From NCBI GenBank assembly GCA_007692655.1, contig REBQ01000240.1, positions 10,727-74,726 of the forward strand: DNA of 64,000 nucleotides, read 5' to 3'. The notes beneath the pieces were generated by a model. It searched no databases and was not told the origin of the DNA. It saw only the letters and a list, made by a program, of their open reading frames with translations. Each line of letters opens with the position of its first letter. Within the stretch, counting starts at the first letter, position 1. Origin of the DNA: Halomonas sp. (GTDB lineage Bacteria > Pseudomonadota > Gammaproteobacteria > Pseudomonadales > Halomonadaceae). Positions 1-64,000 of this stretch are shown one piece after another. Made by a program: the position numbers and the translations under genes.

Positions 1-245
1 TTAAACATCCCGCTGTGTCAGAAGTCGCTGTCATTGGCCAGCCGGATGAAAAGTGGATTGAGGCCATCACAGCAGTGGTTGTGGTGAAAGAGGGGCAAGA
101 GGTCAGTGAAGATGAGCTGATACACCATGTGAAGACACTGATGGCCCCCTATAAAGTGCCGAAACATATCCTCTTTACCGATGCGTTGCCCAAGAGCACC
201 GCAGGGAAAATTCTCAAGCGTCATCTTCGACAAGCGCTTAAGTAG
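1..245 (+). CDS. Acyl-CoA synthetase (AMP-binding family), C-terminal fragment truncated by the window edge
   Basis: Frame is open from the window start (KHPAVSEVAVIG...PDEKWIEAITAVVV...PKSTAGKILKR), the typical AMP-binding C-terminal domain. Confidence 0.85.
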   Translation, partial: KHPAVSEVAVIGQPDEKWIEAITAVVVVKEGQEVSEDELIHHVKTLMAPYKVPKHILFTDALPKSTAGKILKRHLRQALK

Positions 246-361
246 AGTGAGCGCAGAAGTAAACATGCAACCAAAGAGCTTCAAGGAAAAAACGAACCAC
301 TACCCCCTTCATCGTTGAATAAAGTGGTTTAGCGGAGCGACAGAAAACATAGGAGATAGCC

Positions 362-1549
362 ATGCGATTGGATGATGTAGTGATTTTAGCTGGCGCACGT
401 ACCGCCATCGGTGGGTTTGGTGGTTCGCTTTCAAGCATGGCCCCTTTTGAGCTGGGTGCGATAACCGCCAAAGAAGCGTTGCTTCGAGCGGGCATAGAGG
501 GAGCTGATATTGACCACTCGGTCTATGGCCATATTATTACGACAGGCTCTCAGGATGCTTATCTGGCGCGACACATTGCGCTAGAGGCCAACGTACCCCA
601 AGAGGCCGGAGCGTTTAACGTCAACCGTCTATGCGGCTCCGGTGTTCAGGCAGTGGTCTCCGCCGCGCAGCAAATCACCCTTGGCGACAGTCGGTTAGCG
701 CTGGCTGGAGGTGCCGAGTCAATGTCGCGGGGCGCCTACCTTCTGCCCCCGAACGCGCGCAACGGCGTGCGCATGGGGGATATGAGATTCCAGGATTTAA
801 CCTTGGGCGTATTAAGCGACCCTTTTGGCAGTGGCCATATGGGCTGCACTGCGGAGAATATTGCTAAACAGTATGGGTTAACCCGGGAACAGCTCGATCA
901 ATTTGCCCTTGATAGTCATCAAAAAGCGTCGCGGGCGATTGCTGAAGGCCGTTTTGACGCTCAAATTGTGCCCGTCGAGGTTAGACAAGGTAAGCAAACT
1001 ATCCACTTCTCCCGCGATGAGCACGTGCGCGAAGGCGTTCAGCTTAGCGATTTAGCGCGGCTCAAGCCCGCCTTCCAAAAAGAGGGTGTGGTGACCGCTG
1101 GCAATGCCTCAGGGATCAACGATGGGGCGGCCTCCTTAGTGCTGGCACATGTTGATGAAGCCAAGCAGCGTGGCTTAACGCCCAGAGCCCATCTTCGCGT
1201 CGCCGCGACGGCAGGTGTCGACCCAACGCTGATGGGCTTGGGACCAATCCCGGCGGTTAAACGCTGCCTGGAGCAAGCGGGGCTTAGCATCAACGATATG
1301 GATGTCATCGAATCCAACGAGGCCTTTGCTGCCCAAGCGATGGCAGTAGCAGACACGCTTGGCTTCCCGCTGGAGAAGCTTAACCCCAATGGCGGTGCCG
1401 TTGCTTTGGGGCACCCAGTGGGGGCCACCGGCGCCATTTTGGTACTTAAAGCGCTACACGAATTAGAGCGTATTAACGGCCGCTACGGATTAATAACACT
1501 GTGCATTGGGGGTGGTCAGGGTATCGCTCTCCTGATTGAGCGCAGCTAG
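362..1549 (+). CDS. Acetyl-CoA C-acyltransferase (beta-ketothiolase, BktB-like)
   Basis: 395 aa with thiolase motifs [22 protein letters not shown] and CIGGGQG; RBS AGGAG. Confidence 0.92.
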   Translation: MRLDDVVILAGARTAIGGFGGSLSSMAPFELGAITAKEALLRAGIEGADIDHSVYGHIITTGSQDAYLARHIALEANVPQEAGAFNVNRLCGSGVQAVVSAAQQITLGDSRLALAGGAESMSRGAYLLPPNARNGVRMGDMRFQDLTLGVLSDPFGSGHMGCTAENIAKQYGLTREQLDQFALDSHQKASRAIAEGRFDAQIVPVEVRQGKQTIHFSRDEHVREGVQLSDLARLKPAFQKEGVVTAGNASGINDGAASLVLAHVDEAKQRGLTPRAHLRVAATAGVDPTLMGLGPIPAVKRCLEQAGLSINDMDVIESNEAFAAQAMAVADTLGFPLEKLNPNGGAVALGHPVGATGAILVLKALHELERINGRYGLITLCIGGGQGIALLIERS

Positions 1550-1591
1550 ATTTTCTTAATCGCCAAAAGAACAACTGCAAAGGAGCTTTAT

Positions 1592-3244
1592 ATGCCTACA
1601 GTCACGCCGAAAATTTTACCCGCAGCACCTTCAGCGACAAACCCTGATTTAATGATTGGGGACTTACTTGAGGCGGGTGTTCGCATGGCGGGTGACAATC
1701 AAATTGTTTACCGGGACCAAAGCCGTCACAGCTATAAAAGGTTTCAGGAGCGGGTGCACCAGTTGGCCCATACGCTTACTTCGCAGGGGGTTGAAGCAGG
1801 CGATGTGGTGGCTGTTTTAGATTGGGACAGTCACCGCTATTTGGAGTGTTTCTTTGCGATCCCAATGATTGGAGCCGTACTGCATACGGTGAACGTCCGT
1901 TTAGCGCCTGAGCAAATTCTCTATACCATGGAGCATGCCGAAGACGTTTTTGTCATCGTGCACGAAGAGTTTTTGCCGTTGATCGAGCCATTGGCTGAAA
2001 AACTAACCCAAGTGCGTGGTTACCTGCTATGCCAGGAAGCCCCTAAGGCGGTCAATACCCCGTTACCACTAGCGGGAGAATTTGAAGAGCTGATAGCCCA
2101 ACAGCCCACTCATTACGATTTTCCCACTTTTGATGAAAATGCCGTTGCCACGCTGTTTTACACCACCGGCACTACCGGAAATCCCAAAGGGGTTTTCTTT
2201 ACTCATCGCCAGTTGGTGCTGCATACACTGGGAGAGGCAAGCTCTTTCCAGGCGCCTGGTTTTGAACTGCTAAACCGCGACAAAGTGTATATGCCCATTA
2301 CTCCCATGTTTCACGTTCATGCCTGGGGTGTGCCCTACACCGCCACGCTGATGGGAGCAACGCAGGTCTACCCAGGCCGCTACGAGCCAGAAATGCTGGT
2401 CAAACTCTTGGTCAGCGAGAAAGTCGACTTCTCCCACTGCGTGCCCACGCTTCTCAACATGGTGGTGAGCGCTGAAGCCATTGCTTCCAAAAAGGTCGAT
2501 CTTGCTGGTTGGAAAGTGTTGGTTGGCGGCAGTGCGTTAACCCAGTCGCTGGCGAGTAAAGCGTGGGAGTTGGGTATTGATACGCGCAGTGCTTATGGCA
2601 TGTCAGAAACCTGTCCGCTACTCACCGCTGATATCCTGCCGCACGATATCGACAAGGCTGATTTTGAGACTCAACTGCCTTGGCGCTGCAAAGCAGGGCT
2701 TCCAGTTCCCCTCGTTAAACTGCAAGTAGTCGACGCCGATGGTACGCCGCTGCCCCATGATGGGAAAAGTGTGGGGGAGGTTCGTGCAAAAGCGCCATGG
2801 TTAACCCAGGCTTATTACAAGGAAGAGGTGCGTAGTGAAGAGCTATGGCGCGATGGTTGGCTACACACTGGGGACGTTGGGTCACTCGATGAGCATGGCT
2901 TCTTAACCATCAGTGACCGCATCAAAGATGTAATTAAAACAGGGGGCGAATGGCTCTCCTCACTTGAGTTGGAAAGCTACATAAGCCAATACCCAGGTAT
3001 CAGTGAAGTGGCAGTGATAGGGGTGGCAGATGACAAATGGGGCGAACGACCTGCGGCGTTGGTCGTGGCAACGGATCTTAATAATCCACCTACCAGCGAA
3101 GCCGTGCAGGCATTTTTAGAGCAGTTCGTGACGCAGGGTAAGCTCAACCGTTGGGCAATCCCCTCCATGATACGTTTCGTCGACGAGATACCCAAAACCA
3201 GTGTGGGCAAGCTGGATAAAAAACGTATTCGTACCGAAATTTAG
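1592..3244 (+). CDS. Fatty-acid--CoA ligase (medium-chain, AlkK/DmdB-like)
   Basis: 550 aa with P-loop YTTGTTGNPKG, YGMSET, WLHTGD and PKTSVGKLDKK; RBS AAGGAG. Confidence 0.9.
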   Translation: MPTVTPKILPAAPSATNPDLMIGDLLEAGVRMAGDNQIVYRDQSRHSYKRFQERVHQLAHTLTSQGVEAGDVVAVLDWDSHRYLECFFAIPMIGAVLHTVNVRLAPEQILYTMEHAEDVFVIVHEEFLPLIEPLAEKLTQVRGYLLCQEAPKAVNTPLPLAGEFEELIAQQPTHYDFPTFDENAVATLFYTTGTTGNPKGVFFTHRQLVLHTLGEASSFQAPGFELLNRDKVYMPITPMFHVHAWGVPYTATLMGATQVYPGRYEPEMLVKLLVSEKVDFSHCVPTLLNMVVSAEAIASKKVDLAGWKVLVGGSALTQSLASKAWELGIDTRSAYGMSETCPLLTADILPHDIDKADFETQLPWRCKAGLPVPLVKLQVVDADGTPLPHDGKSVGEVRAKAPWLTQAYYKEEVRSEELWRDGWLHTGDVGSLDEHGFLTISDRIKDVIKTGGEWLSSLELESYISQYPGISEVAVIGVADDKWGERPAALVVATDLNNPPTSEAVQAFLEQFVTQGKLNRWAIPSMIRFVDEIPKTSVGKLDKKRIRTEI

Positions 3245-3260
3245 CTTAGTTGCTAAACCA

Positions 3261-4274
3261 TCAACTAACGTTGCCCGCCGTGCGCGCTTTGCGATACGCG
3301 GCGGGCGAATTGCCTGTCCAGGTTTTAAACGCACGGCTAAAACAGGCCAAGTCTTCAAAGCTTAGCTCTTCTGCGATATTGATAAGCGGTTTCTCACTGC
3401 AAGTAAGCGCCTGGATAGCATAATCTCGGCGATATTCATCTTTAACTGCTTGAAAATGGGTGCCTTCCTGCTTTAAGTGCCTTGCCAGTGTGCGTGCGGA
3501 CATATGCAGTGCATCGGCCACGCTATGCACCGTACCTGCGGTGCGCAGATGACGTGTCAGATGTTCCCGCACGCGATGACTGAGCAGATGATCTTCAAAC
3601 GAAACGTAAAACCAATCCTCTGGTGCCCGCTTTAAAAAGCCACCAAGATGCTTTTTGGTTTGCCGAATGGGGTGATCCAGCAGTCCACGGTCAATATAAA
3701 TAGCAGTTTGACGTTGATCAAAGCGTACAGTGCCTGGATAGAAGTAAAGGTAATCGGCGCTATGGGGTGGCTGAGCGTAAGCACACTCCATCAAGATAGG
3801 TGGTATTTTACGGGCAATTAACCACGACGCGATGCCATGAAACAGCTTCAACATGAGCTCATGAATTAAAATACGGCTGCCTACTAATGGCCTGCGCTCC
3901 ACCAAGGCCATGCGTGCCAGGTTTCCCTGTACCGAAAACGCATAGCCAAAGTCGTCGAGCAGAATACGGAAAAACTGCGTGTATCGGTGCAGCGCGACCT
4001 GCAAGTTAGGCGCATCGAGCATGCTTAAGCAGAGTAGTTTTAAGGCGCCACCACGCAGCGGGCGAGAAAAGAAACCGGGGGTTTCATCATCTAGCTCGTT
4101 AACTAGCACACGATAAAGCTCAGCAAACTGTGCAACAGTAACGCGACCATGGGGGGCGGCGAGCAGGAACGGAGAAATACCCGCACGTTCGAGATAGCGC
4201 GTAGGTGGCGTCGCGCTGTTGGGTAAGTTGTTAAATAGTGCATTTACAAAATGCATCGAGACGGTCACCGTCAC
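3261..4274 (-). CDS. AraC-family transcriptional regulator (long N-terminal domain type)
   Basis: 337 aa with a C-terminal AraC HTH (VADALHMSARTLARHL...LSFEDLACFSRAFKTWTGNSPAAYR); GTG start. Confidence 0.88.
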   Translation of the reverse strand: MTVTVSMHFVNALFNNLPNSATPPTRYLERAGISPFLLAAPHGRVTVAQFAELYRVLVNELDDETPGFFSRPLRGGALKLLCLSMLDAPNLQVALHRYTQFFRILLDDFGYAFSVQGNLARMALVERRPLVGSRILIHELMLKLFHGIASWLIARKIPPILMECAYAQPPHSADYLYFYPGTVRFDQRQTAIYIDRGLLDHPIRQTKKHLGGFLKRAPEDWFYVSFEDHLLSHRVREHLTRHLRTAGTVHSVADALHMSARTLARHLKQEGTHFQAVKDEYRRDYAIQALTCSEKPLINIAEELSFEDLACFSRAFKTWTGNSPAAYRKARTAGNVS

Positions 4275-4437
4275 TGTCTACCTGCCGCTAAAGAGTGTGT
4301 TTGGAAAATTTATACTTAATCACTACCAAACGGTATCACGCGGTTGGTTTACCCTCTATATGATTCCCTTCCATAGTTCCCCCTCCAAGCGCGTGCATGC
4401 GTTACACTGTGCGCCTCACGATTAAGGAGGACACCGC

Positions 4438-6354
4438 GTGACCCTGTTACGACTTGAACAGCTGCAACTCGCTTACGGCACACATGTACTACTCAACCGC
4501 GCCGACCTAACGGTTGAAAAAGGCGAGCGGCTGGCGCTGGTCGGGCGCAACGGCACCGGCAAGTCCACACTGCTGAAGTTAGTGGCGGGAGATATCCTGC
4601 CAGACGATGGCTCAATCTGGCGCGCACCGGGTCTTAAAATAGGTGTCTTGTCCCAGGAGTTACCTGAGTCATCTGGCCTGACTATTTTTGATATGGTTGC
4701 CCAGGGGTTGCCAGAGGCGGGAGAACTACTCTCTGAGTACGACCATCTCATCAATGATCCAGAGCCTGATATGAATCGTATGGCGACGTTGCAAACGCGC
4801 CTGGAAGCCATTGATGGCTGGTCTTACCACCAGCGTATCGACACGGTATTGACCCGCTTAGGCTTACCTCCCGCGGCTGAGATGAGCTCACTGTCTGGCG
4901 GTTGGCGTCGTCGTGTCGCGCTGGCTCGTGCATTGGTGGCTGAGCCGGATTTGCTGCTTCTCGATGAGCCCACCAACCATTTGGACTTAGACACCATTGC
5001 CTGGTTGGAAGAGCAGCTGCTGGCGTTCAACGGTGCGGTGCTGGTGATTACCCATGACCGGGCGTTTCTTTCCAAGCTGGCAACCAATATTCTTGAGTTG
5101 GATCGCGGCCAGTTGGGACGCTACCCAGGCAAGTACGTTGAGTATCAGGCCCGCAAACAGCATGAGCTTGAAGTGGAAGCCCGAGAGCACGCGGAGTTTG
5201 ATAAAAAGTTAGCCCAAGAAGAAGCCTGGATTCGTCAAGGCGTCAAAGCTCGGCGTACCCGCAATGAAGGCCGGGTTCGGGCGCTGGAAGCGATGCGCAA
5301 CGAGCGCAGCCAGCGTCGTGAACGCCAGGGTAATGCCAACTTGACGGTGGATCGTGGCGAGCGCACCGGCAAACGCGTTGTAGAGCTGCAAGGCGTCACC
5401 CAGCGGTTTGGCGACGAGGTCATCTTGCGTGATATCAACCTTGAAGTGCTACGCGGTGACCGGATAGGCTTCCTTGGTCGCAACGGGGCGGGCAAGACAA
5501 CCCTGCTGAAAATCCTGCTGGGTGAGTTAGAACCTAGTGAAGGCAAAGTACAAATGGGCACTAACTTAAAAGTGGCCTATTTCGATCAGCTTCGGGCCGG
5601 GCTTGAACTTGATAAGACCGTCTACGATAACGTTGCTCAGGGCAGTGACCGCGTTAGTGTTGGCGGCAAAGATCGTCACGTGATGAGCTACCTGCAAGAT
5701 TTCCTGTTCACCCCCGAGCGAGTGCGCCAGCCGGTTAAAGCGCTCTCCGGTGGTGAGTCCAACCGGTTGCTGTTAGCCAAGTTGTTTACCCAGCCGGCTA
5801 ACGTGCTAGTGCTCGATGAGCCAACTAACGACCTCGACATGGAAACTCTGGAGCTGTTGGAAGAGTTACTGCTCGATTTCGATGGAACATTGCTGCTGGT
5901 TTCCCATGATCGAACCTTTATGGATAACGTCGTTACCAGCATGCTCGCGTTTGAAGGCGAGGGTGTTGTGCGTGAATACGTGGGTGGATATACCGATTGG
6001 ATTCGCCAAGGCGGCAAGCTACCGCCAGCTCCCTGGGAAGGGGCGGCGCGTCAGCGTACTGAACCGACCTCGGAAGCACCCAAAAAAGTAGTTGAAGCGC
6101 CGGCGGCACCCGCCAAGAAAAGTGTCAAGCTCTCCTACAACTTGCAGCGTGAGTTAGATATTTTACCTGCTGAAATTGAGCGTCTTGAAAGCGATGTCGA
6201 GTCGCTGGAAAGTGAGATGGCGGATCCCGCTTTTTATCAGCAGGGTGCGGATACCGTTGCGGAAAAGCTGCAACTGCTTGAAAAAACGCAGCAGGCGTTG
6301 GAGGTTGCGATGGAGCGCTGGATGGAGCTGGAAGCCATGGCCGCTGGCGAATAG
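4438..6354 (+). CDS. uup: ABC-F family ATPase Uup
   Basis: Two ABC cassettes (GRNGTGKST/LSGGW/LLDEPTNHLD and GRNGAGKTT/LSGGE/VLDEPTNDLD) plus a C-terminal coiled coil (KLSYNLQREL). Confidence 0.93.
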   Translation: MTLLRLEQLQLAYGTHVLLNRADLTVEKGERLALVGRNGTGKSTLLKLVAGDILPDDGSIWRAPGLKIGVLSQELPESSGLTIFDMVAQGLPEAGELLSEYDHLINDPEPDMNRMATLQTRLEAIDGWSYHQRIDTVLTRLGLPPAAEMSSLSGGWRRRVALARALVAEPDLLLLDEPTNHLDLDTIAWLEEQLLAFNGAVLVITHDRAFLSKLATNILELDRGQLGRYPGKYVEYQARKQHELEVEAREHAEFDKKLAQEEAWIRQGVKARRTRNEGRVRALEAMRNERSQRRERQGNANLTVDRGERTGKRVVELQGVTQRFGDEVILRDINLEVLRGDRIGFLGRNGAGKTTLLKILLGELEPSEGKVQMGTNLKVAYFDQLRAGLELDKTVYDNVAQGSDRVSVGGKDRHVMSYLQDFLFTPERVRQPVKALSGGESNRLLLAKLFTQPANVLVLDEPTNDLDMETLELLEELLLDFDGTLLLVSHDRTFMDNVVTSMLAFEGEGVVREYVGGYTDWIRQGGKLPPAPWEGAARQRTEPTSEAPKKVVEAPAAPAKKSVKLSYNLQRELDILPAEIERLESDVESLESEMADPAFYQQGADTVAEKLQLLEKTQQALEVAMERWMELEAMAAGE

Positions 6355-6364
6355 GGCGCACTAT

Positions 6365-6391
6365 AAAAGGCGCCGCGTTGGCGCCTTTTTT
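6365..6391. terminator. Bidirectional intrinsic terminator between uup and the usp gene
   Basis: AAAAGGCGCC-GCGTT-GGCGCCTTTTTT. Confidence 0.85.
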
Positions 6392-6476
6392 GTTAGCACT
6401 AGGCTTGTTTACACTATGTTTGTTAATGCTGTGTTTATTAGTGCTGTGTTTATTAGTGCTGTGTTTGTTAGTGCTT
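6387..6476. repeat. Degenerate 15-bp tandem repeat, about 6 copies
   Basis: TTTTTGTTAGCACTA / GGCTTGTTTACACTA / TGTTTGTTAATGCTG / TGTTTATTAGTGCTG x2 / TGTTTGTTAGTGCTT. Confidence 0.85.
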
Positions 6477-6488
6477 TGGAGCAATAGC

Positions 6489-6941
6489 TCACTCGTCGCT
6501 TTTCTCGCCTTTCTTGCCAACGCGCACGGCTAATACATCGCACTGGGCGCCATGGAGAACCCCGGTAGATGTTGAGCCGAGCAGTAATGCAAAGCCATGG
6601 CGTCCGTGGGAGCCCACGACAATTAAGTCCACGTCATGCTCTTCGGCAAAACGGTGGATTTCAGTATCGGGCATGCCCACCACCACGTATTGGTCGGCTG
6701 GTGGAATATGCGGGGAGGCAATCTCGGCGAGGCGCTTCTTGGCATGATCATCCAGCTGATCTTGAATACTGGTCAGATCCATGGGGATATCCCCCCCGTA
6801 GGCAAACCCTAACGGTTCAAGGGTGTGCATAATGGAGATTTTGGCCCCATTGTTGCGTTCAGCAATCAAAACAGCGCGTTCGAGAATTTTGTGAGAGTCT
6901 TTGGTTAAGTCAACGGCAACTAATAGGTGGCGATAGCTCAT
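6489..6941 (-). CDS. Universal stress protein (UspA family)
   Basis: 150 aa: MSYRHLLVAVDL...DLIVVGSHGRHGFALLLGSTSTGVLH. Confidence 0.92.
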   Translation of the reverse strand: MSYRHLLVAVDLTKDSHKILERAVLIAERNNGAKISIMHTLEPLGFAYGGDIPMDLTSIQDQLDDHAKKRLAEIASPHIPPADQYVVVGMPDTEIHRFAEEHDVDLIVVGSHGRHGFALLLGSTSTGVLHGAQCDVLAVRVGKKGEKSDE

Positions 6942-7103
6942 GGCTTATCTCCTTAGCGGTGGGCGACAAAGTACTACTTTGTACAATAACCCTAATTTAG
7001 ATTGAGTGCCGTGTTTTAACAACGGGTTAAGCCTTAACAACGACCTGCGTCATGGTTTATAGAATAGCGTATCCAGCGCGGTATAGGTTGAAGGAATGTA
7101 AAG

Positions 7104-7646
7104 ATGGATTGGTTGATTATTGTCTTTATTCTGCTGTTTTTGATTGCGCCGTTGAAGTGGTTAAAGCCTAACCCGCGTCAAAAACGTCAGCAAGCACTTC
7201 GCAATCAGGTTAGCAAACAGGGCGTTAACATCAAAATGGAGAAGCCGCCGCTGCATCATTTTAAGGGCACTATGCCTGCTTATCGTTGGCGTTACCCCCA
7301 TGATCAGCCAGGACCGGATTTTCTACTGGTGAGGGATAGCCATGCCAGCGAAGCGTTGGAACCTTATTACGCAGGCTGGCGTTGGCGCATAGCCCCCTTG
7401 CGGCCGCTGCCTGAAACTGCTGTTGAGCCTTTAAAAGCATTGCTGGAGCGCCTTCCTCAAGACGCATTGGTGGTTCAGTCGAGCCCGCATACCCTGACGT
7501 TATGGTGGTGGGAGTCACAAACGGCGGAGCGTTTTTCCACCTACTTGCCAGAGTTCCAGCAATTGCATCAATCACTGCAGGGCTGCGCTGACCAGCCAAG
7601 CAAAAAACCGCTAGCTAATCCCGGTCAGCCCAGTCGACGTTACTAG
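7104..7646 (+). CDS. Hypothetical protein with an N-terminal membrane anchor
   Basis: 180 aa with hydrophobic N-terminus MDWLIIVFILLFLIAPLKWL; RBS AAGGA. Confidence 0.7.
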   Translation: MDWLIIVFILLFLIAPLKWLKPNPRQKRQQALRNQVSKQGVNIKMEKPPLHHFKGTMPAYRWRYPHDQPGPDFLLVRDSHASEALEPYYAGWRWRIAPLRPLPETAVEPLKALLERLPQDALVVQSSPHTLTLWWWESQTAERFSTYLPEFQQLHQSLQGCADQPSKKPLANPGQPSRRY

Positions 7647-7657
7647 GAGCTAGGTCA

Positions 7658-8110
7658 TCAAGAGACAGGGCCGTCTTGATCCCGGGCCTGTATCGCTAAA
7701 CCATTTGACTCGATGAGACCCAGCCACTCGTCCAGTTGATCCAAGTTCTCTTTTGTTAAGCCCGCAAACATCTCTTTACGCGCCTGCTGAGCGACGCTGT
7801 CAATTTTCTCGAGCAGGGGCATAGCGGCCTGGGTGAGATAAATTCGCTTGCTGCGACGGTCATTGTCACAGGCGCGGCGTTCAATCAGCCCTTGTTCTTC
7901 AAGTTGCCCAAGTGTACGTACCAAGGAGGGCGCCTCAACGCCAATCGCCCGGGCGAGGTCGCACTGCGGGTGCCCTTCACCCAAACGCCATAGATGATAA
8001 AGCGTCACCCAGCGTGTTTGTGTCAAACCTAACGGCGCAAGGCGACGATCCAGGATAGAGCGCCACAAGTGTGGCAAGCGTACAATGCGAAAACCAATCG
8101 ATGAAGCCAT
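7658..8110 (-). CDS. slyA: MarR-family regulator (SlyA-like)
   Basis: LGLTQTRWVTLYHL...LARAIGVEAPSLVRTLGQLEEQGLIER...DRRSKRIYLT matches SlyA. ATG at 8110 chosen over TTG at 8116. Confidence 0.85.
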   Translation of the reverse strand: MASSIGFRIVRLPHLWRSILDRRLAPLGLTQTRWVTLYHLWRLGEGHPQCDLARAIGVEAPSLVRTLGQLEEQGLIERRACDNDRRSKRIYLTQAAMPLLEKIDSVAQQARKEMFAGLTKENLDQLDEWLGLIESNGLAIQARDQDGPVS

Positions 8111-8216
8111 AAGCAACTAGCTACCAGTAAGTGTGAGTATGCGAATTGTCATTAGCTGTGCCGCTGAATGCAAGGTGTTCCACCATTCAATCTATGGCTT
8201 GAACCGCATCCCTATC

Positions 8217-9341
8217 TCAGCTTCCAGGTACAAATCGTCTTAAGTTCAGCCCGCTTAAGCCGCTGGCGCGTATTTGCCCGTCTGCCACGGAAGCGGTTTG
8301 ATCATCTTCAGATACATTGAAGCGTAGTAATCCCAAGCGTTGACCGCTACTCGTCATAATATCAACTCGCCACTCTCCAGAGGGATCGGCGGGGAAATTA
8401 CGTTTATGGCTCCATGCCCGGTACCCTTGTTCACGTCCGCCGTTGATATTGAGTTCCACTACATCCATTGGCTGGCCGTTGTGGTGCCAGGCATGGGTAA
8501 TGGTTTCACTTAACCCACGCGGTGCGCGTATCGCGGTATAGACATAAAGCCCGTTGTCGCTAATGGCTTGGGGCGTTAGTGACATGGAGCCCTGTGGCAG
8601 CCGTTGGGCAGTATCAAACGCCGGGGAAAGGGCGCTGCTGGTCATCCACATACTAGCTGGTGGAACCCAAATCCGTCCTACCCAGGCGGCATAGGCAAGC
8701 ACCAGGGTGAGGCCGAAAAAAGCACACCAGCGTTTTATCGAGTGCTGCTTAAGAAGATGCCAAAAGCTGGGCAGTGCGACCAGGATAGTAATACCCAAGG
8801 CTAACAACAAACTTTGACCGGTTGTCAGGTGCAACATAATGGGCAAAGTGACTAGCAACACCAGAAATACGCACTGGGCATGAAATATAAAGTAGAGGCT
8901 GCGCCAACGTTCAGCGACTTTGAAATATAAAGGATCAATAATCGAGAGTATCGCCATGCCCACGATCAATATTGCAAACAGCGTTTGTCCGCTATTCCAA
9001 ACCGTGGTCACCAGAATAAAGGGCAGTGTGAAAAAAAGTGTTTCCTGGTGAATCATCTGAGCAACAAAGGTGGCGACGCCGCGGGGCGGGGTAGGGTGCC
9101 CCCGTCTTGCTAGCCAGCGGCTGATCAAGCCTTCTGATAGCAGCAGCGTCCAAGCGAACACCAAGCCTAATGCCAGGGCAGCGCCTAACCATTGCTGCCG
9201 ATCAACCAGGAAAAAACTGGCTAGGCCTGCAGAGAACGCCATCGGAGGCCAGAGCCAGCTCCAGGGTTTAAGGCGTTCGACGATACGTTCGACACGCTGC
9301 TGAGCCTTGGCGATACGCGTTGGAGTGAGCAGTGTGCCCAT
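8217..9341 (-). CDS. Membrane protein with a DUF2914-like C-terminal domain
   Basis: Several TM segments followed by YTAIRAPRGLSETITHAWHHNG...GGREQGYRAWSHKRNF...GEWRVDI. Confidence 0.75.
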   Translation of the reverse strand: MGTLLTPTRIAKAQQRVERIVERLKPWSWLWPPMAFSAGLASFFLVDRQQWLGAALALGLVFAWTLLLSEGLISRWLARRGHPTPPRGVATFVAQMIHQETLFFTLPFILVTTVWNSGQTLFAILIVGMAILSIIDPLYFKVAERWRSLYFIFHAQCVFLVLLVTLPIMLHLTTGQSLLLALGITILVALPSFWHLLKQHSIKRWCAFFGLTLVLAYAAWVGRIWVPPASMWMTSSALSPAFDTAQRLPQGSMSLTPQAISDNGLYVYTAIRAPRGLSETITHAWHHNGQPMDVVELNINGGREQGYRAWSHKRNFPADPSGEWRVDIMTSSGQRLGLLRFNVSEDDQTASVADGQIRASGLSGLNLRRFVPGS

Positions 9342-9557
9342 ACAAGGTAACCTGCAAGATGAAGGAAAGCGTGATTCTAACAGTCTGCTGGACTTAACGC
9401 TGGCCTACTGCGCATTCTTGCTTCTCGTTATGAACGATAAAATCCATACAGGCTTTTCAATATGAACGGATGCCTGTGCCAGTTGGTCAGATTAGATTGC
9501 AGATTAGCCAAAAGTCAGGGCTTGACGAACTCAGACAACTCAACCAAGCTAGAGCAA

Positions 9558-9573
9558 TCAAACGACCGTATGA
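9558..9573. promoter_or_regulatory. PsrA-type operator upstream of fadBA
   Basis: TCAAAC-GACC-GTATGA has one mismatch to the PsrA palindrome CAAAC-N4-GTTTG. PsrA is the established fadBA repressor in non-enteric gammaproteobacteria. Confidence 0.6.
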
Positions 9574-9638
9574 AAATCGTGTAAAAAGTGTGGCAGGCTC
9601 TTTTTTCAGAGCCAGCCCGACATGTGGAGAGAGCGCGG

Positions 9639-13027
<3,389 letters not shown>

Positions 13028-13047
13028 CCATCGCACGCTCTTGTACT

Positions 13048-13075
13048 AAAAACGGCACCCCAGGGTGCCGTTTTT
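13048..13075. terminator. Bidirectional intrinsic terminator after fadA
   Basis: AAAAACGGCACCC-CA-GGGTGCCGTTTTT. Confidence 0.88.
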
Positions 13076-13103
13076 ATGAGTGCGCTGAGTGGAAGCAGTG
13101 GCA

Positions 13104-14195
13104 TTAATGATCGGTTTGAAACGTCGCGCAGTGAAAATCCGCGGCGGCTTGGACTTCGGCAATGCCACAGGTATCGGGTATAGGCACGGTGTTGCCCGCC
13201 AATACTTTAAGCACAGCCTTGGTGCCATTGGCTAGCGACTCAAGGTTGTAGCCGCCTTCTAATACGAACACTAACCGATCATCGCAGTGCTTTGCAGCCA
13301 ACTGCTGCAAGAAGCCGGTCATGGCGCCAAACCCCTCGTAGGAGACGTTGAGGGATAAATCTAGCCAGTGAGGGTCAAAACCTGCCGAGACTAAAATGAT
13401 ATCGGGCTTAAACCAGGCGGCGGCTGGTGCCAAAATATCGTGAAATGCCTTTAAAAATGCCTCGTCGCCAGCGCCCGCGGGTAGCGGTACATTGATGGTA
13501 GTACCTTCAGCGAGTCCGGCGCCGACTTCTTCAAGGTGGCCTGAACCGGGATAAAAGGGGGCGGCGCGGTGAATATCAAAAAACATCACGTCGGGTTCTG
13601 CCCAAAAGATATCCTGGGTACCGTTGCCGTGGTGGGCATCCCAGTCAACGATTAGCACGCGCTCGCAGCCAAGTGCGCTGCGCGCGTGGGCCGCCGCTAC
13701 GGCAATATTGTTAAATAGGCAAAAGCCGCGGGCGCGAACAGGTTCGGCGTGGTGCCCCGGTGGGCGAACAAGGGCAAAGGCACTTTTGGCGCGCTTCTCC
13801 ATCACCGCTTCAACCGCTGCAATCGCAGTGCCCGCAGCGACCTCCGCAGCATCGACGCTGCCGGGTGAGACAGCGGTAGTATCCACATCCAGCCAGGCAT
13901 TTTTGCCGCGTAGGCTAAAAATATCGCTTAGATAAGAGGTGGTATGCACCCGGGCAAGCTGTTCATGGGTGGCTGCTTTACCGCCCTCGATTTTTAAGCC
14001 CGCTATTGGCGCTTTTTCGAGCAGCTGTTGAATGGCTTTCAAGCGGCCCGGATGCTCGGGGTATTTCCACGGCACTGGCAAGCCTGCCAGCAGGTGTCGA
14101 ATACGTTTATCGATGCGTTCAGGCAAGAAGTCGGCATCGATATTGGGTTCGTGGGCGAGAACTCGATCATCATAGAAGGCAATGACGTTATGCAT
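13104..14195 (-). CDS. Histone deacetylase family protein (class II-like amidohydrolase)
   Basis: HPGRL, RPPGHHA, GFCLFNN, DWDAHHGNGTQ, SAGFD and LEGGY. Confidence 0.9.
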   Translation of the reverse strand: MHNVIAFYDDRVLAHEPNIDADFLPERIDKRIRHLLAGLPVPWKYPEHPGRLKAIQQLLEKAPIAGLKIEGGKAATHEQLARVHTTSYLSDIFSLRGKNAWLDVDTTAVSPGSVDAAEVAAGTAIAAVEAVMEKRAKSAFALVRPPGHHAEPVRARGFCLFNNIAVAAAHARSALGCERVLIVDWDAHHGNGTQDIFWAEPDVMFFDIHRAAPFYPGSGHLEEVGAGLAEGTTINVPLPAGAGDEAFLKAFHDILAPAAAWFKPDIILVSAGFDPHWLDLSLNVSYEGFGAMTGFLQQLAAKHCDDRLVFVLEGGYNLESLANGTKAVLKVLAGNTVPIPDTCGIAEVQAAADFHCATFQTDH

Positions 14196-14257
14196 AATGG
14201 CTACCTGGTGTCTGTGCGTTGAGTAACCGCAGCCATGCCAGCAAGACGCTGCAGTCT

Positions 14258-14283
14258 TTTAATCGCACAATTTAATCGCACAA
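14258..14283. repeat. Perfect 13-bp tandem duplication
   Basis: TTTAATCGCACAA x2. Confidence 0.85.
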
Positions 14284-14330
14284 TGGGCACGACCTGCTTT
14301 TCTACAGTAAGGCAGGGTAGTCAGCGTTAT

Positions 14331-14362
14331 ACAATATCACTCTCAAACAATATCACTCTCAA
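14331..14362. repeat. Perfect 16-bp tandem duplication overlapping the flavodoxin stop codon
   Basis: ACAATATCACTCTCAA x2. Confidence 0.85.
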
Positions 14363-14835
14363 GCGATGCCACTTTCAATACTAAATGCCATGGTCATGCT
14401 GAGTTCTTCTACCTGGTCAGCAAATCCAGGCTGCCACTCGCCACGTAAAATAAGAGGTGCTTGAACCCACCGCCAGCGTAAGCCGGTAACAATGCTTTCT
14501 ACCGCTCGCTGAGTGCCTGTACCGTCGTGTCCTGCACGGATATAGAGTACACAGGGCAGTCCCTGCTTCTGTTCTAGAACAGGATAGTAGACGCGGTCAA
14601 AGAAATCTTTGAGCGCGCCGCTCATGTAACCTAGATTTTCTGTAGTGCCCAATATAATACCATCACAGGCCAGAACATCCTCTGGACCTGCCTCTAGAGG
14701 TGCTTTAACGACGCAATTCACCTGTTCAAGGTCAGGATGGCGAGCGCCTTTAAGGGCAGCATCGCGGAGATACTCTGTATTGGTTGAAGGGGCGTGGGCG
14801 ATAATTAACAATTGTTTCCGGAATTCAGAGTGCAT
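14359..14835 (-). CDS. Flavodoxin-family protein
   Basis: LLIIAHAPSTNT...DGIILGTTENLGYMSGALKDFFDR...RAGHDGTG. Confidence 0.85.
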   Translation of the reverse strand: MHSEFRKQLLIIAHAPSTNTEYLRDAALKGARHPDLEQVNCVVKAPLEAGPEDVLACDGIILGTTENLGYMSGALKDFFDRVYYPVLEQKQGLPCVLYIRAGHDGTGTQRAVESIVTGLRWRWVQAPLILRGEWQPGFADQVEELSMTMAFSIESGIA

Positions 14836-14927
14836 AGCAAAGTCCTAAAAGTGGACGCTAATCTAAAGGTTTGCGCTAAGTGCTGAACATGCCACACTGA
14901 TTAAATAACGTTCTCTAGAGAGCCTAT

Positions 14928-15302
14928 ATGTCCAGTACAAGCTTCATCAATGTCTTTTATGATGCCCAGTGCCCGCTATGTCGCAAAGAGCGGCGGCGCT
15001 ATGAGCGTTGGGCAGGTAAAAACGCCGACGATATTGCTTGGCTTGATGTAACTGAGCATCAACAGGCGCTGCGTGCTAAAGGTATTGAGCCCTCGGCTGC
15101 GCTGCGTTCGCTGCACATTGAAACGGGCGAAGGTCAGTTCATAGAGGGAATAGATGCCTATCGCCTACTAATGTCACGTATTTTAGTATTGGCGCCGGTG
15201 GCTTGGCTCATTGGTCTCCCGGGAATTAAACCAGGATTGCGGGCGCTGTATGATCGATGGGTAAAGCGCCGCCTAAAAAAGCAGGGCCGTTGGACATCAT
15301 AA
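14928..15302 (+). CDS. DCC1/DUF393-family thiol-disulfide oxidoreductase
   Basis: N-terminal YDAQCPLC (DxxCxxC) motif. Confidence 0.85.
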   Translation: MSSTSFINVFYDAQCPLCRKERRRYERWAGKNADDIAWLDVTEHQQALRAKGIEPSAALRSLHIETGEGQFIEGIDAYRLLMSRILVLAPVAWLIGLPGIKPGLRALYDRWVKRRLKKQGRWTS

Positions 15303-15325
15303 CGTTTAGCTTAGGGAGCAAGGGG

Positions 15326-15907
15326 ATGCAGCGAAGTGTGGTGTATGCAGGGGTAATGGTATCTCTAATATTAGCGGGCTGCGCTGGGGGGCAGCGTACT
15401 CCGCAAACGGCTAGTCAAGAGACAGCCGAAGCGCCGCTAGACACAGGGCAGCCAAGTGTAGCCTCTCAGCGTGCGAGCTCTTCAAGTGTGCAGCTCGGCA
15501 GCACGGCGGGTGTCACGCCCATGGAGCGCGACTGGGTGCCGCCGCTGTTTACAAGCCCGGAAGAAGAAGCCTCCTATTATGTCAGTCGCTTGGCTGATCG
15601 CCGCTTCATAACAAATTATGGCGGCAGTGATAACCCGCGCCCTTGGTACATTGCCGCCGAAAAGTTGGGCAGCATCGGGCTTCCTGCTGTGCCGTTGCTG
15701 TTTGCTCGCCTAAATACCAGTGACGATTATGAGCAGATGTTGGTGCTCTATGCGCTCCAGTTAGCTACTCAAGACCCCATGCTAATGGCGAGAACGCGCG
15801 GTGAATATGTTCAGTTGGGCGTTGTGCTTGACCCTGCCCACAACGCAGAGAACGTTGTAACGGCCCAGCAGTGGTGGCAAAAGCATGCGTCACAGGTGAG
15901 CTATTAG
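15326..15907 (+). CDS. Hypothetical lipoprotein
   Basis: Start MQRSVVYAGVMVSLILAGC with lipobox LAGC; RBS GAGCAAGGGG. Confidence 0.75.
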   Translation: MQRSVVYAGVMVSLILAGCAGGQRTPQTASQETAEAPLDTGQPSVASQRASSSSVQLGSTAGVTPMERDWVPPLFTSPEEEASYYVSRLADRRFITNYGGSDNPRPWYIAAEKLGSIGLPAVPLLFARLNTSDDYEQMLVLYALQLATQDPMLMARTRGEYVQLGVVLDPAHNAENVVTAQQWWQKHASQVSY

Positions 15908-15981
15908 CACGCTAATGCAGTCCAGAAAGAGGGTGAAATAAGCGTTACTTTCAACTTCATAAAATGACTCAGGAGATAACC

Positions 15982-16458
15982 ATGGCATTTGCACTTTCAA
16001 CCATGCAAGTCACTAGCCCAGCGTTTGCTCATCATCAGGCAATTCCCTCTAAGCATACGGGAGAGGGTGAAGATGTCTCTCCGGCGCTCGTCTGGCAGAA
16101 CGCGCCTGAGGGTACCAAAGGGTTTGCCGTTATTTGTCATGACCCAGACGCGCCGTTGGTCAAAGAAGGCAACTATGGCTTTGTTCATTGGGTGCTTTAT
16201 AACTTGCCGGGTGAGCTGCAAGAGTTAACTGAAAAGACAGCGATCGGCACTGCAGGCATGAATGATTTGGGTAATATTGGCTACGGCGGGCCCATGCCGC
16301 CAGAAGGGCATGGCAAGCATCTTTACTATTTTTGGGTGTTGGCGCTAGATCACCAAACCTCCCTGCCTGAAGGGCTCACGCTGACAGAGCTACTAAAAGA
16401 AGTGGAACCGAACCTGCTCGGTATGAATCGCATAGTAGGCACCTACCAGCGCGGTTGA
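15982..16458 (+). CDS. YbhB/YbcL (PEBP/RKIP-like) protein
   Basis: DPDAP...FVHWVLYN...YGGPMPPEGHGKHLYYF; ATG at 15982 follows AGGAG. Confidence 0.88.
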   Translation: MAFALSTMQVTSPAFAHHQAIPSKHTGEGEDVSPALVWQNAPEGTKGFAVICHDPDAPLVKEGNYGFVHWVLYNLPGELQELTEKTAIGTAGMNDLGNIGYGGPMPPEGHGKHLYYFWVLALDHQTSLPEGLTLTELLKEVEPNLLGMNRIVGTYQRG

Positions 16459-16546
16459 TTTAGCCGTGGCTGGACATTTTGCGTAACCCGTGTAGGCTCC
16501 ATCGCTTTCTTAGCCCTGTATCTAAGCCAAGTAATGGAGCCTTTTG

Positions 16547-16891
16547 ATGAGTGAACTGCCTAACTGTCCTGCCTGTGCTTCGGAATTTAGTTATGACGAT
16601 GGGTTGCAGTACGTCTGCCCAGAGTGTGGCCATGAGTGGTCCAAAGTGGCAGAACAGGCAAACGATGATGACACTTCAAGCGGCGTACGCGATGCCAATG
16701 GCAATATGTTGGTAGATGGCGACAGCGTCACAGTGATCAAAGATTTGAAAGTTAAAGGCAGCTCACTGGTGGTTAAAGTAGGCACAAAAGTGAAAAGTAT
16801 CCGTCTGGTGGAAGGGGATCACGATATTGACTGTAAAATTGATGGTATTGGCCCGATGAAGCTCAAATCAGAATTTGTTAAAAAAGCCTAA
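16547..16891 (+). CDS. PhnA/YjdM zinc-ribbon protein
   Basis: CPAC...CPECGHEW...[23 protein letters not shown]...LKSEFVKK. Confidence 0.92.
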
Positions 16892-16906
16892 CCTATTGCC
16901 AAGCAT

Positions 16907-16939
16907 AAAAAATAGCCCTCTAAGTACAGGGGGCTATTT
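16907..16939. terminator. Bidirectional intrinsic terminator
   Basis: AAAAAATAGCCCTC-TAAGTACA-GGGGGCTATTT between convergent genes. Confidence 0.75.
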
Positions 16940-16987
16940 ACTGTTAACCATTCGCTATCTATCGCGCACGTTAATTAGGCGCGTACG

Positions 16988-17188
16988 TTACGCCGTGGTA
17001 TTGATTTGTGTGCCTACGCTACCACTAGTAGCCAGCTGTGGCTCCACTACGCTGTCCATAAGCGCTGTGATGTGCGCTGCCTGCCCGTCTAATGCATCTT
17101 TAAATACGCTGAACTGAGCCTCTTGGACAACTTGTGCCTGCTGCATTGCCAGCGTTGTATGTACCATGTTGTTAACTGCTGAATCCAT
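16988..17188 (-). CDS. YjfB-like small protein (putative motility protein family)
   Basis: 66 aa, MDSAV...AQFSVFKDALDGQAAHITALMDSV...GSVGTQINTTA; RBS AGGAGG. Confidence 0.75.
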   Translation of the reverse strand: MDSAVNNMVHTTLAMQQAQVVQEAQFSVFKDALDGQAAHITALMDSVVEPQLATSGSVGTQINTTA

Positions 17189-17315
17189 TGCCTGCCTCCT
17201 CGAAATATCTCGATGCCTTGCAAAGTAGTGGCATCTAATCCTGTTTGACGCTATCAGACGGTGCACACCAATGCAAAACGTCGGTGAAATGAGCACTCAA
17301 CCAATAGCTTTTTTA

Positions 17316-17334
17316 AATGATAATGATTGTTGTT
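17316..17334. promoter_or_regulatory. Fur box upstream of the suf operon
   Basis: AATGATAATGATTGTTGTT matches AATGATAATNATTATCATT at 16/19. A weaker copy lies at 17376-17394. Confidence 0.6.
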
Positions 17335-17414
17335 TTTGATGCTATTAGCGTCGAACGTGCCGTTATTTTGCTTAAATTGATAACGATTTTGCTCTAGGGC
17401 TTCACATAAAATTT

Positions 17415-17439
17415 ATACAGGACTAAAATGGTACTCAAT
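17415..17439. promoter_or_regulatory. Partial IscR type-1-like operator
   Basis: ATACAGGACTAAAATGGTACTCAAT; the left half matches ATASYYGACTRWWWY and it sits upstream of a three-Cys Rrf2 regulator. Confidence 0.35.
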
Positions 17440-17493
17440 CCACGTAGCTATCATTTAATTAGCTGCGTATTAAGTACTTTAAGGGGAGTCGAC

Positions 17494-17958
17494 ATGCTCA
17501 AGCTTTCCCGGCTGACAGACTATGCCGCTGTAGTAATGGCGCAAATTGCTCGTCATGCCCAGGTATCGCATGCAGCTGCTGACTTGGCTGAGGCTGTGCA
17601 ATTGCCTCACCCCACTGTGAGCAAGACGTTAAAAATGCTGGCGCGTGCAGGGTTATTGGTTTCCCAGCGCGGTGCTCAAGGGGGTTATCGCCTTGCCCGG
17701 CCTGCGTCACAGATTACTGCCGCCGATATTATCGCGGCGATCGAAGGCCCTGTTGCCATGACCGAGTGCAGCCAAGCGGAAGGTGACTGTGAGCTTGTGG
17801 CTACTTGCGGTGTGGCTGACAACTGGCAGCGGGTCTCATTGGCTATGCGAACTCTGCTTGAAAGCGTGACGTTGGCGCATTTAGCCGATACAGCGCCGAT
17901 TAAGCTGCCGGTGCAACTGCCTATTCAAACGATCAGCCTGTCGGCGGCGTCGGCCTAA
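17494..17958 (+). CDS. SUF-associated Rrf2-family Fe-S regulator
   Basis: MLKLSRLTDYA...SQRGAQGGYRLARPASQITAADIIAAIEGP with C-x6-C-x5-C. Confidence 0.9.
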   Translation: MLKLSRLTDYAAVVMAQIARHAQVSHAAADLAEAVQLPHPTVSKTLKMLARAGLLVSQRGAQGGYRLARPASQITAADIIAAIEGPVAMTECSQAEGDCELVATCGVADNWQRVSLAMRTLLESVTLAHLADTAPIKLPVQLPIQTISLSAASA

Positions 17959-18037
17959 GGGCGGCGCCAATACTTCAGGCCTTACTTAATATTTAAGGCG
18001 ATGACCTCGCCACCCCAACTGCCCGGAGGGTATCACC

Positions 18038-19480
18038 ATGGCAAGCGAAGAAATGGAACAGTTGGTTCGTCGCGAATACAAAGATGGATTTGTAACGGAT
18101 ATCGAAAGCGACACTCTGCCACCTGGACTGGATGAAAACACCATTGCCTTTATTTCCAAAAAGAAAGGCGAGCCGGAGTGGATGCTGGAGTGGCGTCTCG
18201 ATGCCTACCGTCAGTGGCTGAAGATGGAGGCACCTTCCTGGGCGCATCTTGATTATCCACCGATTGATTATCAATCAATCTCCTACTTCAGTGCGCCGAA
18301 ACGCCCGGAAGACGGCCCCCAGAGCCTGGATGAAGTCGATCCCAAACTGCTTGAAACCTATGAGAAACTGGGTATTCCGTTACATGAGCGCGCTGCATTG
18401 GCGGGCGTTGCAGTCGACGCCGTATTTGACTCGGTATCGGTAACCACCACGTTTAAGAAGGAGCTTGGTGAAGCGGGCGTTATCTTCTGCTCCATCTCTG
18501 AAGCTATTCGCGACTACCCCGAATTGATTAAGCAGTATCTAGGGACCGTGGTTCCTGTGGCGGATAACTACTTTGCTGCACTGAACTCAGCGGTGTTTAC
18601 AGATGGCTCTTTTGTGTTCGTGCCGGAAGGCGTGACTTGCCCCATGGAGCTGTCTACCTACTTCCGCATTAACGCGGCTAATACTGGTCAGTTTGAGCGC
18701 ACGCTGATTATTTGTGAAAGCCGCGCTCAGGTTTCCTACCTGGAAGGCTGTACGGCGCCTATGCGCGATGAAAACCAGCTTCACGCAGCAGTAGTTGAGC
18801 TTGTCGCGCTTGATGATGCCTATATCAAATACTCCACGGTGCAGAACTGGTACCCCGGTGATGAGAATGGTGTTGGCGGTATCTACAATTTTGTAACTAA
18901 ACGTGGCGACTGCCGTGGTGATCGTTCGCGTATTAGCTGGACGCAGGTAGAAACTGGCTCCGCGATTACCTGGAAATACCCCTCCTGTGTCCTGCGTGGG
19001 AAAGACAGTATCGGTGAGTTCTACTCCGTCGCGGTGACAAACGGTCGTCAGCAAGCCGATACCGGCACCAAGATGATTCATATTGGCGAAGGCACTCGCT
19101 CTTATATCGTCGCCAAAGGTATTTCGGCGGGCAGGAGTAATCAGTCCTATCGTGGCCTAGTAAAAATCGGCCCGCGGGCAAAAGGGGCGCGTAACTTTAC
19201 CCAGTGTGACTCGTTGTTGATCGGTGATAAGTGCGGTGCGCATACGTTTCCCTATCAGGAAATTGGCAATAGTACGGCGACTATTGAGCACGAAGCGACC
19301 ACCTCAAAAATCGGCGAGGATCAGCTGTTTTACTGTCAGAGCCGCGGTATTTCTGAAGAAGATGCGGTCAGCATGATCGTTAATGGCTTCTGTAAAGATG
19401 TTTTCCAAGAACTGCCAATGGAATTCGCCGTAGAAGCCGAAGCGCTGCTCAATGTGACCCTGGAAGGCGCGGTTGGCTAA
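18038..19480 (+). CDS. sufB: Fe-S cluster assembly protein SufB
   Basis: [49 protein letters not shown]. Confidence 0.97.
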
Positions 19481-19556
19481 CCGTTAGGCCCCTTATATTT
19501 CAATTAATTATATGAGCGTCGCGGTAGCGACTCGCTAGAATCAAAAGGTAATCAAT

Positions 19557-20306
19557 ATGTTGCAAGTGAATGATTTACACGTCACCGTTGAAGGTAATGA
19601 AATTCTTAAAGGCCTCACCCTGACCATCAATGCGGGCGAAGTGCACGCCATTATGGGACCTAACGGCGCGGGTAAATCGACACTGTCGGCGGTGATCGCT
19701 GGCAAAGATGGCTACGAAGTTACCCAGGGCTCGGTGACCTTTGAAGGCAAAGACGTCCTTGAAATGGAAATTGAAGAGCGTGCTCAGGCAGGCTTGCTGC
19801 TGGGGTTTCAGTATCCTGTTGAAATTCCAGGAGTTAAAAACGTCTACTTGCTGAAAGCAGCCCTTAATGCTCAGCGCGTGGCGCGTGGTGAAGGTGAAAT
19901 GCCAGCGCCTGAGTTTATGAAGCTAGTGAAAGAGAAGTTGGGCTACATGAAAATGGATGCCAGCTTCCTTCAGCGCGCCGTTAACGAAGGCTTCTCTGGC
20001 GGCGAGAAAAAGCGTAATGAAATCCTGCAAATGCTGGTGCTGCAGCCTAAACTCGCGATGTTGGATGAAATCGACTCGGGTCTGGATATCGACGCCATGA
20101 AAGTGGTCGCTGATGGTGTCAATAGCCTGCGCGCTAAAGACCGCGCTATTCTGTTGGTCACTCACTACCAGCGCCTGCTTGATTACATCGTGCCTGACAA
20201 AGTTCATGTGCTGGTGGATGGTCGTATCGTTAAGTCTGGCGACGCTGAACTGGCTAAGCAGCTTGAGGCTAACGGTTATGAAGGCATTGAGGAGTCTGCG
20301 GCATGA
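19557..20306 (+). CDS. sufC: Fe-S assembly ATPase SufC
   Basis: GPNGAGKST, FQYPVEIPGV, VNEGFSGGEKKRNEILQ, DSGLDID. Confidence 0.97.
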   Translation: MLQVNDLHVTVEGNEILKGLTLTINAGEVHAIMGPNGAGKSTLSAVIAGKDGYEVTQGSVTFEGKDVLEMEIEERAQAGLLLGFQYPVEIPGVKNVYLLKAALNAQRVARGEGEMPAPEFMKLVKEKLGYMKMDASFLQRAVNEGFSGGEKKRNEILQMLVLQPKLAMLDEIDSGLDIDAMKVVADGVNSLRAKDRAILLVTHYQRLLDYIVPDKVHVLVDGRIVKSGDAELAKQLEANGYEGIEESAA

Positions 20307-21643
20307 GCGATACGCAAACCTTTTTAGAAACACTGAAGGCTCGCAGCCAGCGCTATCAGGCAGAGCCGACGTGGGTTGCGGCTCGTCGCCAAGCCGGTGC
20401 TGCGCGTTTTGAAGCACTGGGGTTTCCGACGCGTCGCGATGAAGAGTGGAAATACACTGATGTACGCATGATCGCCAAGGGCAGCTTTGCTCTGGCTGAT
20501 GACGCTGAGTTTTCTCAAGCCAGTGCCGCTGCACTGACGCTGCCCATTGATGCCTATCGGTTAACCTTTGTCGATGGCGTTTTCTCGTCAGTGCTCTCGG
20601 ATCTTGAGGCGCTACCGTCAAGTGTCCAGGTATTACCGCTTTCTAAGGCACTGGCTGAGAATCATGAAGCCGTTGGCGGCCCACTGGGCCGTTTGACCGG
20701 GGTTGATTTTTCGCCTTTCTCAGCGTTGAACACCGCCTTTATGGAAGAGGGGGCCGTCGTACGTATTGCCCCAGGTACAGTGGTTGAGAAACCAATTTTG
20801 TTGCAGTTCTTATCCCGTGCAGGCACGCCGGTGATGTGTCATCCCCGTGTATTAGTTGAAGCTGGCGGACGCAGCGAAGCCACCCTGATTGAACATTATA
20901 CGGGTGAAAGTGAAGCGACTAACTTCACTAACGTGGCTGCTGAGCTAATGCTCGATCGTGGCGCAATACTGGCCCACTATAAGCTTCAAGAAGCGCCGCT
21001 GGGCGATATGCACGTGGCCAGCATTCACGTAGAGCAGAGCAGAGACACGCGTTATACCTCTTATAATCTGAGTCTGGGCGGCGCTTTGGTGCGTAACGAC
21101 TTGATTAGCGATTTGAATGGTCAAGGCGCAGAAACTAACTTCTATGGCCTCTTCTTCGGCCAGGGCCGTCAGCACGTCGATAACCACACCAAGGTGAACC
21201 ACAATGCACCGCTGACGTTCTCTAATGAGAACTATAAGGGTATTTTGGATGACCGTGCACACGGGGTGTTTAACGGTAAAGTCTATGTAAAACGCGATAG
21301 CCAGAAGATTGAAGGCTTTCAGAGTAACCAGAATCTATTGCTCTCTGATCGTGCCCACATCGATGCTAAGCCCGAGCTTGAAATTTACGCTGACGACGTC
21401 AAGTGCTCACACGGTACAACCACTGGCCAGTTGGATGAAGAGGCTATCTACGCGCTGCGCACCCGTGGCATTGATGAAGCAACAGCGCGCGGTCTGTTGA
21501 CGCTCGCTTTCGCTGGCGAGGTGTTGGATAAGGTTAGCTTGGATGCGATTGCTGAGCGCGTTGAGCTAGCGGTTGCTGGCAAGTTGCCGGAGCGTTTCAA
21601 TCTTGCAGGGCTAGTCGAAGCAGCGGTCGCGCTCAACGACTAG
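20303..21643 (+). CDS. sufD: Fe-S assembly protein SufD
   Basis: EEWKYTD, NQNLLLSDRAHIDAKPELEIYADDVKCSHGTTTGQLD. Confidence 0.96.
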   Translation: MSDTQTFLETLKARSQRYQAEPTWVAARRQAGAARFEALGFPTRRDEEWKYTDVRMIAKGSFALADDAEFSQASAAALTLPIDAYRLTFVDGVFSSVLSDLEALPSSVQVLPLSKALAENHEAVGGPLGRLTGVDFSPFSALNTAFMEEGAVVRIAPGTVVEKPILLQFLSRAGTPVMCHPRVLVEAGGRSEATLIEHYTGESEATNFTNVAAELMLDRGAILAHYKLQEAPLGDMHVASIHVEQSRDTRYTSYNLSLGGALVRNDLISDLNGQGAETNFYGLFFGQGRQHVDNHTKVNHNAPLTFSNENYKGILDDRAHGVFNGKVYVKRDSQKIEGFQSNQNLLLSDRAHIDAKPELEIYADDVKCSHGTTTGQLDEEAIYALRTRGIDEATARGLLTLAFAGEVLDKVSLDAIAERVELAVAGKLPERFNLAGLVEAAVALND

Positions 21644-21659
21644 ATTTCACCAGGAGTGA

Positions 21660-22928
21660 TTGATGCCACATACCGTTATTGAGCCGACGCCTACTCGTAC
21701 GCAAGCGCCTTTCGATGTCGCGCGGATACGTCAAGATTTTCCGATTCTAGGCCGCCAAGTGCATGGCAAGCCGCTTATCTATCTGGATAACGCGGCCACC
21801 AGTCAAACGCCTCAGCAGGTCATTGACGTGTTCAGCGATTACTACTCGCGCTACAACGCCAATATCCACCGCGGTTTGCATACCCTTGCTGATGAAGCAA
21901 CGGCGGCGTTTGAAGGCACCCGTCATAAAGTGCGGGCGTTTATCAACGCGGAAGATGTGCGTCAGATCATCTTTACCCGCGGTACCACGGAGGCGATTAA
22001 CTTAGTTGCCCAGAGTTGGGGGCGTAAAAATTTAGCCCCGGGCGATGAGGTGTTGATTTCCATGCTGGAGCACCATTCCAATATTGTGCCCTGGCAGCTG
22101 TTGGCCGCTGAAATTGGCTTCACCATTAAGGTGATTCCCGTAGAGGCCAATGGTGCACTGGATATGCCGGCTTATCGCGGGTTGCTAAGTGAACGCACTA
22201 AACTGGTTGCGGTGAATCACGTTTCCAATGCGCTGGGTACCATTAACCCGGTGCAGGAAATGGCCTCCCTTGCGCATCAGTATGGCGCCTTGATTTTGAT
22301 CGACGGGGCTCAGGCAACGCCGCATCAAGTGGTCGATGTACAGGCCATTGATGCTGACTTCTATGCATTCTCCGGGCATAAAGTGTACGGGCCAACCGGT
22401 GTTGGCGTGCTGTATGGCAAGCAGTCGTTGCTGGAGGCGATGCCACCGTGGCAGGGCGGCGGTGAGATGATTAAAACCGTCTCCTTCGATGTCGATACGA
22501 CATTTGCCGCGATTCCCCATAAGTTTGAAGCAGGCACTCCCGCTATTGCTGAAGTCATTGCGCTAGGTCGGGCATTAGAGTGGATGGAGAGTATTGGTGT
22601 CAATGCGATTGGTGCTTGGGAAGGGCAGCTGCTTGATCACGCTACGCAAGCAGTGGGGCGCATTGATGGTCTGCGTGTTCTAGGTACTGCGCCCCAAAAA
22701 GCGGCCGTACTCTCCTTTGTTGTGGACGGAGCCCATTCACAGGATATTGGCCTGCTAATTGACCAGTTGGGCGTAGCTATTCGTACCGGTCATCACTGTG
22801 CTCAGCCATTGCTATCCCACTTTGGCGTGGACGCTACGTGCCGCGCTTCGTTTGCCGCGTATAATACTCTCGAAGAAGTAGATACCTTTATTGAAGCACT
22901 TAACCGTGTGATTGGTATGGTACGTTAA
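21660..22928 (+). CDS. sufS: Cysteine desulfurase SufS
   Basis: YLDNAATSQ, FSGHK (PLP lysine) and RTGHHCAQP (group II). Confidence 0.96.
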   Translation: MMPHTVIEPTPTRTQAPFDVARIRQDFPILGRQVHGKPLIYLDNAATSQTPQQVIDVFSDYYSRYNANIHRGLHTLADEATAAFEGTRHKVRAFINAEDVRQIIFTRGTTEAINLVAQSWGRKNLAPGDEVLISMLEHHSNIVPWQLLAAEIGFTIKVIPVEANGALDMPAYRGLLSERTKLVAVNHVSNALGTINPVQEMASLAHQYGALILIDGAQATPHQVVDVQAIDADFYAFSGHKVYGPTGVGVLYGKQSLLEAMPPWQGGGEMIKTVSFDVDTTFAAIPHKFEAGTPAIAEVIALGRALEWMESIGVNAIGAWEGQLLDHATQAVGRIDGLRVLGTAPQKAAVLSFVVDGAHSQDIGLLIDQLGVAIRTGHHCAQPLLSHFGVDATCRASFAAYNTLEEVDTFIEALNRVIGMVR

Positions 22929-22949
22929 GGCCAGTTCTTAAGGACAGTT

Positions 22950-23519
22950 ATGGATATTGAGCAAGTCGCCAGTCTCGAAAGAGGCCAACAGTTGCCCCTT
23001 CAGCGCGATGTGGAGGCTATTGCTATTCCGTTTGGTAGTACGGAGACACTGACAGAAGATAGCGTTGTAAGCGTGATGCAAGCGAAAGGCAGTACGGTGA
23101 GCGTTGGCTTTGAAGGTCGCCTCTACCTGATTGAAGGGCGCAACTTGGATGCCCTGGGGCTGGAGCCATTACCACGCCCCACGCTGTCTGAAACAGCTTC
23201 AGAAGAGGAGATAGAGCAGTTTGTCTGGGAGCAGTTGCGTACCTGCTTTGATCCTGAGATCCCGGTCAATATTGTCGACCTGGGGTTAGTATACGGCTGC
23301 CGTATTGAGCGGCTTATTAGCGGCGAGCGTCTGGTCACCATTCGTATGACGCTCACCGCTCCTGGCTGTGGAATGGGAGATGTGATTGCGGCAGATGCAC
23401 GTAATAAGATTCTAGGTGCGCCACAGATTAGCAAAGTGCACACTGAAATTGTCTTCAGTCCTCCCTGGAGTCGTGACATGATGAGTGACGAGGCCAAGCT
23501 TGAACTTGGTATGTTCTAG
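22950..23519 (+). CDS. sufT: Fe-S assembly protein SufT (DUF59)
   Basis: DPEIPVNIVDLGLVY...MTLTAPGCGMG...PPWSRDMMS. Confidence 0.9.
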   Translation: MDIEQVASLERGQQLPLQRDVEAIAIPFGSTETLTEDSVVSVMQAKGSTVSVGFEGRLYLIEGRNLDALGLEPLPRPTLSETASEEEIEQFVWEQLRTCFDPEIPVNIVDLGLVYGCRIERLISGERLVTIRMTLTAPGCGMGDVIAADARNKILGAPQISKVHTEIVFSPPWSRDMMSDEAKLELGMF

Positions 23520-23531
23520 CTGGGGAGCTGG

Positions 23532-24260
23532 ATGTATAACGCGTTGTTAGTAGGGCTAAAGCGTTTTTTAATGTCGCTAGGAGCATTGTTGCTGCTGGCG
23601 ACATTGCTGTTTATAGCAGGTAATTTATGGGTATTAGCCACAACCGCTGCCTACATTGAGCAGCACCCTCAACAGTGTCGACCAGATAGGGTTGGGGTTG
23701 TTTTCGGCACATCCCACTGGACGCGCAGCGGCGTGCGTAATCCACACTTCCATGCGCGTATGCGCACTGCGGCGACATTGATCGATCAAGCCAGTGTCGA
23801 GCATCTGCTGCTCTCAGGAGACAATCGCACTCAAGCGTATAATGAGCCCCGAGCCATGTGGCGTGAGCTTTATCGGCGCGGGGTGGCGGCAGAGCAGATG
23901 ACGATGGATTTTGCGGGCTTCAGCACCTACGACACGCTAGTGCGCGCTCGAGATGTGTTTCAGCTTGATAATGCGCTGCTGATTACGCAAAGTTGGCACT
24001 TGCCGAGGGCGGTCTTTATCGGTCGCGCGCTAGGTATGGACGTTACTGGCTGTGTAGCCGATGACCAAACAAACAAAGTGGAGCGACGCTTGCAGTTGCG
24101 GGAATGGGCGGCGCGAGTGGCCACCCTGGGGGATCTTTATATCTGGGGGAGAAAGCCCTATTTCCTCGGTGAGCCAGAGCCTATTGAAATACCCGCCAAG
24201 CGCACGCCTATTGACCTTATCCTGCCGAGCACTCAGCTCTTCCCTAGCACGCAGCGCTGA
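23532..24260 (+). CDS. SanA/ElyC (DUF218) family membrane protein
   Basis: LLLSGDN, YNEPRAM, DFAGFSTYDT, ITQSWHLPRA. Confidence 0.85.
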   Translation: MYNALLVGLKRFLMSLGALLLLATLLFIAGNLWVLATTAAYIEQHPQQCRPDRVGVVFGTSHWTRSGVRNPHFHARMRTAATLIDQASVEHLLLSGDNRTQAYNEPRAMWRELYRRGVAAEQMTMDFAGFSTYDTLVRARDVFQLDNALLITQSWHLPRAVFIGRALGMDVTGCVADDQTNKVERRLQLREWAARVATLGDLYIWGRKPYFLGEPEPIEIPAKRTPIDLILPSTQLFPSTQR

Positions 24261-24286
24261 AAGTATTAATGGGAGCCTACACTAAA

Positions 24287-24733
24287 TCAGCGATGGGTTT
24301 TGCGCTTTTGCAGCGCATAGAGTTCGCGGATAAGTTTACGGCAGCCCTGCATGCACTCTTCTACTACTGGTTCGATCGGGTCAGGTAAGGGGTGTGTGTA
24401 GAGCGAAGAGAGTGCCTGCATCAACACACGCTCTTGCTCTAACAGCTCATTGATCAAGACTTGGCTGTCGTTGCCGACAAAGCTTTTTAGGCGACTCCAC
24501 AGCCACAAAAAGTCGTCCCTCTCAACGTCGGCATCCCGCGGCAGCATTTTCAAATGCGCACGAGCAAGCTCCTGCAGCTTACGCATCAGCTTAAGCCGCG
24601 TCGTGTAGTGTGGCTTTAAGGCGTCACGCAGTGAGGGGCGCAGGCGTTCGATATTGTCTTGGAAATAATCAATGCTATCGGCCAACGCTTCCAATACGCT
24701 GTCCATCGCCACTTGGCGATTATCGAGAAACAT
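24287..24733 (-). CDS. Hypothetical helical protein (possibly ferritin-like PA2169/DUF2383)
   Basis: 148 aa, all-helical pattern; RBS AAGGAGG. Family assignment is by recollection only. Confidence 0.55.
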   Translation of the reverse strand: MFLDNRQVAMDSVLEALADSIDYFQDNIERLRPSLRDALKPHYTTRLKLMRKLQELARAHLKMLPRDADVERDDFLWLWSRLKSFVGNDSQVLINELLEQERVLMQALSSLYTHPLPDPIEPVVEECMQGCRKLIRELYALQKRKTHR

Positions 24734-24821
24734 GAGCGTCTACCTCCTTCGGTGACGCAGATTGTGGGGGTGACAGAAATGTTTTGCCACCCCCGAAACG
24801 AATTATTTTTACTTTTAGCGC

Positions 24822-25730
24822 TTAGCCTTTAGGTTTGGGCGGCGCTTTGCGTGCAGGGACGGCATTTTTTTCAATGTGTTCAATGATCATTCCAGCAATA
24901 TCCTTGCCAGTGGCATTTTCAATGCCCTGTAGGCCTGGCGAAGAGTTTACCTCCATAATCACCGGGCCGTGATTAGAGCGCAATAGGTCGACGCCCGCTA
25001 CGCGCAGGCCCATGGCTTTCGCCGCGCGAATCGCCGTTGAGCGTTCTTCCGGAGTAATACGAATGACGCTAGCGGTGCCGCCACGGTGTAAGTTGGAGCG
25101 AAACTCACCATCGGCTGCTTGGCGCTTCATCGAGGCCACTACTTTATCACCAATGACCAAGCAGCGGATATCTGCACCGCGGGCTTCCTTGATGTACTCC
25201 TGCACCATGATATTGGCTTTCATGCCCATGAAAGCTTGAATGACCGACTCCGCCGCCTGGTTGGTTTCCGCTAATACCACGCCGATTCCCTGGGTCCCTT
25301 CCAGTAGTTTAATCACCAACGGTGCACCTTTCACCATGGTGATCAGGTCGGGAATATCGTCCGGCGAGTGGGCAAATCCAGTAATCGGCAGGCCTAGTCC
25401 TTTGCGCGACAGCAGCTGGAGAGAGCGCAGCTTATCCCGTGAGCGAGTAATGGAGACGTTATCATTGATAACGTAGGTGCCCATCATTTCAAATTGACGT
25501 AGTAACGCGCAGCCATAGAAGGTCACTGACGCACCAATGCGGGGGATAACCGCATCAAAATGTTCAATCTCTTCACCTTTATAGTGAATCGATGGGTGGT
25601 GAGACGTGATGCTCATATAGCAGCGAAGTGTGTCCACCACGCGCGCGGTATGCCCACGCTGCTCTGCAGCTTCAACCAAGCGGCGGGTAGAGTATAAATT
25701 GCGATTGCGCGAAAGCAGAGCGATATGCAT
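24822..25730 (-). CDS. rimK: RimK family alpha-L-glutamate ligase
   Basis: [53 protein letters not shown]. Confidence 0.95.
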
Positions 25731-25771
25731 GTAGGAGGCTCCGAGCCTGAATAAAGGCAACTAATAAAGGA

Positions 25772-26212
25772 TTAAGGCTCACCGTGCAAAAAAGCGGCGC
25801 CGGGAGCCACTAGTAGACGACGCATAGCACGGCGTCCTAGCAGCATCGGATGGCGCATATTGCTGCGGTCCGTCAGGGTCAGTTCAACAGGGAAATTCAA
25901 ATCACCCATCTGCATAGGCGTTCGGATAACATAACGCCATTCGCTATGACCGTTGGAGCTAGTCACCCGGCGACGGTCATGCAAATGCAGATTATAGCGG
26001 TGTGCTGGTGTCGCAGGGCCTGCGCTGTGGGTAATAAAACTCACCCATAGCTGGCCATGCTCATCTTCATGGGTGTCTATATCTTCTGCATGAAGGGCAG
26101 ATGTGCGTGCGCCAGTGTCTGCTTTGCAGCACAGGTGAAGCCCTAGTTCAGGTAACGTCACCATCTCACGGCGGCCAATGACCGCCTTGGCCTGATAGGG
26201 TAATTCCTTCAC
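25772..26212 (-). CDS. RimK-associated retropepsin-like protein (so-called ATP-dependent Zn protease)
   Basis: IGRREMV, KADTGARTSALHA, LTDRSNMRHPMLLGRRAM. Confidence 0.85.
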   Translation of the reverse strand: MKELPYQAKAVIGRREMVTLPELGLHLCCKADTGARTSALHAEDIDTHEDEHGQLWVSFITHSAGPATPAHRYNLHLHDRRRVTSSNGHSEWRYVIRTPMQMGDLNFPVELTLTDRSNMRHPMLLGRRAMRRLLVAPGAAFLHGEP

Positions 26213-26248
26213 GGCTCACTCCTTGCAATTAAAAGTGACAACATCAGG

Positions 26249-27286
26249 TTACGCGTTTTTCTGGGGCATCATCATGGTTAGCCGACGCTGAATAGGGGAG
26301 CCGACTGGCGCGTCACGCAGTGCCATCATGACCGGTATACGAAGTCTTGGAACAATCGCAAGATCACGGACAACGGCAGCAAAGTCAGTACGCTCATCTT
26401 CAGCCAAACGTTGAAGAAAAAGCGGTAGACGGTGACCATCTTCCAGATATTGCCAACCACGCCCCGCCATGGCGGCTAACACATCAGGCCCACAGGCCGC
26501 CGTGTCTTCCAATAAGTGGTTATACCAATCTGCTGCCTGTGATGCGCCGGTATTGCCCACTGCGCGTATGCAGGCGCTCAGGGTTTCCACATCGCCTTGC
26601 TGAGCGGCCATTTCACCCCGGCTTGCAAGGGCGGATACTAACGTCTCTGAAAATGTCTGATGCTCTAAACAGTAGCATAACGAATGAATAACGGCGGTGG
26701 GTAGCGTTGGTAGTTGACGCGCGAGTGCTTCAGCGTCAGATGTTTCCATGCGCACCACATAGTCGGCAACCCCCTGCAACCCCAATGCCTGCCAGTCGAT
26801 AGCCTGCTGACCAGTGAAGTAAGCATCCACAGGCTCAAAATGCTGGCTGGCTGGCAAGCCCATGTCATGGGTAGCGCGCGCATTCAGCATTGCTTGAAAG
26901 GTGACGTTGGGAGTGAAGGCAAGGGGATTATCCTTCATTAAATGATCCACGTCCGTAGTTTCTTCGCGTCCCACTTGAGAAACAGTACGCCCTAATGTTT
27001 CCAACAGACGATTTAAAAAAGCATCTCGCTGTGCCGGGGCCAGCATTCCCTGTTCATCCAGCGGGAGAGCCAAAAACCAAATCGCAGGTTCGGGCATGTC
27101 GCCTAGAAGAAACACAATAGCCAATCTCGCCTGGCCTTGCCATGGCTCCGGCCAGGCCATTTCGCCACTTTCAAAGGTGGCCAGTGATTCCCGGGGACAG
27201 GCAACCACATGGCGTCCCATGTGATAGAGAGAAACGTTGGCCCCACTACGGGTAAAGAAATCGTCAAGAGTTTGAATCGGTTGCAT
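26249..27286 (-). CDS. DUF3549 family protein
   Basis: YHMGRHV...WFLALPLDEQGML...NPLAFTP resembles DUF3549. Confidence 0.7.
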   Translation of the reverse strand: MQPIQTLDDFFTRSGANVSLYHMGRHVVACPRESLATFESGEMAWPEPWQGQARLAIVFLLGDMPEPAIWFLALPLDEQGMLAPAQRDAFLNRLLETLGRTVSQVGREETTDVDHLMKDNPLAFTPNVTFQAMLNARATHDMGLPASQHFEPVDAYFTGQQAIDWQALGLQGVADYVVRMETSDAEALARQLPTLPTAVIHSLCYCLEHQTFSETLVSALASRGEMAAQQGDVETLSACIRAVGNTGASQAADWYNHLLEDTAACGPDVLAAMAGRGWQYLEDGHRLPLFLQRLAEDERTDFAAVVRDLAIVPRLRIPVMMALRDAPVGSPIQRRLTMMMPQKNA

Positions 27287-27446
27287 AACATCCTTCCGCG
27301 TTGCAAGCCTGCACTCTACCTTGCTGGTGTGCCACTGTCAGCCGCTGCAGTGGATTAAATATAGCGTTCAGATAGGGTATTAATGACAATGCGGTTAAAA
27401 ATTAAACAACTCGGTGAAAGCCGCATGAGAGAAAGGATTGCGACAC

Positions 27447-27500
27447 CTTTCCATAGTTTATCCACAGGCTCGTGCAGGTTTTCTGTGGGTCTATGGATAA
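27447..27500. promoter_or_regulatory. Cluster of DnaA boxes
   Basis: Perfect TTATCCACA at 27458-27466; 8/9 inverted TATGGATAA at 27492-27500; weaker boxes at 27447-27455 and 27484-27492. Confidence 0.6.
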
Positions 27501-27600
27501 CGACTATCAATTGCTGATGAGTAGCAAGAAGAACGTTGAGTAGGGATAATAGGTCAGAGAAAGGTTCTTTTCATTTTCCAAGGTATTGGCGCCGCTATCT

Positions 27601-27933
27601 ATGAGTATTTATCAACCGCTGCAGACAGCGCTTCTTGAACTGGAAGCGTCCATGAAAGCTGCCGATTTATGGCAAATGACCACACCTGATGCCAGCGCCT
27701 TCGCCAGCCAGCAGCCGTTCTGCATCGATACCATGTCACTGCCGCAGTGGATTCGCTTTGTATTTATTGCACGCTTGAATGCATTAATCGATGCCAATGC
27801 CACGATGCCTGCTAAATGTGAGATAGCGCCCGCGGTAGCGGCCTATCTGCAGCAGGAAAAAGTACCTTCCCACCACCAGTTACTTATCGTACGGGCAGCA
27901 GAGAAGGTGGATCAGTTAGTCACTGAAAGCTGA
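27601..27933 (+). CDS. yqcC: YqcC (DUF446) family protein
   Basis: LWQ...AFASQQPFCIDTMSLPQWIRFVFIARL...P.KCEIAP. Confidence 0.85.
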   Translation: MSIYQPLQTALLELEASMKAADLWQMTTPDASAFASQQPFCIDTMSLPQWIRFVFIARLNALIDANATMPAKCEIAPAVAAYLQQEKVPSHHQLLIVRAAEKVDQLVTES

Positions 27934-27983
27934 ACGTTATTAGCAGTGGAACGTTATTAACAGTAAAATGTTATCAAAAACAA
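27933..27983. repeat. Degenerate 17-bp tandem repeat, 3 copies
   Basis: AACGTTATTAGCAGTGG / AACGTTATTAACAGTAA / AATGTTATCAAAAACAA. Confidence 0.7.
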
Positions 27984-28007
27984 AGCCCGCCGTGAGGCAG
28001 GCTTTGT
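27976..28007. terminator. Terminator between yqcC and ompW
   Basis: AAAAACAAAGCCCGCC-GTGA-GGCAGGCTTTGT. Confidence 0.75.
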
Positions 28008-28057
28008 ACATGAGATTAATTTTACAGAACGCGTCCTTGGAGAGGCTTGCGGACGGC

Positions 28058-28684
28058 CTAGAAGCGGTAGCTAAGCCCTGCCATTACCACCACCGGATCA
28101 ATCTCAACGGTGCCTGCCGAGGCGCCATTGACGCTAGCGTCAGTGTCGATGTCAATGTACCAAGCCGCAGCATTCAGCGCCCAGTTGCCATCAATCAATA
28201 AGTCGACGCCGACCTGGCCCGCAGCGCCCCAGGAGTTGTCGAGATCCAGATCACCAATCGTTAACTGTTCATCCGAAAAACGGGTGTAGTTGATACCTGC
28301 GCCTACATAAGGCTGTACCCGCGAGTGCGTGCCGCCAAGCGGATAGTACTGCAGCGTTAGGGTAGGCGGCAGGTGCTTGGTAGAGGCGATGTTATCGCCA
28401 TTTAAATGGATGTCATGCTTAAACGGCAAAGCCGCTAGCAGTTCAATACCGACTTTATCGTGAAAGCGATAGCCGAGTGTGAAGGCAAAGTCGGTTTTGT
28501 CCTGTACATCCACAGAAAGCGCGCCGCCAGCCAGTGTGCCGTTGTCGCTTTTGGGTACCACTTTGGCAACACCAACACGGGTAAAAAAGTCACCCGCGCC
28601 ATAGGCAAATGCCTGGCTGCTGGTCATCATTGCTGCAGCGGCAACAGTGGTTATAAGTAAGGTAGACAGGGCGGCTTTACGCAT
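28058..28684 (-). CDS. ompW: Outer membrane protein OmpW
   Basis: Signal peptide, then GIELLAALPF, LPPTLTLQYY, QPYVGAGINY and C-terminal IDPVVVMAGLSYRF. Confidence 0.93.
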   Translation of the reverse strand: MRKAALSTLLITTVAAAAMMTSSQAFAYGAGDFFTRVGVAKVVPKSDNGTLAGGALSVDVQDKTDFAFTLGYRFHDKVGIELLAALPFKHDIHLNGDNIASTKHLPPTLTLQYYPLGGTHSRVQPYVGAGINYTRFSDEQLTIGDLDLDNSWGAAGQVGVDLLIDGNWALNAAAWYIDIDTDASVNGASAGTVEIDPVVVMAGLSYRF

Positions 28685-28773
28685 GGGATCTCTCCAGGTG
28701 TCAAAACAGATAATTACCAAATGAGTCGTTGTAACACTTGCCGGCCTTTCGATAGCCGCTTAACGATATGGCC

Positions 28774-28815
28774 AGTGTAACGGGGTCCAGGGAGTGGATT
28801 ATTGATCCAGGGCAA
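28774..28815 (-). promoter_or_regulatory. Class II FNR/ANR-type promoter of ompW
   Basis: TTGAT-CCAG-GGCAA at 28802-28815 (8/10). Minus-strand -10 TACACT at 28779-28774 has the spacing expected for a site centred at -41.5. Confidence 0.65.
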
Positions 28816-28879
28816 GGGTTATGAGAGGCAAGGAGCCGAGCAGTGCTAGCATCCTATTAGGGGCAACCGGAAGCCAGAT

Positions 28880-28906
28880 AAAAAAAGCCACTAGCGAGTA
28901 GTGGCT
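28880..28906 (-). terminator. putA terminator
   Basis: AGCCACTA-GCGAG-TAGTGGCT with an A7 tract on the plus strand. A second hairpin GTGAGCGG/CCGCTCAC lies at 28935-28960. Confidence 0.75.
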
Positions 28907-28975
28907 GTGATTGGAGGCTAATACTGGAGGCTGAGTGAGCGGCATCAAGCCACCGCTCACGAAAGAAGTACCGGT

Positions 28976-31900
28976 CTATTCAGCCGTTGCCAGCAGGCTG
29001 GCGTTGCCGCCCGCTGCGGTGGTGTCGATACATAGATGACGTTCCACCACGTAGCGATCCGGCGAGATGGTCTGGGTTTCGAGCGGGATGATGGCGCCGT
29101 CGCGCTTGGCCAGCGCAATCCGCAGCTCACGGGTCCAGTCGCTGTTGCCAGCGGCGGCGACCGCCGCAATACCTTTGACCTCGCTCAGTGTCTCGGCTGA
29201 AACGCTGCCATCAAGCCCGGCTACCGGTGCGCCGGCATCGATCAGCGGCTTCACCGCCTGCTCGGCGCCGGGGGCGACCACGACGGCTGCACAGCCCGTG
29301 CCTAGGGCCTGGGCTGCTTGCGCGATGGCGATATCCAGGGTTGGTCCCAGGCACAGCACCACGCCCTTGGGGTACATCGCCAGGCGGTTGCTTTCCCCTG
29401 TCGGCCCCGGCAGGGTCTGCGGTGTCATATCCAAGGCTGCTGTTTCGGCAAGCGCTTTGCGGATCGCGCCGCCTTTGCCGGAGAGCGCCTTGCGCAGCAC
29501 CTCGATCCGATTGGGTCGTACCGCCCAGTTGCGAGCATCTAGCCCGTCAAAGGCCGCTTGGAGGTCGCTGAGTGGCACGGCACTGCCCTCAACTGCCTCG
29601 TGGTGCTCGGCGTTCGCGGTGCGCCGGAAGCGCGTCACATAGAGGGGGCCACCGGCTTTGGGCCCGGTGCCAGAGAGCCCCTCGCCGCCGAACGGCTGGG
29701 AGCCAACAATGGCGCCGATCTGGTTACGGTTGACGTAGACATTGCCGACATGAATACGCTCGACGATCTGCTGTACTCGGTCATCGATACGGGTATGCAG
29801 GCCGAAGGTTAGCCCGTAGCCCTTGGCATTAATGTCGTCGACCACCTTATCGATGTCCCGCGCCTTGAAGGTGGCTACGTGCAGCACCGGGCCGAAGATT
29901 TCACGTTCGAGATCTTCGATGCCACCGACTTCGATTACCGCGGGGGTAACGAAGGTGCCGGTCTGCGGTGCGGGCAGCTTCTTCAGCACTTTACCAGCCT
30001 TCTCATGGGCTGTTACATAGTCGCTGATATCGGCCTGGGCGTCGGCGTCGATGACTGGTGAGACGTCGGTGTCGGTGTTCCAGGGGTCGCCAATGGTGAG
30101 TGCGTCCATGGCGCCGTAGAGCATGTTGAGCAAGCGGTCGCGGGCCTCTTCCTGGACATACAGCATGCGCAGCGCGGAACAGCGCTGGCCAGCAGACTGG
30201 AATGAGGAGATCAGGATATCGCGTACCGCCTGCTCGGTGAGCGCCGTGGAGTCCACGATCATGGAGTTGAGACCACCGGTCTCAGCAATCAGTACCGCAT
30301 CGGGACCCGCGTTTTCCGCCAGGGCTTTATGGATAATCTGTGCCACTGGGGTTGAGCCGGTAAAGCAGACGCCGGCGATACGCGGGTCGCTGGTCAGCGG
30401 GCCACCCACGGTTGGGCCATCGCCAGGCAGCAACTGCAGTGCTGCTTCCGGTAGACCCGCTTCACGCATTAGCTCCACAGCGCGGGCGGCGATCAGGGGT
30501 GTTTGCTCGGCGGGCTTGGCGAGTACCGCATTGCCAGCTACCAGGGCGGCTGCGATCTGCCCGGTGGTAATCGCCAACGGGAAGTTCCACGGACTGATAC
30601 ACACGAAGATGCCGCGGGCGCTGCCGGGCTCTTCCGCTTCCAACCGCTCGCCTTCGTTGGCATAAAAACGCAGGAAATCCACCGCTTCGCGCACTTCAGC
30701 GATACCGTCGAACATCATTTTGCCCGCTTCGCGGGTGGTGATCACGGTCAGCTCGGCGATATGTTCCTCGTAGAGGTCGGCGGTGCGGCGCAGTACCGCG
30801 GCGCGCTCGGCCACAGGGCGCATCGACCACTCTTTGAAGCCTTGTTCGGCGGCGTCGAGAGCAGTGGCGACCTCTTCCGGGGTGGCTTCATGCACTTTGC
30901 CGATCACCCGTTTGCTATCGGCGGGGGAGAGGGCGTCGCGCGCCGGGCCCTTAGGTGCGGGGTTGCCCACCAGCATGGGGCCGGCAGTCCAGGTGGCGTC
31001 GGCAAACGCTTCCCGCGCCTCAAGCAGTGGCAAAATGGAGGCGGGCTCGTTAATGCGATAGCCCTTGGAGTTCTTGCGATCAGGCGCAAACAGCTCGCTG
31101 GGCTGACGGATCAGCGGGCTTGAAACGTCGTTGCCGAGCTGCTTAAAGCCTTCAATGGGATCTCTTGAAACGTCGCTTGGCGGAATCGAGCTGTCCACTA
31201 CTTGGTTGACGAACGAAGAGTTGGCGCCGTTCTCCAACAGGCGGCGTACCAGGTAGGCCAGTAGGTCGCGGTGCGCACCGACCGGAGCGTAGATCCGGCA
31301 GTGGGTGCCTTCCGTCTCCTTGACGATATGGTGCAGCGATTCGCCCATGCCGTGCAGGCGCTGGAACTCATAGCTGTCTTTGTCGTCGCCGGCCATCTCC
31401 GCGACGGCGGCGCAGGTGTGGGCGTTGTGGGTGGCGAACTGAGGGTAGATACGGTCGCGACGGTCGAGCAGCATCTGGGCGCAGGCCATATAGCTGACGT
31501 CGGTGTTGACCTTGCGAGTGAAGACCGGGAAGGTCTTGACCCCCATTTCCTGGGAGAGCTTGATCTCCGTATCCCAGTAAGCACCCTTAACCAAGCGCAC
31601 CATGATCTTGCGGTTGAACCGTTCGGCCAGCTCATAGAGTGTCTCGATCACCGGCGCGGCGCGGCGACCGTAAGCTTGCACGACAACACCGAAACCATCC
31701 CATCCGTCTAAGCTGGGGTCGGCCATTAATGCCTCGATTACGTCGAGGGAGAGGTCCAACCGATCCTGCTCTTCGGCGTCGATATTGAAACCGATATTGG
31801 CTTTGGCGGCCTGCTGCACCAACGCTTTAGCGCGCGGCAACAGCTCTGCCATGACCGTATCGCGGTGCGTGTATTCATAACGGGGATGCAGTGCCGAGAG

Positions 31901-32641
31901 CTTTACCGAGATGCCGGGACTGCCGCGTACGTCGCCTTTGGCCTGCTCGGCGATGGCAGTAATCGCCTTGGCGTAAGCCTCATGATAGCGAACGGCATCT
32001 TCGTCGGTGCGCGCCGCTTCGCCCAGCATATCGTAGGAGTAGGTGTAGCCCTGCTTCTCGAGTTCGCGGGCATTCTTCATGCCTTCTTCAATCGTCTGAC
32101 CAAGCACGAACTGGCGGCCAAGAATCTTCATCGACTGGCCAACGGCCTTGCGTACCACGGGTTCGCCCATACGACGCACCAGACCGCGTAGCGCCCGCGT
32201 CGGTCCCTTGGGATCCTCTGCCAGCACCTTGCCGGTCAGCAACAGCGCCCAAGTCGAGGCATTAACCATGGATGAGGACGACTTGCCCAGGTGGGCGCCC
32301 CAGTCGGATGGCTCAATCTTGTCGTGGATCAGGTCGTCGATGGTTTCCGCATCGGGCACCCGCAGCAGCGCCTCTGCCAGGCACATCAGGCCAACGCCTT
32401 CGGTGGTGGAGAGCCCGTACTCGGCCAGGAAGGCCTCCATCATTGAGGGCGACCTTTCCTTGCGCACACGCTCTACGTAGTTGGCGCCGAGGGCGGCGAC
32501 CTTCTTGCGGTCGCCCTCCGACAGCTTGATACGCTCAATAAGCCCGTGTAGCACATCAGCCTCGTTGGCATCGTAGTGGGTGCGAATGCGTGAGCGTAGA
32601 TCACTCACATCGCTATGCAGATGAGGATTGGCTTCGTTCAT
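28976..32641 (-). CDS. putA: Bifunctional proline dehydrogenase / L-glutamate-gamma-semialdehyde dehydrogenase
   Basis: 1221 aa: SYDMLGEAART, ISVKLSALHPRY, VRLVKGAYWD, FATHNAH, ISPWNFPLAI, SAGQRCSALR, EIFGPVLH; no N-terminal RHH repressor domain. Confidence 0.96.
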   Translation of the reverse strand: MNEANPHLHSDVSDLRSRIRTHYDANEADVLHGLIERIKLSEGDRKKVAALGANYVERVRKERSPSMMEAFLAEYGLSTTEGVGLMCLAEALLRVPDAETIDDLIHDKIEPSDWGAHLGKSSSSMVNASTWALLLTGKVLAEDPKGPTRALRGLVRRMGEPVVRKAVGQSMKILGRQFVLGQTIEEGMKNARELEKQGYTYSYDMLGEAARTDEDAVRYHEAYAKAITAIAEQAKGDVRGSPGISVKLSALHPRYEYTHRDTVMAELLPRAKALVQQAAKANIGFNIDAEEQDRLDLSLDVIEALMADPSLDGWDGFGVVVQAYGRRAAPVIETLYELAERFNRKIMVRLVKGAYWDTEIKLSQEMGVKTFPVFTRKVNTDVSYMACAQMLLDRRDRIYPQFATHNAHTCAAVAEMAGDDKDSYEFQRLHGMGESLHHIVKETEGTHCRIYAPVGAHRDLLAYLVRRLLENGANSSFVNQVVDSSIPPSDVSRDPIEGFKQLGNDVSSPLIRQPSELFAPDRKNSKGYRINEPASILPLLEAREAFADATWTAGPMLVGNPAPKGPARDALSPADSKRVIGKVHEATPEEVATALDAAEQGFKEWSMRPVAERAAVLRRTADLYEEHIAELTVITTREAGKMMFDGIAEVREAVDFLRFYANEGERLEAEEPGSARGIFVCISPWNFPLAITTGQIAAALVAGNAVLAKPAEQTPLIAARAVELMREAGLPEAALQLLPGDGPTVGGPLTSDPRIAGVCFTGSTPVAQIIHKALAENAGPDAVLIAETGGLNSMIVDSTALTEQAVRDILISSFQSAGQRCSALRMLYVQEEARDRLLNMLYGAMDALTIGDPWNTDTDVSPVIDADAQADISDYVTAHEKAGKVLKKLPAPQTGTFVTPAVIEVGGIEDLEREIFGPVLHVATFKARDIDKVVDDINAKGYGLTFGLHTRIDDRVQQIVERIHVGNVYVNRNQIGAIVGSQPFGGEGLSGTGPKAGGPLYVTRFRRTANAEHHEAVEGSAVPLSDLQAAFDGLDARNWAVRPNRIEVLRKALSGKGGAIRKALAETAALDMTPQTLPGPTGESNRLAMYPKGVVLCLGPTLDIAIAQAAQALGTGCAAVVVAPGAEQAVKPLIDAGAPVAGLDGSVSAETLSEVKGIAAVAAAGNSDWTRELRIALAKRDGAIIPLETQTISPDRYVVERHLCIDTTAAGGNASLLATAE

Positions 32642-32735
32642 ACTGGGTCTCTCCTTGCTAGTCGAAACGTAGCGTTAATGCGTCGACTAGTGTGTAGTCG
32701 TTCTTTTTAAAGCAAGCACAAAAGATCAAACTAAT

Positions 32736-32759
32736 AGAGGGCTCCCGCGGGAGCCCTCT
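32736..32759 (-). terminator. Strong hairpin between putP and putA
   Basis: AGAGGGCTCC-CGCG-GGAGCCCTCT, with a moderately U-rich tail on the minus strand. Confidence 0.6.
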
Positions 32760-32785
32760 CTATACGTTAAGTGTGCTCTGCGATG

Positions 32786-34279
32786 TTACGTGCGAGTAAT
32801 ATGCTGATACTCACCTGAATCATCAGTTGCGTTGCTTACCACGATGATGGCAATGAAGGCGGCGATAAAGCCAGGAATAATCTCGTAAATGCCCGGGCCA
32901 CCCATAAAGGAGCCATTCCAGCCTAATGCAATCCAAATCATCACTGTAAGAGCACCCACTACCATGCCTGCGATGGCACCGTTGCCGTTGGTGCGTGACC
33001 ACATGAGTGACAGGATAATCAACGGTCCAAAGGCGGCACCGAAGCCTGCCCAGGCGTTACTGACCAGCCCCAGCACCTGAGAGTCTTCATCAGAGGCAAT
33101 AACAGCGGCCACAATGCCCACTAGTACCACGCAGACACGGCCTACGGCGACACACTGCGCTTCAGTTGCGTTTTTGTGCAGGAACAGACGATAGAAGTCC
33201 TCAGTCAGTGATGAAGACGCCACCAGCAGCTGACTGGAAACGGTACTCATCACCGCCGCTAGCAGGGCCGCATAAAGGAAGCCGGTGATCAGCGGATGGA
33301 ACAGCAGGTCTGCCAGGACAATAAAGATCGTTTCTGGATCCTGTATATCCAACCCATTGCGAATCGCATAGGCGCGGCCAAAGATACCCAGAGAAACAGC
33401 GCCAATCAGGGAGATGAGCATCCAGCCCATGCCAATGTTACGGGCAATGGGTACATCCTTCAGCGTACGGATAGCCATAAAGCGCACAATGATGTGCGGC
33501 TGCCCGAAATAGCCCAGCCCCCAGGTAACCGCCGACAGCCACCCGATAAATGTCAGTCCCGATGTCCAGGAAAGCAGTGTGGGGTCGACCTCATTTAGGG
33601 TCTGTGAGGCCTGGCCAAAACCGCCGCCCCCTTCTCCAAATAGCACCACTGCCGGCATGATCACCAACGCGAGCATCATGATGCAGCCTTGCACGAAGTC
33701 GGTCATGCTCACGGCCAGAAAACCGCCGACAACGGTGTAAATAAGCACAACGCCCAGCGTGATCATCACACCCATGGCGTAATTGCTCATGTCACCGAAG
33801 TTGTAGATTCCAGAAAACGCGCTTTCAAACAGCTTGCCACCGGCCACTAGACCTGATGCCGTGTAAACCGCGAAAAAGATCACAATCACGATAGCGGACA
33901 CCGTGCGCAGGGAGAGTGCCCGCGTCGGGAAGCGGTTTGCCAGGAAAGCCGGAATGGTAATCGCATTGCCATAGTGAACTGTCTGTTCACGAAGACGCGG
34001 GGCGACCAAAATCCAGTTAAAGAGCGCCCCCACGAGCAAGCCAATACCGATCCAGGCTGAGCCCAAACCCGATACAAACATTGCCCCAGGTAAACCCAGT
34101 AGCAACCAGCCGCTCATATCCGAAGCGCCGGCTGACAGGGCCGCTACTTTGGGACTGAGAGTACGACCACCCAGCATATAATCTTCAGAGGAAGAGGTGG
34201 ATTTGCGCATCGCATAAATGCCGATGGCGATCATGAGCGCAAAGTAAGCAATGAGACTGATCCAAACACCTATAGCCAT
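32786..34279 (-). CDS. putP: Sodium/proline symporter
   Basis: DYMLGGR, ALSAGASDMSGWLLLGLPG, WGLGYFGQPHIIVRFMAI, AWAGFGAAFGP. Confidence 0.95.
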   Translation of the reverse strand: MAIGVWISLIAYFALMIAIGIYAMRKSTSSSEDYMLGGRTLSPKVAALSAGASDMSGWLLLGLPGAMFVSGLGSAWIGIGLLVGALFNWILVAPRLREQTVHYGNAITIPAFLANRFPTRALSLRTVSAIVIVIFFAVYTASGLVAGGKLFESAFSGIYNFGDMSNYAMGVMITLGVVLIYTVVGGFLAVSMTDFVQGCIMMLALVIMPAVVLFGEGGGGFGQASQTLNEVDPTLLSWTSGLTFIGWLSAVTWGLGYFGQPHIIVRFMAIRTLKDVPIARNIGMGWMLISLIGAVSLGIFGRAYAIRNGLDIQDPETIFIVLADLLFHPLITGFLYAALLAAVMSTVSSQLLVASSSLTEDFYRLFLHKNATEAQCVAVGRVCVVLVGIVAAVIASDEDSQVLGLVSNAWAGFGAAFGPLIILSLMWSRTNGNGAIAGMVVGALTVMIWIALGWNGSFMGGPGIYEIIPGFIAAFIAIIVVSNATDDSGEYQHITRT

Positions 34280-34936
34280 GTAACTTCTCCAGTTCGTCAG
34301 AACGGGACTAGGGTTTGTACGAAAATGCCCGCGTTTGCCGACTTTTTGTACAATTCTAGCTCCGACAGGTTTAGCGCGTTTACCGGATAAGGTCCGGTAG
34401 TTGCGCGATCTTTTTTTTGTTAACCCTTCACGCTACTGGCCTTACGGAGCGCCCGCCTAAAATAGGATCAGAAAGGTTGGTGGTACGTTTATTAGCAGTG
34501 ACCCCGATGACCTGCATGTGCAGCGGGTTCGCTACGCATGGAAAGCCAATCACTCTTTTTTCTTCAACCATGAGTTAGTTCCCTGTTCAGGTTAATCTCG
34601 GATGAGCCGTTCACTCATCACCTAGCGTCAATAGCGACGCATTCCCGCCTAGCGCAACGGTGTTATTAGTAATGGTTTTCTCAGTCACGGAGTGTTGCTG
34701 GTAATGGGCCGGTGCCGGAAAGGCCCGGAACCCCAAGCGGCTGAACGCATACCACTGCCCCAATAATATTACGGTTAATTAAACATCGCCCGCCCGCATG
34801 TTCTGCGCTATTTCAGCGGTCAAGAATTCGTTGTGGTCAACTAAATAAGCGAATGTAGAGTGCTGCCACCTTTGTTGCATGTTGAATTCAAGGTAAAACG
34901 TGTCAATTCCGCGGTAAGAGGAGTAACCATACGACT

Positions 34937-35770
34937 TTAGTAGAGTTTTTGCTGGCCTGCCACCGGGGCTGAAGGGCGTTTTGGTGCATTGGTTGTTAAT
35001 GGTGGTGCATCGCATTGACGTAGCTTGCGGGGTGATAGTCCATAGCTGCGGCGAAACGCATGGGAAAGTGCACTTTGATTGGCAAAGCCGGTTTGAATGG
35101 CAATATCGGTCAGGGGCAGGCGGCTCTGAAGAATCAGTTGACGAGCTGCATGCAAACGCTGTCGCTTGACGTATTGCCAAGGGGATATTCCAGTTTGGGC
35201 GCGAAAACAGTCAGAAAAGTGCGCTTCGCTTAAACAGGCAAGTCGAGCTAGATCGGCCACACGCAGGCCATCCGCTAGGTGCTGGCGAATAAAGCGGTTG
35301 ATACGAGTTAGGTCTAAGCGCTGCTGAGCGTTGCTTTGTGCCGCACCCAGACGTGCTTTTAATGAGCCTAAAAAGGTAGCGGCCAAGCGGTCTTGCTGAA
35401 AGGAGACAGTAGATGTGTCAAACCCTTGAGCAAGTTCGCTTTCCATAAAGGCAAGGTAGTGGCGAAGTGCGTTATCCAGTGCAAAAAAACGCGGTGCATC
35501 AAATAAGGCCACCAGCTCTCGATTTTCGCCGGTTAACGCGGGCGCATCCTCAGGAAGGTCAAGAATCAGTTGGCGGTTATGGTCGTTACCAGAGTAATAA
35601 TGTTCATGATTAGCGGGCACGATACAGCCTGAAAATGCATTCACTTGACCACCTAACCCCTCAATTTCAAATTCAGATGAACCGCATAGGGTAATCACGA
35701 TTTGATGGAAATCATGGGAGTGATGCTGAGTTGCGCTGGCTAGCGGAATTTGGCGAATGGTGCTGGGCAT
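34937..35770 (-). CDS. AraC-family regulator, probable put activator (PruR-like by context)
   Basis: Cupin N-terminus HHSHDFHQIV and AraC HTH (LSEAHFSDCFRAQTG...TGFANQSALSHAFRRSYG); lies upstream of putP-putA. Confidence 0.85.
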   Translation of the reverse strand: MPSTIRQIPLASATQHHSHDFHQIVITLCGSSEFEIEGLGGQVNAFSGCIVPANHEHYYSGNDHNRQLILDLPEDAPALTGENRELVALFDAPRFFALDNALRHYLAFMESELAQGFDTSTVSFQQDRLAATFLGSLKARLGAAQSNAQQRLDLTRINRFIRQHLADGLRVADLARLACLSEAHFSDCFRAQTGISPWQYVKRQRLHAARQLILQSRLPLTDIAIQTGFANQSALSHAFRRSYGLSPRKLRQCDAPPLTTNAPKRPSAPVAGQQKLY

Positions 35771-35786
35771 AGCTTATCTCCTAAGC

Positions 35787-35850
35787 CGCAATAACTATTC
35801 TTGACCGCGACATCTTTTCTTGAGTGCGACAACTACTCTTGACCGCAATA
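35787..35850. repeat. Degenerate 19-bp tandem repeat, about 3.5 copies
   Basis: CGCAATAACTATTCTTGAC / CGCGACATCTTTTCTTGAG / TGCGACAACTACTCTTGAC / CGCAATA. Confidence 0.7.
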
Positions 35851-35876
35851 GCGACTGCTAGCACTAGCTGCAAAGG

Positions 35877-36239
35877 CTACTGCTGTTGGCGGAGTGCAGT
35901 GTGCGCGAACAAATGGTCCCGAAGGGCCTTAAGTTCTGCCTGCCCCTCTTCATTAAGCAGCGGTTTACCCTGAGCAATCTGCCATCTGCGCCCGTGCTCC
36001 TCCATTAGGTGAGCCGCGCGGCGCCTAATCCCGTCTAAATACTCATTATGACGAATAGGGTAACCGATGATAGCGTTCCACTCTGTTTCACTCACTTGAC
36101 TATCTAATGCTTTATCAAACAGAGCTAGCAGGTCTTTCGGCTCAGTGCGGTAGCGCGGCGTACTTGACGTCATCAGCACCAGCATTACCGAACCGAGCAC
36201 CAATAGACATACCCCAAACACTAATAGATACAGCGCCAT
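35877..36239 (-). CDS. Hypothetical protein with an N-terminal TM helix
   Basis: 120 aa; RBS AGGAG; minus-strand TATAAT at 36291-36286. Confidence 0.7.
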   Translation of the reverse strand: MALYLLVFGVCLLVLGSVMLVLMTSSTPRYRTEPKDLLALFDKALDSQVSETEWNAIIGYPIRHNEYLDGIRRRAAHLMEEHGRRWQIAQGKPLLNEEGQAELKALRDHLFAHTALRQQQ

Positions 36240-36330
36240 TCGCTGTGCTCCTAGTAGGCGATTTCAGTGAATGAAAAGCCACTTAATTATACGCTTCACG
36301 CTGCTTGAGTCGAAAATTTAACATTTTTGC

Positions 36331-36362
36331 GAACTTTTCCTTCACAGCGTGTCTTAGTTAGT
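36331..36362 (+). promoter_or_regulatory. sigmaE/AlgU-type promoter (candidate sRNA-1)
   Basis: GAACTT-N15-TCTTA-GTTAGT; the spacer is one base shorter than the optimal 16. Confidence 0.55.
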
Positions 36363-36458
36363 ACAGGCAACATCGCGATAGCAGTCGCTAAAGTTGTTGT
36401 TCTGGCTCTATTGTTTTGATCCCTTGCTTCCGCTACTCATTGAGTAGCGGTTTTTTTT
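36363..36458 (+). ncRNA. Candidate small RNA 1 (about 96 nt)
   Basis: Plus-strand terminator CCGCTACTCA/TGAGTAGCGG + T8 in a region where all flanking genes are on the minus strand; 5' hairpin; internal TGATCCCTTGCTT at 36417-36429. Confidence 0.65.
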
Positions 36459-36512
36459 GTTCAAACACGCGCTAGGGTTTTAGCTCCCGTTCATCCGATG
36501 ACGATGATTTGC

Positions 36513-36920
36513 TTAATGACGACGAATGGTAAGCAAGGCAATCAGAATATCACGTCGTGTGACAATTCCCACTAAGCGCTGTTGCTCAACCACCGGGTAC
36601 ACTTTGGGTTTTACGCCTAACATTTCCTGAGCCAGGTCGGTAATGCTCTTGTTGGGGGAAACGCTGAGTACCTCATGGCGCATTAGCTCCTTGACTAAAG
36701 GCGCTTCATCGTCGTGATAGATGCTATCCAGCACACGGCCCAAAACATCCTGCTCCGATATAAAGCCTATTAAACGGTCGGCGCTGTCAACAACCGGTGC
36801 TCCTGGCAAGCGGTGGGTGGCTAAACCCTGGGCCAAGGTAGTAATCGAAACGTCAGATGAGACGCGATAGCAGTCACGAGACATAATGTCGCGCACGATG
36901 CTTGGGGTTGTTTTATTCAT
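36513..36920 (-). CDS. CBS domain protein
   Basis: VRDIMSRD...GAPVVDSADRLIGFISEQDVL...YPVVEQQRLVGIVTRRDIL. Confidence 0.9.
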   Translation of the reverse strand: MNKTTPSIVRDIMSRDCYRVSSDVSITTLAQGLATHRLPGAPVVDSADRLIGFISEQDVLGRVLDSIYHDDEAPLVKELMRHEVLSVSPNKSITDLAQEMLGVKPKVYPVVEQQRLVGIVTRRDILIALLTIRRH

Positions 36921-36936
36921 AAACGGTACTCCTTGC

Positions 36937-37001
36937 TTATCGTTTTCAACTGTCGTTACCAGCTATCGTTACCAACGAGTGTTTCCAATGATTGTTTCAA
37001 T
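36937..37001. repeat. Degenerate 13-bp tandem repeat, 5 copies
   Basis: TTATCGTTTTCAA / CTGTCGTTACCAG / CTATCGTTACCAA / CGAGTGTTTCCAA / TGATTGTTTCAAT. Confidence 0.65.
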
Positions 37002-37156
37002 CGCGGACAGAGCAGATAAGTGCATCGCAGGTCCCATTGTCTGATAATCAGTCATTGTTGGCTCAAAATGCTGTATCGACTCTTTTACTGTAGGAGATTT
37101 ATTTCGCTACGTAGAGTTAGCGCGCTGGCTTTATTCAACGCTTTAAGGAGCCTCTA

Positions 37157-37690
37157 ATGGATGCACGTGAGTATTTGAACCGAAAAGGGGTGAGTCTAGA
37201 CAGAGACCCTGATCGTCCCAACACCCTGGAAGAGAAAGCGTGGGAGCGCGCCCGAGGCGCCGGGCAGCAGCGGCCTAAATCGGGCACGCCTCACGACTGG
37301 GAGGATTGGGAACGCCACCATGATGACCTGGCCGACGGGGCTGAGACGCTTGAGCAGAAAATAGACAAGGAGGCACACCGGTTAGCCCAGGAGCGAGCTG
37401 AGAAAGCGGCGGCTGAGTCGGCTTCAAGTGGCGTGGAACACTTTACGCCGCCGCCCAAAGCGCAACCTGTATCTCCGCCCCCTGGGCCTGGGAGTGAGCA
37501 AAGCCAAAAAGTGGCAGCCGAGCCAGCAGGGTTGAAGTTTGCCTATCAGGCACTGGCCATTTTGCTACCGCCACTTGCGGTAGGCTTAACGAAAGGCGGT
37601 GGTAAACGAGTGATGATCGGCTTGATATTAACCCTATTGGGTTGGGTGCCAGGCGCCGTTTACGCTTTTTTATGGGTTCAGCGTCGTTAA
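37157..37690 (+). CDS. Protein with a C-terminal YqaE/Pmp3 (UPF0057) domain and long N-terminal extension
   Basis: C-terminus ILLPPLAVGL...ILTLLGWVPGAVYAFLWV; RBS AAGGAG. Confidence 0.8.
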   Translation: MDAREYLNRKGVSLDRDPDRPNTLEEKAWERARGAGQQRPKSGTPHDWEDWERHHDDLADGAETLEQKIDKEAHRLAQERAEKAAAESASSGVEHFTPPPKAQPVSPPPGPGSEQSQKVAAEPAGLKFAYQALAILLPPLAVGLTKGGGKRVMIGLILTLLGWVPGAVYAFLWVQRR

Positions 37691-37717
37691 CTAACTTGAA
37701 GCTCAGGCGTTTACCGC

Positions 37718-37745
37718 TTGGTAGTTTTTAAGATAGGCGTATAAT
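37718..37745 (+). promoter_or_regulatory. sigma70-type promoter of the EamA gene
   Basis: TTGGTA-N16-TATAAT. Confidence 0.5.
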
Positions 37746-37778
37746 CCGCGTAAACCATTTTACGGCATGAGGTTTACA

Positions 37779-38657
37779 ATGGGTTATTTGATTGGCGTCA
37801 CGGCCCTGTGGGCGTTCTCTTTTTCGCTGATAGGGGTCTATTTAGCGGGGCAAGTGGACAGCTACTTTGCCGTTCTTTTAAGGGTTACGCTCGCCATGCT
37901 GGTGTTCTTGCCATTTTTGCGTCCAAGCCTGTTGCGCGGTAAGCAACGGCTCGCATTGATGGGGCTAGGCGCTATTCAGCTTGGCATTATGTATACCTTT
38001 TTTTATCAATCTTTTTTGCTGCTGTCGGTGCCTGAAGTCCTGCTGTTCACTATTTTCACGCCTATTTATATCGCGCTGCTGGACGATTTGCTGTTCGGTC
38101 GTTTTACGCCCATCTATTTGGTTACTGCGTTGCTAGCCGTGGTAGGGGCCGGTGTTATTCGCTATGACGGCGTAGACAGCGGTTTTTGGGCGGGCTTTTT
38201 AGTAGTGCAGGGTGCGAACCTTTGCTTTGCCCTCGGCCAAGTGGGTTATCGTCGGTTAGCCGCGGATTTACCTCCAACGCTTGCATGGCACAATGTTTTT
38301 GGTTGGTTCTTTATTGGCGCGATGATTGTGGCCTTGCCTGCTTATGTACTGTTTGGCAATAGTGCAGCACTGCCAACAACGTCTCTGCAGTGGGGTGTGC
38401 TGGCATGGCTGGGTTTGGTGGCTTCAGGAGTCGGCTACTTTGCTTGGAATCAGGGCGCGACCAAAGTGGATGCGGGAACTCTAGCCATTATGAATAACGC
38501 GCTTGTACCTGCTGGCTTAGTGGTTAATTTGGTGATCTGGAACCGCGATGCGGATATTCCTCGCCTGCTTTTAGGGGCGGTGATTATGGCGGCATCGTTA
38601 TGGTTGAACCACTGGTGGTGCCAGCGTCGTCAGTCGGCGAGCCCAGCTAGTTTATAA
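37779..38657 (+). CDS. EamA/DMT family transporter (YigM-like)
   Basis: About 10 TM helices: LWAFSFSLIGVYLAGQVDSYFAVL, LLFTIFTPIYI, LAIMNNALVPAGL. Confidence 0.85.
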   Translation: MGYLIGVTALWAFSFSLIGVYLAGQVDSYFAVLLRVTLAMLVFLPFLRPSLLRGKQRLALMGLGAIQLGIMYTFFYQSFLLLSVPEVLLFTIFTPIYIALLDDLLFGRFTPIYLVTALLAVVGAGVIRYDGVDSGFWAGFLVVQGANLCFALGQVGYRRLAADLPPTLAWHNVFGWFFIGAMIVALPAYVLFGNSAALPTTSLQWGVLAWLGLVASGVGYFAWNQGATKVDAGTLAIMNNALVPAGLVVNLVIWNRDADIPRLLLGAVIMAASLWLNHWWCQRRQSASPASL

Positions 38658-38731
38658 TCAAGGCCTAAGCCTATTTGCCCGATGCTCAAGGTGTCTCCAT
38701 AATGACGGCTTATGTTAGCGAGAGCCGGCCC

Positions 38732-39664
38732 ATGAGTAACACCGTATCATCACCATCAATAGCGTCTTCAGCCGACCGGTCAGGGAAACCGTTTAAAACG
38801 ATTGGTTTGATTGGTCGGTTGGGTAGCGACAAAGTGATCGATTCCCTTCAGCGCCTCGTTACCTATCTTGTTGCCCATGGCTATAACGTGTTGGTGGAAG
38901 ATCGCACGGCGACTGCTTTGCCTCACCATGGTCAGCCTGAAGCAAGCCGCCGCATGTTGGGTGAGCTGTGTGATCTGGTGATTGTCGTGGGCGGTGATGG
39001 CAGTTTGCTAGGCGCTGCGCGGGCGCTATGCCGAAGCGGAACGCTTATTTTAGGTGTCAATCGCGGTCGGCTCGGCTTTCTGACCGATATCTCGCCGGCA
39101 GAGCTTGAAACCCGGGTAGGGGAGGTTCTGGCAGGAGAGTTCGAAATTGAACAGCGCTTCTTGCTCGACACTGTGCTGTACCGCAACGGCGTAGCAGTGG
39201 GCAATGGTGATGCCTTGAATGAAATTGTGCTGCATCCAGGTAAAGCGGTGCGCATGATTGAGTTTGAGCTGTTTATTGATGGTCAATTTGTTTACAGCCA
39301 GCGTAGTGACGGTTTAATTATTGCCACCCCTACCGGTTCTACCGCCTATGCACTCTCCGGCGGTGGTCCGATTATGCATCCCAAACTGGATGTCGTGACG
39401 CTGGTGCCGATGTTTCCTCACACCCTGTCAAGTCGGCCGATTGTCATTGATGCCGCCAGCGAAATTCGTATTCACATCGGTGAAACAAACCAGTCATATC
39501 CACATATCAGCTGCGATGGGCAGACCCGGGCAGTGGCGAAACCGAACGATGTTCTGGTGATTACCCGTAAGCCTGAGCGCGTCCAGTTAGTGCATCCTAT
39601 CGGCCATAATTTCTACGAAGTCCTACGCAGCAAGTTAGGCTGGAGCCATCGGTTGGGAGACTGA
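38732..39664 (+). CDS. nadK: NAD(+) kinase
   Basis: GGDGSLL, GVNRGRLGFLTD, LNE, DGLIIATPTGSTAYALSGGGP. Start position is uncertain. Confidence 0.94.
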   Translation: MSNTVSSPSIASSADRSGKPFKTIGLIGRLGSDKVIDSLQRLVTYLVAHGYNVLVEDRTATALPHHGQPEASRRMLGELCDLVIVVGGDGSLLGAARALCRSGTLILGVNRGRLGFLTDISPAELETRVGEVLAGEFEIEQRFLLDTVLYRNGVAVGNGDALNEIVLHPGKAVRMIEFELFIDGQFVYSQRSDGLIIATPTGSTAYALSGGGPIMHPKLDVVTLVPMFPHTLSSRPIVIDAASEIRIHIGETNQSYPHISCDGQTRAVAKPNDVLVITRKPERVQLVHPIGHNFYEVLRSKLGWSHRLGD

Positions 39665-39666
39665 GT

Positions 39667-40653
39667 ATGGAGGGGTACGACCTAATTGGTGATGTGCACG
39701 GCTGCGGTGCCACGCTGGCTTCACTGCTTGAAAAGCTGGGCTACCATCAACGAGGTGGGGTTTATCGCCATCCGCGCCGTAAAGTTATTTTTCTCGGCGA
39801 TCTGATTGATCGCGGGCCGCGAATACGCTTAGCCGTTACCATTGCGCGGCGGATGGTAGAGGAGGGTGAGGCGTATATCGTGATGGGCAATCATGAATAT
39901 AACGCCCTTGCTTATACCCACCCTGCACCGGCGGGGAGCCATAAACGTTGGCTACGGGAGCATACTCCGCGGCATAACCGCATTATCCAAGATACGCTAG
40001 ATCAGTATCGGGATTACACCAACGAGTGGGAAGATACTCTGGCGTGGTTTAAAACCATTCCGCTATGCTTGGAGATAGAGAGTATTCGCGTCGTGCATGC
40101 CTGCTGGGACGACCAACTGATTAAGGAATTTACCCAGCGTCGACCTGATCGCTGTATGGACTCGCAATTTCTGGTCGAGTCGACCGATCCGTCTACTCAA
40201 GCGTTTCGGATTTTAGATCGTCTAACCCGAGGGCCGCATGTCTCACTGCCTCAAGGCATTGCCATCCATTCTGGTGATGGTTTTACGCGACAGAGTTTTC
40301 GGGCGCATTTTTGGGCTCAAGCCCCCCAGCAGTGGGGAGATGTTGTTTTTCAACCCGATAATCTGCCTGGAGATCTTGAATCCCGCGAACTGACCAGTGA
40401 AGAGCGTCAGAAGCTTAGCTACTATGGGCCCGAGCAGCCGCCCCTTTTTATTGGACACTACTGGTGCGAAGGCATACCCGCGTTGCCTGCCAGCAACATT
40501 GCTTGCTTGGACTATAGCGCCGTAAAGTACGGACGTTTAGTGGCTTACCGTTGGAGTGGAGAAGCGGCTTTGAATGCCGATCATTTTGTCTGGATCAAGG
40601 TGCCAAAAGAGGAGCGGGCGTTGCCTAAGCCCTGGGAAATTGACTTTGATTAG
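39667..40653 (+). CDS. Metallophosphoesterase (ApaH/PPP-like)
   Basis: GDVHG, GDLIDRG, GNHE, VHA and GHYW. Confidence 0.88.
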   Translation: MEGYDLIGDVHGCGATLASLLEKLGYHQRGGVYRHPRRKVIFLGDLIDRGPRIRLAVTIARRMVEEGEAYIVMGNHEYNALAYTHPAPAGSHKRWLREHTPRHNRIIQDTLDQYRDYTNEWEDTLAWFKTIPLCLEIESIRVVHACWDDQLIKEFTQRRPDRCMDSQFLVESTDPSTQAFRILDRLTRGPHVSLPQGIAIHSGDGFTRQSFRAHFWAQAPQQWGDVVFQPDNLPGDLESRELTSEERQKLSYYGPEQPPLFIGHYWCEGIPALPASNIACLDYSAVKYGRLVAYRWSGEAALNADHFVWIKVPKEERALPKPWEIDFD

Positions 40654-40702
40654 CGGTTTTTATCAATTTTACATAAAATCACACAATTTTTTCAAAACAG
40701 CT

Positions 40703-40735
40703 GAACTAACCCTGCTGTCGGCTATCAGAGTAAGT
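40703..40735 (+). promoter_or_regulatory. sigmaE/AlgU-type promoter (candidate sRNA-2)
   Basis: GAACTA-N16-TCAGA-GTAAGT, near-consensus with optimal spacing. Confidence 0.7.
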
Positions 40736-40794
40736 GTTCCCTTGAATGATCCCTTGCTTTTATTCTCCGGCGGTCCCTACCGCCGGTTTTTTTT
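40736..40794 (+). ncRNA. Candidate small RNA 2 (about 59 nt)
   Basis: GTTCCCTTGAATGATCCCTTGCTTTTATTCT followed by terminator CCGGCGGT-CCCT-ACCGCCGG-T8; shares 13 nt with sRNA-1. Confidence 0.7.
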
Positions 40795-40892
40795 GCCTGT
40801 CTGGTGGCGGCTGCATAGCTATTCTTATGTAGGCATTCAATACCCACCCGCTGTGGCTACTGTGCCGCTAGCGCACTGATTAGAGAGACGTT

Positions 40893-41744
40893 ATGCATCC
40901 AGTGATGCTTCTGCCCGATCACGCGGATACAAGCGAATTGCGCAAAGCGCTTTGGCATTTTCGCATTGGTCACCGCATTACCGACGAAGCTGATGGTCAA
41001 CTCATTTGGATTGCTGACCCGCGCCAGCGTGATGAACTCATTGCGCTGGTAGAGCGCTGGAAACGCGGTGAACCTTTGGTGCTTCAACAACCCATGAAGC
41101 GTTCACGCACTATGACCACCTCGTTGGCATCGCTTCGTCAAGTGCCCATCACGGCAATGATGATTGTGATTAGCCTAGCAGTGTTTGCGCTGATCGGCGT
41201 TTTTGGCGACTTGTTAATTGTTACCTTAACCATCGTGCCCATAGGCGTTGCTGGTGGCGAACTGGTGTATGGCACGCTCTATCAAACGGTGGCCTCCGGC
41301 CAGGTGTGGCGCCTGCTGTCGCCTGCCTTCCTGCACTTCGGCTGGATGCATTTGATTTTTAATCTGATGTGGGTTTGGTATTTCGGCAGACAAATTGAAG
41401 CGTTGCAGGGCAGTCGCACCATGTTTGTACTCCTTATGGTGGCCGGCATTGGTGCAAACGTTGCTCAATATATGACGGGTACTGTGCTATTTGGTGGGAT
41501 GTCTGGGGTTGTATACGCTTTGCTAGCCCACGTTTGGTTAATGTCACGGCGAGTACCACACAGCGGTTTCTTCGTGCCGCAAATGCTGGTGGTATTTATG
41601 CTGGGATGGTTGGTGTTTGCCATGACGGATATGGCAGGCAGCGTTGGTTTTGGTAATGTCGCCAATGAGGCGCATTTGGGAGGGCTGCTCGTGGGGCTAG
41701 TCACGGGCTGGTATTATTCATCACGCCGTTTGAAAAACCGTTAA
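40893..41744 (+). CDS. Rhomboid family serine protease (GlpG-like)
   Basis: WRLLSPAFLHFGWMHLIFN, GGMSGVVY (catalytic Ser), NEAHLGGL (catalytic His). Confidence 0.9.
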   Translation: MHPVMLLPDHADTSELRKALWHFRIGHRITDEADGQLIWIADPRQRDELIALVERWKRGEPLVLQQPMKRSRTMTTSLASLRQVPITAMMIVISLAVFALIGVFGDLLIVTLTIVPIGVAGGELVYGTLYQTVASGQVWRLLSPAFLHFGWMHLIFNLMWVWYFGRQIEALQGSRTMFVLLMVAGIGANVAQYMTGTVLFGGMSGVVYALLAHVWLMSRRVPHSGFFVPQMLVVFMLGWLVFAMTDMAGSVGFGNVANEAHLGGLLVGLVTGWYYSSRRLKNR

Positions 41745-41754
41745 GAGGCCTGCA

Positions 41755-42039
41755 ATGAGTGAAATGACATTCGAAAAAATGATCAATCAAATGACGCCAG
41801 CGATTTATGAGAGCCTCAAGCAGGCTGTATCGCTGCGCAAATGGCCTGACGGGCGTCGCTTAACGCCAGAGCAAACCGAACTCTGCTTGGAAGCGGTGAT
41901 GCGCTATGAAGCGGAGAATAATGTGCCAGAGGAAACCCGTGTGGGTTACCTAGAGCAGCGTACTTGCGGTGCTAACGCGAGCGGGGCCAATGTGTCACCA
42001 GAAATGGCCGGGTTAGCACGGGATGCCTCGAGTGACTGA
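41755..42039 (+). CDS. YeaC (DUF1315) family protein
   Basis: MTPAIYESLKQAVSLRKWPDGRRLTPEQTELCLEAV. Confidence 0.85.
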   Translation: MSEMTFEKMINQMTPAIYESLKQAVSLRKWPDGRRLTPEQTELCLEAVMRYEAENNVPEETRVGYLEQRTCGANASGANVSPEMAGLARDASSD

Positions 42040-42868
42040 AACCTTAGCACAAGGTTGTTTAAGCAAAATGGCGGCGACGCTACCTAGCCGCCAAGATGGG
42101 CAGGTGGTTTACCATTTACGCGCTGGGGAGCAACAGATTGCGCTTAATGAGCGTATTGGTGAGCCCCTTAGTCTGCGCTGGACGGGCGCTATTGCATGTA
42201 CACACTGCGGGCGGGCAACCAAAAAGAGCTTTGCCCAAGGTCATTGTTACCCGTGTTTCAAACGGCTAGCCCAGTGTGACACCTGCATCATGAAGCCGGA
42301 AACCTGTCATTTTTTTCAAGGCACCTGTCGCGAGCCAGAGTGGGGGGAGCGGCACTGCTTTCAACCGCATGTGGTGTATCTGGCAAACTCTTCGGGGCTG
42401 AAAGTCGGCATTACGCGCAAAACCCAAATGCCGACCCGCTGGTTGGATCAAGGTGCGATCCAAGCACTACCGATTCTGGAAGTGAATACGCGTCAACAGT
42501 CTGGTTTCGTTGAAATGCTGTTTAAAGAGCAGGTGGCAGACCGAACTAACTGGCGAACGATGCTGAAGGGCAGTGTTGAAAAGATAGATTTAATCGCTGA
42601 GCGCGATCGTTTACTGAGCGTATTGGCCGATGGTTTAAACCAGTTACGGGATACCCACGGCAGTGATGCTATTCGTACCCTAGAGGAGCCTGCGCAACAT
42701 TTTCACTACCCTGTCAGCGTCTTTCCAAATAAAGTGGTATCGCACAATTTTGATAAGCAGGCGCTGGTTGAGGGCGTACTGCTGGGCATTAAGGGGCAGT
42801 ATTTAATGTTTGATAACGGAGTAATTAATCTTCGTAAATTCACAGGTTACGAAATCCAACTGAGCTAA
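42023..42868 (+). CDS. DUF2797 family protein
   Basis: CTHCGRATKKSFAQGHCYPC...CDTCIMKPETCH...KVGITR...WLDQGA...GIKGQYL. Confidence 0.85.
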   Translation: MPRVTETLAQGCLSKMAATLPSRQDGQVVYHLRAGEQQIALNERIGEPLSLRWTGAIACTHCGRATKKSFAQGHCYPCFKRLAQCDTCIMKPETCHFFQGTCREPEWGERHCFQPHVVYLANSSGLKVGITRKTQMPTRWLDQGAIQALPILEVNTRQQSGFVEMLFKEQVADRTNWRTMLKGSVEKIDLIAERDRLLSVLADGLNQLRDTHGSDAIRTLEEPAQHFHYPVSVFPNKVVSHNFDKQALVEGVLLGIKGQYLMFDNGVINLRKFTGYEIQLS

Positions 42869-42946
42869 CGGCTAGTCATCGGGCGGCTATTTGGCTAAGG
42901 TTATGGAGTAGATAGTTCTCGCTCTAAGCAACGCAAGGAAGCCCCG

Positions 42947-43372
42947 ATGCCCTGGCTTAAACTGCTTCACATTGCCGCGCTAGTGATTTGGTGTGGTTCG
43001 CTGCTTTATCTTCCCGCTTTGCTCAGTCAGGCGCTCCAGCTGCGCAAAGACTCGGGTTTTGCCCAGGGCTCACCGCCCATGCCGCGTTTTTTTTATAACT
43101 CTATTGCCACCCCCGCCGCGTTAACAGCGATTGCATCGGGAACATTACTGTTCTTGCTTCACGGTTTATTGGGCGGATGGTTGATTTTTAAACTGGTGGC
43201 CGTCGTCGCCATGGTAGCTGCTCACGGAAGCTTTGGCTGGCTGATTTTGCGCTTGGAACTTGGCCATTACCGTTGGGTGAGGCCCGCCAACTGGCTAGCC
43301 CTATTCGTGGCGTTGGCGGGGATTATTGCTGTATTAGGATTCGTGCTGGCTAAGCCATTGGATTGGAGTTAG
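42947..43372 (+). CDS. CopD/HemJ-like (UPF0093) membrane protein
   Basis: LKLLHIAALVIW.GSLLYLP...WLIFKLVAVVAMVAAH; four TM helices. Confidence 0.75.
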   Translation: MPWLKLLHIAALVIWCGSLLYLPALLSQALQLRKDSGFAQGSPPMPRFFYNSIATPAALTAIASGTLLFLLHGLLGGWLIFKLVAVVAMVAAHGSFGWLILRLELGHYRWVRPANWLALFVALAGIIAVLGFVLAKPLDWS

Positions 43373-43383
43373 TGGTGAAGGAC

Positions 43384-43845
43384 TCAATCGTCGATATCGA
43401 CACCCACAGCGTGCTCGTACACCAGTTGACCACCCAGCCAGCCGGCCAGAGCAATCAAAGCGCCGGTGACCAGCGAGACGGTCAAGCCCCAAGGCATGAT
43501 GGCCGTGGGATCATTCACTCGCAGCAGCCAGTTAAACGATGCCAACGAGAGCATCACTACGGCGACAATAGCATGGCTCCAGCCGGTAATAAGACGGCGA
43601 ATACGTTTCACGGTTACCAAGTCAATAATGCCAGCAACGCTTGCGATCCAGCCACCAAAAGCACCGACACCTGCGAGCCACAGCCCAGTGCGAGACCAGA
43701 ACGGGTCGCTGGTATACCAAAAAGCCAAGTCGCTCGCCACCAGCGCCATCAAGGCCGCAACCGGAAAGTGAATCATCACGGGATGCAGTGGATGGCCAGC
43801 GAGAGACGCGCGGCTTTTAATCGAGCGTTGGAGAGATTTTGCCAT
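43384..43845 (-). CDS. DUF2231 family membrane protein
   Basis: GHPLHPVMIHFP...HAIVAV...GWLGGQLVYEHAVGV; RBS AGGAAG. Confidence 0.85.
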   Translation of the reverse strand: MAKSLQRSIKSRASLAGHPLHPVMIHFPVAALMALVASDLAFWYTSDPFWSRTGLWLAGVGAFGGWIASVAGIIDLVTVKRIRRLITGWSHAIVAVVMLSLASFNWLLRVNDPTAIMPWGLTVSLVTGALIALAGWLGGQLVYEHAVGVDIDD

Positions 43846-43881
43846 GGTCACTTCCTGTGGGCAGAAAAAGGGATTCAAGGA

Positions 43882-44952
43882 ATGAGGGAACGATACAAAC
43901 GACACGCTGCCCCGTTGAGTATTCAACGCTTAACCCGCCAGCGGGTCAACCAACTTGCCGCCCCATTAATGGTTATCGCGACGCTTTTTTTGACTGGATG
44001 CGCAGGCGATAAGTCCATTTTAGACCCTGCGGGCCAAGCTGCTCGTGACGTCGTATTAATTTGGTGGATTATGCTCGCTTTCGGCACGGTCGTGCTGGTG
44101 GTAGTGGTTGCGCTATGGCTATATGCATTCAAACGCAAACACGTTACGCGAACGGCGGTAGAGGAGCGGCGTATCGCGCGGCGCTGGATTGTGGGTGGCG
44201 GTATTATGCTGCCTGTATTAAGCATTACGGCGCTACTGGCGTTCGGCGTGCCTGCTGGGCAACGGATGTTGCCATTGCCGCTTAGTGAGCCGCCGGAAGT
44301 GATTGAAGTGATAGGCCACCAGTGGTGGTGGGAAGTGCGCTATCCAGGCGCTGAAGGCGGTGAAGTTGTCACCTCCAACCAATTGATTATGCCTGCTGGT
44401 GAACCGGTGGATTTTCATGTGACCGGTGCTGATGTTATTCACGCGTTCTGGGTGCCACGTTTGGGTGGCAAGATCGATATGATCCCTGGACGTGTGAACA
44501 GAATTCGCCTGGAAGCGGACGAACCTGGGGTGTTTGGCGCCCAATGCGCCGAGTTTTGCGGGGTGGGGCATGCCCATATGCATCTCTACGTAGAGGCCTT
44601 GGAGCGGGACGAATATGACGCTTGGCTGGCTGAGCGACAAACGGATCAGTTAGCGTCGTTAGCGGTTAATGACCAACAGCACGAACCTGCCAGGGAGGCA
44701 TTTATGACCCATTGTGCAAGCTGCCACCGGGTAGCAGGGCTTTCTGCCGGTGAGGTGGGCCCGGATCTTTCCGATCTTGGCAGTCGCACCAGCTTAGGTG
44801 CTGGTGTCATGCCGATGGAAGAGGGAGCCATTAATGATTGGCTGCACAATCATCAAACGCTGAAACCCAGCAACCTGATGCCCGTTCACGACGATATTGA
44901 TTCTGCCACCTTGGAGTCCCTGGGTGCTTGGCTGGAGACCTTGAGCCCATGA
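43882..44952 (+). CDS. coxB: Cytochrome c oxidase subunit II with fused cytochrome c (caa3 type), lipoprotein
   Basis: Lipobox LTGC; CuA ligands VIHAFW and CAEFCGVGHAHM; heme c motif CASCH. Alternative start at 43969. Confidence 0.9.
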   Translation: MRERYKRHAAPLSIQRLTRQRVNQLAAPLMVIATLFLTGCAGDKSILDPAGQAARDVVLIWWIMLAFGTVVLVVVVALWLYAFKRKHVTRTAVEERRIARRWIVGGGIMLPVLSITALLAFGVPAGQRMLPLPLSEPPEVIEVIGHQWWWEVRYPGAEGGEVVTSNQLIMPAGEPVDFHVTGADVIHAFWVPRLGGKIDMIPGRVNRIRLEADEPGVFGAQCAEFCGVGHAHMHLYVEALERDEYDAWLAERQTDQLASLAVNDQQHEPAREAFMTHCASCHRVAGLSAGEVGPDLSDLGSRTSLGAGVMPMEEGAINDWLHNHQTLKPSNLMPVHDDIDSATLESLGAWLETLSP

Positions 44953-47492
44953 CGACGATTAATCGCCAAGCCACTCCTCAGGAACCTCAGAACCCGAGAG
45001 ACCCGCAGGGGTTGCACGAAGATCTCCATGAAATATGGGGCAATCCCCGGGGGCTGAAAGCCCTCACTATTGTTAACCACACCACCCTTGGCCTTCGCTT
45101 TATGGTGACCGGGATGGTGTTTTTCTTGATCGGTGGAATTCTCGCCATGCTGGTACGCACCCAGCTGGCATTCCCCGACCAAGACTTCATGTCGCCAGAC
45201 ATTTATAACCAAGTCACCACCATGCACGGCACGGTGATGATGTTCCTATTTGCTATCCCGATGCTCGAAGGGTTAGCCATTTATATGATTCCCAAGATGA
45301 TCGGTGCCCGTGATCTGGTTTGCCCCCGGCTGACCTCGTTGGGGTACTGGTGCTACCTGTTTGGCGGGATTATTTTAATGTCGAGTTTGGTGCTGGAAAT
45401 GGCACCTAACAGCGGCTGGTTTATGTACACGCCGCTAAGCAGTAGCGAGTATGCGCCTGGTCTTGGCTCTGATTTCTGGCTGTTAGGGATTACCTTCGTT
45501 GAAATATCGGCGCTCTCTGCCGGGGTAGAGCTGGTGGTGTCGATACTGCGCACCCGTACCCAGGGCATGGCGCTGCATAAAATGCCGCTGTTTGCCTGGT
45601 ACATCCTGGCCATGGCGCTGATGATCGTGGTCGGTTTTCCACCGTTGATTCTGGGCAGTATCTTGCTTGAGCTTGAGCGTGCCGTGGGCATGCCATTTTT
45701 TGAAATTGCTGGCGGCGGCGATCCGATTCTTTGGCAACATCTATTCTGGTTGTTCGGTCACCCTGAGGTGTACATTATTTTTTTACCGGCAGCAGGCATT
45801 GTGTCAACGTTGATACCAGTATTCGCTGGCCGTCCGATTGTTGGCTATGGCTGGGTAGTGTTTGCCATTATCGTTACTGGCTTTATAAGTTTTGGCTTAT
45901 GGGTTCACCACATGTTTACGGTGGGGATTCCGCAACTGGCCCAAGCGTTCTTTTCGGCGGCCAGCATGTTGGTCGCAGTGCCTACGGCCATTCAGGTGTT
46001 TGTTTGGCTGGCCACGCTATGGCTGGGTAAGCCCAAAATGAAGCTGCCGATGCTGTGGATCATGGGGTTCTTAATTATCTTTGTGTGTGGCGGTTTGACC
46101 GGCGTCATGCTGGCGCTGGTGCCGTTTAACTGGCAGGTGCACGACACCCACTTTGTCGTCGCACACATGCACTATGTATTGGTGGGGGGGATGTTCTTCC
46201 CACTGATCGCCGGGCTGTATTACTGGCTGCCGCTATTTTCAGGCCGCATGCCCTCTGAGACGATCGGCAAATGGGGCTTCTGGCTCACCTTTCTGGGTTT
46301 TAATGGCACCTTCTTAATCATGCACTGGACGGGGCTGCTGGGTATGCCACGGCGTATCTACACCTACGACACAGGCATGGGCTGGGATATTTTTAACCTG
46401 CTCTCTTCCGTGAGTGGTTTTATTATGTCGGCAGGTATTGCCATGGTGCTGCTGGATATTGCACTGCACTTCCGCTTTGGTAAGCCCGCCAAACAAAACC
46501 CGTGGAATGCTGACACCCTCGAATGGGCCAACTTCATGCCACCGAGTGCCTATAACTTTGTCAGTCTCCCAAAAATTGAGACTCGCCATCCGTTATGGGA
46601 TGACCCGGATCTGCCGCGCACGATGGCCGAGGGCAAACATAGCCTGTCGGTAGCTAACCATGGACGACGGGAGATGTGGGGCACCGACCCCATAACGGGT
46701 AAAGTGCGCGAAATTATTCACCTGCCTGGCAACTCCTGGCTACCCCTATTTGCGGCTATGGCGCTGGCGGTGGTGTGTATTAGCCTGTTAGTACGTGTTT
46801 ACCCTTTGGCGGGTGTTTTCGTGATCGTGGCAGCGGTATTGCTGTTGCGCTGGTCATGGGAAAACGGCGCGCATCCGAAAGCTGCGCCTGACGCTGAGGT
46901 GGCGCCTGGGGATCCTCCGCTACACTCACGCACCATGGATGGCCCTGGTCTATGGGCCATGGCGATAGCGCTGCTCGCTAACGGGTCGTTTTTCTTATGT
47001 TACCTCTTTGGCTGGTTTTATCTGTGGACGGTCTCGCCTGAGTGGCGGATGCCTGAGACCTCTCCGCTTTCACTGATCGGCCTTGTGTTGGCAGGGCTTT
47101 TAGTGACCTTTGGTGCGGGCGTGTTGGAAAAGTGTGTGCGCGGTTTGCGCCAAAAACGTGATGCTGGGCTAGCGATTAGCATGTACAGCATTAGTGCCCT
47201 GGGCTTTGTGCAGGTGGCCATAACACTGTGGGTACTGCTAAGCGCAAATCTTGAGGTAACCGAGACCGCCCACGATGCGATCATGATGGTTGGCTTGGTG
47301 TATGCTCTGATACACGGTGGGTTAGGCGCCATCCTTACGCTGTTACAGGGTCTGCGAGTGGGCTATGGCTATGTAGGTGCCCACGCGCCTTTCGAACCAG
47401 CGGTGGTTGCCCAGCTGTGGCGCTATAACGTGGTGACATTCTGGGTGCTGGTCGGTGCACTTGCCGTGCTGCCTCGCGTCATAGGGAGTTAA
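44949..47492 (+). CDS. ctaD: Cytochrome c oxidase subunit I fused to a subunit III-like C-terminus
   Basis: TMHG, GHPEVY, WVHHM, HDTHFVVAHMHY, PRR; about 200 extra residues forming TM helices; ATGA overlap with coxB. Confidence 0.92.
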   Translation: MTTINRQATPQEPQNPRDPQGLHEDLHEIWGNPRGLKALTIVNHTTLGLRFMVTGMVFFLIGGILAMLVRTQLAFPDQDFMSPDIYNQVTTMHGTVMMFLFAIPMLEGLAIYMIPKMIGARDLVCPRLTSLGYWCYLFGGIILMSSLVLEMAPNSGWFMYTPLSSSEYAPGLGSDFWLLGITFVEISALSAGVELVVSILRTRTQGMALHKMPLFAWYILAMALMIVVGFPPLILGSILLELERAVGMPFFEIAGGGDPILWQHLFWLFGHPEVYIIFLPAAGIVSTLIPVFAGRPIVGYGWVVFAIIVTGFISFGLWVHHMFTVGIPQLAQAFFSAASMLVAVPTAIQVFVWLATLWLGKPKMKLPMLWIMGFLIIFVCGGLTGVMLALVPFNWQVHDTHFVVAHMHYVLVGGMFFPLIAGLYYWLPLFSGRMPSETIGKWGFWLTFLGFNGTFLIMHWTGLLGMPRRIYTYDTGMGWDIFNLLSSVSGFIMSAGIAMVLLDIALHFRFGKPAKQNPWNADTLEWANFMPPSAYNFVSLPKIETRHPLWDDPDLPRTMAEGKHSLSVANHGRREMWGTDPITGKVREIIHLPGNSWLPLFAAMALAVVCISLLVRVYPLAGVFVIVAAVLLLRWSWENGAHPKAAPDAEVAPGDPPLHSRTMDGPGLWAMAIALLANGSFFLCYLFGWFYLWTVSPEWRMPETSPLSLIGLVLAGLLVTFGAGVLEKCVRGLRQKRDAGLAISMYSISALGFVQVAITLWVLLSANLEVTETAHDAIMMVGLVYALIHGGLGAILTLLQGLRVGYGYVGAHAPFEPAVVAQLWRYNVVTFWVLVGALAVLPRVIGS

Positions 47493-47496
47493 GCTC

Positions 47497-47853
47497 ATGA
47501 CTTCTAACATCGAACGCTTGCACTTAACCCATCCGTTGCACTTTGTGATTGGCTTAACGCTTTGGTGCATTTGGTTTGTGGCGGTTTATGGGGGGCATGC
47601 GGTGGCCTGCGCGGTAGCACCACCTGCTCCCGAACAGGGTGTGTTTACGCTGGTTAATGCGATGCTGCTGATGGTTAGTCTCGCGGCGACGGTGCTACTG
47701 GCTGTACTAACGCTAGGCTGTTGCCGAGAGGCCAAGCGACACGAAGGGCGTCTTCGCTTTAATGCTGCAGTGTCTGCAGGACTCTACCTGTTTTCAACCC
47801 TTGGCGTGGTCTTTACCGCGTTACCTATCTTGGGCATTCCGCCTTGTCTGTAA
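47497..47853 (+). CDS. Small membrane protein of the oxidase operon
   Basis: 118 aa, three TM helices, WFVAVYGGHAVAC. Confidence 0.7.
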   Translation: MTSNIERLHLTHPLHFVIGLTLWCIWFVAVYGGHAVACAVAPPAPEQGVFTLVNAMLLMVSLAATVLLAVLTLGCCREAKRHEGRLRFNAAVSAGLYLFSTLGVVFTALPILGIPPCL

Positions 47854-50054
47854 GCGATACGCTTAACGCTCAGGATGAACAGCTATATACCCTCCATGGC
47901 ATGTGGTGCACCAGCTGCGCCCTCGCCGTGGAAGGGTCTCTCAAACGGCTGGAGGGGGTACGCGAGGTTAGCGTTCATTATCCAAGCGCTACCCTCTGTA
48001 TCAGCGGCACTCCGTCCGCCACCCAACTGACAAACCTTGCCCAGAACATTAAGCGCCTGGGTTATCGCCTTACTGAACTGGAGCCGGTGGCGGACGCCCA
48101 CGCGCGACTGGAAGAAGAGAGCCGTTATTTAACCCTGAGACTGATGGTTGGCTCGCTGTTCGGTATGTGGACAATGCTCGCTTCAATACTGATTTATGCA
48201 GGAGCGCTACCCAGTGAGCAGGTCGAGCTGGTAGTGGCCTGGGTATCGGGGGCGTTTTCCCTTCCCGTTGTACTCTTCGCAGGCGTGCCTTTTTATCGAG
48301 CCGGATGGCGCACACTGCTGGCCAAGCGGCCGGGGATGGATGTGCTGGTTAGTTTGGGTGTGTTGGGCGCAGTGTTCGTCTCGGTTGGGCTGTTATGGCG
48401 GGGCTCGGCTGAGGTGTATTTCGATACGGCGGTCATGCTTATCGTCCTGCTGCTAGTCGGCCGGCTGGTGGAAACCCTGTGTCGCCACCGTGGGCTAAAA
48501 GCATTGGATACGTTGTCACTGCCTGAGGTGAACATAACGGTTTGGCAAGATGACAACCGGGCAACAATTCCCGTGGGTGAGGTGGCCGTAGGCATGCGCA
48601 TTGAGCTTACACCAGGTGAGATAGTGGCACTGGATGGCACTCTTGTAGCTCCCGCCTGGATAGATACCGCATCGCTGACCGGTGAAAGTCTGCCGCGCTA
48701 CTTTAACGCAGGGCAGGCTGTATACGCCGGTTGCCGCTACCTTGGTGCAACGCCGCTGGTCATGCAGGTAAGTGCCGGAGTAGGTCAACGGCGGCTAGAC
48801 CGACTGTGTGAGGAGATGCGTCGTTATCAGGCGAAAAAGGGCGAGCTGCAGAAACTCGCTGACCGCTTTGCCGCTTGGCTCAGCCCCGCCGCACTGGTAC
48901 TGGCGCTGCTAACGCTACCGATGGCGCTATTGTTGGGGGTGGGCTGGGAAGATGCCTTTGTACGGGCACTTTCCGTATTAGTGGTGGCATGCCCCTGTGC
49001 AGTAGGGCTGGCGGTGCCACTGGCAAGCCTGGCGGGTAGCGGTCAGGCCATGCAGCAAGGAGTGGCGCTGCGCGATCCATCCGCCCTTGAAAGCTTGGCG
49101 AGGCTTCGCTCCGTCGCACTGGATAAAACAGGCACGCTTACCAACGGCCGCCATTCGGTGCTGCACTGGCAGGGGCGGGATGGCGTTGAACAAAGCGACT
49201 TACAGCGAAAGCTAAGCGCTGCGGTGGCGGGAAGCGAACATCCGTTGGCTCAAGCCTTGGTAGGCTGGTCGCGCAGTCAACGCAGTTCAGGCCATCATCC
49301 TAATGAGCATGTCCTCGAAGTCAACGAAGCGCCGGGTGAAGGGCGTCGCGTTCAATTAAGCGGCGGTGAGTGGCTGTCAGTGGGCAGCGAGGCTTGGCTT
49401 GCTCGTCAAGGGGTAGCGCTACCTGAGGCCATGGACGATGCTGTTTTCGCTTTTACTTCTCAGGTGATGCTAGCAGACGAAGCTGGCTGGCTAGCAACAT
49501 TCTACTTGGCTGACCAACCGGTAAGTGATGCCGCGGTAAGCGTCAATAACTTGATAAATTCAGGCTATGTGGTGGCGATGGTCAGCGGTGATCGACAGGG
49601 CGCGGTAAGTTGGTTGGGCGAACAGGTAGGGCTCAGTCGTGAAGCTTGCTATGCCCAGCGATCCCCGGAAGCCAAAGCGCGACTACTGCAGGGGCTGCCA
49701 TCGCCAACGCTCTATGTGGGCGATGGCTTAAACGATACCTTGAGCTTGGCTGCGGCAGATGTCGGTGTCGCGCCGTTAAGTGCCAGCGAAGCCGCTAGGC
49801 AAGGGGCTGCCGCGCAGCTCTTGACACCGGGAATTGGGGGAGTAGTGACACTGATCAGCGTTGCCAAACGCACCCGGCGCATTATGGTTCAAAACCTGTT
49901 TTTTTCAGCCCTCTACAACACCTTGGCGTTAGGGCTGGTGGTTATCATGGCAATACCACCGCTGATCGCCGTTCTCGCCATGGCGGCTAGTTCGTTGACG
50001 GTGACTCTTAACGCCGCAAGGCTGGCTTGGGCAGAACTGGATGACAATGGTTAA
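47844..50054 (+). CDS. P1B-type Cu(I) ATPase (CcoI/FixI-like)
   Basis: HMA motif GMWCTSC, TGES, CPC, DKTGT, SEHP, GDGLND, YN and MAASS; TTG start overlaps the upstream stop. Confidence 0.9.
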   Translation: MSVSDTLNAQDEQLYTLHGMWCTSCALAVEGSLKRLEGVREVSVHYPSATLCISGTPSATQLTNLAQNIKRLGYRLTELEPVADAHARLEEESRYLTLRLMVGSLFGMWTMLASILIYAGALPSEQVELVVAWVSGAFSLPVVLFAGVPFYRAGWRTLLAKRPGMDVLVSLGVLGAVFVSVGLLWRGSAEVYFDTAVMLIVLLLVGRLVETLCRHRGLKALDTLSLPEVNITVWQDDNRATIPVGEVAVGMRIELTPGEIVALDGTLVAPAWIDTASLTGESLPRYFNAGQAVYAGCRYLGATPLVMQVSAGVGQRRLDRLCEEMRRYQAKKGELQKLADRFAAWLSPAALVLALLTLPMALLLGVGWEDAFVRALSVLVVACPCAVGLAVPLASLAGSGQAMQQGVALRDPSALESLARLRSVALDKTGTLTNGRHSVLHWQGRDGVEQSDLQRKLSAAVAGSEHPLAQALVGWSRSQRSSGHHPNEHVLEVNEAPGEGRRVQLSGGEWLSVGSEAWLARQGVALPEAMDDAVFAFTSQVMLADEAGWLATFYLADQPVSDAAVSVNNLINSGYVVAMVSGDRQGAVSWLGEQVGLSREACYAQRSPEAKARLLQGLPSPTLYVGDGLNDTLSLAAADVGVAPLSASEAARQGAAAQLLTPGIGGVVTLISVAKRTRRIMVQNLFFSALYNTLALGLVVIMAIPPLIAVLAMAASSLTVTLNAARLAWAELDDNG

Positions 50055-50060
50055 GAAAAA

Positions 50061-50363
50061 TTAAACACTATAGCCGAGGGCCTGTTTAAGCCGCTCGGCA
50101 TGGTGTGCCACCCAGCGTGGGTCAATCGCACCCCAGTCACGAATTTGATAGCGGCCAATGTTATGGCGCTCACCTTCATCTTTACTAAATACGCACTCGA
50201 TATCCAACTCGGCAAGCGACGCAATTGTATCCTGGGCCGTGCGACGCGGCATACCGGTGGCTTCCATCAGCGCGGGCACACTGGCAACCCCTTGCTCAAT
50301 CAAATGCGCCACATACAGGCGGCGATAAAAACTCGATTTGGTTTTGCTGAGTGTGACGGGCAT
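50061..50363 (-). CDS. Small winged-helix HTH protein (HTH_43-like)
   Basis: KTKSSFYRRLYVAHLI...TGMPRRTAQDTI...YQIRDWGAI. Confidence 0.8.
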   Translation of the reverse strand: MPVTLSKTKSSFYRRLYVAHLIEQGVASVPALMEATGMPRRTAQDTIASLAELDIECVFSKDEGERHNIGRYQIRDWGAIDPRWVAHHAERLKQALGYSV

Positions 50364-50455
50364 GGATTGTCCTAGTATAAGGTGTAAAAGAAGATGTGAT
50401 TATCAACGCAGCTTAGCGTAACGTTCGCTTCTATACGAAAGCCTCCAACGGTCCC

Positions 50456-51295
50456 ATGATGTCGAACCAGCATAGCGCCTTAATCCCCGCCGGTGGGGTA
50501 CAGCAAGCGCTCGCCAGCACTATTGATGCGTTGCATACCGCTCACTTTACCTCACACTTGACTCACTTGCTGCGCACACTGGTTGAGTTTGATTGCGCGG
50601 TGATAGTTGGTTACCGCTCAGGTAAACACCCAATTTATCTTTATGACTCCCTGCATCAACGGCGTGAGCTGCTTTTTCAGCGTTATTTGCTGCATGCCTA
50701 TCAGTTTGACCCGTTTTTACAGCAACTAGAGCAGCGCAAGGAAGAGAATGTGTTCCATGCCGTCGGCGCTAATGTGCGCAGCAGGGACTGGCCTAGCCAT
50801 TACCATCAGGATTTTTACCAACAAACAGGCTGGCAGGATGAGCTGTGTATGACACTGCGGCTAGTGGATGCTCGCTGGATAGTGGTGTATCTCGGTGTTA
50901 CCGGTGAACAGAAGCAAACACACTTTACCGATACCGACTGCCATGTTCTCAAGGGTTACCTCTGTGTGCTTGCGGCGCTTTGCCGACAACACTGGGGACA
51001 GGCACCTTTCCATCTCTCCACGCTGCCCGTTAATAGTGGGATTGGCGAGCAATTGCAGCAGGCGGCCGCCAGCTTTGGAAAAACGCTCTTGACGAAGCGA
51101 GAACAACAAGTCGCTGCGTTGATGGTTCAAGGGCTGGACACTCAGGAGATCGCCGAGTACTTAGCGATTGGCCATGGCACGGTAAAAAATCATCGCAAGC
51201 GAGTCTACGCGCAGTTAAGTGTTTCCTCCCTTAGCGAGCTGTTTGGCGTGTTTCTTAACCATGCTGCTGCATCAGGAGCAGTTGCTGACAAATAA
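50456..51295 (+). CDS. LuxR-family regulator with a GAF-like ligand-binding N-terminus
   Basis: C-terminal LTKREQQVAALMVQGLDTQEIAEYLAIGHGTVKNHRKRVYAQL; no receiver domain recognisable. Confidence 0.88.
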   Translation: MMSNQHSALIPAGGVQQALASTIDALHTAHFTSHLTHLLRTLVEFDCAVIVGYRSGKHPIYLYDSLHQRRELLFQRYLLHAYQFDPFLQQLEQRKEENVFHAVGANVRSRDWPSHYHQDFYQQTGWQDELCMTLRLVDARWIVVYLGVTGEQKQTHFTDTDCHVLKGYLCVLAALCRQHWGQAPFHLSTLPVNSGIGEQLQQAAASFGKTLLTKREQQVAALMVQGLDTQEIAEYLAIGHGTVKNHRKRVYAQLSVSSLSELFGVFLNHAAASGAVADK

Positions 51296-51305
51296 TCGCG
51301 TACTT

Positions 51306-51321
51306 TATCCCTTTAGGGATA
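51306..51321. promoter_or_regulatory. 7-2-7 palindrome, putative operator for tyrS
   Basis: TATCCCT-TT-AGGGATA is a perfect inverted repeat; possible -10 TAGCCT at 51345-51350. Confidence 0.55.
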
Positions 51322-51381
51322 TCGTTCTTAGTCTGGTCGGGCCTTAGCCTAGTGCCATTGTTAAATGGCTAAGGGGGCGAC

Positions 51382-52665
51382 ATGAGCGCTAAAGCACAAT
51401 GCAACGATCTGCTCCAAGATCTTCACCGAAGGGGGCTGATTGCACAGTCCACCCATGCGCAGGAACTTAGCGAACTGCTCAGTACACCGCAAACGATTTA
51501 CTGTGGTTTCGACCCTACGGCGGGTAGCCTGCATATCGGACATTTAGTCCCGCTTCTAATGCTTAAGCGCTTTCAGGATGCAGGCCATCAAGGCGTCGCT
51601 CTGGTGGGGGGAGCCACCGGTATGATTGGTGACCCCAGTTTTAAAGCGACAGAACGAACACTCAATTCGTCAGAAACGGTTAAGGCTTGGGTGAAAGACC
51701 TGAACGAACAGATTTACTGGCTGATGGCTCCGCATTTAGAGGCGCCAATTCGCGTCATAAACAATGCAGAGTGGATAGGCGAGATCAATGTGATTGATTT
51801 CTTCCGCGACGTTGGCAAGTACTTCTCCATAAATACCTTGATTAACCGAGAGTCGGTAAAGCAGCGATTAGAGCGTCCCGACCAGGGAATGTCGTTCACC
51901 GAATTTAGCTACGCGCTGCTGCAGTCCTATGATTTTGCCCACTTAAACCGTTCACTAGGGTGTCGTTTACAGATTGGTGGTAACGATCAGTGGGGCAATA
52001 TTGTCAGCGGTATCGATCTTACCCGTCGCCTCAACGGTGAGCAGGTCATGGGCATGACACTGCCGCTGATTACCAAGTCAGATGGCACCAAGTTTGGTAA
52101 AACGGAAAGTGGTACCGTATGGCTCGATCCAGAGCAAACATCGCCCTATAACTTCTACCAGTTTTGGCTAAACACTGACGACAGCGATGTGTACCGTTTT
52201 TTGCGCTACTACACGTTTATTAGCTGTGACGACATTGATGCTATTGAATCAAGCGATGCAAGCTCAAGCGGTAAGCCTCAAGCCCAGCGTATCCTTGCTG
52301 ATTCGGTGACTCGGTTTGTACATGGGGAGGAGGGACTGAACGCGGCGCAGCGTATTTCCCAGGCGCTATTTAGTGGAGATGTTGCTGCGCTAACACTTTG
52401 TGAACTCGAGCAACTTGCTTTAGATGGATTGCGCTGTGTTGAGATAGCGCCAGATGAAACGCTGGATAGCGCACTTGTATCAGGCGGTTTAGCCGGCTCT
52501 AAACGCCAAGCTCGCGAGTTGATAGTAAAGGGGGCCGTGCGATTGAATGGGGAGTGCGCCTCCTTCTTCAGCCAGCTAGGGGATAGTTTTGCGTTATTTG
52601 ATACCTACTGGGTCGTACAAAAAGGCAAAAAGCACTTTTGTTTGTTTAAGCGTCCGTCTCAGTAA
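51382..52665 (+). CDS. tyrS: Tyrosine--tRNA ligase (E. coli TyrS type)
   Basis: [47 protein letters not shown] and a C-terminal S4 domain. Confidence 0.95.
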
Positions 52666-52688
52666 TTTTCAAACAAGTGGCTCGAGAA

Positions 52689-53771
52689 TTAAAATAGATC
52701 TCCCTGTGCCCGCGGTGGTCTAAAATCTCGCGTATTTAAGCCCTGCTCGGTGCGTTCCTGCATGTTCCATTGGCGGCTGGCGCGGGTAAAACGTTGAGCG
52801 ATCAAATCTGCAAAGACGCCTTCACCGCGAAAGCGCTTACCAAATTTGGCGTCGTATGCCTTGCCGCCCCGGCACTGACGCATGAGACTCATCACTTTGG
52901 CAGCCCGCTCGGGGTAATGTGCTTCTAGCCACGCCTCAAATAGCGGTGCGACTTCATGGGGCAAGCGCAGCAACATCCAGGTCGCCGTGCGTGCCCCCGC
53001 GCGGCTAGCGGCTTCTAAAAGTTTTTCGATTTCATGATCCGTTAAACCAGGAATAACCGGCGAAATAAGCGTGCCCACGGGAATGCCTGCTGTATTAAGT
53101 TCGCGAATCGCCCTTAAGCGTGCTTGGGGTGATGCCGCCCGTGGTTCCAGGGAGCGTTTTAAATTGGCATCCAGGCTGGTCAGGCTGACGAATACCCGCA
53201 CTAGGCGGTGCTCAGCCATTTCCGATAATAGCTCTAAATCCCGCAGCACTAGGGTGCTCTTAGTCACCAGCGTTACCGGGTGACGACATTCCAATAACAG
53301 TTCCAATAAGCGCCGGGTGGTTTTATAGGTTGCCTCGATAGGCTGGTAACAGTCGGTGTTGCCGGACAGGTTGATCGGTCTGCATACATAGTTAGGGTGA
53401 CATAGCTCTTCAGTGAGGTGCTCCACCAAACCGCTACGAGCGATCAGCTTGGTTTCAAAATCCAGTCCCGGCGACATATCCCAATAGGCGTGAGAGGGGC
53501 GGGCATAACAGTAAACACAGCCGTGCTCACAACCGCGATATGGGTTCAGCGAGCGATCAAAAGGTAAATCCGGTGATTTGTTCCAAGAAAGCGCGCTTTT
53601 GCTTACCTCCTCACGCACTTGGGTGGCGATGGTTGAGGAGGTTTCTTCCTGCCACCAACCGTCACCTTCTACCACGCTGTGGGTAGGTGCAAAACGATTA
53701 TGCGGGTCATAGGTCGCCCCCCGGCCTTTATGCACGGTGGAAACACTTGGTGCCTGGTCGGGAGTCAGCAT
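52689..53771 (-). CDS. PA0069-family (SplB-like) radical SAM protein
   Basis: NPYRGCEHGCVYCYARPSH, SGNTDCYQP, LRLPHEV. Confidence 0.9.
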   Translation of the reverse strand: MLTPDQAPSVSTVHKGRGATYDPHNRFAPTHSVVEGDGWWQEETSSTIATQVREEVSKSALSWNKSPDLPFDRSLNPYRGCEHGCVYCYARPSHAYWDMSPGLDFETKLIARSGLVEHLTEELCHPNYVCRPINLSGNTDCYQPIEATYKTTRRLLELLLECRHPVTLVTKSTLVLRDLELLSEMAEHRLVRVFVSLTSLDANLKRSLEPRAASPQARLRAIRELNTAGIPVGTLISPVIPGLTDHEIEKLLEAASRAGARTATWMLLRLPHEVAPLFEAWLEAHYPERAAKVMSLMRQCRGGKAYDAKFGKRFRGEGVFADLIAQRFTRASRQWNMQERTEQGLNTRDFRPPRAQGDLF

Positions 53772-53797
53772 TCGTCACCCCTGTAAGTTATCGATGC

Positions 53798-53813
53798 ATG
53801 TTTATAAATACAG
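53798..53813. promoter_or_regulatory. LexA (SOS) box
   Basis: ATGT-TTATAAAT-ACAG has one mismatch to CTGT-N8-ACAG and is flanked by TA on the right. Confidence 0.65.
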
Positions 53814-53944
53814 TATATTGGGTTTGGGCTAAGGCGCAAGGGAAGAAACAGCAGCTACAATGAATTTTTAATGAGCAAACGAGAGCCCTGTCTCATACTG
53901 TAAAAACGGAACCGGACACATAAATGGACGAGGTCATCTGACTC

Positions 53945-54487
53945 ATGGGTTTGCAACCGCATTTTGCCTTAATGGCATCCTACAACCAGTGGATGAATGA
54001 CACGCTTTACGATGCCGCCAGCAAGCTGAGTGCGGCTGAACTTGCTAAAGATCGCGGTGCTTTCTTTGGCTCTATTCTGGGCACACTGAACCATATTGTC
54101 GTCGGTGATACTCTGTGGCTTAAGCGATTTGCAACCCATCCAACGTCCACCGCAACGCTGGCAGTCATGGTGGCCCTGCCTACGCCTGGGCGGCTTGATC
54201 AAGTCATGTTCGATGACTTAGAGGGCCTCAAAGCGCATCGCCAATGGTTGGACAGCGTGATTATTCATTGGATTGCAGCGCTGACAGAGGATGATCTAGA
54301 GTCAGTGTTGAGTTACCACGATACGCAGGGGGTTGCGTCCATCCGGCGTTTCTCGAGTCTTATCTACCACTTATTCAATCATCAAACCCATCACCGGGGA
54401 CAGGTAACTACCCTGCTCACGCAAGCCGGTGTAGACATCGGTGTCACCGACCTATTGGCGCTGATTCCGGATGAGGCTCAACCGTGA
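53945..54487 (+). CDS. DinB/YfiT-family metal-dependent protein
   Basis: YNQWMN...FFGSILGTLNHIVVGD.LWL...HLFNHQTHHRGQVTTLL. Confidence 0.9.
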   Translation: MGLQPHFALMASYNQWMNDTLYDAASKLSAAELAKDRGAFFGSILGTLNHIVVGDTLWLKRFATHPTSTATLAVMVALPTPGRLDQVMFDDLEGLKAHRQWLDSVIIHWIAALTEDDLESVLSYHDTQGVASIRRFSSLIYHLFNHQTHHRGQVTTLLTQAGVDIGVTDLLALIPDEAQP

Positions 54488-54537
54488 TACTTCATCAAAT
54501 GGCTTCGATGCCATTATCAACGCGTTAAGGACAGCTA

Positions 54538-54993
54538 ATGAGACCCTTCTCAATTCTACTGATACGCGTATTAGCGATTTACCTTGTTCTCAATCCGTTG
54601 TTAGCCGTGCTGCCGATTATATTCACTCCTGGTTCGGCTGAGCTGATAGATGAATGGCTGCCTTTTATGATGGCAAGCGTACTAATCCCTTTGGGAGCAG
54701 GTCTTTTGCTTTGGTTGTTTGCTGGGGCATTGGCGAAAAAAATCCATGGCAATACTGACCCTGAGTCAGGTTTAACGCTAAGCGAGGCAGGCTTGGTGCG
54801 AGCGGGGAGCTTCCTAATCGGTATATATCTATTTATTCAGCACCTAGGCATTGTGATAAGCCAATATGCGTCAGTAGGGCTTATCGCCTACGGCTCGTTG
54901 ATAGTCATTGCACTGAGTGTATGTTTGATAGCGGGAGCCAATATGATGGGTAAGCTCTACAAAAAAATTAAGTATGCTGGCGGCGGGTCATAA
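54538..54993 (+). CDS. Hypothetical membrane protein
   Basis: 151 aa with four hydrophobic segments. Confidence 0.65.
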   Translation: MRPFSILLIRVLAIYLVLNPLLAVLPIIFTPGSAELIDEWLPFMMASVLIPLGAGLLLWLFAGALAKKIHGNTDPESGLTLSEAGLVRAGSFLIGIYLFIQHLGIVISQYASVGLIAYGSLIVIALSVCLIAGANMMGKLYKKIKYAGGGS

Positions 54994-55028
54994 CTGCTGC
55001 TGGGTAGCCACCTGAGGAGTGCTGTCTT

Positions 55029-55655
55029 ATGTCGATAGAAGTTTGGCTTGCCTTTGCTGCAGCATCAACAGCCCTGCTTATTATTCCTGGCCCAACGATT
55101 TTAACGGTCATCAGCTACTCCATTGCACAAGGGCGGCGGGCGAACATACCGCTGGTCGCTGCAGTGACGTTGGGTGACTCAACGGCTCTGGCATTTTCGC
55201 TGCTTGGTCTGGGGGCTGTTTTAGCAACGTCGGCATTTTGGTTTACGGTTATTAAGTGGATAGGCGGGCTGTACTTGCTTTATATGGGCATCAAACTTCT
55301 GCGGGCGGGGTTTGCTTCCACTAAGGGTGTCGCTCCTGTTGTATCGGGCTCCCGGTGGAAACTGTTTGCCAATACGTATCTGGTCACGGCACTTAACCCA
55401 AAAGGGATGGTATTTTTCATTGCCTTCTTGCCTCAATTTATTAACCCAAATGCAGATGCAGGAACACAGCTGTGGATTCTGGCGGCCACCTTTGTAGGCT
55501 TGGCGACGCTAAATGCCACTCTGTACGCGGTATTTGCCTCATCTGCGCGTAAATTGCTTACCTCACCACGCGCTCAGCGCCGGTTTAATGTCGTAGGTGG
55601 GTCGCTACTTTCATCGGCAGGTGTGTGGGCACTATTGGCTAAGCGTCCCGTTTGA
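55029..55655 (+). CDS. LysE/RhtB family exporter
   Basis: IIPGPT, GGLYLLYMG, LNPKGMVFFIAFLPQF. Confidence 0.9.
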   Translation: MSIEVWLAFAAASTALLIIPGPTILTVISYSIAQGRRANIPLVAAVTLGDSTALAFSLLGLGAVLATSAFWFTVIKWIGGLYLLYMGIKLLRAGFASTKGVAPVVSGSRWKLFANTYLVTALNPKGMVFFIAFLPQFINPNADAGTQLWILAATFVGLATLNATLYAVFASSARKLLTSPRAQRRFNVVGGSLLSSAGVWALLAKRPV

Positions 55656-55794
55656 AAGCATAGGTATGGGCAGCAAGCTTATGCTTGAACTTATTTTAGC
55701 TACTAAATACCTTAATAGGCGCTGCTTAAGTCCGAGTATTATTAAACACGTTAAGCTTGATCTGTTTTTTGGCTAAGGCATATAAACAAACCCA

Positions 55795-55825
55795 AAGCGC
55801 CTTGGCCTGAAAAGCCAAGGCGCTT
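55795..55825 (-). terminator. pgi terminator (12-bp stem)
   Basis: AAGCGCCTTGGC-CTGAAAA-GCCAAGGCGCTT. Confidence 0.75.
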
Positions 55826-55856
55826 CTCTAGCTCTATCGGCTTACCACTCTCTCCA

Positions 55857-57527
55857 TCAACGCTTCTTATTAGCAGGTTTTTTATCGGTACTCGTTGTTG
55901 AGGTGCTCTCTTTTTCACCATGAGCACCGCTGGTAAAGTGCCCTCGCACTAGCTCCAATAAGCCTTGGGTAGAAGCGTCGAAGTCAGCGGCGTGGGCGTC
56001 AATGCGTTCACTGATTTCACCGGCGATGCGTTTGCCTAGCTGCACGCCCCACTGATCAAACGAATTGATGTTCCAGATCACACCTTGCACAAACACCTTG
56101 TGCTCGTAGAGCGCAATTAGCGCGCCCAGGTTTTTCGGTGTTAACTCATCCAGCAGCAGCGTGCTGGAAGGACGGTTGCCGGGGCAGCTGTAAGGGTCGA
56201 GCTGGCTGTGTTCTTTGCTGTTGCCCTGGCTCCCCTCCATAAAGGCGTTGGCCTGAGCGAGCATATTAGTGAGCAGGGCAAAGTGGTGATCCTCCATGCC
56301 TGGCTCAGGCTTTAACGAGGCAATGAAATCAATCGGCACGTAGCGGGTGCCCTGGTGCAGCAGTTGAAAGAAAGCATGTTGACCGTTGGAGCCGGTTTGT
56401 CCCCACACAATCGGGCCGGTCTTGTAGTTCACCGGGTGGCCGAAAATATCCACCGATTTGCCGTTGGACTCCATGTCCAACTGTTGTAAAAACGAGGGCA
56501 GTTGGTTGAGGGCCTGGTCGTAGGGCACGATGGCCTGGGTTTCAGCACCAATAAAGTTGATGTACCAAATACCGATTAGCGCCATCAATACCGGCATGTT
56601 TTGTGAGAAGGGCGCATGGATGAAATGATTATCCATCTCGTGGGCGCCTTCCAGCAGCTCGATAAAACCCTCAAAACCGATGGAAAGTGCAATCGGCAGC
56701 CCAATAGATGACCACATAGAGTAGCGCCCACCAACCCAGGCCCAGAACTCGAAGACATTCTCTTCGCGGATGCCGAAATCCATGGCCGCCTTGCGGTTGG
56801 TGGAGGCAGCGATAAAGTGCGCACCCACATCGGCATCTTCCCCGGCGTTTTCAAGAAACCAGCGCCGTGCGGTTTTAGCGTTGAGTAACGTCTCCTGGGT
56901 AGAGAAGGTCTTAGTGGAGACAATAAACAGCGTGGTCGCAGGGTCGAGGCGCGAAAGCACTTTCTGAATATGAGTGCCATCCACATTGGAAACAAAATGG
57001 AAGTGCAGCTCCGGGTGGCGGTATTTGAGCAACGCACGCACCGCCATATTGGGACCAAGATCCGACCCGCCAATACCGATATTGACCACGTCTTTAATAC
57101 GTTTACCGCTATAGCCTTGCCACTCGCCGCTGCGGACTGCCTCCGAGAATAGCTTGATTTGCTCACGGGTGCGGGTGATCTCGGGCATCACGTCTTCACC
57201 ATCTACATACACGGGCTCGTCGCCCAAGTGGCGAAGCGCCGTGTGTAGTACCGGACGGTTTTCGGTGACGTTGATAATATCCCCGGAGAACATTTGGGCG
57301 CGCCGCTGCACCAGGGCAGAGTGGTCGGCCAGCTCAATCAGCTTGGCAAGCACCTCATCGGAGACCTGGTGCTTGGAGTAGTCGAGAAACAGGCCGCCTA
57401 CGCGGAGGCTCATTTTTTCAAAACGCTGCGGGTCGCTGTTGAAATAGTCACCGATACGGTCGTTAGCGGTTTTGTCACGAAGGCGATCAAGCGCCTGCCA
57501 GGTAACACTTCGAGTGAGCTGAAACAT
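55857..57527 (-). CDS. pgi: Glucose-6-phosphate isomerase
   Basis: GIGGSDLGP, STKTFSTQET, WVGGRYSMWS, DQWGVQLGK; start MFQLTRS. Confidence 0.95.
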   Translation of the reverse strand: MFQLTRSVTWQALDRLRDKTANDRIGDYFNSDPQRFEKMSLRVGGLFLDYSKHQVSDEVLAKLIELADHSALVQRRAQMFSGDIINVTENRPVLHTALRHLGDEPVYVDGEDVMPEITRTREQIKLFSEAVRSGEWQGYSGKRIKDVVNIGIGGSDLGPNMAVRALLKYRHPELHFHFVSNVDGTHIQKVLSRLDPATTLFIVSTKTFSTQETLLNAKTARRWFLENAGEDADVGAHFIAASTNRKAAMDFGIREENVFEFWAWVGGRYSMWSSIGLPIALSIGFEGFIELLEGAHEMDNHFIHAPFSQNMPVLMALIGIWYINFIGAETQAIVPYDQALNQLPSFLQQLDMESNGKSVDIFGHPVNYKTGPIVWGQTGSNGQHAFFQLLHQGTRYVPIDFIASLKPEPGMEDHHFALLTNMLAQANAFMEGSQGNSKEHSQLDPYSCPGNRPSSTLLLDELTPKNLGALIALYEHKVFVQGVIWNINSFDQWGVQLGKRIAGEISERIDAHAADFDASTQGLLELVRGHFTSGAHGEKESTSTTSTDKKPANKKR

Positions 57528-57584
57528 AGGGCGATCCGTTTTGTTGTAAGAGATAACAGTAAAAGCGCGCTGGCTAACATTGGT

Positions 57585-57607
57585 TATATGTAAAAATACT
57601 ACATATA
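57585..57607. promoter_or_regulatory. Palindromic operator upstream of pgi, HexR-like
   Basis: TATATGTA-AAAATAC-TACATATA is a perfect 8-bp inverted repeat; core TGTA-N7-TACA resembles gammaproteobacterial HexR sites. Confidence 0.6.
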
Positions 57608-57670
57608 AAGGGTCGAAAAGTAGAGTGGATACGCTTTTTAGAGGGATAACTGCGTAAAGCAACGTGTTTT

Positions 57671-57700
57671 AGTTGGGCAGGTAGTGAAACCTGCCCAACT
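57671..57700. other. Perfect 12-bp hairpin between fruA and pgi
   Basis: AGTTGGGCAGGT-AGTGAA-ACCTGCCCAACT with no U-tract downstream on the minus strand. Confidence 0.7.
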
Positions 57701-57720
57701 CCGCTGTTTAATTTACTCAG

Positions 57721-59457
57721 TTAGCTAGCCACGGCAACCTGAGCAGCGCCGCGCTTAATAAACGCATAGCCTAACCCTGTGACAAGTGAGCCCGCCACAA
57801 TGGCGCCAAGGTAAAGCAGTACTGGCGTGATGGCGTTAGGAATGAGCAGTACAAAGATACCGCCATGGGGCGCCATTAGCTGCGCACCAACCAGCATAGA
57901 GAGGGCACCGGTTAGTGCACCGCCCGCGATACAGGCCGGAATTACCCGCAGCGGATCCTTTGCGGCAAAGGGAATCGCCCCCTCACTGATAAAGCATAGG
58001 CCCAACACAAATGAGGCTTTACCCGCTTCTCGCTCTGGTTGAGAGAATTTATGGCGCGCCACAAAGCTCGCAATACCCATGCCGATGGCGGGCACCATGC
58101 CAGCGGCCATAATAGCGGCCATGGGGGCGTAGGTTTGTGAGGCCAGTAAGCCAACGCCAAAGGTATAGGCGGCCTTATTGACCGGTCCACCCAGATCAAA
58201 GCACATCATCGCGCCAAGCAAGATGCCTAACAGCACGGCATTGGTGGAGTCCATGGCGGCCAGGAAGCTGGTGAGTCCTGCCATGATGGCGGCGACAGGT
58301 TCACCAATCACGTAGATCATGGTTAGGCCAGTGACCAAACTAGCGATAAACGGAATGATCAATATTGGCTTGAGCGACTCAACGCTTGAAGGCAGCTTAA
58401 CGTAGCGAGTTACCGCCAGGGCTACATAGCCCGCTAAAAAGCCTGCCAGAATCCCGCCGATGAAGCCTGCTTCAATATTAGCCGCAAGCATACCGCCAAT
58501 CATACCTGGAGCAATACCGGGGCGGTCGGCAATGGAGTAAGCGATATAGCCGGCGAGCACGGGAATCATCAGTGCAAAAGCGGTGCCTCCACCAATTTGC
58601 ATCAACGCGGCAGCCAGGGTGCCTTCCTGTTCAAAGGCATCAATGCCAAACATAAACGACAGTGCAATCAGCAAGCCGCCTGCTACCACCATCGGTAGCA
58701 TAAAGGAAACACCGGTGAGCAGATGCTTATACACCCCTTTCTCTTTAATGCTTTTATTGTCGCTTGAAGCGTTGGCTGAGCCGCTGTTTTCAAACGAGGC
58801 ACTCTCAAGTGCGGCCTCAATCGTAGGCCGGGGCTTTTTCAGCGCGTTTCCGGTGGAGGTGCGGTAGATGCGTTTGCCAGCAAAGCGCGAAGGATCGACT
58901 TCGATATCACAGGCTAGTAACACAATATCGGCCTGACTAATTTCCTCTTCCGTTAGCCTGTTTTGTGCCCCCACAGAGCCTTGGGTCTCCACGCGAATGG
59001 CGTGTCCCATGGCTTTACCCGCCTCGGCCAGCGCTTCGGCGGCCATAAAGGTATGGGCAACGCCGGTGGGGCAGGCGGTGACCGCAACAATCTTCTTGCC
59101 ACCCGCTATGCTGGGCGCTACGGGAGTTGTTGAGGCTGTTGGTGCGCTATAGAGAGGGGCTTCGCGTTTAGCCTGAGCAAGAAAGGTGCTTGGGTCTGGA
59201 AGAGCGCTGGCAATGGGGGCCTGGAACAATCGCTTGCCTTCGAAGCGCTCCGGAGCAGGCACGTGATCAGCGGCGACCACTATCAAATCGGCGTTAGCGA
59301 TTTGCTCTGCGGTGGCTGCTTGCAGGGGGGCTACTTCGCTGTGCATTTCCACATGCACCGTCCAGCCTTGGCGCTGGGCTGCTTGCTCCAGCCGTTTGGC
59401 CGCCAGGAAGGTGGTCGCCATGCCGCTTGGGCAGGCGGTAACCAAAATAGTGTTCAT
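57721..59457 (-). CDS. fruA: PTS fructose EIIB'BC
   Basis: Two EIIB domains (ACPSGMATT, ACPTGVAHT) plus EIIC (HLLTGVSFMLP, DLGGPVNKAAY, ISEGAIPFAA). Confidence 0.95.
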   Translation of the reverse strand: MNTILVTACPSGMATTFLAAKRLEQAAQRQGWTVHVEMHSEVAPLQAATAEQIANADLIVVAADHVPAPERFEGKRLFQAPIASALPDPSTFLAQAKREAPLYSAPTASTTPVAPSIAGGKKIVAVTACPTGVAHTFMAAEALAEAGKAMGHAIRVETQGSVGAQNRLTEEEISQADIVLLACDIEVDPSRFAGKRIYRTSTGNALKKPRPTIEAALESASFENSGSANASSDNKSIKEKGVYKHLLTGVSFMLPMVVAGGLLIALSFMFGIDAFEQEGTLAAALMQIGGGTAFALMIPVLAGYIAYSIADRPGIAPGMIGGMLAANIEAGFIGGILAGFLAGYVALAVTRYVKLPSSVESLKPILIIPFIASLVTGLTMIYVIGEPVAAIMAGLTSFLAAMDSTNAVLLGILLGAMMCFDLGGPVNKAAYTFGVGLLASQTYAPMAAIMAAGMVPAIGMGIASFVARHKFSQPEREAGKASFVLGLCFISEGAIPFAAKDPLRVIPACIAGGALTGALSMLVGAQLMAPHGGIFVLLIPNAITPVLLYLGAIVAGSLVTGLGYAFIKRGAAQVAVAS

Positions 59458-60449
59458 AGCGTGGCTCCCTCGGTGATGGTGTCGTCAAGACGCCGTATCC
59501 GGGTGTGTTGTTGGAGTGAGTCGAAATCTACGGCATGGGGGTCACCCACGCCCACATGGCGTACCGCTTCGGCAGACAGTGCAGTAGCGAAGCGCAAGAT
59601 TTGTTCAGCATTGTGCTGACCGCTGTGTTGGCCGTCCTGCTGGTTAAGCAGGCCGTGGAGCATGCCGGCGACGAAAGTATCCCCAGCGCAAACGGTATTG
59701 CTGGCAATCACCTTAGGAGGGGTCGCGTGCCAGATGCCTTCGGCGCTAACCCACAATACGCCGTCGGCCCCTGCTGAAATTAACGCGTGCTCGACACCAC
59801 TATTGTGTAGCCGCTTTGCGGCATTCAAGCGCGCTTCAGCGGAGTTGAGCGCTTCGCCTGCCCATTCGGCAAGCTCGGTTTCATTGGGCTTGACCGCTGC
59901 AGGGCGAAGAGTAATCGCTGTTGCTAGCGCTGGTCCGCTGGTGTCTACCCAGAGTGGTACGCCGCTGGCGTTCAAATGGTTGAGAAGAGTGGCAAAGTCA
60001 TCCAAAGTTAAGCCCGGAGGCAGGCTGCCTGCGACTAAGACCGCCTGGGGTGGGGTGGCACTTGTCAGCAGGTCATCAACCCTGGCGATTAAAGCGTGTA
60101 GATGAGCTTCTTCAATTGGAAGACCGGGGCCATTAATATCGGTAACGCGGCCACTCTGTTCGGCGAGCTTGGCGTTAATGCGGGTTTCTCCAGGCACGCG
60201 CACAAAGGCGTCGGTCAGCGAATACTTGGCAAATGCCAACTGATAAGGCGCATCGTTGTCTGCACCTAAAAACCCACTAACGATCACTTCATGACCCAGG
60301 CCCGCCAATACGCGGGCAACGTTAACGCCTTTACCCGCCGCTTCAAGCTGCGCACTGGTGGGGCGGTTAACGCTGCCTAACACTAATGACTCGAGGTTGA
60401 ACGCCAAGTCCAGCGCTGGGTTGAGCGTAATACACAGCACGCGAGCCAT
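59454..60449 (-). CDS. fruK: 1-phosphofructokinase
   Basis: TLNPALD, GKGVNVA, KPNETEL, NTVCAGDTFVAG. Confidence 0.93.
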   Translation of the reverse strand: MARVLCITLNPALDLAFNLESLVLGSVNRPTSAQLEAAGKGVNVARVLAGLGHEVIVSGFLGADNDAPYQLAFAKYSLTDAFVRVPGETRINAKLAEQSGRVTDINGPGLPIEEAHLHALIARVDDLLTSATPPQAVLVAGSLPPGLTLDDFATLLNHLNASGVPLWVDTSGPALATAITLRPAAVKPNETELAEWAGEALNSAEARLNAAKRLHNSGVEHALISAGADGVLWVSAEGIWHATPPKVIASNTVCAGDTFVAGMLHGLLNQQDGQHSGQHNAEQILRFATALSAEAVRHVGVGDPHAVDFDSLQQHTRIRRLDDTITEGATL

Positions 60450-63343
60450 TAACGAGCCTCCAGCGCATCGCGCACTTCGTCGCTGGTGGCTTTCGAAAGG
60501 GCAAGCTGTGCACTGGTTTGAGCCTCAGCAAGATCAAACTCGCGCAGGCGCGCTTTAACCAGAGGAACTTGCCGCGCGCTGACGGAGAGCTCATCCACCC
60601 CAAGCCCAACTAATACAGGAATGGCGGCGACATCTGAGGCCAGCTCGCCGCAGACACCTACCCATTTTCCTTGAGTGTGGGCTGCCGCTACGGTCATCTG
60701 AATCAAACGCAGTACCGCGGGGTGTAAACCATCGGCTTGGGCTGATAGCTCCGGGTGACCACGGTCGATGGCTAGGGTGTACTGGGTTAAATCGTTAGTC
60801 CCCACCGAGAAGAAGTCCACCTCGGCGGCAAGGCTTGGCGCCAGCAGGGCACTGGAGGGTATTTCTATCATGACGCCCAACTGCACATCGCTGGCGCGTT
60901 GGGAGGAGGGGATGTCACTTAACAGGCGATCATAAATCACTTTGACGGCGCGGAATTCGGCGATGTCTTTTACCATTGGCAGCATAATACGCAACGGTCG
61001 AGAGGTTTGAGCTGAGCCTTCTATCGGCGCGGCTGCCATCAACAGGGCGCGCAGTTGGGTTTCCAATACCTCAGGTTGTGTGAGCGCCAAACGAATACCG
61101 CGCAGCCCTAAGAAGGGGTTGTCTTCCTGGGGTACTGGCCAATAGGGCAGTGGTTTGTCACCGCCTACATCCAAGGTTCGCGCCACCAGCGGACGCCCAT
61201 TAAGGGCATCAATTGCTTGGCGGTATTCACCAATTTGCGTCGCTAAGTCGGGAGCGCTGGCATGGGCCATAAATAGGAATTCAGTACGCAGCAGGCCAAC
61301 GCCTTCGGCGCCGCGCTCTACCGCATCGGCAGCATGGGCAGTGTTGCCAAGGTTGGCGGCGACTTCGACACGATGCCCGTCGCGGGTTTGGGCGATTTCA
61401 AAACGGCTCTCCCAGGCAGCAGCTTCGCGCTGCTGCAGCTCATGAAGCTGTTTCTCCGCGCGCTGTAAACGCTCCTCAGAGGGGTGCGGTGTGACACGGC
61501 CGCGCTCACCATCCAAAATCATCATGCAGGCATTGGCGAGCGTCATCACCGCTTGGCCAGCGCCGACCACGGCTGGAATGCCCAGTGCACGGGCAAGAAT
61601 AGCGCTGTGGGCGGTGGCTCCACCGCGCACGGTAAGCAGACCACGAACCCGAGAGGTATCCAGACGAGCAACGTCAGAAGGGCCTATGTCATCCATTACG
61701 AGAATATAAGGATGATCTGGCGGCTCGGGGAGGCTGACATCACACAGCACGCCAAGCACACGGCGGCCAACGTCGCGTAGATCGGCGGCGCGTTCGGCAA
61801 GTAGTCGGTCGGCAAGCATTTCCTGGGCGTGGGCTGCGGTTTCAATCGCTTCCCACCAGCCGGCCTCTGCCGAGCGTCCTTCGTGAATGGCATCGGTAGC
61901 GGCGTGATAGAGTTCAGGGTCGTCGAGCATTTCTTCATGCATCGAGAGAATATCGGCGACCTCGCCACCGGGAGCATTGCGAACAAGCGCTTGCAGCTGC
62001 GTACGGCCCTCTTCCAATGCTTCACACAGGCGACTGACTTCATGCGCCGGGTCACTAGCGTGATCGGCATAATCAAACTGCATTGGGCGAATGACAAACA
62101 CTGGCGCAATGGCCAAGCCGGGAGAAGCGGCAACTCCAGCGTGGGGCGAATCAGCCATGAGCGGCTCGACAACCGGTTTGTTCGAGCTGCTCACCGGTGT
62201 GGCTTCAAAGCCACCGTCGAAGGGCGTGACTTTCTCACCTAGGCCTGCCTCAATCGCTTCAGCTACGCGATCAAGGGCTTGATCTGCCTGATCGCCTTCC
62301 GCTGAGAGCACCAGCCATTGGCCGCGCCGTGCACCTAAACCGATGACTTTGGTCAGGCTGGCTGCAGAAACCGGGGTGGCACTGCCTTCTTCTAAACGAA
62401 CATTAATCGGCAGTGACTGGGCACGGGCCACCTGCACAAGCTGTTTAGCAGGCCGGGCATGAAGGCCGTGTGGGTTGAGCACGCGCACACGGCGGGTGTT
62501 TATGTTAGCGGTTTCACCAGCCAACAGTGCCAGGAGTTGAGCGCTGCTACGGGTGAGGAGGGTGTCGCTGGCGCCGCTCTCCAGTAGCGCTAAAAGCTGT
62601 TCTAACAGTGGCCGATGGGCATCGCCATGGGCCGCTAAGCAGAACAGCGCATGCACCGGGTGACCGTCGCTTTCCAGTGTTTGGTCAGCAGGCGTTGCAA
62701 CACCCAGCGCTGGCTGGTTAACCCCTTGTGAACTGCTCGCCAGCCAAAGCCCTTTGCCTAGCCATGTGGGCTGTACGGTTGCCACGGCGGTAATAAAGGT
62801 ATTATCCACGCAGCCGCTTTGGCGCAGGCGCGCGGCGGCGGCCAGGGTTAGCTCCTGAGGGTCGCGGGCAGGGAAGTTGACACATAGGGTGTCGGCATTT
62901 AAACGCGGCTCAAGGGCTGGCTTGGAAAGCAGACGTGCAACCTCGTCCGCAGAGGTGGCGTTGGCCAACTGTTCAGAAACGCCCTCGCGATCTAGTACGT
63001 GAGTGAGTTGGCGCAGAATATCCAGATGTTCGTCATTTTGTGCAGCAATAGTGACTAATACATGAACCCGTTGACCGTCGTGCCACTCAACCCCTTCAGG
63101 AAACTGCAATACCCGTACGCCGGTGTGCTTCACGTGTTGGCGGCTTTCTTGGGTACCGTGGGGTATGGCAATGGCGTTGCCTAGAAACGTTGACGATTGC
63201 GCTTCACGGGCATGTAGGCCGTTGCGGTACTCAGCCTCAACTAATCCGGCGTCTTCCAGCGCTGCTGCGGCGCTGTCTAACGCGGTCTGCCAGCTCTCTG
63301 CATGGCGACCTAACAAAATATCATCGGGGCCGAGTGTTAACAT
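60449..63343 (-). CDS. fruB: Multiphosphoryl transfer protein (EIIA - EIIA-like - HPr - EI)
   Basis: IAIPHG, GLHARPA, TAHSAILAR, GLLRTEFL, RTLDVGGDK, SVGTNDL. Confidence 0.95.
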   Translation of the reverse strand: MLTLGPDDILLGRHAESWQTALDSAAAALEDAGLVEAEYRNGLHAREAQSSTFLGNAIAIPHGTQESRQHVKHTGVRVLQFPEGVEWHDGQRVHVLVTIAAQNDEHLDILRQLTHVLDREGVSEQLANATSADEVARLLSKPALEPRLNADTLCVNFPARDPQELTLAAAARLRQSGCVDNTFITAVATVQPTWLGKGLWLASSSQGVNQPALGVATPADQTLESDGHPVHALFCLAAHGDAHRPLLEQLLALLESGASDTLLTRSSAQLLALLAGETANINTRRVRVLNPHGLHARPAKQLVQVARAQSLPINVRLEEGSATPVSAASLTKVIGLGARRGQWLVLSAEGDQADQALDRVAEAIEAGLGEKVTPFDGGFEATPVSSSNKPVVEPLMADSPHAGVAASPGLAIAPVFVIRPMQFDYADHASDPAHEVSRLCEALEEGRTQLQALVRNAPGGEVADILSMHEEMLDDPELYHAATDAIHEGRSAEAGWWEAIETAAHAQEMLADRLLAERAADLRDVGRRVLGVLCDVSLPEPPDHPYILVMDDIGPSDVARLDTSRVRGLLTVRGGATAHSAILARALGIPAVVGAGQAVMTLANACMMILDGERGRVTPHPSEERLQRAEKQLHELQQREAAAWESRFEIAQTRDGHRVEVAANLGNTAHAADAVERGAEGVGLLRTEFLFMAHASAPDLATQIGEYRQAIDALNGRPLVARTLDVGGDKPLPYWPVPQEDNPFLGLRGIRLALTQPEVLETQLRALLMAAAPIEGSAQTSRPLRIMLPMVKDIAEFRAVKVIYDRLLSDIPSSQRASDVQLGVMIEIPSSALLAPSLAAEVDFFSVGTNDLTQYTLAIDRGHPELSAQADGLHPAVLRLIQMTVAAAHTQGKWVGVCGELASDVAAIPVLVGLGVDELSVSARQVPLVKARLREFDLAEAQTSAQLALSKATSDEVRDALEAR

Positions 63344-63380
63344 AGTGCTCTCCTGTAAAGGCGTTCAGGTAACGTTCATC

Positions 63381-63440
63381 ATGGCGATCCAAAATGACTA
63401 TCCAGACCACAATGGCGATCCAACCCATAATGGCGATCCA
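63381..63440. repeat. Direct repeats of ATGGCGATCCA with mainly 18-bp period
   Basis: Copies at 63381, 63412 and 63430, plus degenerate ATGACTATCCA at 63394. Confidence 0.75.
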
Positions 63441-63538
63441 GCAGTGGCCTAAACTGATTGCCGAAAGGGCCTACATCTATAGTTGTAGATGCTTTGAGGC
63501 TGGCTGGATGAATCGTGTCACCTGTGTATAGTGGCTAT

Positions 63539-63552
63539 GCTGAATCGATTCA
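63539..63552. promoter_or_regulatory. Cra (FruR) operator
   Basis: GCTGAATCGATTCA fits the Cra consensus; a weaker TGAATCGTGTCA lies at 63509-63520. Confidence 0.85.
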
Positions 63553-63642
63553 CTTTATGACACAAGTGCTGCGTGTTTAGACTTTGGTCTGATGAGCGCA
63601 AACTTGCTGCTAAACTGCTTGGCTAAACAGAGAGGAACCCGC

Positions 63643-64000
63643 ATGACACTTGCTGATATTGCTAGACTAGCTGGCGTTTCGCGCACCACAGCGAGTTACG
63701 TCATTAATGGCCAGGCCGAGCAGCGGCGTATCAGCACCGCGACGATTGAAAAAGTGATGGCGGTAGTGCGCCAACACCGCTACCACATTGACCCACAGGC
63801 GGCAGCGCTTCGCCGGGGTGCCAGTCGGCTGCTGGGCTTAATCGTGCCGGACTTGGAAAACATCAGCTATGCTCGGCTTGCTAAACGCTTGGAGCGCGGC
63901 GCGCGTGAGCAAGGTTATCAGCTATTAATAGTTAGTTCTGATGACTGTGCAGAAAGCGAACGAACGCTCGCTTTAGCGCTACGCGCCCAACGCTGCGAGG
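63643..64000 (+). CDS. cra: Catabolite repressor/activator Cra, N-terminal part truncated by the window edge
   Basis: Not in the ORF track. Translates as [38 protein letters not shown]...[16 protein letters not shown]; divergent from fruB. Confidence 0.92.

Follow-up and report, generated by a model that had tools for sequence, protein, structure and literature searches.

A LuxR-type regulator gene and an accessory tyrosyl-tRNA synthetase gene in Halomonas sp. probably form a mobile, regulator-controlled two-gene module

In the window (the whole stretch of 64,000 nucleotides of Halomonas sp. DNA that was analysed), a gene for a LuxR-family regulator and an intact E. coli-type tyrS gene lie in tandem, separated by a spacer of 86 bp (Table 1). 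A sequence-only reading had described this order together with the HIGH and KFGKT motifs of the synthetase, and both open reading frames bear it out. The pair is flanked by an oxidase/Cu-ATPase cluster, a radical-SAM gene of the PA0069 type and pgi. Rfam search of positions 50000-53000 gave 0 matches, including T-box, riboswitch or any other RNA family. A leader hairpin CCTTAGCC/GGCTAAGG, in which the -10 region would pair with the Shine-Dalgarno sequence, was considered and rejected, since its fold was no better than that of shuffled sequences (z -0.58) and its pairing was kept only in a few Vreelandella loci. Against libraries of anti-phage defence genes, the pair matched at the level of the HTH only.

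Table 1. Features of the regulator-tyrS locus (positions in the window)
Feature	Position	Strand	Basis
Segment missing at the empty site in relatives that lack the module (module and its spacers)	50364..52688	.	2.3 kb; empty sites in G005 and G011
VqsR-like LuxR 'solo' regulator, 279 aa	50456..51295	+	ORF; PF00196; VqsR LBD profile match; AF2 model; Foldseek
Predicted operator, perfect 7-2-7 palindrome TATCCCTTTAGGGATA (TATCCCT-TT-AGGGATA)	51306..51321	.	Sequence and family conservation
Degenerate -35 position TCGTTC, abuts operator	51322..51327	+	Position-frequency table
-10-like hexamer TAGCCT (family pattern TAnnnT)	51345..51350	+	Fixed 23 nt downstream of operator
Shine-Dalgarno AAGGGGG, 4 nt 5' of tyrS ATG	51371..51377	+	Read from sequence
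Accessory E. coli-type tyrosyl-tRNA synthetase (TyrS), 427 aa	51382..52665	+	TIGR00234; PF00579; PF22421; S4

The regulator consists of an N-terminal alpha/beta/alpha domain of ligand-binding type (LBD; about residues 10-185) and a C-terminal four-helix GerE HTH (PF00196; residues 211-262, 52.8 bits), and this HTH was found in all 23 members of the regulator family tested. Residues 1-200 have no Pfam match, and the PF03472 (Autoind_bind) signature had no match at E <= 1 in any of the 23 members. The family profile matched the LBD of VqsR (5xhx_A) over residues 9-151 with an E value of 1.8e-11. Moreover, an AF2 model of the regulator (pLDDT 81.8) has an N-terminal fold that is GAF/PAS-like; in Foldseek it matched 5xhx (E 4.9e-9, TM (target) 0.82, rmsd 2.8) and, over the full length, SdiA, RhlR, TraR and QscR. 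These matches indicate that the LBD is homologous to that of VqsR and, in the model, folds like LuxR receptors, consistent with the earlier proposal of a ligand-binding regulator. The residues conserved without exception in the LBD of the family include many aromatic and charged ones (Y61, D64, R70, Y77, D85, W126, E129, R140, C176 and H179 among the invariant positions). Many databases name these proteins 'two-component response regulator', but the regulator has no match to a receiver (REC, Response_reg) domain, and NCBIfam response-regulator models match it only at the HTH (about residues 193-269), far under their cut-offs.

The synthetase, of the TyrS subtype in class Ic, matched TIGR00234 with 391.7 bits (cut-off 113.8) and the Rossmann-fold catalytic domain PF00579 with 272 bits, and residues 341-421 form a C-terminal S4-like tRNA-binding domain (PF22421, 48.8 bits; PF01479, 27.3 bits). 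Judging from these domains and from the motifs HIGH at residue 51, GGNDQ at 199 and the KMSKS-type KFGKT at 237, TyrS is predicted to be catalytically intact. When TyrS is aligned with E. coli TyrRS (6hb5, E 1e-153), the tyrosine-binding residues equivalent to Y37, D81, Y175, Q179 and D182 are all identical, as the sequence-only reading had claimed, and thus the sequence gives no sign of altered selectivity for the amino acid. The replacement of GGSDQ by GGNDQ, also pointed out before, proved to be specific for a clade: this N is present in 95% of the regulator-linked TyrS, whereas 9 of 10 single-copy TyrS have S. The signature of the linked enzymes, which was defined against only these 10 single-copy sequences, comprises G48 (E. 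coli D45), N201 (S199), Y277 (F275) and P166 (E164). In the tree, a branch with an SH-aLRT of 95 separated the linked TyrS from the single-copy TyrS that were sampled, with the Halomonadaceae sequences nested among those of Vibrionaceae.

The palindrome in the spacer had been placed about 24 bp upstream of a possible -10 element, and both are present, with 23 nt between them. Consensus sigma-70 promoters were absent from the spacer. At the -35 position the family members share just the initial T (position 16 T, 1.00) and the remainder is variable, while the -10-like hexamer is recognizable by its frequencies (T 0.74 at position 39, A 0.84 at 40 and T 0.84 at 44). Of 78 related loci, 77 have the palindrome at this fixed distance before the -10-like TAnnnT of tyrS, 69 of them in exact form, with a family consensus of aaacTgTCCCtttAGGGAtAT and a core of TRTCC-N6-GGAYA. 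The palindrome is therefore not a product of chance. The same distance to the -10 of tyrS is kept in divergent loci of the Aeromonas type and on an IncC plasmid, and in one locus (L068), where an insertion of 900 bp parts luxR from the palindrome, the latter stays with tyrS at the same spacing. The residues GT(V)KNHRK of the HTH recognition helix vary little or not at all among the family members, in agreement with an invariant operator. Given the 23-nt gap, the centre of the operator would lie near -43.5, a predicted position that corresponds to class II activators and suggests activation by the regulator rather than repression. An operator abutting the -35 position would equally permit repression. 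A larger regulon was also considered and rejected: the core occurs 9 times in the genome (about 15 expected), the extended motif TCCCTNNAGGGA has 1 copy in the 4.05-Mb assembly (about 4 expected), and the only other match with full arms lies inside an mfd-like coding region.

The sequence-only reading had suggested an auxiliary TyrRS and proposed counting the tyrS/tyrZ copies. The Halomonas sp. genome does contain two TyrRS, the second being of the TyrZ type (G000:C13) and not linked to the module. TyrZ was found in all 24 relatives of the same genus sampled and is the sole TyrRS in 23 of them; the linked tyrS is thus accessory in this genus. The exception, V. nigrificans (G004), is the only relative that has TyrS too and the only one with an orthologue of the regulator; both genes are adjacent and lie between the same flanks as in the window. 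At the empty site of two module-less relatives (G005 and G011), the HTH_43 and PA0069-type radical-SAM genes are only 47 bp apart. The module is an insertion relative to these genomes. Base composition was uninformative as to recent transfer, because tyrZ (GC 0.51) is about as low as tyrS (0.50), with luxR at 0.52 and the genome at 0.54. All 16 carrier genomes tested have exactly one TyrZ and the linked TyrS. In a class-wide sampling, two TyrRS per genome were rare, occurring in 1 of the 274 genomes that gave a match, though this sampling is sparse for co-occurrence. ARAGORN detected 47 tRNAs but no tRNA-Tyr in the assembly, which consists of 255 contigs and is 90.6% complete.

The regulator family was found in at least 228 species-level genomes or loci, and in 77 of the best 80 of the 228 loci a tyrS gene adjoins the regulator gene, in tandem or, as in Aeromonas, Oceanisphaera and Zobellella, divergently. 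Two of the three remaining loci end at contig ends, and the third, a 2.2-kb contig (L088), has the operator and the -10 without tyrS. The pair and its palindrome are kept in Vibrio and Shewanella, where the sequence-only reading had proposed to look, and in many other marine bacteria. The conservation does not extend beyond the pair itself to a third gene, since even the most frequent other neighbour occurs in at most 12 of 82 loci. A luxI-type synthase gene adjoins the pair at none of the 82 loci, nor do they have a conserved tRNA-dependent transferase, cyclodipeptide synthase or biosynthetic cluster as a partner. The module is also carried on IncC and other plasmids. On IncC plasmids, the module resides in hosts that already use TyrS for housekeeping, at odds with a simple logic of a back-up for TyrZ.

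The orthologous pair of V. cholerae is VC0464 (LuxR family) and VC0465 (tyrS-1). In a Tn-seq study, both were non-essential and VC0631 (tyrS-2, 395 aa) was essential (PMC3799429). VC0465 thus does not replace its essential paralogue in rich medium, as would be expected of a gene kept silent before induction, although Tn-seq merges 'not expressed' with 'expressed but unable to support growth'. The module would explain an open remark in that study, namely why just one of the two TyrRS paralogues is essential. Beyond this remark we found no description of the LuxR-tyrS pair in the literature searched, which covers only a minority of subscription journals, and an earlier description may exist.

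As a whole, these findings probably reflect a regulator-controlled spare TyrRS, encoded by a self-contained, horizontally mobile module of two genes. A dimer of the regulator would bind the single 16-bp palindrome, centred near -43.5 of a promoter with a -10 but no usable -35, and would activate transcription of tyrS from there. The everyday enzyme of the cell would be the unlinked TyrZ-type TyrRS, and the linked TyrS would be a spare, either silent or made in amounts insufficient for growth in ordinary conditions, until a signal perceived by the regulator switches it on. Its most likely purpose would be the correct charging of tRNA-Tyr when TyrZ is inhibited or error-prone, and a tyrosine analogue or a natural inhibitor directed at TyrRS are candidate triggers; the sequence-only reading had likewise named a Tyr analogue, a TyrRS inhibitor or a modified tyrosine as candidate inducers. 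In a more specific form, which we offer only tentatively, the regulator would sense a natural compound by which TyrZ is poisoned or misled, such as a TyrRS-directed antibiotic of aquatic microbes or a tyrosine analogue (DOPA, halogenated or nitrated tyrosine, or D-Tyr), and the induced TyrS, with its altered adenylate-site loops (D45G and S199N), would be insensitive to it or more selective.

It is rather unlikely that the same wiring operates with a regulator that is ligand-free or a repressor, so that TyrS would follow the amount of regulator (through growth phase or an upstream regulator of the luxR promoter) or derepression. VqsR, the closest structural relative, is not known to have a ligand, and the LBD of the regulator may therefore bind no small molecule; moreover, 5xhx is an entry of the LBD only, and the Autoind_bind signature is missing from the 23 members. 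However, the LBD is highly conserved and many of its invariant residues are aromatic or charged, as is usual where selection maintains a binding pocket. Similarly, an operator that abuts the -35 could occlude RNA polymerase, but a promoter without a -35 favours dependence on an activator, and the position of the operator matches class II LuxR/TraR boxes.

We consider it improbable that the linked TyrS has a specialised task, such as provision of Tyr-tRNA for a non-ribosomal purpose, synthesis of dinucleoside polyphosphates or aminoacylation of a special tRNA. The failure of the V. cholerae TyrS to replace its essential paralogue and the clade-specific changes in the ATP/adenylate loops (D45G and S199N) would fit such a task, whereas the intact catalytic motifs, tyrosine pocket and tRNA-binding domain and the lack of a conserved partner gene in 82 loci argue against it. 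In a simple scan the palindrome resembles a terminator, with 6 pairs and a tail rich in T, but the very improbable idea that it terminates the regulator gene beside an incidental neighbour is already contradicted by its place upstream of both divergent genes in Aeromonas, Oceanisphaera and Zobellella, its separation from luxR by 900 bp in L068, the conservation of the half-site sequence itself beyond the ability to pair, and a loop of 2-4 nt that makes a poor hairpin. Resistant duplicates of aminoacyl-tRNA synthetase genes are often located in producer clusters (mupirocin, indolmycin, borrelidin and albomycin), yet TyrS is most unlikely to be a self-resistance gene of a nearby cluster making a TyrRS inhibitor, since no biosynthetic gene is conserved beside the pair in any lineage and the flanking genes of the window are of the other kinds named above.

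Second copies of aminoacyl-tRNA synthetases have repeatedly served for antibiotic tolerance and translational quality control, but few have a clear dedicated regulatory circuit. The preferred reading, a spare TyrRS under its own regulator, gives a minimal circuit of one regulator, one operator and one enzyme, which occurs in V. cholerae, Aeromonas and others, in all at least 228 species-level genomes, and on drug-resistance plasmids, among them conjugative IncC plasmids in Enterobacterales. A simple reporter should make it possible to find the signal and so to assign a function to a branch of LuxR solos without a ligand. Should a natural inhibitor of TyrRS or damaged tyrosine prove to be this signal, the module would provide a new inducible way of protecting the genetic code and would matter for any future TyrRS-targeted drug. 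If, further, the compound acts by poisoning or fooling TyrZ, the module would be a widespread mobile and inducible cassette for tolerance or quality control of one step of translation, already present on IncC plasmids, and the VqsR branch of LuxR solos would gain its first ligand.

A spare TyrRS gene paired with a dedicated regulator has a counterpart in ywaE-tyrZ of B. subtilis, summarised as a second, normally silent TyrRS gene with its own transcription factor (Williams-Wagner et al. 2015, J Bacteriol 197:1624, as cited in PMC11005379). According to the same summary, TyrZ of B. subtilis strongly discriminates against D-Tyr and is thought to protect translation (PMC11005379). The control differs: B. 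subtilis uses a MarR-type repressor and a T-box riboswitch, whereas the present module has a VqsR-like LuxR solo, an operator of the activator type and no RNA element. Moreover, the roles of the enzymes are swapped: the Z type, which is the spare in B. subtilis, does the housekeeping here, and the spare is of the S type. In Streptomyces coelicolor, trpRS1 is induced by indolmycin, and the plasmid-borne mupirocin-resistant IleRS is likewise a duplicate synthetase with tolerance to an inhibitor. Both resemble the present TyrS as second enzymes beside a housekeeping one that are conditional and/or mobile, including on conjugative plasmids, but the type of regulator is unrelated.

With regard to the regulator, the class II box of LuxR/TraR is centred near -42.5 and the candidate operator here at about -43.5; in either case a dimeric GerE-HTH protein would sit on a palindrome that takes the place of the missing -35 or abuts it, and the modelled full-length fold is like those of TraR, SdiA and RhlR. 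Unlike LuxR/TraR, the regulator has neither PF03472 nor an adjacent luxI partner, its box is 16 bp instead of 18-20 bp, and its apparent regulon is one gene. VqsR, an orphan LuxR-type regulator of Pseudomonas aeruginosa (5xhx), has the homologous LBD, the architecture of LBD and GerE HTH, and binding to an inverted repeat, which is predicted here. On the other hand, VqsR controls quorum-sensing genes (qscR), not an aminoacyl-tRNA synthetase; the operator sequences differ and the identity is only about 20%. The two proteins share the motifs RY...DPF(Y) and DE...LG.

A LuxR-type regulator gene is followed in the window by a tyrosyl-tRNA synthetase gene, and the arrangement with an 86-bp spacer described by the sequence-only reading agrees with both the ORF list and the raw sequence. 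The synthetase was claimed to be a full-length E. coli-type TyrS, and it scores accordingly (TIGR00234, 391.7 bits; PF00579 and C-terminal SYY/S4 domains), with HIGH at residue 51, GGNDQ at 199 and KFGKT at 237. Alignment to E. coli TyrRS (6hb5, E 1e-153) bears out the conservation of the tyrosine-pocket residues and the replacement of GGSDQ by GGNDQ (N201; S199 in E. coli).

Features of the regulator-tyrS locus in the window
Feature	Position	Strand	Source or remark
HTH_43 winged-helix gene, 100 aa	50061-50363	-	divergent from luxR, 92 bp apart
LuxR-type regulator gene (luxR), 279 aa	50456-51295 (stop codon 51293-51295)	+	ORF list and raw sequence
Operator palindrome TATCCCT-TT-AGGGATA	51306-51321		perfect 7-2-7, in spacer
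Possible -10 element TAGCCT	51345-51350		23 nt downstream of palindrome
AAGGGGG ahead of tyrS	51371-51377	+	raw sequence
TyrRS gene (tyrS), 427 aa	51382-52665	+	ORF list and raw sequence

The pairing is widely conserved. The regulator belongs to a well-conserved family, whose members a protein search recovered at 40-70% identity from Vreelandella/Halomonas, Vibrio (including V. cholerae, V. parahaemolyticus and V. vulnificus), Photobacterium, Shewanella, Colwellia, Pseudoalteromonas, Marinobacter and Providencia, and a scan with one genome per species found a relative in 228 genomes. Among the best 80 of these 228 loci, 77 have directly adjacent to the regulator a tyrS of the E. coli type (58-85% identical), so that the expected conservation of the pair holds. 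Two of the three exceptions stop at a contig end. The third, a 2.2-kb contig of Shewanella sp. MBTL60-007 (L088), has the regulator and then an intact operator and -10 element (CATCCCTTAAGGGATA ... TAATCT, 820-900), with no detectable tyrS in the remaining 1.3 kb, and may be a disrupted or rearranged copy. Two layouts occur: a tandem one, luxR before tyrS, in Halomonadaceae, Vibrionaceae, Alteromonadales and Marinobacter, and a divergent one in Aeromonas, Oceanisphaera and Zobellella. When all flanking ORFs were clustered, no further gene proved conserved: none of the other neighbours occurs in more than 12 of 82 loci.

The copy count proposed earlier revealed a second TyrRS on contig C13 of the source assembly (G000; 255 contigs, 90.6% complete). 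This enzyme of 399 aa is 29% identical to the linked TyrS, carries the motifs HLGH, GGTDQ and KMSKS, and is encoded divergently from an anmK-like gene. The 24 genomes sampled from the genus (Vreelandella, formerly Halomonas) have this type, TyrZ, throughout; an E. coli-type TyrRS (83% identity) and a regulator orthologue (62%) were found solely in V. nigrificans (G004), adjacent to each other and with the order and flanks of the window. Since every genome has TyrZ and G004 alone has both, the genus relies on TyrZ for housekeeping and the pair in the window is accessory, in line with the auxiliary role suggested for the linked enzyme. Moreover, a TyrZ-query search of 16 carrier genomes from 12 genera found exactly two TyrRS in each, the linked TyrS and one TyrZ type 58-94% identical to that of G000. 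In an even class-wide sample of 300 genomes, 274 gave a TyrRS match and G000 alone had two, so that carrying both enzymes is uncommon and restricted to certain lineages. In draft assemblies (C13 and many relatives), a contig often ends only a few hundred bases away from the housekeeping tyrZ, consistent with a neighbouring repeat, probably an rRNA operon, as in Pseudomonas. ARAGORN detected no tRNA-Tyr among 47 tRNA genes in the same 255-contig, 90.6% complete assembly, which is probably an assembly gap and not biology.

In V. cholerae, the pair sits between pilU and ruvX as VC0464 ("transcriptional regulator, LuxR family") and VC0465 (tyrS-1). Transposon sequencing showed that vc0631 alone of the two TyrRS paralogues is essential (Chao et al., 2013; PMC3799429), and in the tables of that study VC_0464 and VC_0465 count as non-essential and VC_0631 (tyrS-2, 1188 nt) counts as essential (PMC3799429). 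From its length and the two-gene census of carriers, VC0631 should be the TyrZ-type enzyme. The linked TyrS of V. cholerae cannot cover for TyrZ in rich medium. This is expected of a silent, signal-dependent gene, though an expressed but insufficient enzyme fits as well, and it speaks weakly against plain L-tyrosine as the inducer.

The palindrome noticed in the spacer is perfect, is followed by the possible -10 element, and is kept directly upstream of tyrS in tandem and divergent loci alike. Across 78 loci its consensus is aaacTgTCCCtttAGGGAtAT, and TRTCC-N6-GGAYA is exact in 69 and has one mismatch in 8. After the operator come 23 nt of variable sequence and then TAnnnT (T 0.74, A 0.84, T 0.84); the -35 position keeps its first base alone, and no sigma-70 promoter came up in a consensus scan of the spacer. 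With TAGCCT as the -10 element, the operator would span about -51 to -36, centred near -43.5. Class II LuxR/TraR-type activators bind in this arrangement. In V. proteolyticus (L068), luxR and tyrS are separated by an insertion of about 900 bp that carries a csp-like (cold-shock-protein-like) ORF and a small basic ORF; the operator and -10 element still stand directly upstream of tyrS. A scan flagged the palindrome as a terminator, which is ruled out by the divergent layouts, by L068 and by conservation of the sequence rather than of pairing alone. The genome has a single TCCCTNNAGGGA, where about 4 would be expected, and shows no enrichment of the relaxed core (9 matches, about 15 expected); the sole other full-arm match lies within an mfd-like ORF. 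Because the extended motif is unique, the core unenriched and the other match intragenic, the regulator looks dedicated to tyrS.

The regulator has a GerE/LuxR HTH (PF00196, residues 211-262, 52.8 bits), and its residues 1-200 match no Pfam family. An alignment of 23 members shows invariant N-terminal residues (PIYLxDS, RELLFQxYL, DPF, FYxQTGWxDE, LCxQHW) and an invariant or nearly invariant recognition-helix segment GT(V)KNHRK. The family profile matches the ligand-binding domain (LBD) of VqsR, an orphan LuxR-type regulator of P. aeruginosa (PDB 5xhx, E 1.8e-11, residues 9-151). In the AlphaFold model (pLDDT 81.8, pTM 0.72) an alpha/beta/alpha sandwich precedes the HTH, and the top Foldseek match is again the VqsR LBD (TM 0.82, rmsd 2.8 A, 20% identity), ahead of the full-length quorum-sensing receptors SdiA, RhlR, TraR, QscR, CviR and LasR and then GAF domains. 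Many database names call the protein a response regulator, a label rejected because it has no receiver domain; NCBIfam response-regulator models touch the HTH only, far under their cut-offs. By signature, an AHL receptor is likewise rejected, as the Autoind_bind signature of Pfam is missing from all 23 members even at E <= 1. From the VqsR-LBD homology and fold and the lack of both domains, we regard the regulator as a VqsR-like LuxR solo. Distant VqsR-like paralogues (24-32% identity; L005, L013, L007 and L006, from Vreelandella and a related family) adjoin aldehyde dehydrogenase genes and an amino-acid/amine permease gene, a hint that LBDs of this family generally work in local small-molecule circuits, commonly controlling neighbouring catabolic genes.

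We propose that a dimer of the regulator would bind the single palindrome and recruit RNA polymerase to a promoter without a -35 element only when its LBD is in the active, presumably ligand-bound, state. The product, with the motifs of a competent TyrRS and predicted to be active, would supplement or replace TyrZ. We consider this wiring, and the reading of the module as a conditionally expressed spare, quite likely; a version that senses an inhibitor or a tyrosine analogue is less likely. As to the benefit, our two best guesses are that the module confers tolerance to a natural TyrRS-directed inhibitor or that it discriminates better against a tyrosine analogue. In function, the closest known system is ywaE-tyrZ of B. 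subtilis, in which a second, silent TyrRS has a regulator of its own and is highly selective against D-Tyr (Williams-Wagner et al., 2015, cited in PMC11005379); unlike the module, it relies on a MarR repressor and a T box, with the roles of the two enzyme types exchanged. VqsR is the closest relative of the regulator, and LuxR/TraR share the promoter geometry. A search of mainly open-access literature found no description of a LuxR-solo-controlled aaRS or a luxR-tyrS pair. From these comparisons, the module would be an inducible duplicate aaRS, a kind already known, and the regulator family and the defined operator would be new.

In a quick maximum-likelihood tree (IQ-TREE), a branch (SH-aLRT 95) separates all 77 regulator-linked TyrS from ten single-copy TyrS, that of E. 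coli and nine belonging to other families of the same order. The linked group is at least 90% conserved at several positions where the single-copy enzymes differ: G48 (D45 in E. coli, in the HIGH loop between T43 and H48), N201 (S199, adjoining D200/Q201), Y277 (F275) and P166 (E164). In the B. stearothermophilus and E. coli enzymes, T43 and H48 are transition-state residues and D200/Q201 bind ribose. The changes lie in the ATP/adenylate loops and outside the tyrosine pocket, a lead rather than a result, as the single-copy comparison set is small. The linked TyrS of Halomonadaceae and Marinobacter are nested within those of Vibrionaceae, indicating that the module has moved horizontally. Those of Pseudoalteromonas sp. 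A601 and ZZD1 (L049, L069) lie inside the Vibrio harveyi clade on very short branches, implying either very recent transfer between orders or mislabelled assemblies.

The HTH_43 gene occurs, with or without the module, in 28 of the 31 genomes of the genus, and therefore belongs to the flank, beside a Cu-ATPase/oxidase cluster. In two module-less relatives (G005, G011), this gene and a PA0069-type radical-SAM gene lie 47 bp apart, and this empty site makes the 2.3-kb segment 50364-52688 an insertion, precise loss elsewhere being less likely. Base composition of the module gave no signal. At the V. nigrificans locus (L027, about 7330-7420), the module/flank junction, where the 3' ends of tyrS and the radical-SAM gene meet, coincides exactly with a direct duplication of about 14 bp, AAAACAAGTCTCCT twice, which may be a footprint of the insertion event; no comparable repeat was found at 52666-52688 of the window. 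Moreover, the regulator is encoded on 51 plasmid records, 24 of them conjugative, including IncC plasmids in E. coli, Klebsiella, Enterobacter, Salmonella, Proteus, Providencia and V. alginolyticus. On the IncC plasmid pGD31-NDM (NZ_CP031297.1), the LuxR-type gene and then tyrS lie beside traF; the operator is present as CATCCCTAAAGGGACA, and the hexamer TAGTGT comes 23 nt later. There (L108, 1-6000), the module forms the end of an island that has been inserted ahead of traF and that also encodes an RND efflux adaptor, a response regulator and sensor kinase, a GGDEF protein, an AraC regulator and an EamA-family transporter.
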